Origin: Psilocybe cubensis
Lineage: Eukaryota
Direction: 5' to 3'
Length of the DNA: 64,000 bases
Assembly (NCBI GenBank): GCA_017499595.2
Contig: CM038999.1
Coordinates: 248,001-312,000, forward strand
The notes beneath the pieces were generated by a model. It was not told the origin of the DNA and ran no database searches. It saw only the letters and a program-made list of their open reading frames with translations. A program made the translations under genes and the position numbers. This document shows, in pieces, positions 1-64,000 of this stretch. Numbering within the stretch: position 1 is the first letter of the stretch; each line of letters starts with the position of its first letter.

Positions 1-180
1 GCAAAGAAGACTGCGTTGTTATCGGTTTGATCAGGGGACAGAAGTTTGAGTGCAGCTTGGTGATGAACAATGGTATCGTCTATGTCCTCAATAGTCCCCA
101 AATGATTAGATCGCGCAACAAGCCCGTCTTCAAGGTTCATGAGCGCCGTGTTCCAGTCTGGATGTTCCGCAGAACAAGTG
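1..180 (-). pseudogene. Fragment of a TPR-like repeat of the kind found in fungal CHAT-domain proteins; runs off the window edge and may be degenerate
   Basis: Minus-strand translation EHPDWNTALMNLEDGLVARSNHLGTIEDIDDTIVHHQAALKLLSPDQTD resembles the 'HP...L.NL...L..R....G...D.D..I..H..AL.L.P' repeat. There is an in-frame stop just upstream. Confidence 0.4.
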
Positions 181-761
181 CGTTACGGTTCACCTTGGAT
201 ACTGAATATCGTGCAGTTTTTGATTTCAGGGGCGGCAATTTTTTACCGAACAGGACTCCGACTGAAAAATTGTGGCGCGTCGTCGAGAGTTCGGTTCTTG
301 CCCCTGCTGTTTCTAATGTTTCTAATTACCTCATATCTTCGCTATCGTTCCAAAGTTCCGTCTTGAGACAGCCTGACCAACACATACGCCCCATCTTTGT
401 TTACTTTACATGCCTACTCGCGGATTGGATTTTACAGGATACAGGATTTAGGAGTTGTATACAATAGGGTACACCAGCGATCTGCACTTCAGTTTCTTCT
501 TTATGACGATAATAAATAGATACCTACGGCTATACTCACTACCTTCCTAGTCTATTACTAAATCCAGATGAATCCGACATTGGTGACTGCAGTGGGCAGT
601 GCAACGTCGGCAGTTGCCGCTTGCCACCTGCGGTTCACACAGGCTTCACTGCCGCTGTCTTAAAGATAATAGAGCACTGCAATGTACAACCCCTGCCCAC
701 CTTTATACCTACCTTTGTCCTTGGCCCGAATTCTGCCCACCATTAACACACCGTCCTTACA

Positions 762-2762
762 ATGCTTACGCAAGCGCAGGATAGGCCCAACGGCGTATCT
801 TCAGGAGCAGGCATTAACGCATTCGAGGGTGCAGTCTTTGAGGACTCGGAGGGGAGCTTATTCGCCACCACAGCTGGGAGCGTGTTTATCTATGACCACA
901 ACTACGCACACGGCTTTTGTACGTTTTTCTTTGAAGCGAGTCGAGTCAAGTGTTTGACCTGACATTCCATTTATCAATGTCCATCTCTCAAGCACCAGTA
1001 CGCCTCAGAAATCAACTGGCACGCGACTCGGGAGGTATGCTGTGCAGGTACACGCACCCAGAGAACACTGTGCACAACCGTTCAGATCCAGGTTCCTCCA
1101 GCAGCCTCGTGCAGCAGCAGCAACAGTACCAGATGCATACCCCACGCGGCCCCATAACAGCGTTCAAGCAGGCGCACTTCCGAAATCATAAGGCTAGCAA
1201 GCAATTGGTGTCTGAGGGTGACATCTATATTGCTCACGCTCCCAATCGCGCGTGCTGTTCTGATGTTAAAGGAGGTGACCAGGTCGAGGGGGCGCTCGTG
1301 CAGACACATAAACAAGCAATAGAGGGATGGTCGGGGACACCACTTCTTGATATATCACCACATTCGTCTTCCCTCACGCATTCGCAGATGCAGATCCAAC
1401 CGTATTCCAATCCGTATCAGCATCAGTTTTTGCAGCCTGCGCAGGACATTGCAACAGAAAGCGGCCATGCCCAAAGTGCACCTTCGAATGTGCAGACAAC
1501 GTCGCATGTCCCCAACGGCCCCCATGGTCAGATCACGCCGTATTATGGCTCCTCTAATGTTCAGAGCACCGCATATGTCCAAAACACTGCTCATGGTCCG
1601 TGTATACCCCACACCCAAAGCACCTCTCACCACACTCCCCTACATGTGCAAAGCGCTTCCCACTCCCAAACCAACACCAACACCGACGCCAACACCGCCA
1701 ACACCAACCCCAGCAGCCCCAACAACAACACTAATACCAACATCGCCAACACGAACCCCAGCACCGACGTTGCAAATATGCGGCCTCCATCCCCTCCACC
1801 AACTCCATCTTCATCTCCGTCACCGTCGATGTCGATGTCGATATCCACGCCAAGGTCCAGGTCAGAACCTGCGATGCTCCGAGAATCGCTCAACAAGCAG
1901 TCTCTGAGCAATAAACGTACGTTACGTTTTAGCCATGTTAAGACGGTCGATATCGACTCAGGTTGTCTGACTGCTAATGTATTTTCGTTAGCCGATCGCG
2001 TGCTCTTTTCGCTGCACCGCAACGACAAGACGGCTGATCTGTACAAGATTGTGCAAGTCGAGATCCGGTATGTGTCCTTCCTCGTCACCTCATTCTTGTG
2101 AATGGTATTCTGGGTACTGGCTAATATACATATATTTCCAGATACGACAAAGATAATAATAACATCCCGTACAGTATTCTGTCCTTTCGCCTGCAGCGCG
2201 GAGACGATTCGGAGAAGCAGTGCACAGCGGTGCGGTTGAGAGGGAAATTCGTACACGATACGTGGCACTACCCCAAGTTGCAAATAAAGGTACGGCTCAA
2301 CGCCATAAGAACCTCCCAACATGCACAGACCTAAATTTCCCTTCTTTTTTCGGAACACAGAACATATGCTGCTCACCGGAGGACGGCCCCGCCTCGCTCG
2401 CGGAGATGGAGGTCCAAAAGACGTCGCAGACAACTGCAGAGGCCACACTTGGCCTCTCGGGACTCACGCCTTCGGTCAAGGGGCGCCTCAACCGCATGTC
2501 ATCTCAACAGACGACGGTGCTCGCCGGCCAACACGCCCGCGGGGAGGTCGCAAACGAGGAGAGTGAATTTGTTGTCAACCTCAGTGTCGACGCCGCGGCG
2601 GCGGCGGAGACTAAGGGTGCCGGGATGAGTGTTGTGGACCCCCTGATGTTTGCGCTCCTGCTGAGGCTGGGGGAGCATCGACAGCCAATGAAGCTTGAGC
2701 TCGAGCTCGAGGTAACATATCGCTCCAGGAGGGGTGCGTGGAAGACCCTGAACAAAACGTGA
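762..2762 (+). CDS. Multi-exon hypothetical protein, low complexity (Q/H/S/T/N/P-rich), with a short N-terminal F-x-G-x-x-F motif
   Basis: ORFs 762..962, 950..2101 and 2220..2762 can be joined at GT-AG introns (e.g. donor gtacgt near 918). No domain recognised; exon structure is approximate. Confidence 0.5.
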
Positions 2763-3840
2763 GCACATTCTTTGAGTGTCTGTACATGTTTAACTGCTGA
2801 TGGGATGGACAGGCATACGGAAGTATACATGGGACACGAACGGTTCGATATTCTCAAGGTCTGAGTGTCAGTAAACCCCTTCGAGACAGTAGGTCTGCAC
2901 CTCAAAACGTCTACATCTAAGGGGCAAAGTAGTCGCTGCTTACGAGTCGAGTGAACCTTCAAAATCCACTCCTTGGCTTGGATTTTGACCAGTCATGGAC
3001 ACCTCCAGACTATCCATGTCAATGTTTCTCGTGATGAGGCTTCGTCACTACATGTGAAGTTTTACAAGTATCTGGCAAAGCAAGTGATAACCAAAGCACC
3101 GTCTGATTTAGAGTGTGTATCCAAACGTAAGACTTACTAGGAACTGTTCATATAACCCCAAAAAAGTACACGAGACGCAACCGGCTGAACTTCTGAAGAC
3201 GTCGAATACAATCCTGCGGCCTGAGTCATGAGTGAAGGATCCAATTTCATAAATTTAAAAAATCCATGGACAAGGGCCAATTTGAAAGTTACACGAGCCA
3301 ATATTAATCCAATATCACGGCAGGCAGACGTTGCGGTATAGAATATTGTTGAAAAGTAGGTGTTTATCCTGCAGGACGCTGAGAAACGATTGATGTCGAT
3401 GATGGATGATGGAAAGAAGCGTTTGACATGCACACACTAAGTATATCCGTGGGAACATCATCGCCAGTGCCGCACGACTAGCGCGCGTAAGCTTTAGCCC
3501 GTCTGATACGATTTTCAAATCTGGAGGCAGTATCACTGGTACAAATCAGAGGTAATCGTAGTGTGAAGTATTCCAGTTATGATTGCTCGGATTTTAAGGT
3601 TTCTGTCAGAACAATTCAATTTTTATACCACTTTGCAAGTCCAATCATGGGCGTCTACATTAATTCGTATTATCGGACAAGAAAGTGAAATATGATCGAT
3701 GATCAGTGGTAAAGAACAATGTTGAGCTTTTTTACAACTGGAGTGATAACCATTGTATGTTGTAAAATCCCACAGGTAAAATGACTGTGATTTATCCGTG
3801 GCTCTTCCGTTTACGTTTGAGGTAAGAGCAAAACAAAACA

Positions 3841-3927
3841 TGACCCCCACCCGAGTTGAACGGATGACCTTGTGGAACTTCCATTCAATGGCTGGAATCA
3901 CACGCTCTACCACTGAGCTAGGGGGTC
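3841..3927 (-). tRNA. tRNA-Trp(CCA) with a ~15-nt intron
   Basis: Reverse complement folds as GACCCCC TA GCTC AGTGGTA GAGC G TGTGA TTCCAG [intron CCATTGAATGGAAGT] T CCACA AGGTC ATCCG TTCAACT CGGGT GGGGGTC A, followed by a T-rich terminator. Confidence 0.93.
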
Positions 3928-4205
3928 TTGCAACCGAAGTCTCTGTAACGCGCCTCCGCCGCAGCGCATTGGAAAGAGATAAGTACGCAAGGAAACACCA
4001 TAGAGAATGAAGAATGTAGGGTGCTAAGAGCTATCACAGTTTCCGAAATGCATGTATACAGATAACGTAAATAGGTTGATGGAAATAACTTGAGATATGG
4101 AAGAATTTTCAAAAGTCACTTGAACAGTGGGCCTACGGTGCTCTTAGTAAAAAAACCGGCAAGCATCTGTAGAAGACCGGATCGAAGCAATTGAGTAGGT
4201 TCAAA

Positions 4206-4841
4206 TTATTCGCGCCCAGAAAGTATAATGGCAAAGGTCGCAGTGACTAAGGATCCCAATGCAAAACTTATGAATGCCATTTCGAGGGACGAGACAGGGT
4301 AGTACCCATTCACGAGGCTCCTCTGAACCAAGAAGAACCGTCGAGTCCCTGCATAGAATATATTAAGCGGATTTACGACGGCTCGAGTGGTCAGATATAC
4401 CGATGAGAAGTACGATCAACCCAACACATATCAAAATCGTCCCGAGTGGTTCGGCGAAGGCCTTTGTGGTATGACCAAGTTGGAGAAACTGAACCAGCGC
4501 TAGTCTAATAATGAACATTATCAGTGATAAGCATAACTTCCGCACGTACCAACTCCAACAGAAGAAAGTGCCAGGCTTGTCCGCACATACGCCAGGTAGG
4601 TTCTCTCCGAAGCCAGATGATCTCTAGCGACGCTTCCAACGTTTAAGAGACGAAGGTTAACACCTGATACTAATTTCGAGAATTCATCAGAAGATGGTGT
4701 AGTTTCCCTATCTGTGGTTATGTTGCTGTGATTAAATAGAGGTTCTCCGCGTGAAGCGGTGGAGTGGTAAGATGGGGATGCACTGGGAGACCTCTGTCGA
4801 CTGCTGTACCGACTTTCTGAGTTAAAGGTACTATTTTTCAT
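4206..4841 (-). CDS. DUF202 (YidH-like) small membrane protein, 3 exons
   Basis: Motif NVGSVARDHLASERTYLAYVRTSLALSSVG followed by hydrophobic helices (ALVQFLQL, PLGTILICVGLIVLLIG, FISFALGSLVTATFAII). TAA at 4206-4208. Confidence 0.85.
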
Positions 4842-5285
4842 TGACAATAATTTGAAGCCAACCAGTAACAGGAACATACATGTTGCCAATGTCTGTTTGA
4901 ATTAATGAAGTTCTTTCATGTGGTGTATCCTGTTCGTTCGAATATTGATTATTCATAAGGTGCAGGGTTAATATGTGTTTCTGACGGATTCAAAAGACGT
5001 AAGTTGGTTGAGAAGATAAACTATTTTCCCAATGCAGGTTATAAAGTGGAAAAGAATGACAATCCATGGAAAGCATTATGGAGTGATAAACTGAGTGTCG
5101 CGCAATGGCGCATCAAATCGTCAAATCATGATGAAAAGACGCAATCGGTCTTTAATCGGCCGTAATAAATGAGTTGCACGTGCATGTATGTCAAGGTACT
5201 TACTTATCGGCGCCGAAATCCGGTGATAAGATAAGATTACATTGGAGGTTGACCATAAGTTTATTCTTTTCTTCGTTTACTGGTC

Positions 5286-5609
5286 CTACCTAGATTTTCT
5301 TAAAGATAATTTTACTGAAATTACATTCACGCAATAGCGTGCTCCAGATGTAAAACTAAGGAGCGCAATTACTGCTAGTGTTTTGTATTTTTTTAAAAAA
5401 AACATTAAGAACTCCTGTAAAGTACGTAGCGCGTTTTCTTCTCATTTGAAATCAAAAGCTCTTGTCTCACAGAAATCCTTTAATCTTGATAACTCATTTG
5501 TTTTTCATACATTAATAACGTCATTTATACATTGGTATGTCTCCTTTATAAGAAAACCACCCATAAATGAGCGTGCTAATAATGTGTTATACTGTCTAAT
5601 TCATTTCAT
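5286..5609 (-). other. AT-rich fragment open only in genetic code 4 (TGA=Trp); candidate NUMT, mitochondrial plasmid or mitovirus-derived insert
   Basis: 107-codon frame MKWIRQYNTLLARSFMGGFLIKETYQCINDVINVWKTNELSRLKDFCETRAFDFKWEEN... with three TGA, no TGG and no internal TAA/TAG. Confidence 0.4.
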
Positions 5610-8600
5610 TATAGTGTTGGCTATACAGTCCGGCTCGAGGCCGATCAAACTCGGACCTTGTTGAAGCCTTTATGTTTTGACTAACACATTAACACAAGCA
5701 CCAGTAGCGACGGGCCACACCACTTTAGTGCAACGCACTACAGCAGTCATGCTAGAGTATAACCAAGGATATCCATGAGGGGATGCAAATAAGTAAACCA
5801 ATACTGTCCTTCAACACCAAACAACGCAAATGAAAGGAAAGCTTTCTTCATGTCACACAAAAGGGTTGATATAAATCTCAATTGAACTAACTCTGAACCA
5901 GGGACTAATTTTCATTGAAAATGGATGAAATGTCATATGCTGTTGTCAGACGACTCTTTCTGAAGGTCATGGTATCAAAGAATATGGTTGAACGCACTCC
6001 GAAGTGGCGCTGTTTTCATGACCTCGGAGTCAATAGTAAAGGGCCGTTTACTATATTTTTAGACGCCAATATATTTGTGTGGTCAAACCCATAACTCGTT
6101 AACTGGGGTGAGATGGTCAGGGTAAATAAAGTCAAAAAAGGACATGCAAAGCGATATCAAAGCTGCGGCTGCGGCAATGCTTACAGGTTCAAATAATCTG
6201 GAAGAGTTGATGACTATACAACCAAGATAATATGTTGCAGTGGAAGAATCTATTCTCCAGTTGGTGCGTTAAGGGTGGCAGTTGTGCGACAACCTTTGCC
6301 AATTAGGCTCACAAAGAGCTCTATATAGCACATTGCGTAAGCATGACTCCTAAAAGTGTTATGTTGGCTTGTCAGAAGAGAGTGAAAGAAGGTTGATGTG
6401 ATGGTATTTCGGGAAAATATACATGAATCTCCCACTAAGTTTTTTTATGGAAAGGAAGTTGCGTATGCCTGCCAGACGTGGAAAATCGCTGTCATAGCTT
6501 TCCCTCTGTTTCCCTTCTCCACTCTGATTTTGAGTTGCATGTACTAAAAGCTCCGTGGAATTGGATGAGCAATGCTGCTTTGAGAAACTCGTGTGTACTC
6601 AGAGAATATTGGGTCGTAGGACGTGAAGAGAGCCCTGTAGTAACCGCAGTTTGGTTGCATGAGCGGGTGGGAAATATCAGGCAGCTTTCCTTCCACATAC
6701 GAAGATAAGTGATATCATTTCCTAGTCCATGGTTCACGTCTCAGATACGGTGGTCTTATCAGACTTCTGAGTTTCTTAAGCCTTAAGGTGATAAGCCAGT
6801 GACGAAATAATCCTTTACCACAGTAATCGGAATAACTGGATCTATTTTAGGGTTATATTACTCCATTATTATAATACCTGCATCCTTTCCACACCACACT
6901 GAACCAATGATTCTTGAACGCCACGTGGAAGAACTTACAGAAAGTTGTTCAAAACCGACCTCTTTCTCCCAGTTATCAACGTGGAGAAAGCAAGACTGCG
7001 CAAAGGAGAGAAAAAGCATCCCGAGTTGACTGATAAAGAGGCGGTAAAAATATCGTTGATCGGCGTTAGTAAAAGGTTGAGTTTGTAATGAAATGATTCG
7101 GCCCATTATTATACGTTTTGGCACCACGATGCTTCTGTGGTGAGTGATTTGAAAGGGGTATTTGATTTACGCTTCGTCATGACTTTGCTCATGAAGCATT
7201 TGTGCACAGACCATCCTGAGAAATAACTACTAGTCATGACATAGGATCCTCACTAGTTGAAAGTTGGCGACCATGTCAATTTCCATCTCGAAAATCAGAT
7301 GAATTTATCACCAAAGCCACCAACCTGCTCATCGTGCAAAGTCCAGAAGCCTATAAATTCTTTAGCGGTCACAGTAACCTGCCACGTTGTATGGATCAGC
7401 CACCGAAATATTGTCAAGAGAAAGTAGGACAAATTCAGATTATTTCGGCCACGCTTTCGACAGATTGGGACAAGAATAGGGGCAAGAATAAGGCCTGAAT
7501 AAGCAACCATTTCAAAGACGTGAGGGGCAAACTCGTCCACGTGGATACTCATCTAAAGGCCTTTGTGATCCAGATCTGAGAGTGAGTTGCCGGATATATC
7601 CGTATCAGACATACGCCACTCGTACGCCTCCATGCACCTCGTGTGTTCTAAATCTGTTTCTCTCGGCAATTGACGCCGCATGTCGAGGAAGTACAATTTC
7701 CAGGACTGGAACTTGGGAAGCCTGGATTGTCTTCAAAATATTTCGCCATCAGTCTGCTATTCTGCGGTGTGTGAATTTCGTTACCAATAGGGAACCTACA
7801 AAGAACGTCCGGTTCGAAGTAGAATCAAAGTTGGAGCCGTGGTGCACTAAAAATTCCTAAATTACAAAACATGCAGCATGGTAGAAATGATTATGTGTTG
7901 TAGAATGAGGATTCAGTGGTGCGATGATATAGGATTTTTTTTTATTATATCATAGAATGCACGACTCCTCTGATAAAGGGCAGTGGTGTCACAGGTGAGC
8001 TCATGGTATTTACCCTTCAATCGGGTACGGGAGGCCGTTTGAGCGCTGGGACATGCTCAGAACTGCGAACTCGTAATCCAATTCGTATTTCTGTTTTGCC
8101 AAGCAGGGATAGATTTTTCATATGATCGCTCCCTGCCACTGCTCCGTATGGTAGTTTCAGTGCTGTGCAGAGCAGCCAAGGGCAAGAAACGTCTTTGAAA
8201 GCTATTGGACGTAGTAAGCCAGGCCTGTACACATCAATCGTGCGTCCTACCATCAGTCAGTCAGACATTTATGCCATTGGGATACAGCGTAATACGTGTC
8301 AGGGTCTCGAGCGACCTGAACGCAGAGTAACAACTCCGCAACATGGAGTTTTGCCTTCAACCCACATGAAGCTGTACTAGACGGCTGTAGTACAGCTAAA
8401 AAATTAAGCACCCAATTCCTTGAAGGGAGTATTAGATGACGCACCTTTGTCCTTTCAGAGTCCGTGAATTCAAGCGCCGGTCGATGAAATTAGACGAGTT
8501 CAACTGGATTTACGGGCTCACGTAAGGTACGGCTGAGATAGACCAAATTGTTACATGTAGCTTTTGAACAGCTTGGGTTCCTTACTTACATACACCATCG

Positions 8601-11279
8601 GACGTCAAGCATTTAGGCTGCAAACCCACAAATGTAAGTTACTAGAAACCATGGATGCAGATCCATTACGTGCAGTAGTCACATTTCGTACGGTAGTTTA
8701 ACCGGACTGACCAATATCTGATTGTCTCAGACAGTCTTCGTGAGACTAGACTTGTGTTACGCTTTCAAGAAAGGATAAATAACCTGCGTGGATGGATTGA
8801 TTATCATCATTTTTGACAGCGCTTTAACATTCTCTAACAGTCTTTTTGCTTTCCAGAAGAATGTGGCTCCGCCTATGTCCGAGTCCATATCTGATAGCGT
8901 CTCTCCTTCATCACGCAGAACAATCATTGAAAGTTCCGTTAAGTCATTTATCCCCATCTTCGCTTTTGCGTAGCACGCCGCATAAGTGTAGAGTGGAATG
9001 AAAGAATCATATATATTGTGCCATGTCCGAGATTCATGGACGTCAATCACACAAAGGCGAACCTATCGTTGACATATCCAGCAACAGTCTTCCTTAGTGA
9101 GGGGGTAGAACAATGAACGGCCCTCTAGGCCGAAAGGGACCCCTCCGTGTTTAGGTTGCTACTCTCATGCTGCAATCTCCGTTACAGCCATTTGATCAAA
9201 TTCTGGACATCCTTTCAAAGATGCGATGCGAGAGGTCGGCGAAGGAGAGCAAAGAACATGTCAAGATGATACAGTTCCCCTCGAAAGGTTTAGAAACCCG
9301 TATACCTTTTCGGTGCACTACAATTGGACAAAGGGACACTACCGCCTGATATAGCAGCTTATTATTGAACTCCGACTGACTGTTGGTGGAGAAAAGAAAA
9401 CACAAGCTTGGACGGACGGAGCGGCGGAGATGTCCCAGGAAAACATCTCATGTGCGATGTTCCCGCAGAAACCAAACCCAATATGGATTGTATCAGGCTC
9501 GATATTTGCAGTGAACTCATTTTGGAGTAGGAATCCCATGAAAACGTATTTAACCATTACATATTATGTGTTGACGCCAACGCCGGATCCTAGCCAGTTC
9601 CACTATGACATAGAAGGAACCTCTATCAGAGTACATCAATTTGTGAATATGATCGAGTCATGAATGAGGTAAAGGGAAAAGATAGGCTGTCGTTTAAGTA
9701 CGCCTACGCTGTTCCCGATTTTTCTTGCTCAAAACTTGGTTGTGAATCTATTTCGATAGTGAGGACACAGGCCCAAGATTAGTGATAAAAATTCTCAGGT
9801 GGACCCTACTGATTGGCAAAAGATCATGAGGTAACGCTCAGGGGCGGACGCTAAATGGAAGGCTTTGGAATCAAACCAATCCTTTCTTGACTGGTCAAAA
9901 TAGAAGGCATTCTAATTCTAAATAGCACTAGCGTTCACCACAAATTAACAGTCAAACAACATCACTATGCACAAAGAGAAGGTAGAGTGAATGTATCGGT
10001 TTACAATACCATAATTTGTGGTCACGAATAGTTACCCATTATCTACAAATTCAAATGACACGGTAGTGACGCAGTAATCTCGGCGGGGACGTGATTTTAT
10101 TCGTGTGCAAACCATTTAAATGCCGGCAATAAGAAATTGGTACCCAAGAACGCAAGCGTTGCGATCTGATTTTTGTTCCCACAAATGCATGTAGCCTGAT
10201 AGCCTTACCCTTTGATCGGGATGCATCATACCATCAACGTGCGATATTTACCTCGAGACATATGAACAGATGTAGTATGGTTGCTGGCCTCTTGAATTTC
10301 GAAAGGCGGCCGCTCGTCTGGATTGCTCTGGCTATATATGTAATGCGCCGGGACAGTATGCTTCAACCTGGGCAGACGGGGGATAGAAAGGCATGGAAAT
10401 GCAGTGCTGGTAGGAACACAATGGGTCAGCCGATGTATTTGCGAAGAAAAGGAACATCTCGAAGATCCAGAGACTAAGAGACAGATAAAAGTTTACCCAG
10501 ACCAACTGTGGACATCTGGGTGAGAGACGTCTAAAATCAGGAGGTTCTGGAGAGTAAAAAGCCGAAAGGGGCCAGACTTGGCCAGCGACGACACCCATCC
10601 AATGGGGCCTGGGAGTTCAAACGATTGCCGATTGAATGCTAAAAATGGAGACGAGTACAACCCTTAGAGGGTCGATATATCAGAAAATTCCGGGGAGGTC
10701 GGGCAGAAGAGTATGGTGTAGGAAACAAAGCTGGGAAGGCAGAACGAGGACTGTTTCCTTGGGCACAGTTTTCGAGAGACAAAGGGGACAAAGGTGGAGG
10801 AGATCTGTTGAGAGGATCGCTCACGTGCGCCGCGACAGGTACCATCCATGGCACCGGTTCCGATCTCCGTGGGAACAGAAAAAAGAAAAATATGTGACAG
10901 TGACTGACAGACCCAAATGCGGACTGACACAGAATTGGATCACTACGAAAAAAAAAAGAGGAAAACGAAAAACAACATATCTTGACCTCCCTCCCCGACG
11001 ATTACCCGCTGTGATAGTCGGTGTTGTGGTCGCACTGCAACAGTTGAAGACTAAGATCGAACCAATACGGGGGGAGAAACGCAGATCACGGCGGGAAAAA
11101 GGAAAAAAAAAAAAAGAGATCCATATGATCTTCTGATCTTCTAATCAAGCAAGCGTTTCATAAGGTGCTCCAGTGGCGATTTAGCGTGGGCAGACTTGTT
11201 TCCCCCAACTCGCGTGGCTATAACATCCTTATTCCATCTTCCGTCTTTTCTTGAACCTTCTTTCCAACCACAACCTGTC

Positions 11280-14200
11280 ATGGTATCAAGTGCCAACGCC
11301 GACCCCTACTCCCCCTTTCAGCAAACCATGGTTCCAGAAGAAGGCCCTCAGTCGAGCGAAGAAGGGTCAGGCCTCCATTCACCAGTGTTCGGTGCGCCGT
11401 ATACCACTCACGGTGACAGTTGTAAGTACTTTGTTGCTATCGTATCCTTTCCATTTCTCACCCGTCAATAAAGTCCGGTATCAGCACGATCAACTTGACG
11501 TTCACCATTCCGCGGCTATGATCCCGCCTCAGTATGACTACACACTCAACGCCCAACAGCCGCCGATCCTTGACACGTTAGAGCTGCCGAACTCTAGCGC
11601 CCGACATGTCACGTTCCCTTCTCACTATACCGTTCCACCTCGTAACCACATTGGAATCGACTTCTCTGCCCAATCCCCGGTCAATTCTCGTATCCCCCCC
11701 GCCGTGCATGGCGGCCCACCCGTTGACTATAGGTATAGCCCCACCACTGAGCGACGGTTGCCTGGTGGATCTTCCCATGACCATTCGTATAACCGACCGT
11801 CTGGAAACCCCTCCCTCTTACCCATGGAGAGTGATCACAGGGCGTCTCTCGTGCCGACCGCTGCGCGCTCAGACACCTCGCCGACTGCTGAGGCGAGTAC
11901 TTCTTCCAGAGAAACGCGCAAGGAGATATCGTCCGTTGTCATAGCCTGTCGTCAGTGGTGCGTACTTTATGACTTTTCATTAAGCCTTTTAACGGAAAAC
12001 TGACGGGTTAATGACTTTTCTTTCACCCTGTCCATCGATTAGTCGCGGCCGCAAAATTCGTTGTGATTCAACAAGACCCGTTTGCAACAACTGTGTCCGA
12101 AGATCCAACGACTGCCAGTATGACTTAGTGCCAAAGAGAAGAGGCCCAGATAAGCGTCCTGGTACTCGTCAACGATCATGTAAAAAGCGGACAGCAGACG
12201 GGTCTGATCCTCCTCCCCCGAAGCGCAAACGTCCCAACACCACTGAGCGGTCAGAGCCACCAGACCTTCCACCATCTAGAGTCAAGGAAAACATGCCGGA
12301 TCCGAAGCGCCCGTCTCCAACCTCGCGCCACTTAGACCGACATCCTCAAGAGCCGCACTATCACTTGCAGCAACCCCATTCCGGTCAAGCGCCTCCTTCG
12401 CCGACTGATCTCCGGATTCCCGCAGATCAGAACGCCCACTTCAAGGTATCTATCCCACAATCATCGACTCGTATGCCCCCCTCTCATCCACGTACTTCAG
12501 CATGACCTGGCTACGCCATACCGGCGGTCCTCACCATCGTATGTGTACGACCAAGGTTCCTATATAAAATCGTTCTATCCTCGCCAACTCGACGTAAATG
12601 CTTTACAATTTCCAGACACCATTCATCGCAAGTATCCCGTCCCGACCTCCCCTTCCATTGAACATGGGTATAAATCATGGTGGGATAGAGTTATGACCCA
12701 GCATACGTGAGCCGCACTTGCTCGTTGTTGATTCAAACTGGCTAACAGTTTACTAAAGGCCCGACACTCTCGCAACTGAACTTACTTTTCTGTAAGTTTA
12801 CGTTCTTTATATTTCTTTGGTATGCAAACGTAACTAATCTCTCACCCAGTCATGATAATACTGGCCATCTTCTTTCTTTCATTAATCTCAATTATTTTAT
12901 TAAGCGTTTATATCGCGACGACGAACGTCTACGGATCCAGCCTGCTTTTATTTTATCTGTCCTCGCCATGTCCACCCTCATGAAGTCCAGCAGCATCGAA
13001 GATGGTGCGAGTGGTATGCGTATTGCTATGCATTACGCAAATGACGCCCATTCCGCTTACGAAGAAGCTGTTCGAACTGGACACGTTGATGCGTCCCTGG
13101 CTGAAGCTGCTTTAGTGAGTTAATTCCTTGATGCTTTCTGGTATTTCTCTCATCTATGTTACCTGAAGATCCTCGCGCTCTTTGAATCGTCGGCCTACCC
13201 CCATCATTCTTCTGGTCGTGCCATGAACTCCCTTCTCAATCTTGATCAACTTATCAAATCTTTATCGCTTACTATGCACGACCAGGGGGATCGTGATGTT
13301 TCTATCTTCTCTCGGGACAGCGTTCCCATGGTTCTCGTCGATGGGGGTAGCGGGGACCCATATGACGACCGCAAATGTAGCTGCATCCTACCCGGCTCTA
13401 ATGATACCCCCGATATTTATTCCAATCACCCTTACGTTCTTCCATGGGCCTCTCATTGGACCCCCAAAGAGATCTACGACGAGGAAGTGCGCAGAGTTTG
13501 CTGGTCTGCACTCTCTCTTGTGTCGGAGTACGTTGCCCAGTGCCAAGCTTTCAACGACGAGCCTCCGCAGTTCTTCTTGTCTGACCCCTCCAACGTGAGT
13601 AGCCATCTAGTTATCTTCATTGAATATGTAACTTACCTCACCCTTCGGTCTAAGTTCGGTCTGCTTTTCCCCAACGAAGCATACGATCGGCATTCTCCGA
13701 ACTATCGTGCTTCCAATTCTCTTTCCCCGAAAGAGTCCGTATGGGCACTCTATTGCAGGAGCATGTTGCTCTGGAACTTCTGTAATCGATTCCGGACTCC
13801 CAGTCAAGAAGAAGAGCGCGCCGAGCAAGCCCACGAAGCCTTCCTCGAAGTTCAGGCTATCGAGGACTCTCTCAATACCCATCGCTGCAATCTGGACACG
13901 ACCCTGATTTACACTTGTCGAGAATATATCCATAAGTATGCTATTTCTTCTCATATTGGCTGCCTGTTCTTATTACTTTCATAGTACACGTATGCTCGTC
14001 GCCCAGGCTCTTCGCAGGTCAGTCAACCGTCTTTTTAATAATTAGCCACATATATTCAAACTGGTTTCGCAGCTTCCACGGTCTTGAAACTGGCAAAACC
14101 ACACCTGGGCCCATCTTCAAACGCAAGCAAGCAGAAGATTGGCGTATGTTTTGCATCATCCTCTCATATCCTTGGCTAACATATTTCTTAGTCTTTTACC

Positions 14201-14651
14201 AGGACCAAGTTATTCTTCGTGTCAATAACGTCATCCATCATTTGCAAGGTCCCGACGGGTTCCAGCTTACCCGCCGACCTTTCCGTATCAACTGGTTCAT
14301 AAACCAATTGGCTATGTAAGTCTGTTCGTTTTTTTTTAGTGCGATTTAAGACCTTGACGCCTGGGTTGAAGATGCTTGGTTTTGTGGACTCATGATCCCA
14401 CCCTTGATGACGCTTTAAAGCTCGCAAAGTCTATCTTACATCCCATCGACGTCCTTAATGCCTTGTGGCCGTGTCCCGGTTCGTATCTCGTACCACTTTA
14501 CCTCTATAACATATCTCATCAGACCCTTCCAGCCATTCAAACAAGATGCGACTCCTTGCGTCGTCAATTAGAGGAAGCGTGCAACGCGAGGCATCTGCAA
14601 GGCCCATTCCCCCCTAGCTATTCCGTACCAGCCATTATTCGTTCATCTTAA
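11280..14651 (+). CDS. Zn(II)2Cys6 (GAL4-like) fungal transcription factor, multi-exon
   Basis: ACRQC|RGRKIRCDSTRPVCNNCVRRSNDCQY binuclear cluster split by an intron. Downstream region (EEVRRVCWSALSLV, SPKESVWALYCRSMLLWN) is typical of agaricomycete C6 factors. Confidence 0.92.
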
Positions 14652-15997
14652 ACATCGTAATCTAATTATTCAACAACTCCAATTTTGTTTATTGTTATCC
14701 ACATTGAATCCTTCTAACCGTCATTTATTCTTTCCCATCCGATCTGAGAATATACCAGAATATACCCCTGTATGTTGTATACTCGTAGATGTATCTGCCC
14801 CCAGGGAACCTCATTCCCTCCCCTTTTGAATACCCGCGGTACATATCCCATATTCATTGTTTATTAGTGTCGTCGTCATTAATGCATCGGTGTGCGATGT
14901 ATTCACTTAACCGCAAGCATCTCCCACAAGCGACAAGGTCAATTGGGCACTTGGATAGCTCAATATTGTTGAAGTCTTGTTTCTATTTCAGTACCACAGT
15001 CGGGTGCAATTTTAAAACCTGGCAGTGAGTGCTTAAATGCTTCCTACTTAGACGCCTGTGACAAAATCTTCCGACAGCATCAAATACATAGTTTTAGATA
15101 GCTCACCATGGCGTCAATAACGTACCCCACATTCTGATCAGTGATGCAACAGTCAATGAATGATTGTTTCTTTTGTAAATTTAGTTTTTCGTTTGGAAAT
15201 TCTTGACAGCTGCCCTGAAACATGACAAACGGGAGAGAAACATGAAACTTAGAACTTCCTGAATTCATCAATTTAGACTGCAGTTGTCAAGTATCAATTT
15301 TTTCTCTCTTGTCGACAACTCAAATCACACAAGACGCAACGCCTGGCCATAGAAAAGTTTTCCTGAAACATCCTAGTAATATTCGCAGTCTGATGTTGCC
15401 TTGACAGGTTCTGAGCCTTGAGGAAACTTACTGTCGCATAACCGCCAGCTAAAACTTACATATACAAGTGTCAAGTGATGCCACGGTCTCGGTTGTGCTG
15501 CTCGGGTCCCATTACTTACGTGAATCTCTTCACCCGACATCCGCGCCTTGGTGGGATTGTGCATCCTTGCTGGTATTTCCATCTTCCGATAGCAGAAGTG
15601 TCATAATAATCTAAGGGTCAAGTTTAATTCAGGAAGTGGCTTTTCGTTGCTTTAAGTCCTTGTCAGTCAGGCGATCTGTCACATACAAACGTGGAATTCA
15701 ACGGCGTTGGCGTTGTACGAAAATCGAGGCTCGTCACATTGGTACCATGGTGTCTCAAATACGAACCTAACACAGTCAAGTACGACGGTCATGAACGGCA
15801 CCTCAGAGGTTAATCGCACTCTGCAGACAGACAGTTATGGGCACAAGAAGTCATTCAAGAAGGTTTATTGTGGGAGACATGAAGTAAAGTTACCTCCTGT
15901 GTAAACTATACATGAGATATTGTTATGAAGACGTGCATTTGGCCCGGCCAAAAATGAGGGTACTGTAGTATATCATACACACTCGAAAGATTGGTAT

Positions 15998-18655
15998 TTA
16001 TATCTTGCCATACACCGGTCTTCCGTCTAAGAACGTGGCAATGACGGATGTTTTCATGATGGACGAAGTCGCAATGGTCATGATATCTTGCGACAGAACA
16101 ACTAGATCTGCCCTCTTCCCGGGGACAAGACTTCCCAAAGTGTCCTCCGTGAATGAAGCGTAAGCTGGATCAATAGTCATCCCGCGCAATGCCTCTATGC
16201 GTGTAAGTCTTTGCTCTGGAAACCTGAATGACCGTGATTGTAAAGGTTGAACAAATGTAATTCGATCATTTAAAAACCACGTACCATCCCCCGGGGCCAT
16301 GGGGCGATGTTCCTTCCGTTGTCAGTCGTGTTACAGCGGCATAAAAACCTTTGAGGGGGTTGATTTCTTCTACTGGGAAATCAGAGCCCAGTGTGATACG
16401 AGCACCACTTTCAAGTATGCTTCGGAATGCATATAGTCCTTTAACACGTTCAGATCCCTATTTCCCAGTGATTGGTCAGAACAGTCCATGCAAAATTTAG
16501 AGGGGAAAATTTGTATTCTACCAAGCGATCCTCTGCAAACCACATATCACTTATCCTGTTAGCGCACAGACCATGAGACGATTACAAACACAGTAAAGAG
16601 AATATTGTCCAGTAGTACGTACGCGTGAGTAGGTTGGATGCTAGCTATGACTAGGAAGTTTTTATTAGTTAAAATGATTGCCGCTCCGGAATGAAAAAAG
16701 ATGCATTACCCCCTAGTTTTCCTAGTCTCATCATATCGTTCTTGGTCAGAATTTGGGCGTGCTCGAGCCGTGGGCGAAGGGCGCTAACATTAACGCCTTT
16801 AAGAGACGCCTCAAAGGCATCTAGAACAATCCCATTCGCGCGGTCACCAATAGCATGAACATTCTGAAATATTTCACATTCAAATTAAGATGATATTGAC
16901 AAAGGAATAACAAAAATTCATACCACTTGCCATCCATCCTTCAAAAACCTTGGAATAACCTTGTTTAGGGATTCTGCTGTGATTCGCATAACACCACGTG
17001 TAGACGGGTTATCAGAGTACGGCTCGTAAAGCTTACAAGTAAAAAGAAAGCGGCTTAGCACCTATATGTCTAATAACCGGATAACATACCGCTGCCCCGC
17101 CAGAGCGTAATGCGCCTACAATTGTATGTATTAGAGCATGGAATAATTCTAGCAATCAATTGTAACAAGAAAGCTTACCGTCTGCAAATATCTTTACACT
17201 CTTTGCACTGAGCCTTCCATTTCCACTAGCCATAACAGGCTTGTGTACATCGCCCCAGTATTGGCCATGCTGGTCGAAAAATGACATACCGTAAACGCGT
17301 ATCTTTAGCCATATTAGAACGTTTCTGCAATGTCATAGATAATATTACTGGTAAAGCGCCTTTGTTGTTTGTCCTATCAGATAGAAAAAACCCGTAATCA
17401 GTTTTCCGATAATTGGAAAAAGTAGATGGCTCGACTCATTAAAAAACGCCAGGGAATCAGGTTTAAAGCCAGCGTCGTGTAAGGACGTAAGCCCTACTGC
17501 AAGGGCTTCTCCCACGGTAGTTCGAAATCGCCTTTCAAGTTCCTCCTTACCAGGAGGGCGACGCTTAATCAGGTCTTGTGCACTGTCCATAAAAATTCCT
17601 ACCGCAAGTACGTTTATAACATGAACGTGTCCTAGATAATTGAGAGATGACACATACCTGTGGGATTGCCTTCTTCATCTCGGAATATAAACCCACCCTC
17701 GATATCGTCCGGATACGGAGCATTATCTTTGATTATGTCTTTTGATACCCAGAGGGCATGACCATCCCGACTTTGAAGTATAACAGGACGTCCCGCTACC
17801 TGTGGATCAGCTTCCAGGTCCTCCTAAGCAGTGACAAGAATAGACGTCAATTATAGAAAATGGAACTATTTATAAGACTGAGATCGCACCCACGAAGGCC
17901 ACCTTTCGACATCCCATGAAGCGTGGTCCCATCCCCATCCCTCCACAACACGAGACCTATCATGCTCAATATCCGGGTTCTTGACGACATAATCTCTAAC
18001 TAAAGATACCGTCTCTGATCATGCCATAAGATAGACTGCGTGCTCACAACGTGTCTTCTACGAATGCAACACACCTTTTAACGTTTTACCAGTGGACAGT
18101 GGTATCTGGCGGCTAGCCCCGTACTCCAAAATATGGCAATGTGAGTCTAAGGGATGCGATTTCGGTTCGAATGTTAATATATGATAACTTGAAATGATGT
18201 TTGACGTGCTACATACCACTTATCCCCGGAATCATAATGGAGCCTCTTGGAAGATATCGTACTGCAACCGAATGAGTTTTTACTGTGTCTATAGCATTTT
18301 TTCGAATGTCATCTTAAATGAAATTTACGTCAGAGAAACGGCTCTGTTGGATGGCATGGAAGGTAGACATACCCAAATCTCCTGTGGCTGCGACATGAGA
18401 TTTGTGAATAAGAACACATTGTACAACAGAGTTGCTGCTATCGACAGTGTAGATTTTTCGCCCATCGAGAGAACAAAGTGCGTAGATTTGTGGAAGGTGT
18501 TTATCGCCTTTGAAGGCGTACCATGTGGCAAACAGAAGTACAACAGTCGTAGCGACAATTCTCAGATCGCAACGAGTGACAGAGAATGCCTTATGCTTCT
18601 GTGGAATAGTATATGCGTCACTGATATTCAGCCTTTTCGGAGGTGGTTGGGCCAT
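15998..18655 (-). CDS. Amidohydrolase family 3 (YtcJ-like) metal-dependent hydrolase with an N-terminal membrane anchor, many exons
   Basis: Motifs DSHCHILEYG, SRDGHALWV, GLTSLHDAG, HAIGDRAN, RLEHAQI, LGSDFPVE, GSLVPGKRADLVVLSQDI. Confidence 0.9.
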
Positions 18656-19411
18656 CGCGGTTAGTGATTTACAGCGCGCGTCCCGCCTAGAAGATTGGAA
18701 TCCTTTATAAGAATCTGAAAACCATTTATCGATAAGAATTAGGCGCCTAATCATCGTGCGACAAGAGCATGAGAGACATACACTCAGTTTAAGTTCACAA
18801 ATAACCGAGCCTCTTCGCAACTATCGACATATCAGCGTAATAGTAGCCTAAGGTTAAGCACTGTATTAAACTTACATCAGTTCAAAGATCGATTCAGATA
18901 AAATTGGTGTTCTGAGGCGGGACTCTAGATGATGAATTGAACAAGATCGTGGGCATGATAAGGATAGAACCAACAAGCGCTTGCTGACCCTCAAAGGCGG
19001 TGCTAGAACCGTCTCTGTGGACCGGCGGGCCGGAGGAAGCTCAGTGGGGATCAAAGGGAGACGTAAACTGTAACGGGGGATCATGTTGTGATCATAGACC
19101 GTCATAGACCATCGGGCATCAGAACCCGCAAAGACTACAAGTACAGATAATTAACGAAGGTACACGTATTGTATAGTGGCACTTAATAAATCATTTTGCA
19201 AGCGAAGCTTCTATCTGTAATACAATGGAAGAATCTGGAACATTTCCCGAAAGCCAATTGCCAAGTTAATTGCTATATAATGCGTAGGGATGTGGTGGCT
19301 GATGAGGGAATTAGAAAGCTAAAGAGATGATATAATGAAAAATCTTTTATGATAGTGACTCTGACCTTGCGCTCCCCAATGGAATGCTAACACCCATATA
19401 CGAAAACTTGC

Positions 19412-19498
19412 ATTTTTTTGGTGTTTATCCTGTACTCGATCGGATACTCTACGTACACATTGGTTACACTACTGCCTGCAACCTCGGTCAGGAAAACG
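19412..19498 (-). ncRNA. Conserved structured 3' element, copy after tyrosinase 1 (putative cis-acting RNA)
   Basis: Aligns with the copies at 23135, 27640, 41612 and 61289; carries a compensatory P3 stem GGUUGCA/UGUAACC. Confidence 0.6.
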
Positions 19499-19653
19499 TG
19501 ATTGGGAAATCTGATTGAACGGTAAAGATAGCGGGTTTTCTTTTGTAGACTTGGTCGGATGAGGCAATGAAATCAAAAGAATGATATGATACACAAGCTT
19601 ATGCACAAATAGTTTCGAAACTTTGTGCTTTTGATGTTTTTGCGATTATTCCC

Positions 19654-21608
19654 CTATTCGAGTTCACTACCTCCAACACGTCCACGAGTGATCTCAGGAT
19701 ATATCTTTGGATGTCCCTCGACAGGGTAATGTGCGCCGTCGGTGAGGGTGAGAGGCATGCATATCACAGTCACCTTGAGTGAAGAGAACTTATGAATGTC
19801 GGCGACTTCTCCGTTTGCCTAGATAGTTTGATTATGATCAATACTCCAAGATATTGAGCAGCAGTTACACCCACCTTTACGACCGCCCAGCTAATGTGCT
19901 CCTTCAAATAAGGAATAACGACGGCCGGGTCAAGGGTTGCCTTCTTCGATCTTTCCAAATACTTTTTATTAATATGTATGAATCCCTTGATTGTTTCATC
20001 AGCGTGAGCGCTACAGTTGGCACACTCCTCGGGGTGTGGATTGGCAAAAACATCGAAGGTACCGGCAAAGGTTGGGTGGAACAGCCATTCCGCTTGATTG
20101 GAAGGCACTTCGTTGGACATGAAAACATAAACGGAGAAACTCCCTCCGATTTCGTACTCTTTGCATTCCACACGTACGCTCCATTCGAGATTGGTGCCCA
20201 TGGAAGCTGCACCTAAAATGGAGAGGTTAGGGGAGATTGATGGTATGCGACGGTATACTAACTTTGTTCGTCCACTGCAGCACCTTCACCGGATTCGGAT
20301 TGGACATTAACAATCCCACCATAGCTATAGTTAAATACACCGCTATTGTCGATGATTTCTGGAGATTTCCAGTAGGCGGTCTGAGTTCTCCGGAACGGCA
20401 ATAGATCTGAATGAAAATTATTAATGAAAATATCTCTCCAAGTTTCACAACTTACCATCTGTGTTTGCGGTCCAGACGCGATGTCTGCTGTACCAGAGGT
20501 CGATAACACGATCAACTTGCGCGTGATGCAGATAAAATATTGGATCAAAGGCTGTATTGACCTAATATCAGCGTTGGACTCAATATACAAGTGTTTGAAA
20601 TCATGTACCAGCTACTGGAACAAACGCCATGTTGCCATTTTGTCCTCCTGTTTGGACATGGATTGTGTCATGGATACCCTCTAATCCAGTTGTTCCGGCG
20701 CTTCCAAGTGTAAAGGCATCCCAAGTTGTGATGGACATGAGCCTTTGCGTATTGTTTACAATCTGTGGACCCACAGCCTCAAGGGCGCTATTGTATACAA
20801 TGAGATTAGCCATGGTAAAATATCTTGCAAAGCATAAAAGGAACTGAACGCACGCTCGAAGCAAAGCTGGCTGGCTGTTACCCGAAGCATCTGGATGACG
20901 TGTAGTACGTGGCCAGATATTGAAAGGTGGACTAAACACGGAATTTGCACCCGCAGGATATGCGTATGTCAAGAATGGGTTCGGAACAGACACAGGTGTT
21001 GGACTGTGTGCCTTGACAATGTTAACAGTAGGCGACGTCGTGACCTGAAGCGGCGGAACAACTGTCGCAATGTTATCCCATCCCCAATAGGGCTGACGCA
21101 ATGCTGCCGCTGCCTCTTCCCAAGCTGGACGATCGTGAGTGTATGCGGCCGCAATCTCGCGTGCAATTTTCTGTACTTCTTGCTGTAAATATTATTTGAA
21201 TCAGCTGAGAACGCATGTGTTATCAAAAAAGAGATTACCTCAAAAAGAACGATGTATGGTCGATGCCAAGTCGGGAACAGAGGTGTACGGTGAACACAGT
21301 AGCCACGGCCACCACTAGGAGTGCCGTTCCAATCGACATATGGTTGGCCGTGAATTCCACCGATTTGCCAATGGGATACCACATCTGTTCTGACTCGATC
21401 ATAGTATATTTCTGTTATAACAGCAAAGTTAAACTCATCATCAATCGAAATATCTGTCTTATTAATTAAAATGCTTACGAAGTGCTTGCACATATAACGA
21501 AAATTGGCGAACATCATTCACAAATGTCGCGATTTCGCGACGCGAATGGACAAGCTGGCCTGGCTGTGGCCTGGGCTGAGAACCGTCAACAACGACTCGT
21601 TGGGCCAT
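19654..21608 (-). CDS. Tyrosinase / polyphenol oxidase paralog 1 (8 exons)
   Basis: CuA GIHG...[17 protein letters not shown]; Cu[10 protein letters not shown]...[15 protein letters not shown]; YxY motif FNYSY; C-terminal shielding domain with CANC. Confidence 0.95.
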
Positions 21609-21696
21609 GGGAATAGCAGTGCAGATGGCAGATGGTATTGGGTCGACTGTCAGTTGTGAAAAGCGGACCTCAATGAATCCTTAAGGTATGCATTCT

Positions 21697-21709
21697 CTGC
21701 TTTTAAGCT
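21697..21709 (-). promoter_or_regulatory. TATA-like core promoter motif AGCTTAAAAGCAG, about 90 nt upstream of the tyrosinase ATG
   Basis: The same motif lies at the same distance upstream of all five paralogs (also 25465, 29915, 39405, 63462). Confidence 0.5.
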
Positions 21710-23134
21710 TTATTTGAGGGTTCTCTTTGCCAAACCATCGAGCTTCTCGTAAATATTAAATGTCAAAGACGCATTGATTTTTGAATGCAAGCACCAAAAG
21801 GCTTAGTCTTGGTCAAAGGATATGGTCAAAAGGCAGCTACCTGTGCCTAAAGATATACGCGTATTTTGAATCCGAATGTACATTGAATTGCATCTCATTC
21901 GCCTTCTTGACAGAACACATATAGAAGCGCCGTGGATTTGTACCCTCGGTGATGTCCCTGAGGTGCATATTGGCCAACATGAATCAATATACACTTGGAT
22001 TCTTAGATGACTCCGTTATATGCTCCATACCACCACCATGTAATTGTGAACACCAAGCAACTTAAAAAACTGACACACTCGAGATTTAAGCTGGACTAGA
22101 ACGAACGTTTGTACGTTGGTGGTATAGCTGGCAACAAATACTTACACGTCTTGAAAGACTTTCATGAATATATTTTTGGGTGACTTCTGTGCCTGATGGT
22201 TGTGCGCAAATGGGCCACCTGTAGCCTATTCTGAAGGATAGTTGGCGTTGGTGGCGTCTGTCCCCACAAGCCGGTACCAGATTGCCTCGAGGAATAGACA
22301 CCGTTTAATGATTCTATAAGCCTCGTATGTACTTCGACGCTTTGAATGTGTTTATTCTGTGGAAAATATGACATTTACACCTCTTTCAGTGTATAAAAAT
22401 ATGTTAAAAGAAAGTTCAGCAGTAAGGGATGAGATTTCATTATGCCAAAGCCAATCTGGTTACAATTCAAATGTGCTTCTCATTCGGATCTTATGGGGTA
22501 TTTGAGCAGAGATGCGTACAGGATTAGCCTACGCATGTTACTCAATTAAACTCTGTTTATGCCATTTCACACAGGCATTTTTACTCTACACGGAATCAGC
22601 TGTTCACTTCCCTGATCATCGAGGAGAACCTTAGAAGCATTTCCGAATAGAACCTTCCGATTATCGTTGATGGACATTGTCCCTCCCTATTCGTGTCTGC
22701 ACTAGTGCCGATTCAGGCTTGAAACATGCACTACGTATATTATGTTTGCGAGCATATCTTATTTCCGTTTGAAGAATTGTGAGAAGTAAAATTTTCAACC
22801 CCCAAGTTGACATGGATGAATGGGACTCGATAAAGTATAACTTTCACTACTCACACCAACACAGACACAAATCGTGGGAAAAAGATGCCTCGACGATAAT
22901 CGGACGGCTCTTAGACTGTTCAAGAATTCCCATGAAGCCATTGATTGTCGATGGTCAGGCTTGTGAACAGGTGATTCCACGTCGAAATGAAAACTCTTGT
23001 CTGAAATGGTACATACAGGGTCCAATTGAATAGAATGAGTACGGTATCATGAATACCATGTACACGTTTCTTCACGTTAACGCATAGGTCAATGGATGAA
23101 CTTAGGTGTAAAAAGGAAGAAGCAGAAACGATGT

Positions 23135-23221
23135 ATTTTTTTGGTGTTTATCCTGTAACCGATCGGATACTCTACGTATACATTGGTAGCCGTACTAGTG
23201 GATACCTCGACCAGGAAAACA
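23135..23221 (-). ncRNA. Conserved structured 3' element, copy after tyrosinase 2
   Basis: Sense sequence UGUUUUCCUGGUCGAGGUAUCCACUAGUACGGCUACCAAUGUAUACGUAGAGUAUCCGAUCGGUUACAGGAUAAACACCAAAAAAAU. Confidence 0.6.
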
Positions 23222-23399
23222 TTTCAGTTTGTTTCAATTATGGAAATCATAGATGTTTGGCACATGTGCCGCGAGCTACGGTGATAGACGGTGAGTAATT
23301 CGTTTTTACACAGTTATAGGAGGCATAAAGATCAAGAGAGAGAGAGACACGAAGATACACGCTGAGAGTCAGAAATTGTTGTTCTTGTTGTTTTTCCAA

Positions 23400-25372
23400 T
23401 TAATTCTCCTGGTCATCACGATGTCCACCAACACGTCCACGAGTAATTTCAGGATAGACCTTTGGGCGACCCTCCGTAGGGTACTTCGCACCGTCTGAGA
23501 AGGTGAGAGGCGTGCATATGACAGTCACGTTAAGCGTTGTGAACTTTTTTATGTCCGCGACTTCGCCGTTGGCCTAGATATGCGGTTTAAAAGCGAAGAA
23601 GGATCATTTGAAACCATGGAAGCGTACCTTTATCACTCCCCAGCTGATGTGCTCCTTCAAATATGGAATGACAACCTCCGGATCAAGAGTTTTCTTCTTC
23701 GACCTTTCCAAATACTTCTTATTTATATGGATGAACCCCTTAATTGTTTGATCAGCATGAGCGGTACAGTTGGCACACTTTTCGGGGTTGGGGTTGGCGA
23801 AAACGTCGAAAGTACCGGCAAAGCTGGGATGGAATAGCCACTCCGTGTGGTTGGAGGGCACTTCCTTGGACATAAAAACATATAAAGAGAAGCTCCCTCC
23901 AACTTCGTACTTCTCGCATTCAACACGGACGCTCCATTCAAGCTCTGTAGTGCTGGAGGCTTCACCTGAAATGGAGAGGTTACGGGGTGAGTGTGTCTGT
24001 AGTAGGATACTAACTTTGGTAGTCTGCTACACCGGCTTCACTGGATTCGGACTGGACAGCGTTAGGAATCCCAAGATAGACGTAGTTGAACACGGTGTTG
24101 GTTTGGATGATCTCAGGAGATTTCCAGTATTCGGTTTGAGTTCTCCGGAACGGCAATAAATCTGAATGCATATAAACAAAGGATATATCAATCCATATTC
24201 CTCAACTTACCAGCTGCATTTGGGGTCCAGACGCGATGTCTGCTGTACCAGAGTGCAATAACACGATCAACTTGTGCATGGTGCAGATAGAAAATCGGAT
24301 CAAAAGCTATATTAACCTGATATCAGTACATGGACTCGATATGCGAATGTTCCAAGCAACCTACAGGCTACAGGGATGAACGTCATATTTCCATTTGGCC
24401 CGCCCGTGTGGTTATGGATTGTGTCGTGAATACTCTCCAATCCACTTGTTGTTCCGTCCCCCAATGCAAATGCATCCCAGGTGGTGATCGACATGAGCCT
24501 TTGCGTATTGTTCACAATCTGTGGACCCAGAGCCTGAAGTGCGCTATTTAATTGTATAGAATATAATCAACCTTGAGGACTACGTTGCAAAGCAGAGTAA
24601 AAGTGAACGCACGCTTGAAGTTTGGCAGGCTGGCTGATACCTAAACCATCCGGATAGCGTGCAGTACGCGGCCACGCATTGAACGGGGCCCCAAACACCG
24701 CATTCGCTCCAGCTGGATATGTATATGTCAAGAACGGGTTGGGGACCAATACTTCCGCTGGACTGTCGGGTTTGACGATGCTGACCATAGGAGCGGAGAT
24801 CACCTCCGGAGGCGGGACTACTGTAGCGATCTGGTCCCATCCCCAGTATGGCTGACGCAAGAATGCAGCTTCGATATTCCAGCGATCGGTGTCGTGTGTG
24901 TATGTCGCAGCAATCCTGCGTGCAATCCTCTGTACCTCTTGCTGATGTTATCCAAGTTAGCACTGGAGAAGATATTCGTGAAAAGGAGAGAGATATACTT
25001 CGAAGAGAACAATATATGGTCGATGCCATGTCGGGAACAGAGGTGTACCGTGAACACAAAATCCCCTGTCGGTCGGTGACCTCGGAACATTGAGTGTACC
25101 GTTCCACTCGACATATGGTTCTCCATGAATTCCAGAAATTTGCCAGTAGGACACAACATCATTTGCTGGTTTATCGTATATTTCCTCTGTGTTGGACTCG
25201 TTAGAATACATTCACTGCTATATCACATCAAAAAATGCCTACGAAGTGCTTGAACATAAAGCGAGAACTGGTAAATATCCTTCACTAATGCGGAGATTTC
25301 CCGACGTGGAGGAACAACCTGGCCCAACCCTGCCTTGGGAAGGGTGCCTTCAACGACAACTCGATTGGCCAT
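23400..25372 (-). CDS. Tyrosinase / polyphenol oxidase paralog 2
   Basis: GIHG...[27 protein letters not shown]...[19 protein letters not shown] motif; intron positions match the paralogs. Confidence 0.95.
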
Positions 25373-26738
25373 GGGAGTAATAATACAACAAACTGCGGTA
25401 AATGTTGGGTAGATTGCCAGGTGCAAAGAAGGATTTGCGGTGAATTCACAACGTGTGCATTCTTGTCTTTTAAGCTGAACTGGCGGGCACTAAGGCTTCT
25501 CGTAAAGACTGAAATAAGACGATGGATGCAACATGTGCTCGCAACAGGTTGGCAGGCATGATTATTCGTAAAGTTTTTTTTAAAAAATTGTTGTTAGCTC
25601 CACGCGTATAGAGACGTTATGGGTATACTCTATACACAATGATACTATTATCTTCAGCACAGATTATGTGGAGAAAGTCACAAGTTCGATGCGGCCGCTC
25701 AGCGCTCAGCCACAAAGCAGAGAACTAAGCACCAAACCTAATTTCTTGAGAAAATACAGCTAATTCTACTCACTGCATGATCTGCTTCGAGTACATTGCG
25801 GAGAAGATGTCGCGTTTGCATGCAAAAACAGCAAGGAGTACAGTATGTCGATGTAGTTCAAATTTGTTCATCTCCTGCGGAATCTTTGGGGTAAAGACCA
25901 AGGTTGAACGCGTACAGGAACGACCTAATTGTGCATACCATACCATTTTAAACGGGTGTACTGAATCACCTGTCCACAACCTCAGCCACCAAGAATGAAC
26001 TTGTACGCATTCTCGCACGGACCCGTCGGATTATCGTCAACGGATACTTCGTCATTCTATTTTTGTCTGGACCTCCGTTGATTGAAGAAAAGCTTTTCCC
26101 ACGCTGCACCGGCACTCGTACTGATTAAGCAAAAAACTTTGTTCTCTGCGCATGAGTATTCCTTTTCTTTTTCTGGATCGGAGAGTAGCCAGTCCAGTCA
26201 ATGTGCCCAGCCTCCAGGTCACGACAGAAAGAGATCTAGAGTTGGAAAATATCCGTCGACAAGAATACGATAGCCTCCGTTATGAATGCCAACAAAGCCG
26301 GGACGGTCACGGTACGCACAGGGTGCAAATCAGAAACTTCACGAGTAGCAAGTTATTCCTATCCTAGTAAGTAGTTCGCACTACACTTTCTTCACGTACC
26401 AGTAGGCTTTAACTCCATATCAGGTTCCGCAAGAGACGCGCAAACCAAAAAAAAACTTTGAATCCCATTCACACAATAAACCTCTCCTCTGTGACATACG
26501 TCCTCCCGCAATGTACTCAAAGCAGCTCATCGTAATAACACAATAAACAAAAGGTTCACACATCAAAGGCTCTTGAAGTGTGGTGTGGCGGCACATAACG
26601 GCATGGCCAACCGACCTTCGGCATAATATTTGTACATGTTTTGACAAATGACAAACAAATAAGATCTGCACACACAGTGCCAAATCTCAACACAAACACA
26701 AACACAAACACAAGTCGGCCAAAACACAAGCCCAGCCC

Positions 26739-27584
26739 TAGGCTCGTACACCAGTCGTTTCTGACTCAGCATATTTCGAGCTCCGCTCGGTTTCGTCAGA
26801 AACGGCTGGGCCAAACGGTTCGGTTTTGGCCGAGTCACGCTTTGTCACGTCGGACTTGTTGAAATTCGAACAACTACGTCGATTGCGACCACTACCCGTC
26901 CCCCTCCCCCTCAAATTCTGAATCCTCTGAATCCTCAATAACATCGTACTCCTCCTCTATTTCCTCAAGATCCATGTCAAGGTGAAACCCTGCATGCTAG
27001 ACTCGCCCATACTGTCTGAAGCTGAAGCATGATTTGAATCTACAGAGGATGTAGAGACTGCATTTGGGACAATCTGGGTATCCAGAGGTTCACTTTTGAT
27101 GGAGGTGGGATGTGCAGGTATGTCTCTTTCATTGTCTGTTTCATCTGCAGAGACTGGGTTCATTAACCGCCCGGACCTGCCATCTAATCTTAGACGCAGT
27201 TCACCTGCGCCATGATATATGATTTTTCGGCTCAAATTACAAGTCATTTTTTTCTCAAAAAATTTTTTTTTCGTGACCTTGTAAAAATGAATTTTATTGT
27301 AAAAGAAACCTATCTAAATGATTCTGTAGACAACTTTTTTTTTAAGTTGTGGAAGGTTGTTGTTGAGGCAAATCGCGTTTTTTTCACTAAGTCCGAGTCA
27401 CAAAACGAGGATTCCCTCAAATCCGAACCGTTTGTCCCAGGCCTTCTGTGAATCTCTCTCTTTTCGCACTCCGATCAATGTTTGACGACATAAATAAAGA
27501 CAACATTTGTACAAACATATCACTCGGTACCTGCCTTATCTAGAAAAGAGACGAGATTCACAGAAGGCCTGGCTCGCGAGGCTA
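26739..27584. mobile_element. 846-bp non-autonomous DNA transposon with a 9-bp TSD (Mutator-like) and imperfect TIRs containing hairpins
   Basis: GCCCAGCCC is directly repeated at 26730-26738 and 27585-27593. Ends are TAGGCTCG... / ...CGAGGCTA. Inverted blocks CAAACGGTTCGG / CCGAACCGTTTG. No transposase ORF. Confidence 0.75.
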
Positions 27585-27639
27585 GCCCAGCCCCAGTGGT
27601 ATCTTACTAGATCTACTCATACCGGGAAGGACCAATCAG

Positions 27640-27708
27640 TTCCATAACCGAATGGATTCTCTAGGCATACATTGGTAGCTATACAAAGGCATACCTCGAC
27701 CATGAAAG
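27640..27708 (-). ncRNA. Degenerate copy of the conserved 3' element after tyrosinase 3
   Basis: Keeps GGUCGAGGUA..UACCAAUGUAU..UAGAG..UCGGUUA but has lost the outer stem and A-tract. Confidence 0.45.
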
Positions 27709-27858
27709 GATTCTGGTTATTATGGAAATGGATGTTTGGCAGGTGAGTGATCTACAAAGATGGGCGGCGGAATTTTTTGGATAAACTTAATGGAAGTAAA
27801 AAAGGAAAGGAAAGATACACATGCTTATGCATGCGCTGATGATTGATTCCTCTAGGCT

Positions 27859-29827
27859 CTATGCACCATCACGATAACCTCCGACGCGTCCACGAGTAAC
27901 TTCAGGATAGATCTTTGGTTGACCCTCCTTAGGGTATTTTGCACCGACGGTGAGGGTAATGGGCGTGCATATCACCGTCACCTTGAGTGATGTGAACCTT
28001 TGTAAGTCGAAAACTTCACCGTTGGACTATTGAGGTTGTGTTCATAAGCAAGACAACAACGTTCACTGGAATGCAAACGTACCTTCAAGACTCCCCAGCT
28101 GATGTGCTCCTTCAAGTAAGGAATGACGTTCTCGGGATCAAGGGAGTCCAAGTTCAATGTCTCCAATTTCTGGTTTATGTGTACAAATCCTTTGATTATA
28201 TCACCAGCATGAGCGGTACAGTTGGCACACTCCTCGGGCTCGGGGTTGGCAAAAACATCAAAGGTACCGGCAAAGGAGGGGTGGAACAGCCACTCCGGAT
28301 GGTCGGAGGGAACTTCTTTTGACATGAAGACGTAGACAGAGAAACTTCCCCCCACCTCGTACATTTTGCACTCAACACGGACGCTCCACTGAACCTCAGT
28401 GCTCACGATATCTGTATCTGAAACGCACAGGTTACAAGATAATTGGTGGTTTTTGCAATGGAATACTAACTTTGTTTGTCTTCTGCTAAACTTTCGCCGG
28501 ATACAGATAAATCATTGTCGTAGGTATAGTTAAATACGTCGCCGGGCTTGATGATTTCTGGAGATTGCCAATAGTCAGTTTGAGTCCTCAGGAAGGGGAG
28601 CAGATCTAACTCATATAATCAGTGTAAACAACTTGTCGATGGGAGTGACACATACCTTTGGTATCCTTGGTCCAGTCCTTGTGTACACTGTGCCAGAGGT
28701 CGACCATACGATCGACTTGAGCGTGATGGAGATAGAAAATTGGATCGAAAGCTTTGTTGACCTAATGTCAGTATTGGATCGAGGCGACAATGTTCTCAGT
28801 CAATGTACCTGAAACCTGAAGATGTGACATGTTGCCATTCGGCCCTCCCGAATGAAAATGCATTGTGCCATGAATGAACTCCAATCCAACCGTTGTCTCG
28901 CTTCCGAGTACAAACTCGTTCCAATTTGTGATTGAAAAGAGCCTCTTAACGTTGTTTTCGACTTGACTGCCTATTGATTTAAGGCTCCTGTGATACAGAA
29001 CATAATTTTAGAGGCGACATAACATATCAGGAAAGGAAAAGAGAAGATAAACGCACTTATTCAGCAGAATAGGCTGACTTTTACCCGAAGCATCAGGGTA
29101 GCGTGCAGTACGCGGCCAGACATTGAAGGGGTACGCGAACACCGAATTTTCACCCGCTGGATATGCGTATGTCAAGAATGGGTTTGGAACAGACACACGT
29201 GCCAGATTGTCGGGTTTGATAATTTCAACTGTAGGCGACGTTGTGACCTGCGCCGGTAGAGTCATTGTTTCAACTTTATCCCATCCCCAATAGGGTTGGC
29301 GCAACTCCGCTGCTATTGCCTCCCAGGCTGGGCGATCATGCGTGTATGTCGCCGCAATGTTGCGTGCGTGCCTTTGTATTTCTTGCTGTGAATATTTTCA
29401 TCAATACCAAATACGCATAAATTGCAAAAAAAAAGAAAAAATAGAAAGATATACCTCAAAAAGAGCGAGGTACGGTCGATGCCATGTCGGGAATATCTCT
29501 GTATTGTGTGCGCAAAAGCCGCGACCATTTTCGCTTGAAGTGCCGTTCCACTCGACATAAGGCTGGCCATGAATGCCCGCAATTTGCCAATAGGACGTCA
29601 CATCTTCTTTATGTTGGTCATAAATTTGTTCTGTTGCATCGGTGTTATGCAAGGTCAGCGCCTTCGTAGGTATGCACATCATCAGAACACTCACGCAGTG
29701 CTTGTACGTATAGTGAGAACTGGCGAATATGTTCGACAAATGTGGAGATTTCGAGTCTGGGAGGTGGGTTTTGACCAGCCGGTAGCCGAGGCATAACACC
29801 TTCCACAAGGATACGATGAGGCTCCAT
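27859..29827 (-). CDS. Tyrosinase / polyphenol oxidase paralog 3
   Basis: GIHG...[27 protein letters not shown]...[24 protein letters not shown]. Confidence 0.95.
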
Positions 29828-30480
29828 CGAAATAATAGTATGAAAAGTAGAGACTATTGAGGGGATTGATGACTGTGAATCGAGGGGCGATGAATACTCA
29901 AGGTGTGTATCCGCCTGCTTTTAAGCTGTATTCGAGCATACTCTTTCCCAAATATCACATTCTTGCAAGACATCGAAGAATCGCACAATACAGCATGTGG
30001 ACGCATATAATTGTCAGGCGGAACCTTGCTAGCCCATTTTGGGCAGTCTCTATTTAAATATAACAACACTAAAGAGGATCGTGGCACTCCGTCCACAGCT
30101 TCGCGTCTTATCTTGCGATAAAGCCCCTTCAAATCTGCGAATAATCCTCATGTTAAGCTGCCTGACGGCGCGTCCAGTACTGAAATGTCATTGCTTTAAT
30201 TCCCCAAAATCGTAAAGTATGGAATCTTCACTTCAGACAACAAAAATAAATCTTTGTCCAATAATACTATCTGAAGGTGGCCTGTATGTTCCTAAGAATA
30301 AGCGTGTGATGTGTTATCAGATCGATATTGAACTACTCCTCAATCACTCTCTTGAGGGACAGAAAATATAGAAATGTAATGGTATTTAACTCTCGGTGAT
30401 GCTATATATTGGCCGACACAAAACCAACTATACGTCCGTTCTTTGAAAAAATCTTTCTACAGTCATTTCATGCTATCACG

Positions 30481-30650
30481 AATCCGCTTGAGATTTTAAG
30501 CTGTTCGGTTGAATGAGGAAACCATGACCTGCTTTTAAAGATTTATCTCGAAGTTTTTTCCACAGCTATTCCATTATCGCCATAAATCCGCTTCAGATTT
30601 TACGCTGTTCGGTTGAATGACCCAAGATATGCTTTTAAAAGATTTAATCT
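30481..30650. repeat. Imperfect tandem duplication with a ~104-bp period
   Basis: AATCCGCTT(G/C)AGATTTTA(A/C)GCTGTTCGGTTGAATGA...TGCTTTTAAA occurs at 30481 and 30585. Confidence 0.75.
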
Positions 30651-31899
30651 GAAATCCGTGCTGTGTCTGATGATCGTCCACGCATGCGCGTGGGCAGCCT
30701 GCAACACGATTTGCACTACATTATACATACTTCCTCGAGCTCGCCGTTTCCATGCTAACACGCTATCTGGTTATCTTCCGTGAAAACCTTGTGGTGTTGA
30801 TGTTCTAGCGCGTTTCGAAAGGCCCATACTCCGTCCTCTCCAGGCTCCAGGAAAGACGATTCGTTCGTGATAATTTTCCACCTAAAATGTCTAGTGACCG
30901 GACTTAAATCTGGTGTTAAACTAGCTGCCAGCAGCGATGAGTGCGGGTGTGATGCACATCTGTACTTTTTTTTTCGCTCCTCTTGTTCGGGAGACACTCA
31001 CTCGCTCACTTAATTAAACGCCAGCAGTTTTGTCCATACACCCGGGTCTACGTACCCCGCTATCTATTACATATGTCCACCTCAGCTCTCAGTTGTCAGT
31101 TCTGGATACCAACTCGGACAACAGACAACGGACAACGTGTGTGTAAGATAATTTCGTACAGATGAACTAGTACAGATTTGTATTATTCTTAGAGACAACA
31201 GCAAAGCTACCAAGGTAATATAAGACGTCGATCCTGTTCTTCCTTCCAATGCACTTGGGTCGGCTGGCTGGACTCATAAAGCGCTTTAAGGCATACTATG
31301 AAAGGTGCATTGTATGGAAGCGGTGAGTGGATCAAGGGCGTGTGAATGGATATGCTGAGGGGGGCTGGAATGCCCGTCCGTGTGGGTAGTTTGCTTCCAT
31401 CAATGTCGATTGAGGGCGTGAACTACGTCAAGCCCTGAAGCTTGAAGCTTGAAGGGAGAGTCGCACATCGGGACGATGGGAGATCCATAGCACACAGCCG
31501 GTGTCAAAGTAGTTAGCGTACTTACAGGGATCAACAAACAACAACTTGAAGGACAAATTGCAATGTCAATGTGTAAATGTGTTAATGTGTCAATGTGTGG
31601 TTCTCGAATCTCGTTTTGGGTATACACCTACCTATAAATAGTAATTATAAATAGTACGTACCAATATGGGTGGTGATGGGTGCGCTGCGTTGGGCATCTT
31701 GACACGATCTGTACTGTGGCTGGGTGTGATGTGATGTGCCAGTGTCCATCGGTGCCTTGGACCTTGGCTCTTCGCCCTTCAAGCTTTCAAATTTCAAGCT
31801 ATCAAGCTTCAAGCTTCAAGGGCCACTGGCATTTCCTGTCCAAACACCTCATTTCCGAGAATGATCTTTCCAGGATTGTCTCGAGTCCCACTGAGCCAG

Positions 31900-34800
31900 A
31901 CACAGTCAAGTAATATAAACACACACACACACATTGACACACACACACACGAGAAAAAGAAAAAGAAACGAAATGAAATAAGCACAATCACATAGTCAGT
32001 CAGTCAGAAAAAAATTAAATCATCAATCAAACAAAACCAACAACGCCAACAAACAAAAAAAAACCAAACGCGGTTTTCTTAAAAAAAACAGAGTATGTAG
32101 AACTTGAAACAAGTAAAGAGAAAACGGTAAAAAGTAATAGAAAACGGTACCAAAAAAGAAAAAAAAAAGAAGAAGAAAGAACAGGCTAGCAACACCGCTC
32201 CCGCCACTATCAATAGCGTATCTTATGATAAGATATCATGTCTCCTAACTCTACCCTACCCCTTCCTATCCATTAAACACCTTTAACCATTCCCCCTTCT
32301 GCCCAATTTTGAATCACCACGCATCACGCATCACGCATCACGCATCAACAGCCATCGGCGCATCCGCGTCCGCGTCCGCATGTGCATCTTGTTCGTCTTC
32401 CCCAGCAGCAGCAGCAGCAGTGGGAGCGGCAGCAGCAGCAGCGGTGGAGGCGGCGGTACCTAAAAAAAAAGAGAAAAAAAACAGCAAACAAAGACACGTT
32501 AGTGTCGAGACGCTCGAAAACCAAACAAACGAAAAAAAAGGAAAGGAAAGAAGACGTACCATCCCCATTCAAATCCAACCCCTTGGCAGTCTTCGTCACA
32601 GCCTCCTCTCCTCCCTGACCCTCGGCCTCCTCCTTATTCTTCTTCGCCTCCTCCTGATTCTTATTACTTTCCTCTTCCACATCCATCTTCGCCGCGTCCA
32701 CCGTACCCTCCTCAGCAGAAGCAGCAGCAGTGGTCGGCGCAGGTTGCTCAGCTACAGCTACAGCTTCACCTTCATGCTCATGTTCAGGCTCGCCCTCCGC
32801 ATCACCCATCTCAACATCCTGCTCGCCCTCCGCATCCTGCTCTTTACTCTCCTTCTCCTTCTCCTTCTCTTTTTCTTTTTCCTTGGTATCCTTCCCATTC
32901 ACCCCTCTACCCCCTTTCTCCTTTTCCTTCTTCTCCTTCTCCTCCTTCTTCTCCCCAGCCCCAGCCCCAACCTCCTTACCTCCCTCCTCCGCACCCGCAC
33001 CCGCGCCAGCAGCACCCCGATTCGCATTCAAAATCGCATGCCACTTATCCACCAACCCCTTCGCGCGCGCACGGAACTTGTACTCCGAGTCCCTCGGGGG
33101 CATCTTATCGTCCGGGAGCGCGGCAATGTGGCGCATTACTTTACCGATCTTTGAGAACTTTTTTTGTTTCGACGGTGAGAGTGGGACGTGGATGAAGTTG
33201 GATAAGATACAAATGGGAAATGGGAAATGGGAAATGGGGGGGAAACGCGTAGCAGTGAAATATGCAGCAAAGTAAAAAAAAAAAAAAAAAAAAAAGGGGC
33301 AAAACCGTCAGATCTCACTTCCAAAATATAAAATAAGAAAAACCAAGACTTACCTGCAACTGTTCAATCGTCATCTCCTCATACGTCTCAACAGTCGTGA
33401 AAAGCTGATCAATCTCAGCCATAGCCTAAATAAACCATAAATCACAGTCAACTCCCAAAATTCCCAAAATTTCCAAATTTAAAATTTTAAAAAACAAAAA
33501 AGGGGCACGCACCTCGGGTTTGGCAACAGCTTTTGCGCTCAAAAATGTTTTCTGGAGTTTATGTCTCCAATCGCGGACTTTCATCGAGAGCGGGTCGCCA
33601 GTTTTACCTGAATTTGCGTTCAAGTGTCAGCATGTCAAGTGTATCAAAGAACGCAAAAAAGAAAGATCGTTAAAAAAAAGGAAAGAAGAAATGACAGGAA
33701 AAAAAGACAAAAAAGACGAAAAAAAACAGGAAAACAAGAAAACAGGAAAAACAGAAAAACCAGAAAAAAAACAAAAACAAAAACAAAACAAAAAACAGAA
33801 AGAAAGAACACGCACTGTCATCTGCATCTTCCTCTTTATCGCGGCGGGCCTTCTTCGCAGGGGGCGGCGAAGGTTTCTCCGTTTCCTTCTTATAACTCGA
33901 TCCCGATCCTACACCATCCCCCTTAGCCTTAGCCTTACCCCCACCCCCACCCATACCATCCGCAGCATCCACCTCCGCGCCCTCCGCATCATCCTCCGAC
34001 TCAACATTCATCTTCGACTTGGCTCCGTTCTTCCGCCCTTTCCCACCAGACTTTACCGACGACGCGTTCGCGTTGTTGTTGTTGGTGGTGTTAGCTGACG
34101 ACTTTTTCGCTGCGCCCGCGGGGGTAGTGGAAGATGAGACAGGCTCCGCGCTGTCCTTCTTCGCTTTCGCGCTCTTCTTAGCGGGCTTGGACACACCCTC
34201 TCCAGCCTCACTCTCCCTCTCCCTCTTCCTCTTCTTCCCCGCCATACCCTTCTTCTTCCCCCCTTCCCCCTCCCCATCCACCCCATTCTCTACTCCCTCA
34301 CCCCCCTCGGCACCCTCACTCTCAAGCTGATCGACCTGCGCATTCTCCTCGGCCTCCTGCATCGCCTGCGCGGCCTCGAGCCGCTTGAGCATCCACGCCT
34401 TCGGGTCGCGCGCGATGCGGTACCCCTCGCGCAGCTCGCCGTTGCGCTTCTTCGTCTCGTCCGCGAGGAACGCGTCGATTTCGTGCGGTTTCAGCGCGGA
34501 CATGTCTTTGGCGTGCAGCCAGGCGCTGTTAGGTTGCATGGTTAGCTTTTTGTGTATGAGTTTGGGGGTGGGGAGTGGATTCGTGGTGGGGTTTGGGTGG
34601 ATTGGGAAGGGTTGGGATAGGATAGGATGGGGGAGGAGGAGAAAGGGGTAGAGGAAGGGAAAGCAAAGAAAGACACGAGACACGTACTAGTCACCAGTAG
34701 GGAAAAACAGCACACAATGGAACGTCGCCTTCTTGCCGGGCGGATGCTCGCTCTGCACCGCGGGCGGCGCGGACGCAGGATCGACGACCTAGACGACAGC

Positions 34801-36450
34801 AAGCGAGCATGACAAACGCAACATCATCAGTAACCTGTGCATATTCACATTCATACCATGCATGGTTGACCCCCTGCCCCGGTCGCTGCCCCCCCCCCCT
34901 ACGTATCGCTATCGCCCGCATCACAAGCACGATGCGTCAAGCGCGCTTTTTGGCGTTTGTAATGGGTGATATGGGCAGCGGCAGCAGCAGCGGGAGGCGG
35001 GAGGCAGGAAGAAATGCGGAAGGCGGAAGGCGGAAGAAAAAAAGTAAAAGCAAAAGCAAAAGAAACTCACAACGCCAGGCCACGGTGGATATCCGCGAAT
35101 TTTTCCAAGGACGGGGTCGCCCGTCTCATACTGCCGAAACTCCTTCGTAGCCTTTGTCGATTTCTTGCTCATCGTGTCGTGCTTCTCTCGTTCTCGTTCT
35201 CGTTCTCGTTCTCGTTGTCTTGTCTCTTGTCTCTTGTCTTGGCTCTTGTCTGGTGTTGCTTCAGCGTTAACGTTCAACAACGGCAACGGCCTATCTCAGC
35301 TCTGTTATGTTTCTCGTGTCCGTGTCTGTTGAGTCTGTCTCTTGCAGGATATCTGCGTATTCGAAGGTGGTGGGTGGTGATGGCGGTTACCAAAGACGCC
35401 CCAGCACGGAAGGTAGCGGATGGATGGATGGACGGTACGACGACGACGACGACGACGACGAGGAATCGAAATCGAAATCGAAACCGGATTCGAAACCCCA
35501 AACCGGAAGCGGTGGAGGAGATATAAAAAAAAAGCCTCTCAAAAAAAGGGGGAGGTCGGTATGTAACCCAGCAACGTGGGCTAAGAAAAGAGAGCAAGGA
35601 GTTTTGACGGTTCCTAAGCGAGGTGCAGGTGCAGCAGAAAAGCGAACCTTTTGCGGGTTTGTGGGTTTGTGGTTTGTGGTTTGCTTTCAACCCGCGGCAC
35701 AAATTCATCCCACCTCCCACACTCCCACACCCCCCTCTCGCGGGACATGTGACTTGTTTATCTTTCCCACGCGGTCCGTGCGTTCTTCGCCCCCTTTCAA
35801 GTTTCAATGGTGTATAAACTATAATGACGATGATGATGGTGGGTGGTGTTGTGTGAAATGTAAGTGTAAGTATGAAATGTGAAGATATGGCATTGGATGC
35901 GTTATTGCGTGCAGGGCAGTGTCAAAGGGAACACATACAAAACAACGGTGTGCTGTCCTGTATTATACTAATGTATTGTATCTACAGTACATGATGTACA
36001 TGTACCCCGATCACCGAGGGGTCTCTTGGAAGAGCGAAGAGCGAAGTGCATCAGGTCTTCTATTAGTATTATGAATTATCATCCCAGTTCCCGAGCTTCA
36101 GCTTCAAGCTTCAAGCTTCAAGCTTCAACCACTTTCCAATGTACACGCTCTCGCTCCGCTACGTGTGGTCATATAGATTATTTAGAAGAATATGTAGATA
36201 AGAAACTCGATGAGATTCCGAATAGTCAAGGTAAGTCAAGTCAAGTCAAGTTTATCCACAGAGCCCAAACGTTTGTTCTTTGATAAAACAAGAAAACAAG
36301 GGGGGGGAAAAGAAAAAGAAAGAAAGAAGAATGAATGAATGAATGAAAAAAAGAATGAAAAAAAGAAAAAAAGCAAAAGAAAGAAAGAACGAAAGAAAAA
36401 GAAAACGGCGTCGGTGTCCGCGTCGGCGTTGCATTAGATGCGGTTATGAC
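31900..36450. repeat. Region dense in homopolymers and microsatellites (introns and flanks of the PWWP gene)
   Basis: Long A tracts and (CA)n, (GCA)n, (GAC)n, (TTCTCG)n, (GAAT)n and (AGCTTCA)n runs. Confidence 0.85.
32338..35172 (-). CDS. PWWP-domain chromatin protein with a C-terminal TFIIS-N/IBD-like helical domain (Pdp3-like)
   Basis: N-terminus GDPVLGKIRGYPPWPG; C-terminal KVRDWRHKLQKTFL...KIGKVMRHIAAL...FRARAKGLVDKWHAIL; K/E/G/A-rich linkers. The last exon is approximate. Confidence 0.85.
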
Positions 36451-39400
36451 GTGTAGTACACAACAGAAAGAGATGAACATGATGACGCAAAGTCGCCTTG
36501 CCCTCAACATCGGCGTCCGCGGTCCGATTATCGTCATCACCCCTCCAAAAAAATATAAAGACACTCCGTGACTCACCACACGTCCATTAACAATTAACCA
36601 TAAACCATGGATGCTGGACGCCAACAGCAACCATTGAAATTTGAGCTCAAAATCAGATATCTTTAAATTTCACGCACTAGCAGTAGCACAGGTGTCAATC
36701 AAGCTGGTGATTTCACTCCCTGGCACAGTGATCACCAACCGTTGAATTCAAAAATTGGTTTTATTTTATATTTTATTGACATTGGTAGCACATAAATAAG
36801 TAGGCCTGTCCACTGGGATGCTAGGGTGACGAGCAGATTTCATTCATAATTAAATATAGGGTGGGAAGATAATTAGGGCTCCGATCTTTTTTTCACCTTC
36901 AAGTTTATGCCGAGCCATTGCCGGCTCTGAATCACAAATCACAAATCGTTTCATTCCTCGCGCAGTGCAAAAAGTGAAGAATGCCAAATTCGTACACCAG
37001 CTCAAATTCAAAGATCTACATAAAAGCCGAGTAATTGCCGGCCCATTATTAATATTAGTACGTTTCACTGGCAGTGGATCTATCATCTTGCCCAATGAAA
37101 CGGCCAAAAAATAAAATCGCACATTTCAATCCCCGATCCCCAATTCAAAATGCCGATTGATCGCCGAATCATTAAGCCCTCTGTACCTGTACGAATTGAA
37201 TGAATATTCCATCTCTCTGAATCCATCCCATGAAAACTGCTACAACAACGCCCTGTAGCTCATATCCTATATCCCATACCCATCTCGCGCTCACACACTA
37301 CACTCACACACTATACTCACACTCTACCAAACTTTACATTCAACCCCAAAAAGCAGATACACTCAGCTACATTCACATTCCAGGCCTCCACCAAAAGAAC
37401 ACTTCTGCTGTACACGTACAACAACCCCAATTTTTTATCACAACACAGGAGCCTTCTTTTAAAAAAGAATATCGCCACATCACCGACAATATTACAACAC
37501 CTTGAACCGCCAAAATGTAGTCTACAACTCCCAACTCCATCAAAATCCCAGTACAATGAATGTTGAACAACCAGTGTGCGTTGTACGTTAACTTGTGGGA
37601 TACACCATCTCCTCGACTGCATATTCAATTTAAAAATGATTCAGATAATGACGAATTAGAAGAAAAGAAAATGAAATGAATTAATTTACTACAAAAAAAT
37701 CCAGAACATTTACTAGTACGTGGCCGATTCAGAATTGGGAGAGTGGGCACAACACTGAATACCTTTTGCTAGTGTGTTAATACTCTACTCTAGTTTTAGC
37801 CATTAGCTCTAAGCTATCTGATTTCATATTATTGGTGTTTCCCGGTAGACAACAGTGGTTCTGAGGACCGACTTGGTACAAATATTCCACCAGGAGGACG
37901 TAAACGGTAGAAGTGAAAAGCGAGTCGTACACTTGCATAAAAGCTCGTCATACTGACACTTGCGCTGTTGTAATGGTAGGATAGGATATGTCTTGAACAA
38001 ACAATATCAATGCGCCGTGCCATCTATTCTGTTTCCTCAGACGTAGACATGGTGGTACTCAAATATGTGACATTAAGTAAAATAAGGAAACCTCTCCAGA
38101 ACACAACTCGGAGAAGTGCAAAAACAAAAACAAAGTCTTGGTGCAGGTCATCCAGGAGACACGCTGAGCACACGGGCATGTTCTGCAGAAGTTCAACACC
38201 AAATGTCTTCTCTGAATGGCGAGGGAGTGTGTCGAGTCAGTTGACATTGTGATCTATAATACTCTGACAGGGGCTCTTATTTTACTCAGGGGCGGTGAGG
38301 AAGCCGTAATTTCCGCAGCGTGGGCTACTCGCGGACGATCATCAGACCAAGGCACATCACCCACTTCAAAGTTCGAAATAAGTCTTTAAAAGTCTTTGAA
38401 ATCGTTTGTTTTATTCTCAATAATAGCAAACCACGTTACAGTGCATTCAGCTGAACAATGTACAAGCATATTCATATGGAAATGAAAAGCTCTTGAACGG
38501 TGTCCTCAAAGAATGTACCGGATTGTGCTAGCTAATAAGTCAGACAAAGAAAATCTCGTTGAAGGTCTAGCGATGCCACGGCGCTTCTATATTTCCTATG
38601 TCCAAGAAGGGCAATGGTCAGTAGTTCAATATAGATTTGAGTTTGAGCAACATTCTCAGTTTTAGGACCAGGTAGGCCGCCTTGTGATTGAACGTTGAAC
38701 GTTGAACCATTATTGGACAAAGATATAATTTCTGTTGTTTGCATTGAAGATTCAGTATTGTGCACTGAAGATTGAAGAAATACCGTCGTAATACTGGACG
38801 CATCTAGCAGTGTAATATATAAAGTATCCAACTATCAAACCACAGCTGAACCGCCGCGTTCGTGAAAAGATGTTCTCATAGAACGCACGTGTATTTAATA
38901 ATGGTGCCCAACATACAAACATACATCCTCTCACTGAAGGTCTGGACATGCCACGGTGCTTCCGTATTTCCTGTGCCCAAGAACGGAAATGGCGAGTAAT
39001 TCAATAAAAATTCGAGTTCACACCCCACGTTCATTTGTAGGAACAAGAAGGACCTATAATTATAGCATTGAGCAAGGATTCAAGTTTCTTGTTATATGCG
39101 TTGAAGACTCCGTATTTTACGATACTGGGCATCGAAGAAGTAGAAATTTGCAGCACTGGACACATGCAGCATAATATACAGATTAATCACACTTTTGAAG
39201 GAACTTCATTACAGAACAGACCGTGAAGCTGTACCCAGGGTGCTACAAGTTTCTCCGGTGTTGATACAACAGCGGAAACCCAAGATGGTTAACGGAGAAT
39301 TCAGCCTGTCAATGTCATGCGTGTACAAACAGCACATTGACATTGGAAGTTTGTTCAATAACTCCCAAGTGCGTGGTGGATTGGGAAAGAGCACAGTCAA

Positions 39401-39499
39401 TCCTAGCATAAAAGCAGGCAGTAAACACCTAGAAAAATTATCTCCCTCTTTCACGGACGATCTACTCAATAACCTCTACTTTCTGCAACTGTTGCTCAC

Positions 39500-41460
39500 A
39501 TGGCTAATCGTGTCGTTGTCCAAGGTGCTCAACCTAGGCCACCGCCTGGTCAATTCACCCATCCACGGCTTGAAATATCCACATTTGTCCAAAATCTTCG
39601 CCAATTCTCGCTATATGTACAAGCACTTCGTAAGGCTTGTAAAAAAATGGACATCAGAAAAGCCACTGACCTTTAAATTTATAAACGCAACAGAAATTTT
39701 TTACGACCGGTATCAAGGCGACGCTACATCCTATTGGCAAATTTCGGGCATACATGGCCTGCCTTATGTTGACTGGAACGGCACACCAAGTGGTGGACGC
39801 GGTTATTGTGTTCACCAATCATTGCTGTTCCCGACCTGGCATCGACCATATGTTGTTCTTTTTGAGGTATATCTCCCTGATTTTGCAAGTAGTACCTTCT
39901 TGGTACTGACTCAAAAACATCCACAGCAAGAAATACAGAAAATTGCACGCGAGCTCGCGCAAGCATATACTCATAACCGTCCTCTCTGGGAAGAAGCCGC
40001 CGCCGCGTTGCGTCAGCCATACTGGGGATGGGACAACACTGCGACAATGGTCCCACCTCTTCACATCACAACTTATCCTACTCTTATGATTGTCAAAGCC
40101 AGAAGTACAGCATTTGTTCGGGTACCCAACCCATTCCTTACGTACACATACCCAAAGAATGGCAATGCTGGGTTTCCTCCTGATTTCAATGTCTGGCCTC
40201 GTACTACTCGCTATCCAGATGCTTCTGGTAATAGCCAGCCTGACAAGCTTAGAAAGTGCGTTCACAATATCTTCTCTGTTCCAAAACATTCTACCACAGC
40301 TAATCTCCTTTTATATGATAGCGTCCTTTCGATTGTGGGTCCACAGATCCACGAAAATTTTAGAAGGCTCTTTTCTCTCAGAACCTGGAAGGAGTTCACG
40401 AGCGGAGGCCTTGGAACATCGGGATTAGAAGCTATTCATGGAACAATCCATGTTCGAACAGGAGGGCCTGGTGGAAACATGGGACAGGTGCCAGTAGCAG
40501 GTAAATTTATTAAAGCAATCCCCACGTTGATTTACCACTGACATCAGGTCAACCAAGCTTTCGATCCAATTTTCTATCTGCATCACGCTCAAGTCGATCG
40601 TGTTATCGATCTCTGGTACAACGTACACCGCGACTGGATCTCACAGACAGATGGCAAGTGGTATACCTGTCGGCATCACAATGTCACTAAATATATGACA
40701 CAGATCTCTTGCCCTTCCGGAGAACTCAAACTGACTACTGGAAATCTCCAGACATCATTAGAACCGGCGACGTATTCAACTATAGCTATGACAGGACTGT
40801 CAACGCTTCGCAGTCTGAATCCAGCGAGGGCGTTGCAACGAGCGACGAAAGTTAGTATCCTATTGCAGACCATAAATCCTCCAGTAACCTGTCCGTTTCA
40901 GATACAGATCCCGAAAGAACCGAGCTCGAATGGAGCGTCCGCGTTGAATGCAAACAGTATGAGGTCGGAGGAAGTTTCTCTGTTTACGTCTTCATATCAA
41001 ACGAAACACCCACCAACCATCATGTGGAATGGCTTTCCCATGAAACCGTTGCCGGTACCTTCGATGTTTTCGCCAACCTCAACCCCGAGGAGTGTGCCAA
41101 CTGTAGCGCTCGTGTTGATCAAGAAGTCAAAGGGTTTGTGCATATAAACCAGAAATATTTGGAGAGGTCAAATGCAACCCTTTCCCCGGAGGACGTCATT
41201 CCATATTTGAAGGAGAATATTAGCTGGGCTGTGGTATCGGTACGTGTAAATGATATGAGATGTCTGTGATTATTGCTTATAACCGGATTATCTAGGCCAA
41301 CGGAGAGGTTGTCGACCTACAAAAGTTCCCATCTCTCAAAGTGACGGTGATAAGCACCCCCCTCACTCTCTCCGAAGGTGCGAAATACCCTACTGAGGGT
41401 CTACCAACGCACTATCCTGAGGTTACTCGTGGACGCCTTGGGGGACATCGTGATGACTAG
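39500..41460 (+). CDS. Tyrosinase / polyphenol oxidase paralog 4 (8 exons, ~518 aa)
   Basis: Exons 39500-39629, 39694-39866, 39927-40255, 40322-40500, 40558-40653, 40704-40850, 40902-41239 and 41296-41460 sum to 1557 nt. Motifs [46 protein letters not shown]. Confidence 0.95.
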
Positions 41461-41611
41461 GGAAATTTTATCACAACACATCAAGCACTAACAACATTGA
41501 CCCTGATTGCGCGTACGTTGGTGTATCGTATCTTTGCAATGATTTTCTGCCTCCTATCCAATTATATACAAAAAACATAACCATCCATCTATCATTTAAA
41601 CAAGAACAAAA

Positions 41612-41697
41612 TGTTTTCCTGGTCGAGGTATCCACTAGTAGGGCTGCCAATGTATATGTAGAGTATCGATCGGTTACAGGATAAACGCCAAAAAAAT
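41612..41697 (+). ncRNA. Conserved structured 3' element, copy after tyrosinase 4
   Basis: About 5 differences from the tyrosinase-2 copy over ~87 nt; same orientation relative to its gene. Confidence 0.6.
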
Positions 41698-42408
41698 ATA
41701 CCGTCATCGCTTTCTTTGTTTCCCCCTCGCAAATTTGACCGTTCCACTAGTGAGCGCCACGGTGATAAGTATGTTTATAAGATATTGGCTTGAAAACAAA
41801 AAATTTATTTCATTCGCTGCATGAGCTTCTTCGAGTACATGAACATAAATTCGAACACGATCGCTAACATCTATTTCTTTTTCCTATCCCCCTTTCCCTT
41901 TCTCCCCATTTTCTAATTGGACCGTCTCCTCGGGTATGCGCACCATACCTCTCGCTCGCTAACACGCACAAACACTCGCACGCATGCCCTAGTATATTCT
42001 GAGGAGTGACAACAACGAAGCTCAATTGCTCAACGGGCGTACCTTGGATGTACGTCTTTCATTGCAGCAAGTCCTATATTTGAAAACTCACGCGCTTTGA
42101 CGTGCCAAATTCATCCCTACTTGTACGTTCGGCTAAGTCCGGCATGCGGCTTGTTCTCACGAGGCAGGCCCCGGGAGGCCTATGGGCTTATCCGCAATTT
42201 TACTGATTTTGGCCCCCAAATCCGCGAAACCGGATAGACCTTCTCGGGGAAATTTCCGAAACGTGAACAAGTCAGCGTAACTCAACCCTGTTATGGCGCC
42301 AGAAACGTCCAATGTACTAAACCATATCTACTTGAGCATCAAAATCTAGTCTTCAAAGGACCCGGGAAGCTCCCCTAGAGGTCTGTCCGCTGTTTTGCCC
42401 GATTTTGG

Positions 42409-42727
42409 TGTTGAGCAGCATAATGTGCCCAAAACTACTCTACACAGTCTATGTACGCAGTGGCTAAGGACTTGACTTAATACTTACCCTTTGGGTCGTG
42501 TTACTTGAGTTGTAGCTACTCGAGTGGGTTGTGAAAACCGCTTGTCATTAGAGGGCGTTAGCGTCGCCCTTATATACACCTAGAGTGCGTTACATGTGAC
42601 TAGTGACAGTAACTACTGTATAGTACTTAGTCATCTATCTACTTAGTAATCTATTCACATGACTTATCATATGACTCTGAGAGTCACACGGTCGAATGTG
42701 AACTTTATTAATAATAGTCGTTCAACA
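42409..42727 (-). repeat. 3' LTR of the copia element
   Basis: Identical by eye to 48328-48646; preceded by the polypurine tract. Confidence 0.97.
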
Positions 42728-42786
42728 CTCCCCCTCAAGTGGTGCGCGCGCCATAAGGCGGGACTCTACTTGTTTTCATGAACGGA

Positions 42787-45700
42787 CTAATCTAGCGGGT
42801 AAAACTCAAGGCCTAGAGCAGATCTATGTTTCAAGAATAGGTCAGGACCTAGATTCTTGGTAAACATGTCGGCAACGTTATCAGCAGTCGGAACTGCATA
42901 TAACTTGAGTGTGCCTTGCTCTATTTGTTCCCGTATGTAATGATAGCGAATCTCCACATGCTTAATCCCTTTTTGTGTCACAGGATTCTGCGCATTGAAT
43001 ATTGCACCATGTGAGTCCGCATAGACTGGGACGTGGAAAATTGGTTTGGCCAGTTCCGCAAATAGATTTTTAATCCATGCGCAATCTTTGGCGCAGTCGG
43101 AGAGTGCCATGTATTCACTCATAGTAGACGACGTTGAGACTAACTTCTGTGTCTGTGATTTCCACATGACCGCGGCATTTGCCAAGCTAAAGAAGTAGCC
43201 TTGTGCAGACCGACGCTTAAGGTCGAGCTCTGATTGGTCATCTCCATAAGAGGCGTCACAATAGGCATATAGGCCAGCGCGAGACTTCCCATCATAAACT
43301 AAGGCATATTTGCATGTGCCAACAAGATACCGCATAATATATTTAGCCTTGTTCATGTGGTCTTCAGATGGATTGGAAGCAAACTTTGCCATCTGAGTCA
43401 CTGCATATGCAATGTCAGGTCTAGTTCCAAGCATTAGGTAAAGCAAGGAACCAATCACTGATTGGTACTGCGAGCGAAGTTGTGCCGAACTAGTACCATC
43501 GAACGGCATTGGGCGATAGCCCGTGGGTAAGGGAGTTCTAGCAGCTTTAGCATCGCTCATGCCAAACCGGGTTAGAACCTTCTCCAAATAGTTGGCTTGA
43601 CTTAAGAGGATTTTGCCATCTTTGTAATCAATAGCCATGCGGAGAAACTCCCGTGATTCTCCAAGATCCCGGCAATCCCACTTCTTCATGAAGAGATCTC
43701 TCTTCTGTCGTGAGAGTTCGGAGTTAGGTCCGGTGATCTGGATGTCGTCGACATAGGCAAACATTATTGCTAACGTGCCGTCGGTATGACGTGAGATGAA
43801 GATGCCGGCGTCCGAGTATAGTCTGGTGAATCCAAGCTCTTTTAGACTTCTGTCTAGCTCAAACCACCATGCTCGTGCGGCTTGTTTGAGCCCATAAATT
43901 GCCTTTTTAAGCCGGAGTACTTTCTTCTCCTGTCCCTTTAGAACAAAGCCCTCAGGTTGTTCCATATATATCTCCTCGTCTAACGGCCCATAAAGGAAGG
44001 CCGATATGACGTCAAGGGACCAGACTTTCCACCCTTCGAGTGCGGCAAGGGCAAATATTGTGCGAACACTTGGTAGCATGACTACGGGTGAGAATAACTC
44101 ATCGTAATCTAGGCCTTCTATCTGTAAGAAGCCTTTGGCTACCAGACGAGCCTTTTTTCGACCATCAGTTTTGATGTCGTAGACCCATCTGCATTTGATG
44201 GCTTTTCGGCCATTAGGGAGATCGACAAGCTCATAGACCTCTCTTTTGACGAGGACCTCTAACTCGTCTTTCATGGCTTGTCTCCATTCCTTCTGTTGGT
44301 CAGCTGGTAATTTCAGCAAATCACGCAGGGTCCAGTCACGGACATCCTTTGTGAGACCATAATCAGCAGCGCAGATAATTTCGCAGACCCGTTTGGAAAG
44401 TAATGTCGCGAAAAGACTGTTTGCTACTCCCCCTTCCGTCCCTGAATTAGGGATACCAGATTCAACATTGCGATTGCTACTAGATCGAGTAAGTGGCACG
44501 TAATCAGGGACGGATGCCACTCCGTGTGAAACAGTCTGCAGCTTCTTACGTCGATCTTTATCGGTTGTTGTTCCGGGTCGGTAAACATTGCCTTCCCGCT
44601 CTGGTACTTTCCGAGTTCTATCCGACCTTCTGGGCGGAGGCTTGACAGGTGTATCAGGCATTTTTGGTCTTTGACCTGACGTGGGAGGTGTTACGTATCC
44701 CTGATCGTCGTCATCCTGATCATCGTCATCGTCACGAGGAGGACGTGAACTAGGCCCTGGCATAGAACTTGGAGGACTGGCGGACCGTGGGCTCGGTTGA
44801 TCGCCTGTCTCTTTCGGCAGAGGTGGCATTGGAAAGTCGTCGTTATCGGAATCGGTCGACTCACTTCCATAGCCGATTTCAAAGGAGGGTCCCTTTGGTT
44901 TTGGAGGATTAAAGCGTGTGTTGGGTGGAATCTTCCTCTTAGATTCACACTTTGGGAATAAGGTTTCATCGAATAGGGCCTTGTTCGCACGAAAGACCAC
45001 ATTATTCGGAGATCTCATAAAGATCATCACCGAATTAGATTCGTAGCCGAGGAATGTCATCAACTCGGAACGCGGTGATAACTTATTTTTACGCTGCTCC
45101 TTGTGTAGGTACACATAAGCTGCGCATCCCAAAGTTTTAATTTTAGACACATCAGGTAACTCCCCCTTAAGGGCCTGATGGGGTGTCTTCCACTCAATGC
45201 GTTTTACCGGAGTCCTATTGTATAGGAAGACAGCGTGGGCACAGCAAAATTGCCACCAGCTATCCGGTAGACAGGCGTAATGCCTCATCGCTTCAGACTT
45301 TTCCATAATTGTCCTGTTTAGTCTTTCAGCTCAACCATTGCTCTGATGAGCATAGGGAGCTGTAAAGCAGGCACGTGTACCGGCATTTTGTAGCCGTTCC
45401 AAAAACTCGGTACTAACGAATTCTCCGCCATTATCAAAGAAGTATTCTTTGACGGAGGTACCGTACTGTTTTTCCACCATTTTCTCGAAAGAATTCACAG
45501 CCGCAGCGGCATCACTCTTCTTTTTAAGAAAGTAGAGCCATACGTGTGGGGTGTGGTCGTCCAAAAAGGACATGAAGTATTTACACTTCTGGTAGGAATA
45601 AACAGAAAATGTCTTGAGATCACAATGAATACGATCAAAAGGCTTCTTCGCGCGTTTGGGGTTTTCGTCATATGACTTATCAGTCATTTTACCCTTCGCG

Positions 45701-48075
45701 CAGCCTTCACAGACATTTTTGTCCTTGGGTACACTTATTTTGGGAAAGTTCTTAGTGGAGTCCCTAAAATGTCTTAGAACATCGTCAGAGGGATGACCAA
45801 GGCGTCGATGCCAAAGGTCACTTGACTCTTGAAGAGTCGAAGATAACGTGCTAATGTCTTCTCCAGAGACAATGCGCGTATGCACCCAATACATTGGATG
45901 TCTGTTCGATTCAATTGAATCTGCCCTGGCTTGCAGGCCATATGATTTTTTAGGCAAATCAAAGAACCGAAGGACTTTAGCTGTTCCTTCTATGGTCATG
46001 CCGGACGACAGGAGTTGTCCCATCGACATTAATCGAACATGTAATTGTTCCATGTATAGAACAGGATGGAGTCGGCGGACTTCATGTCCCAGATCCTCGG
46101 AGTGTGAAACCACTTCTACGAAGACTGTTCCAAAACCGGTGATAGGCACTGTGGTAGTGGCAGTTTGTGAAATAGGTCGATTATTCTCAGCAAAGTCTTG
46201 GTAACTTGCGAAATCAGACTTATTGCCAGTAAAGTGCACACTAGCACCACTGTCCATTAACCAAGCCGTTATGGCTTCTTTCCCCTTTTTGGGTTTTTCA
46301 GTTCCTTTTCCTTTGCAATCTGGACAACACGCGAAATGAGATAGATATTTTTGGTATACATCATGTACAAATGAGTAGTAAATATCTACAGGGAACTCCT
46401 CCTCCTCCGGCCGGTCGACTGTTGAGTCGTTGTCGTCTCTAGATGGGGTAGTCCCTGTGGGAATCTCAGTGTTATTTATAGTCCAATTGCTAGAACTAGA
46501 ACTTACTTGCCTGTCAACGAAATGGTCATCGTAGTAACCATCATAGAGATCCTCATCGTCTTCTCCGTAATCCACACGTTCCTCAATAGGAACATCAGGA
46601 GACTGTTCTCTCTGATCATCAAAGTTTGGGATATCACCCCATTGCTTTGGTTCCGGTCCAAATAGCTCATTATTAAGCTTTTCGATCTCCGGAGATGTGA
46701 TCTCACCATCAACGACCATGTGATCGTCAATAGTTTCAGAGTTGGCGGGCGGAGTCTTCAACCTTTCTGCGAGGGAGACATCCGAAGGAATTTGTAAGCT
46801 GTTCGTGGCAACGCTTTCCATGATCTGGAGTGCCTGTGATGTAGGCTTTACACCAATTCTGGAAGCTAGGCTGCGTGCGGCAGCAGGAGCCGGGTATGGC
46901 GCCATGCGTGTGTCCGGATTTCTCCAGGGCCCAGCCGGAGCAGAGGTACGGGAGGAGATACTTCCTCTACCGTTGATCTCGATGATCCTTGACGTGGTGG
47001 GAGCTGGAATTGCCGGTTCGAGAACCGTCAATGTTGATGCCATAAAGACATCATCCGCTAAGGCTGTATTGCCTTGTGCATGCTGCTTGCCTTTGCCTCG
47101 TGGGGCACGCTTACGAATTCTCTTCTCCTGATTATCACCCTGAGACTGTCCCTGATTAGGGGTCTTCGAAGGATGATAGTGAGGGTGTTCCCCTTTTGGT
47201 CGGATCGCAGTATTGCGTTCAGCCGACTGTTGCGGTGCCCGGGAAGGGCCGGTCTTTGGTGCAGGCTTAGGGTCATATGTCGTACCCTTTTTAGGCTTTT
47301 GCCTGTCATCCAGATTACCAAACCGCGCTCCCCAACGATTGCGGATATCAGCGGAGATAGCCTCCAGCTTCATGTCATCAATCTTGGTCTTGTCTCCATA
47401 ATCATTAATAAGGTCTTGATATATGGAGGGCGGTTGATTGGGCGATACCGCAAGGGGTAAACGTGAGAATAAGATGAGACATGCCATGGTCTCGGATACT
47501 AGATCCGCATTTTCGACCTTTTTGACATGCTCGTAGATGGCTCTAAAACGGGCCAGCTGAGGGGTAGGATCCGAAAGATCAAATTTGAAGGTGGTCAGAC
47601 GTTTGAAGTCCTCCATCACTTCAACAAATTGAACTTTATCGTATTTTGCTTTCAGATCATCCCATGCCCCCTTCGCGGTCTTTCCCTTGACTGTTTCCCA
47701 AATAGATGGGATCAAGGAATTCGCGATGACACCTAGTGCCTTGGAATTCTGCTCCTTAAAGTCTTTCATCGCTTTTTCAAACGACGAAGATCTTTACGAC
47801 CAGCGTTGGAATTGGATTTTCCACAGCTCAATTTGAGCTGCGTTAACAGTTGTTGCCGGAGCAACGGGGGATGGGAATGCAGGCTCTCCTTCAATTGGAG
47901 AAGGGGCCACGACATCTCCAGAAATAACCCCATCAACGCCAGTCAGGAGGAATATGGGAAGCATTTTGTCAGCCCATTTACGATAGTTAGAACCATCGAA
48001 TTTGGGGAATTCGGAAACAGATACGGTTGCTTTGGAAGACATTCTTAGTGCGCTTAAAGTTTGAGCCTGTGACAA
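42787..48075 (-). pseudogene. Copia gag-pol polyprotein in one reading frame, interrupted by two nonsense codons
   Basis: FDGSNYRKW (gag), WLMDSGAS (protease), LWHRRLGHP..CEGC, HCDL..DNGGEF..NG*AER (integrase), KARLVAKG..YVDD (RT), ADMFTK (RNase H). Stops at 47794-47796 and 45331-45333. Confidence 0.92.
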
Positions 48076-48327
48076 GAATAAGTCAGCAAGGCTTTTCTCA
48101 CATCCTGAACTTAAAATAGAAGGAAACAGTTGGGCTGGTCAGGCCCGATCAATCTCAAGATCAGATCTAAGATCCAATCGAGATTAAGATCTTTTGCACA
48201 CTCATCTAGATCGCCAAAAATAGGCGTTATCTTTCAGAGCAGCATGGGGCAAGTATTGTCCCTAGGCCAGTGCCGTCGACAGCAAGGCTAACAAGCCTGC
48301 GTCGTTATGGCTACGGGGCCCATAACC

Positions 48328-48646
48328 TGTTGAGCAGCATAATGTGCCCAAAACTACTCTACACAGTCTATGTACGCAGTGGCTAAGGACTTGACTTAAT
48401 ACTTACCCTTTGGGTCGTGTTACTTGAGTTGTAGCTACTCGAGTGGGTTGTGAAAACCGCTTGTCATTAGAGGGCGTTAGCGTCGCCCTTATATACACCT
48501 AGAGTGCGTTACATGTGACTAGTGACAGTAACTACTGTATAGTACTTAGTCATCTATCTACTTAGTAATCTATTCACATGACTTATCATATGACTCTGAG
48601 AGTCACACGGTCGAATGTGAACTTTATTAATAATAGTCGTTCAACA
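48328..48646 (-). repeat. 5' LTR of the copia element
   Basis: Followed on the minus strand by the PBS GGTTATGGGCCC. Confidence 0.97.
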
Positions 48647-51600
48647 TTTGGCCCTCAAATCCGCATTGTTTTGGGCCTCAAATCCGCAAAAGCGGACAAT
48701 GATATTTAGACCTTCCTAATTGGGAAATTTTTTCTCCCTGCGGGGCATGAAAATTGATTGCGGCCTCGGATAATGCCGGAGTCACGCTTTCAAGTGTTTT
48801 ACTGGCAAAATGCCATTGTTGGTGCCTAATTTACCCCAAAAAAGCTCTTTTAGGGCAACGTTTCCCATGGACGACGTGATGGAAATTTTTTGAAAAAATC
48901 TTGTCCAATTGGCCCTAAAATCCGCAAAAAGCGGACAATGCTTGGGTCAAAATGCCCTCAAATCCGCCAAAAGTAGGACAATGATTTGGCCAAATTTTGG
49001 CCCTCAAATCCGCAAAAAGCGGACAGACCTCTAGGGGAGCTTCCCGGGTCCTGTCTTCAATGACCATGGAACGTCTAAATGAGGCGTTATTAGGAACCCT
49101 CGGACGTACATCATAATCCTAAAGCAGTCTCAGAACATCAGTAGGGTGAGGAAAAAATGCTCTAAGTCCCTCTTTGCGCATTACAAGTCATTGAAGCTAT
49201 TAGGGGCGCTTCAATCAACCATAACAAGCCACCGTTGAACATTAGAATGGCCCAATCAAGCCAAATCATTGCGACAAACGATTAAAGCGCAAAAAATACA
49301 CTGCAACACTCCAGAACTGATTTGAACGGGTCGAAACTCAGTTGACAGAGATTGAGCACAAGTTCAAGGTTAGTTCATAACTCACTATACTCGTTTGATA
49401 TGCTATTCCAAGGACTAGCATGTCTATAGGGTGAAAGGGACAATTTGTACCTCGGCGCTCACCGTCGCGCCCATATGTCTAAAAATAGATCATCAATTTG
49501 TTGAACAGAAAAAAGAGCGAAAATGGGACACTACTTGCCTAGTATACACATAGTGTCATCGAAAGCAAGAAATACGGAGCTTCTAGATGGGTACTGTGTC
49601 AGAACCTGACGGCTGGCAGCAGAATGCACAATAGAAAGAATCAGGCGGTTGTCAAACGTCGGCCGTGAAAGTCTTGTTCATGGAGGGGTGTTAGCATGCT
49701 TAAAAACTAGCTGTAACGGTGTCGGACGTTCCACTTGGAAGTTGGTGTGACCAGCCTTCCAAGTTTACGGGGAGCTCGGAGGGCAACGCATTGGCTTCTG
49801 CCCTCAATTGTTATCTTGGCTTATGAATGCGTGAGCATTCAAATCTTGAACGGCATATAAACTTACGCACACGCCTTGGGAGCAACAAGGTAGAGATAAA
49901 GGTCTCTATGAACCAGCCATCCCTTCAGCCTAGAGGTCATCCAGGTACGGGGCATCCAGAAGCTCTGTAAGAATGGAGCGGACAGAGGAAGACGAAGTTG
50001 CTCCACACTCACCACAGAACTGAAGGCAACTAAAAGTCCGAGAAGTAAATAAACCGCCAGGCAAGAGGCAAGAGGCAACTTCGTACATCTGTTCACACAT
50101 GCGGATCCGTCAATCGGCGACTCTATATGCCAGAGGTCGTGTTAGAGAATCGAGATACTGTCATGGAAAGTCAGAAAATGCGGTTTGTGTGCAGCCCATA
50201 TGATGCGTGGTGTAACTCACCAGAAACATGAATCTTCCAGCAAATTCTAGTCTCACACGTCCTCACGCCATTCGTCTACACGCATATAATATACGCAGCA
50301 CGAATGTCTAAATCTAGCAATTTAAAACAAAAATACTCTTTCCTTCCGCCGGATTTTTCAAGTGCAGGCATTGAAACACTGGACAATTTCCTCCTTCAAG
50401 TTGCATGTGTTCACAAGCGTTTCTCCTTAAGTCAGAGTTCTGGAGCCGGATAACAAGTGTGTACTGTAAAGAACTTGTCAACAATCCGCAAGTCTGGGTC
50501 GTAGAATTATACACCCACCAATGTGAACGAAAACCTAGTCTTTCAACGAGCTCGACAAGTTAACGGCCGTTGTGGGGAGCACGAAAGAAATGCGGCGAGC
50601 CCGGGGGCACCTCTTGCCATGGTTGTTGTAGCTCGGCAACGGAAGCGATGTTAAACGCGACGCAACCGGACGACTCGTTCATTTTAGGTCTTTTTCCATT
50701 TCGAGGCAAGACAACCTATTCAGTCAAGGCGGTTCGCTTGCATCGGACTTTTTTGACAGAAATGGCCTCTGTGAAACCGTCAAAAACATATTTGTTTGTA
50801 AGCCCAATGTATTAACGTACCATGTAGAACCCGGTGACGTATTCGGTGAGGTTGCGATCTGGCGGCCGAGGCATCTCATAAATATGTACATAATTACTGA
50901 TACTAGAGTGATCTTACCTGATGAATATATTGCGCGATGTCTTCAATTAAATTTAGGGATCCAAACGAGGCCCATGCCTGGCCCAAACACAAGGGTCTCA
51001 AAGCATGTATGATTGAGCGTAGCTGAATGGAAGTACGAAAGTTTTAGAACGCGTCGCAACCGAACGTCGACATAGCTTTGTCCCATTTCGTTGTATTGAT
51101 ACCGCCCTTTCGGCGTCGGAATACTTAAATCAGTCTAATCTTAGAGCAACGTGTCCTGAACATGCTTGAACTAGCTTTCAGTGCACTGCTCCATCAAGTA
51201 AGCTTCTTTGTAATTTTCTTTCAGCTCGGAGAGTAAGAGATCAGAAACACAGAGGTGGTAATATAATATGTTACCACACACTGTTGTGGATACTGCATTG
51301 ATTCATCTACTTATCCCTGACCTAAGAGTGACAATACACTTCATGGGCTGCGGCTTGTAATCTTTAAATTACACACCCCTTCGTTTTTGGATTTCAGGCG
51401 GAAATTAAAAAGGAAGTGGGTTTAAAAGGCGGTACTTACTATACATAGAAAAAGTCGGGAGCGGCTGCTATGCCAGCTCACCGTCACATTATAATAGATC
51501 ACATTACAGTGACTTTTTGACATCTGGATTACTTTCCACACTGACAAAGTTCACTTCACCCGTATTCTACTCTCCAATCGGCATACTCCGGAATAGAACG

Positions 51601-53564
51601 TCTTGGCATAAGTCACTATAGAGAATGCAATGGTGCGGTACGATTAGTATGAGGTCCAACAGCAATCTGACAAATGCTCACTCCAAACCGTAAATTCTCA
51701 AGTGGCGGACAGAGTAACTTACACCACCGTTTCTAGATATATTTATTCTATTTTTAGCCAATCGGTTGTTCATATTGCCTGAGGGGAGGAAGTGATTATG
51801 AAGACACGTTTTGTTCATTAGGCATCCTGACGTTAAGGAAACCTACTTCTGCCGTGCTCGGCTTCCACATCGTGTAGGACAATAACTAAATTTGGAAGAC
51901 AGGCTTAGCGCCAATAGAGGCTTGTGAGCATCATGATTATCCACGGACACGTCGGCCATGCCAGCAACTAGACAAAGAAGACATGTCATCATTTTTGAAC
52001 TCGAATTTCATTGAATCTGGGGACTCCACTCCCTCGATCGTGAGATAGATTTTTCTAACATGGTAGTGGCTAAGAGACGTTCAACTAGTTCCTCGCGACC
52101 TGCTCGTGACATGCGCTTGCAGGTTCCTCTGGCAATCTTCTTTTGCATCTTGGCTGGAAAAGCGATTGATTTCTCTGATATGGCATAGTGCCTTGACACC
52201 TTGACATCCAGCAGACATGCGGTACAACGGGTCATACTCGGCTGCATATCAGGCACCTTCTAGAGCCTCATTGTGCACTTATCGTGCAGAGTCATTTCCA
52301 TTTGTCAACCAATACTTGTCAGAGGTGCTACAGAGCGGAGGTTTTTGAACCTCTGATGCATTTGCTCTGCCTAGAAGGATTCAGACAAATGAGGTGATAA
52401 CTGTGATGCATGTTTTTCCTTCAAAGGGAAACCAGTGTTCTATAGCTTCCCGATGTAAACCTAACTACAGAGAGCATTGCGTTATTGGAGAACCCTTAAC
52501 TCCTTTTCTTTGTAGTGTATATTGTACCAGTGAGGACCAAAGACACCGTTTACTGCTGTATAGCTGAATTAAACATTAACACTTGGCAAACTGCTCTCTA
52601 TGTTATTAAAAACCCATGAAACAGCATCTCCTTCAAAGCAGTTTTCCCCGAAGCCGACGCCCCGAAGAAAGAGTATTAAGTGGGTAATGTATATCACACA
52701 AATTACGTAGGGCCTTCTCCCTCGAGCTAGAAATAACGTGGGCATCGTACCCATATATATCTCAGTCCCAACCAAAAGAACCTATCGCACCCAGAAACAG
52801 TGAAAACATGATCGTCTGACTCCGGGGTCCGGCATCCAAACACTCCCTAACGCATCACATTCGGAAATTGTAGTTATCGATCAGTCTTTGCGAATTTTCA
52901 ATTGGAGTAACAAAGATTCGTTCGGGAATATAGAAGGTTAACACTCCGGTTCGGCTTGAACGTGCTCTCCTCGAGGCGCAGTCAACCGAAAAATCTGAGA
53001 TAGGAACCGACAATTTCTCAATACCGATGTTATCAAAGTATGAGCCAGGTGATTCCTAATGATTCTGGTGTAGAGGTTATCTCACCAGTAAGAATGATAA
53101 ACCATTGAAAGTTAGTCAAAAACTTCTAACTGACATGATCCAGCCATACCACGTTGTTTAGCCCCAACATCGATTCCACTTTCATCTTGATCAGTGAGCT
53201 TCTAGACTATTTTTCCGTATGGAGCTAGAAAAATGTGCACGCACTGACGCCTGCTGAAGATTTCGATAGCATCGTGGCCGGAAAATCTCTGATAATCTTT
53301 GGTCGGACTTTAGTCCATCAACCCCTGGTTTCATTCGAACTTGATGATGTGCGTGCTTTCCTCTTTCATCATTTCCCACAAAGGCATCACTTTAGCTCTT
53401 TTTCCAATTCTTTGACCATTTGCATCCGTAAAATCATTCCAGCCGCCGGAATCATATTTAGGCGTTCCCTGACCCCCATTTCCTCTATCGTTCTCAACCT
53501 CGCTCTCATCGTTCAAGCACAGTCGTCCTCACGCCCACACTTGTACACAATCATTACCCACCTA

Positions 53565-54333
53565 ATGGCTACTCGCTATGTGCTCCCTTACTTCCTGGAA
53601 GACAAGACAGGTCGTCTCGATGGATCAGAGTTTGTAGACCTACATGATCGCATTCACCTTGTCTACAAACGCAAATCTCGCGACGCATCACGCATCGTCT
53701 ATGAGTTATACGATATCACCATGAACACATTCGAAGCGTTTCACGTTCCAGTGGTGACACTTTGCTTTGGTGCAGATCATTCGTTAGGAAGTGTTTGCTT
53801 TGCGCCGGGATCTGCGGGAGGAGGTGAACAATGGATGCACATGGGGCAGTATTTGTCACAGGTTAACAGTATTGCTGGGTTAATATTTGGTTCTTGACAT
53901 ATCTTGATGCCCTTTCTCAATTTGATTTTGTGATTTCAGATCCAGACTCAGGAGATTTTTCGCATCAGACGGCAACGAGTATAGGTGGGGGTATAGATTG
54001 GCTGAAGGAAACGAGTGGACGGTGAGCCAACTCTATAATTATGTCTCGTCGTATACCAGAATGCTTAACTTTTTGTTTTGGAAATATGATAGTGCACTAA
54101 CAGCAGTGGCACAATTGTATCCCATTACAATCTCAAAAGCCCAGGGGAGCCAACGTATCCCGGCTCTTCAGGATGCATGCTTACAGTCGAAGAAGATTAT
54201 GGACATCTTGCATGTGGTATGGCTGACAGATTCTTTCTCTCAGTAGCAACAATATATCTGATATTCACCCTTCACAGAAATGCTTGCTACTGTGATGATA
54301 ATGCGCCATATCGTTGAATACGACATATCATAA
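53565..54333 (+). CDS. Agaricomycete DUF6593-like hypothetical protein, 4 exons
   Basis: MATRYVLPYFLEDKTG...RRFFASDGNEYRWG...CMLTVEEDYGHLACEMLATVMIMRH; the 'F..SDG.EY.W' motif is typical of this family. Confidence 0.7.
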
Positions 54334-54777
54334 GATTCTATGTATATACACCCTAAACATAAGATGTGCGTTTTCATTTATCACTTAGCGATGTCGTACA
54401 ACATGGACATGAATATGGATAACAACTCCTCTCCAAAGCTTTACAATAACTTCTTTCAAATATTGTTGATAACTTGCCTTACACATTTCAACTGTAATAT
54501 ATCCGTCAATCAATCATCAGGTACTGGATCCACGATTAGATTAGATTAACTTTTTGCTCCGTCGGCCGAAAGCCCTTCGCAACGGCTAAATTTCTAATAT
54601 TTTTGAAAATATTCCAAAGCGACAAAGCCATATATAGATATTTATACTATATTTCTTACGAATTTCCCCCAAATGCCCATAATTCTGTCATCGTTCATCA
54701 CAATTGGCATCGCACACCTTCTCTTTGCACTGCCATTGTCAGTCCTCATTTCCTCTAGTGCTGAGGATATCAGGACT

Positions 54778-57700
54778 ATGGGGAATGATGAAGCCATGAA
54801 ATTCCTTCAAGGTGAGTGCAGCAGTAGACTCTACTGACACTCCGCGTTACTAATGAGTTGTGAACTATACCTCAAGGAGGGCTGTTCAATGGTTCCAACT
54901 TCCAGAACTTCAAGGATGCCATGTTTATTGCATCTCAGGGCAATGTACAGGTATCAACCACGGATACAGATGCTACTGCAGGTTATAATCACCTTCTTTC
55001 GATCCATTTCCGCCTCATTGATGTCTTATTCGTACAGTAATCCGTAAACTTGCTGATTGGTTGACTCCCCTCAACTTCAGGGCAATCCACCGTGATGCTC
55101 TCTCCAAGAGCATCCATGGAACTGGCGAATGGTTGATCAAGAGCTCACAATTCAGCCTCTGGGTTGAACATCCGAATAGCTCATTGTGGATAGAGGGAAT
55201 ACGTGTGTGGCTCCTGGATCTATCTCTGCCTGTCGATACACTTATGCTTGTATTTAACAGCTGGCGCTGGAAAAACAGTTCTCATGTAAGAATCTACTTT
55301 CCACATAGCTACAGCTAACTTGTCGGTGTTTTGTAGGTCCATCGTCATTGACTACCTCGAGCATCAACTCTGTAGTGATAATGAAACTGTCGTATATATA
55401 TACTGCAGACACGACGACGAGCGCTCCATAACTGAGCTTCTAGCATCTCTGGTGAAGCAACTTATAGAAAATACGGACATGAATTCTCCTGTTTTTGCTC
55501 TGGTGCACGATATCTATGTCACGCACAAGAAGAGGGCAACTCTTCCGAACAAACATGAGTTCCTAGCTCTGTTGCACAAAGCATTTACCTTGTTCAACAA
55601 AGTCTACATTGTTCTGGACGCATTAGACGAAGCTCCAAATATCCACCAAGATCTTATTTCTACTCTGGCTGGTCTTCCTGCTTCCTTTCTCTTCTCATCA
55701 CGGCCAATGCAGCTGATCGATTTACCTAAAGACACTATCATTGTGTCGATTGGGGATCACAATCAGGACGATATCGAAGTATTCGTTCAGTCTAAGCTTC
55801 GGGAAAACTCGCATATCTCACGCGTTCTGCGGGGTCACGAAGAACATGTAGATGATATATGCACAAAAATCCATAAAACATCTGATGGAATGTACGTATT
55901 TTAGTACTTTGTTGTCGTTAATGAACAATTGTGTATCTGATGGTTGTTCCAGGTTTCTTCTCGCTGCTCTTCAAATCGAATCGCTTCGAGGATGTGGCAC
56001 CTTTAAAAAATTATCAAAAGCCCTTGATCTTCTGCCAGCTGACTTAGACTCCACATATCGCTCCGCGCTGTCAAGAATCGACAACCAGGAAGGCGACTTT
56101 CCTATCCTCGCGAAACGAGCCATTACTTGGCTTATCTACGCCCATAGACCCCTCACGGCGGCAGAGCTGATGGTCGCACTGGCAATAGAGGATATTGACA
56201 TGCCGTTTGACCACGACAACATCCCTCCACAAGATCTCATTGTCGCTGTATCGTGTGGGGTGATCGAAATTCAACAGGGCAGTGGGGTTATCCGCCTCGT
56301 CCGTAAGTCCAGATATGCTGTTAGACTGTGTACAAGACCGTCAGAAATTGACGAATTACAGACTACACAGCATATGACTTCTTCAGAAAACATGCAGAAA
56401 GCCTTGTTCCTTCGCCACATGCATACATCTCTACGAGCTGCATTATCTACCTGACCGCTCTGGGATTTACCAAAGGAAAAATCTCAACAATAACACAGTT
56501 TTGGAACTTTGTGCGACAAGGTCGGTTGATCGACTATGCATATCGCAACTGGATTTTTCACGCCCGTCAATGTGGGGATGAATCCTTTCCATTGGAAGCA
56601 GTCTCTAAATTTGTGCTGGAAACTGCTAGATATCCTGTTTTGTACAACGATTGGGATATGGAATTGTTCAAACCTTGCCATGTGGTTGCGTACTATGGCC
56701 TTCCAATTCCATTGCCATGGAACGATTTCTGTCGTTCGCGTACCTCCGACTATCATACTCCTCTCACTCTAGCTGCCACGAATGGTGTCGATACTATTGT
56801 CAACTCACTTCTTTTGTGTCCGGATATTGATATTAATGCGCAGACTCATTCTGGGGAAACTGCACTCATGCTCGCCTCTGCGAACGGCCATCATTCTATT
56901 GTTTTGGCTCTCCTGGCTTGTGACAATATCGCCGTTAATCTATCCAACAAACTAGGCTATACAGCACTCATCCAAGCTATTAGGAATGGCCACCATGCGA
57001 CTGTCGATTGTCTCCTTGCTTGGAAAGGCATCAATATCAACGGGCAAGTTGGGAATGCGATGACTCCGCTGATGTACGCATGTATGGGTGACGAGCAAGA
57101 TATTGCAATCAAACTTCTCTCGTTCGACGGTATTGACGTTAACGTGCGTGATGGGCGCGGGGACACAGTAATTTCATGCGCCATACAACGTGGTCACCAA
57201 TCTATCATTGACACAGTGCTATCGCTTCCTGGTATTGACGTGAATCCAACAAATTTACGAGGGGACACGCCTCTTATAATTGCATCTGAAAGGGGCAATA
57301 TTGCGGTTGTCAAAAGGTTTATCTCTTTGCGGCATATCAATATAAATCACCAGAATGTCTATGGCCATACAGCACTCATGCAAGCAGCATCTCAAAATCA
57401 TAATGCCATAGTTACAACCCTCCTTTCTTCTCTAGAAATCGACGTTAATCTGAAGGATTATAGTGGACGTACGGCACTTATGCATGCAACTCAGTTTGGT
57501 CGTTGCAGCGCCGTTGCTGCTTTGCTGTGTAATAGGCATGTTGATGCCAACGTTCAAACTCAGGAAGGATATACGGCGCTTATGCTTGCTTCTGGAAGCT
57601 CCGAGCAGAACATCAGTACTGTGAAACAACTGCTGTGCTTCGAAGGCATTGACGTCAATCTACGTAGCATCTACGGAGAAACAGCTCTTATGCGTGCCTC

Positions 57701-58421
57701 GTCTAGAGGTCACACGGAGATAGTGGGTTTACTTCTTTCGTTCCCAGGAATCAGGATCGATATGGAAGATAAACGTGGACGAACAGCCCTGTTTCTGGCA
57801 TGCCAATACGGCCATAGAGCCGTCGTGGACTCTTTGCTACAATTTTCAAAGCGACATAACATCACCATCGGCAAATTGAAAACCATTGACGGTGCAACAC
57901 CACTTTCCCTTGCATGTAAGGATGGGCATTCAGATTCAGGCATTATGAAACTATTGGACATTTTGCCTTGCCTCCGAGACATAGATATTAATCTGGATTA
58001 TTCCGAAGGAGAAACAGCCCTCATGCACATGTGTAAGCATGGGTATGAAAATACTGTCAAGGTCCTCTTGTCACACCCCAGTGTTGCCGTCAATCTACAA
58101 AACAGCAATGGGGAAACTGCGCTGATGCTTGCCTGCAGAAAAGGACGAATTGGTATTGTAACAGCCCTCCTCTCTGTTCCAGGCATCGATGTGAACTTGA
58201 AAAATAACCATGGCAGTACAGCGCTCATGTACGCCTCTTGGTATGGCGCAAATGAGGTTGTTGATGCTTTACTATCGTTGCCGGCGATTGATACTAATGC
58301 ATGCAATAACTTTGGAGATACTGCACTTTCTTACGCTATAACATATAACCATAAGATTGTTGTTGATGCCATCCAGAAACATACTTCAGACGACAATTGT
58401 AGCCCAAAGAAGGATACCTAA
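54778..58421 (+). CDS. Fungal NLR-like NACHT NTPase with C-terminal ankyrin repeats and only a ~46-aa N-terminus
   Basis: WLTPLNFRAIH..GTGEWL, P-loop GIP|GAGKT, Walker B VYIVLDALDE, GMFLLAALQI, and about 15 G.TALM.A...GH..VV..LL ankyrin repeats. Confidence 0.9.
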
Positions 58422-59195
58422 CTCTGACAAGTTGAACAGTAGCAGAAGGAGCCATTAGAATAACGTCTTGTAAAAATTCATCGGGATACATCTGAAGCGA
58501 ACAAAGCCAATCCTCGTTTTGGCTGGCTTGGTCGATTCACCAGATCACTCATGTGGTCCTTTTATCAAAGAAAAATACTCTAATTGTTACTATTTTTAAG
58601 TAAGATAAGGTGAACGTGCGTCTGCTACAATATTTAGCACGACAGCTGGTCCTGGTAGAAGTGGAGGTGAGATACTGATAAAGTTGCGAGACAACCCTCA
58701 CGGCCACGTCCACGCATACCTCGTCCGTCCCATCAATTATGCTTGGTCCACTCATTGATGAAATGATGGGATCACCGTAAACGCATTGACAAAGTCCACG
58801 CCATCAGAACCGAAAAGGAGTCACATGAAAAAACAGAATATCCTGAATTTGAAATTTAGCACACGAACTCATCGCAAGGAAAACACGATTTCGGGAGGTG
58901 CGGTGATTCTTCTTCTCTCCCTGTTTTTCCCTTGGGTTGTTGCTCTCTGCTAATATCTCTCATATCTCAGTCGAACCAAGTTCGACTGCGTACCTTTCTG
59001 CACTTGTGACCTCCTGGGTCTGGAAACGCCCACGCCCACGAGCACAGTCCTGCTTCTTCAGGGTTCCGCGGGCTTCTATAGTTGTTTCGACGACTTCCTC
59101 TCAGGGTCTACATTGTACGACTTCAACTCACCAGTGGCCGACTCGACGACGACGACGACGAAGGTCGATCGTTTTCTCATACAAAATCATCCTCA

Positions 59196-60532
59196 ATGGC
59201 CTCATCGATCTTGAGTATTTTCTCGTGCTGCCTGCGCAGGACCCCTGAATCCTCCATCTCCCCATACGTGAGATTTTCGGTTGCACGTCGTTAGTTGCTT
59301 CTAGGTGCTAATAGTCGCGTAGGATAATGGGCCTGACGAGCATTCACATCTAATTCCAGCGACAGAGGAGCCTGATCCTACGCCGTGAGTTCCATGCCTC
59401 TCGTCCTATTCTGAATGGGGGTCGGCAGGATGGATTCTCACCAGGGTGTTCTGCAGGTCGTCGCCGAGCGGTGCATATGTAATTGATCAACAAAGGATGA
59501 AAGAGAGGATGGAGAGGGTCGTTCGCGCGAAAGAAGGGTATGTGCTCATTTTTCGACCTTGTGTTCCATTTCCACCTCCACCATCGTCCTTCAATTTTTC
59601 TTCGTTTGCTTGAAATAGGTTTCTTAAACTAACCACATAATTGATTACCCTTCTATCTTCTCATTTCTTCCAATACATCCCCATTTTATATTCTGTCCGA
59701 ATGTTTGGGTCGCACTAACAGCAAAATGGTCAACGTCGCCGCTCGTCTCCCGTTTAACCTGCACAACAAAAAATCAAAGCATTCCTCGTTCTCGCGGTCG
59801 GGTACACACCTAGAGAGATCGACGTCGACGTCGACGCCGTCCACATCCTCGCCTTCGCGATCAGCATCTACATCCACAGGCACCTCGCGTTCGACGCGGA
59901 ATGTACACCGACCATCGCTAAACTTCACACCGTATTCGACTGGGAATGCGCATGGGAACGTCGGCGCACCGCTGACGCCTGCTACACCTGTGTTCCCGGC
60001 GTCGGTGCATGGAGGCATGCCTTCCCGCTCCTCGTCACGAGGTTCGAGGGACACATCGCTGCATGATCACGATTTCGATGACCCGGACAGGCCCATCCTC
60101 AACGTCCGGCTCGTCCGTGGGGTACCGTTCGCACCCTCACACTCATCATCATCTGCGGCAGCAGCGCGAGGACGTGGCAGGGGTCGCGGAGACGCGTTGC
60201 ATATGGACGGAAGCAGGCTGCGTGGGCGGCCAAAGCGGAAAGATATGGAGGGTTCACCGGATCTGAGACAAGATCACGAGGCGGGGCAGGCATTAGCGCC
60301 CGCGCACGAGCCATCCCGGTCCTCGTCGCGCTCGTCTGGGGCGTCGACGAGCTCCTCATCGCCATCGCCATCGCTGGCGTCCCCGTCGCCCGCTCGCAAG
60401 TTTACAACGGCTCCTGAATCTGACACAGAGCCGGCTGAACGGCCAACGTTGTATATCTCGCCTGTATCGATGAGCGGCGTGGGCTTCAAGCTGCAGGACG
60501 CGGGACCCCTCATCGTCAGCTGGGGCGACTGA
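59196..60532 (+). CDS. LAMTOR1/Ego1(Meh1)-like protein with a Ser/Arg-rich tail, 4 exons
   Basis: MASSILSIFSCCLRR..DEHSHLI..RMERVVRAKEGKMVNV: N-terminal di-Cys, an acidic dileucine-like signal and a V..KE..MVNV helix. The family call is inference. Confidence 0.6.
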
Positions 60533-61288
60533 GTCGGTGAAAATGTTTTTGGACACAACTCCAAACAACCTTTGACAACAGGCGATGTGTGCTCTTGTGC
60601 ACACATCCTTGTCATCATCATATCTTGGCAGGTCGACGCATGTCGGCTTTGAGGGTCTCCAGGACCCTCACAACCACCAAAACTACACCTCCACCTTCCT
60701 TTGCCACCAACGATCAATATATATCGCATATATGCGCGTCTACACATTCGTTACGCATGTTTCGTTATCGGGTTTACTCTACTCACACCTCAGTTCTTAT
60801 CTCTACTCATTCCTTTCAAAATCTCTACATACCCGCAATCCGAACTCGTACTAAATCACCGTATTCACGTACCGTATAGCACACTCTCAATGTAACGTCA
60901 ATTGCTCATTTCCGATCTTCCCTTTTCTTGCCATTGAAACCACTAGCCTGTTACTTAAGTGTATTTTTTTAACACAATATTGTCCTTGTTGCCGGATTTG
61001 AGGCTTGGGTGCAAGACGACGACGGGCGCCTACAGGGACAAGGAACTTCCCAATCAGGAAGTACTCTGCAACTAAAGGGGAGCTTCCCGCTCCTGGCTGC
61101 CAGTCTGAATAAACACTTAAACACTGTGGACTCAGCTAATAGTGCCCAAGGCTGAGTATTAGTATGGCTCCAGAAGAATCAACGCATAGTTCCTCTCAGG
61201 AGCAATGGAATACTTTCGAAAGCATTGCCAGTTTGTACCTCAGGTGAACAAACGCCCAGCCGCTAAACGAATTGTGGAGTAGCATTGT

Positions 61289-61374
61289 ATTTTTTTGGTG
61301 TTTATCCTATATCCGATCGTATATTCTACATATACATCGGTAATCCTTCTACGGATACCTCGGCCAGGAAAACA
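61289..61374 (-). ncRNA. Conserved structured 3' element, copy after tyrosinase 5
   Basis: Only ~55 nt after the stop codon; compensatory P4 GUAUAU-GUAGA-AUAUAC and P2 CCGA/UCGG. Confidence 0.6.
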
Positions 61375-61430
61375 TTTTGTTTTTATGCTGCTACTAGTGA
61401 GTACAAAATACTGGTTGGATTTCTTGTGTT

Positions 61431-63373
61431 TTACTCCTGCGCATGGGCAAGACGACTGCCCCCAATGCGCCCATGTGTAACGTCCGGATAGATCTTTGGC
61501 TTTCCCTCAGAGGGATATTCTGCACCACTTGAGAACGTCAGAGGCGTGCACAGCACTGTGACCTCAAGCGACGGGAATTTGTGAAGATCGACGACTTCTC
61601 CATTGGCCTAGATACTTAGGTTACAATCTGGACACACATGTTCAGCTAATTACTCGCCTTTATGACTCCCCAGCTGATATGATCCTTCAAATACGGAATG
61701 ACGACGTCAGGATCAAGGGATGCCTTCCTTGACCTCTCCAGATACTTCTTGTTGATATGTACAAAGCCCTTGATTATACTATCAGCATGTGCGGTGCAGT
61801 TGGCACATTGCTTGGGGTTCGTGTTGACGAAAGCGTCAAAGGATCCTGCAAATGCGGGATTGAAGAGCCATTCCTTGTGGTTGGAGGGCACTTTGTCTGC
61901 CAAGAAGATGTAAACGGAGAAGCTCTCTCCGACTTCGTATTTCTTGCATTCAACACGGACGCTCCATTCACGTTCAGTGTCCCTGATTGCTTTGGCTAAA
62001 AAAGAGTCAGACGAAAGGTAATAGTTGATCCGTAACAAGATGCTAACCTGCAACGCCTTCGCTATAATCAGATTGCGAAAGGTTGATTGCATTACCATAG
62101 CTATAGTTGAAGACCTGGCTGTTATCGATAATTTCTGGAGACTTCCAGTACGCATTTTGCGTTCTTCGGAACGGCAGTAAATCTGAAGCGCAAGGTGAAT
62201 GAAATTCCCTTTCCAATTTACATGATCACTTACCGGCTGCGTCTGGTGTCCAGACGTTGTGTGACCTGTGCCAGAGATCGATAACACGATCAACTTGTGC
62301 ATGATGCAGATAGAAAATTGGGTCAAAGGCTTATTTTCCTCGTTGTTAGCCATTGCATCATTTTGCGGTGAATATTTAGAATCAACATACCCGCTGTTTC
62401 GACGTATTGCATGTTACCCAAGGATCCTCCTGTTCTGATATGGATTGTGTCATGAATACTTTCCAGCCCATCCGTTCCGCTACTCCCAAGTGTGAACTCG
62501 TTCCAAGTACCAATTGACATAAGCCTTTGGGTATTGTATTCTATTTGAGGCCCCACAGCCTGGAGAGCGCTAGTACAGCGAAAGAATGTGGGTCATAAGG
62601 AACGATAATCAAGACAAACTCGGCGTACTTTCGAAGTTGATCCGGTTGACTATTACCGAATGCATCCGGATATCGTGTAGTGCTGGGCCAAGTATTAAAA
62701 GGGGCTATTAATACCGAGTTAGCGCCCGCTGGGTATGTGTATTTCAAGAACGGGTTCTCAACAGCCACCGTGGCCGGACTGTCGGGCTTCAAGATGTCTA
62801 CGGTAGGCAAAGTTGTGACCTGAAGAGGAGGAACCATCGTTGCAACCTTATCCCATCCCCAGTATGGCTGGCGCAGGGCAGCTGCTGCAGTCTCCCATGC
62901 TGGACGGTCATAGGTATATGTTGCAGCAAGTTCGCGTGCGATTCTCTGTATTTCTTGCTGTAATTCCAAGTCAGCATCAGAATGTAAGAGGTCGCGGTGA
63001 TAGGTTTACCTCAAAGAGGACGATGTATGGCCGATGCCAGGTAGGGAAGAGAGGGGTACCGTGGACACAGTACCCAGTCCCAAAACTGGGCGTGCCATTC
63101 CAATCGACATACGGTTGGCCATGAATTCCACCGATTTGCCAGTGGGATACCACGTCTGTTCTGTCTCTATTGTAATAAATTTCTGATATTAGGAAGAGAT
63201 TAGAAATTTCCACTGTAGCTAACTATCTTCTCAGAATGCTCACGAAGCGCTTGGACATATAGTGAAAATTGACGAATGTCGTTGACGAATGTGGCAATTT
63301 CAAGTCGTGGATGGGCGAGTTGAGTAGGCGGTGGCCGCGGCAGAGCCCCTTCAACAACGACGTGCTGGGCCAT
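61431..63373 (-). CDS. Tyrosinase / polyphenol oxidase paralog 5
   Basis: GIHG...[27 protein letters not shown]...[24 protein letters not shown]. Confidence 0.95.
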
Positions 63374-64000
63374 GGAGGTAGCAGTAAAGGATGAAGATAT
63401 TGAGTGGGTCGCTGATAGTAAAAAGAGGAGAGAAACGATGCATTTCAAGATGGGTGTATCGCTGTTTTTAAGTTGTTCTTGAGAGTGGTTTTACCAAAGG
63501 GTAGCCTCGCCTGGCATACCCTGAAGTGCATAAAACACACCATGTGCCCACAACGGCTTGACATCGTGAATTTTCGCAAACACTCTTCGGTTGCCACTAC
63601 TGCCACAGCTCAAGCTAGCATGAGATATTCCGCAGACAACTTAGTTGTTTTGTGCGTTCTACATTCCACGCCATCTGAAGCGTTCGGAGTAAAAAAAATC
63701 AAACCTGCCGTTTCGTTGTAGGAATATAGAATGTGCATTGCAAATGACAAATGCCCAGTCTTGTCACAGATTACATGTAAAAGTAGCTGTGTAAAGGCAG
63801 TGGCCGAGAATTTTTATATATTATTCCGTAAGTAGAGAGGTGAATGATAGCAGTTCAGTTGGGCTGATGCCTAATTTTGGATAGGTGCCTTAAGATTCAA
63901 TCATTCCACCAAATCATTTCACTAACTAACATTGCGCACCTGAGTCATAACTTAAACACGTTGTACATACTGTGTTATAATTAAGTAGACAGAAAATCGC

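Follow-up and report, generated by a model that had tools for sequence, protein, structure and literature searches.

Five neighbouring tyrosinase genes of Psilocybe cubensis are each followed by an ~87-nt block, a distinct unit that is linked to these genes and held under selective constraint, and we place roughly even confidence in the view that this block is a conserved 3′-terminal module of the tyrosinase mRNAs, acting in 3′-end formation or stability. The window analysed here, i.e. the whole stretch of 64,000 nt, covers positions 248,001 to 312,000 of contig CM038999.1 (GenBank assembly GCA_017499595.2) and has a G+C content of 45.7%. Real, constrained and gene-family-specific as a 3′ element, the block is a good candidate for a structured RNA and probably functions at the RNA level, whilst the three-way-junction fold modelled for it is plausible, as a reasonable hypothesis and not a finding. 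Melanin formation and browning in mushrooms depend on tyrosinases, and the joint control of the multi-gene tyrosinase family is poorly understood. A shared, constrained 3′-terminal RNA module would suggest that the family is controlled jointly after transcription, and would provide a testable 87-nt block with defined helices.

A constrained block downstream of five tyrosinase genes

Exactly five tyrosinase loci were identified in the window using Pfam (PF00264 and PF18132) and tblastn with the tyr1 protein; tyr4 alone is encoded on the plus strand and the other four on the minus strand. Of the solved relatives, Agaricus bisporus PPO4 comes out best, with modest similarity. Seven intron positions are common to all five genes, with introns of ~50-70 nt and GT (once GC)..AG ends, and the genes therefore arose by DNA-level duplication of gene and flank. 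Taken with the modest similarity to PPO4, introns of this length are indicative of a mushroom-forming species distinct from A. bisporus. The element was found downstream, in gene sense, at 5/5 tyrosinase loci. The five positions originally assigned to it were all borne out, including the degenerate state of the tyr3 copy, first placed at 27640-27708, and the measured spacers agree with the 55-180 nt after the stop codon, in gene sense, that had been claimed:

23135-23221, minus strand: element copy after tyr2, used as the reference (stop codon 23400-23402, spacer 178 nt; 117.9 bits)
19412-19498, minus strand: element copy after tyr1 (stop codon 19654-19656, spacer 155 nt; 104.7 bits)
41612-41697, plus strand: element copy after tyr4 (stop codon 41458-41460, spacer 151 nt; 109.5 bits)
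61289-61374, minus strand: element copy after tyr5 (stop codon 61431-61433, spacer 56 nt; 106.6 bits)
27636-27714, minus strand: degenerate element copy after tyr3 (stop codon 27859-27861, spacer ~150 nt; 54.2 bits)

The common orientation and similar distance of the copies were inherited from one ancestral duplication of gene plus flank and are thus not five independent observations, all copies coming from one genome and one common ancestor. The bit scores are those of a covariance model built from the five copies, as the original prediction had proposed, and run on the 64 kb on both strands with filters off. This model recovered all five copies, the intact ones at 104.7-117.9 bits, and gave 14 matches at E ≤ 10 in the window, comprising these five, one match at E 0.011 and eight at E ≥ 1. 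No further copy was found on either strand of the 64 kb above 20.7 bits, the score of the match at E 0.011 (19627-19735, minus strand), which spans the junction between the tyr1 coding region and its 3′UTR and was treated as chance. Searching with a 26-nt core pattern, allowing up to three mismatches, gave three matches vs 0.00 expected from 100 shuffles. Beyond the window, a metagenome scan using a degenerate element pattern fitting all five copies returned 0 stretches, and a scan using the alignment of the five Tyrosinase_C exons returned 164 pattern matches, 0 of them confirmed by tblastn.

Conservation was measured in windows along the five gene regions, aligned with MAFFT, as the mean pairwise identity among the four intact copies. 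Identity reached 0.77 and 0.88 in the element, vs 0.17-0.34 in the spacer, 0.19-0.33 downstream and 0.41-0.84 in coding windows, and for the six pairs of intact copies it ranged over the element from 0.78 to 0.94, with the tyr1 copy the most divergent of the four. In the best conserved coding exon, fourfold-degenerate sites showed an identity of 0.50-0.67 (10 pairs, 23-33 sites each), whilst codon positions 1 and 2 of the same exon, at 0.78-0.93, were at about the level of the element. The block is under constraint since its identity exceeds that of the spacer, the downstream sequence and the fourfold-degenerate sites. Its boundaries are identical across the four intact copies, with unalignable flanks on either side, and the spacers do differ in both sequence and length (56-178 nt), as had been claimed. 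With flank identity at only 0.17-0.34, the flanks are not conserved equally to the element, so that broad recent gene conversion is unlikely. Two DNA runs from close strains or species (X5 and X6) are ~99% identical over tyr1 and therefore add no useful variation.

Several other features lie in the neighbourhood of these genes. At 42409-48646 on the minus strand, ~700 nt downstream of the tyr4 element, there is a complete LTR retrotransposon of the Copia type, encoding gag, integrase and RVT_2 domains; given the 100% identity between its two 319-bp LTRs, it appears to have inserted very recently. A dispersed repeat of ~850 bp with internal inverted repeats and many loose ends at its borders (26739-27585) separates the 3′ flank of tyr3 from the region upstream of tyr2 and starts, at 27585, about 50 nt past the degenerate copy of the element. 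At 56352-58421 on the plus strand there is a long open frame consisting nearly entirely of ankyrin repeats (Ank_2, 357 bits).

Poly(A)-signal-like words and transcription of tyr1

A point absent from the original prediction is that the block carries words resembling a poly(A) signal. In 4/4 intact copies a UA-rich word, UGUAUA(C/U)GUA, is followed by GAUAAA and then by CC with an A-run, in this order and within about 45 nt. The UA-rich word stands ~40 nt before the A-run and GAUAAA 4-10 nt before it, and the coordinates of the last two words in the reference copy are:

23147-23152, minus strand: GAUAAA, one letter off AAUAAA, at element positions 70-75 within the 3′ strand of helix P1; identical in 4/4 intact copies
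23136-23144, minus strand: CC followed by exactly seven A, candidate cleavage/polyadenylation point, at element positions 78-86; identical in 4/4 intact copies

The block ends 143-265 nt after the stop codon, within ordinary Agaricomycete 3′UTR lengths as given in the available part of a study of Coprinopsis cinerea, where the median 3′UTR length is 141 nt and the mean about 208 nt (PMC12230235). In yeast, according to the accessible portion of a second source, the poly(A) signal comprises, in this order, UA repeats to which Hrp1 binds, an A-rich element resembling AAUAAN and a cleavage site preceding an adenosine, with U-rich flanks; ordinary fungal poly(A) signals are degenerate (PMC12667328). 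A poly(A)-signal reading by itself does not account for the near-identity of 87 nt, and the extra conservation beyond such degenerate signals would imply an additional reader.

In the mechanism that we propose, the block would form the last ~87 nt of a 3′UTR of ~145-265 nt, with the mRNA ending at the candidate cleavage/polyadenylation point, CC then A7. The 3′-end signals would be embedded in a compact fold, in which a closing helix, P1-P2, branches into P3 and P4, and the module would be read by a sequence- and shape-specific RNA-binding factor or by the 3′-end machinery itself. All paralogues would then share one mode of 3′-end formation and/or mRNA stability, and this shared mode would provide coordinated post-transcriptional control of the tyrosinase family. 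We infer each of the component steps, namely presence of the element in the mature mRNA, cleavage at the A-run, formation of the fold and protein binding.

The degenerate tyr3 copy keeps the 5′ two-thirds of the element, whilst the 3′ third, with GAUAAA and CC+A7, is gone, and its identity to the intact copies is 0.51-0.65. Although this 3′ third has been lost, tyr3 has canonical splice sites at all seven introns, so that a functional tyr3 would mean that at least one paralogue can do without the element.

Evidence of transcription came from assembled contigs of run X10, for which, as for X14, the RNA type is only guessed, with X5 and X6 serving as DNA runs. One X10 contig matches tyr1:

19574-21644, minus strand: tyr1 transcript in X10, one contig of 1671 nt with seven GT..AG introns removed

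The splice joints of this contig are absent from the DNA runs X5 and X6, and tyr1 is therefore transcribed and spliced. The contig ends at 19574, 80 nt past the stop codon and 76 nt before the element, with no tail or loose end there among the pieces listed; none of the listed X10 pieces covers the element, which is neutral as to its transcription. The X10 depth in the bin 19385-19768, which holds the element, is 186.1, of which the listed tyr1 contig supplies only about 83, so that by arithmetic at least one further X10 contig lies in this bin, its exact place not being listed. The same arithmetic reproduces the other X10 bins exactly and leaves no further contig in 19001-19384. At tyr2, a short X10 contig with a depth of 466 touches the gene only by pieces of 20 and 30 nt (23446-23465 and 23914-23943), and its joint is also present in the DNA runs X5 and X6; this contig probably represents another related locus outside the stretch to which the contigs were aligned, possibly a further paralogue.

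The candidate fold and its statistical support

RNAalifold returned a three-way junction of 25 pairs as the consensus, with P1 (containing a bulge) and P2 followed by the hairpins P3 and P4, and with junction linkers of 0, 3 and 2 nt. In the reference copy the main parts of this predicted fold are:

23212-23220, minus strand: 5′ strand of P1, element positions 2-10, pairing with 23146-23155 over a one-base bulge
23185-23206, minus strand: hairpin P3, element positions 16-37, with a variable loop
23164-23182, minus strand: hairpin P4, element positions 40-58, with UGUAUAC, a UA-rich stretch and the GUAGA loop at 23171-23175

The three-way fold that had been claimed was thus returned as a consensus, but it is the minimum-energy fold in only 2/4 intact copies. 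P1 is present in the minimum-energy fold of 4/4 intact copies when these are folded at 86-87 nt and of 3/4 when flanks are included. In the tyr4 copy with flanks (41605-41704, plus strand) the minimum-energy fold pairs the 5′ U-run with the 3′ A-run and P1 is not formed, and the modelling makes possible an alternative outer helix that uses the A-run or a poly(A) tail. As judged by reading, the degenerate tyr3 copy retains the capacity to form P1, P3 and P4, albeit in shifted registers.

Every substitution listed in the original prediction for P2, P3 and P4, including the tyr1 mismatch in P2, is present in the alignment, and the claimed invariance of the GUAGA loop holds in the four intact copies. 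The divergent tyr1 copy has compensatory changes in P3, where A-U is replaced by U-A and C-G by A-U, both strands having changed with pairing kept, and where by reading a U.C mismatch is replaced by G.U. In tyr4 a U-A pair of P3 becomes U-G, and the closing C-G pair of P4 becomes U-G in tyr4 and U-A in tyr5. P2 shows a change of U-G to C-G and, in tyr1, a C.A mismatch, and neither P1 nor P2 contains any double-sided change.

The share of pairing cells in the alignment was 92.7%, vs 28.9-46.0% when the partners were slid by 1-3 columns, and vs a mean of 90.5% in shuffled alignments, of which 27/500 matched the observed value. Double-sided changes occurred at 3/25 pairs, vs 1.4 ± 0.9 in shuffles, with 51/500 shuffles reaching three for these five sequences from one genome, and the covariation score was 0.212 vs 0.180 in shuffles, 48/500 of which reached it. 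Of the description of the element as covarying, the pair-keeping substitutions therefore stand, whilst statistical covariation is unsupported at five sequences, being matched by 51/500 shuffles. Folding energies relative to shuffles gave z values of -3.10 for both tyr1 and tyr5, -0.97 for tyr2 and +0.33 for tyr4; with flanks included the values were -0.26 for tyr2, +0.79 for tyr4, and -1.90 and -3.06 for the tyr1/tyr5 pair. The tyr2 and tyr4 copies therefore fold no better than shuffled sequence. Variable columns numbered 12/34 among unpaired and 12/50 among paired positions, i.e. unpaired columns are conserved about like paired ones, and structure alone is therefore insufficient to explain the constraint, which points to sequence-specific recognition as well. 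By strand, 98/100 cells pair in the sense orientation, 10 of them G.U cells, vs 90/100 in the antisense, an advantage that reflects six distinct G.U pair columns vs two A.C columns and is not significant.

These same measurements bear on whether the block might act at the DNA level, as a transcription-factor platform, an insulator or a polymerase pause/termination site, with the RNA fold incidental, which we regard as unlikely, if still deserving of attention. Loops and linkers as conserved as the stems, a covariation signal short of significance and two intact copies folding no better than shuffles would all fit such a role, as would the tandem arrangement tyr3-tyr2-tyr1, in which the element is at the same time located upstream of the tyrosinase gene that follows. 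Nevertheless, the changes in P3 and P4 keep pairing and the sense strand pairs better than the antisense; tyr4 and tyr5 keep the element despite having non-tyrosinase neighbours downstream (the Copia element and unrelated ORFs), and a contiguous footprint of 87 nt is long for a protein-binding DNA site.

A second alternative accepts an RNA product but places it outside the mature message, as a separate small RNA contained in, or released from, the 3′ flanks of the tyrosinase transcripts instead of a cis-acting part of the mRNA. We consider this improbable. The block is a compact, sharply bounded unit of ~87 nt, the listed spliced tyr1 contig stops before the element whilst the extra X10 depth falls in the same bin, and by reading an ACA triplet is present three bases before the A-run. 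Against this, all five copies are bound to tyrosinase genes, no consistent T-run terminator was seen by reading on either strand, and the copies match no Rfam family, snoRNAs and tRNA included, and receive no ARAGORN call.

These database searches were carried out at two levels. Across the whole window, Rfam 15 at the gathering threshold gave one match, a tRNA away from all the elements; when the four intact copies were scanned with permissive filters at E ≤ 10, there were 0, 2, 0 and 2 matches, all at E ≥ 1.4 and scoring 9.5-14.3 bits vs thresholds of 35-60. ARAGORN likewise called one tRNA gene in the window and none at the element copies. The tRNA, of 87 nt at 3841-3927 on the minus strand, scores 47.9 bits with Rfam and was given no named anticodon by ARAGORN, and is probably an intron-bearing eukaryotic tRNA. 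That the element had not been recognised as a hammerhead, HDV, twister, TPP riboswitch, SECIS or snRNA agrees with the Rfam scan, which gave no family at the copies, purine riboswitches, xrRNA and snoRNAs included. Considered as a whole, the initial reading of a cis-acting 3′UTR structure is upheld as regards a constrained, gene-tied element unmatched by any family, whilst the fold itself is unsupported by the covariation statistic.

Further candidate identities were considered and rejected. A tRNA or tRNA-like element, suggested by an 'A-CCA' read after P1, has neither an Rfam tRNA match at E ≤ 10 nor an ARAGORN call, and a single-hairpin H/ACA-like RNA, with the ACA three bases before the A-run, has no Rfam or ARAGORN support. 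A small peptide does not fit since, by reading, no AUG is present in tyr1 and the frame is disrupted on both strands by single-base indels in tyr4 and tyr5. ENE-type triple helices need two U-rich strands, of which only one is present here, with no support from Rfam, and an xrRNA likewise finds no support from Rfam. Pumilio (PUF) sites are of the type UGUA-N-AUA, the core of which is not invariant in the element, with tyr1 reading UGUG there; as a G.U pair in P4 (columns 49/61) is still possible with UGUG, the change speaks for structure rather than for a PUF word. In the literature, a 17-letter element string had no match in the text of the papers searched, and the titles and abstract openings of the top-ranked keyword matches held no description of a conserved tyrosinase 3′UTR element. 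A systematic screen for fungal RNA structures was made on Ascomycota genomes only and, in the part of the article available, tyrosinase is not mentioned (PMC8216456).

Origin of the block, significance and likeness to known systems

Similarity among the copies might also be kept by short-tract gene conversion among the paralogues, with the element having no function of its own, an explanation to which we assign very little weight. The tyr2 and tyr4 elements are 0.94 identical whilst their genes are only about 69% identical and their C-terminal domains 0.72 (protein), and the likeness of the elements does not track that of the coding sequences, tyr1 being closest to the others in coding DNA but having the most divergent element; both points speak for conversion. 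Conversion would nonetheless have to deliver the same boundaries in four intact copies with unalignable flanks, and it would be strange for tracts to begin and stop at the same ~87 nt in all pairs, some of which involve genes separated by 20-40 kb and lying on opposite strands. Moreover, the copies differ by 6-22%, and homogenisation is therefore not recent, and the differences in the stems mostly keep pairing.

Descent from a mobile-element relic beside the ancestral tyrosinase gene, whether a MITE with the P1 strands as terminal inverted repeats or a small A-tailed retroposon, is scarcely credible: the unit does have an inverted repeat of 10 bp at its ends and closes with an A-run, and the window holds other mobile DNA (the Copia element and the ~850-bp dispersed repeat), but the only copies in the window are the five linked to tyrosinase genes, no target-site duplication is seen by reading beside the P1 strands, a relic free of selection would have diverged as far as the spacer did, and a retrocopy or A-tailed retroposon is at odds with the seven introns kept by all five genes and with a family of five copies only. 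Contig depth, from X5 and X6 runs placed at 80% likeness and hence not a copy number but a rough guide that excludes only a high-copy family, is 74.7-104.9 (X5) and 12.5-22.2 (X6) in the element bins, vs about 1050-1130 and 176-191 in the dispersed-repeat bins (26681-27832), for which the comparison levels are ~75 and ~13. As to a dispersed repeat unrelated to tyrosinase genes, then, the window contains no unlinked copy and the two DNA runs, as a rough guide, show no pile-up.

A conserved 3′-terminal module of tyrosinase mRNAs, the reading that we prefer, would rank among very few candidate structured mRNA elements in Basidiomycota. Should the block be merely a conserved poly(A) signal or terminator, it would still be useful as a compact terminator for mushroom expression constructs. 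It is conceivable, though a long shot, that the element represents a new class of eukaryotic cis-regulatory structured RNA, a three-way-junction sensor or protein-docking module at the 3′ end of tyrosinase mRNAs that switches 3′-end formation or decay. If so, the signals for such a sensor module might be copper, a phenolic substrate, wounding or harvest, and the element would be an RNA regulon marker, much as the 3′ stem-loop is for histone mRNAs, or else the first riboswitch-like element in fungi outside the TPP class.

Compared with known systems, the element resembles a MITE in its small size and inverted-repeat ends, but unlike a MITE it is only gene-linked, has no whole-genome pile-up and no target-site duplication (by reading), and is constrained. 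TPP riboswitches can control 3′-end processing or splicing, and the element shares with them the character of a structured RNA in a eukaryotic mRNA, with a multi-helix junction of similar size. TPP is, in the consulted part of one source, the only eukaryotic riboswitch class, found in plant THIC 3′UTRs and fungal introns (PMC5882874). The element, however, is without an Rfam TPP match even at E ≤ 10, and its junction linkers would leave little room for a pocket. Yeast and fungal poly(A) signals have an architecture, as described in the available part of one source, whose order is that of UGUAUA(C/U)GUA, GAUAAA and CC+A7 in the element (PMC12667328), and these words stand at a typical 3′UTR distance from the stop codon (PMC12230235). 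Those signals are short, degenerate and unalignable between paralogues, whilst the element comprises 87 contiguous nt, is 78-94% identical and is apparently folded. The 3′ stem-loop of metazoan replication-dependent histone mRNAs is a family-wide element near the stop codon that is bound by a dedicated protein and governs 3′-end formation and stability. It differs from the element in consisting of one small hairpin, which takes the place of the poly(A) tail, the element being ~87 nt long, branched and followed by an A-run, but as a sequence-plus-structure element common to a multigene family it provides the closest functional analogy to the module proposed here.
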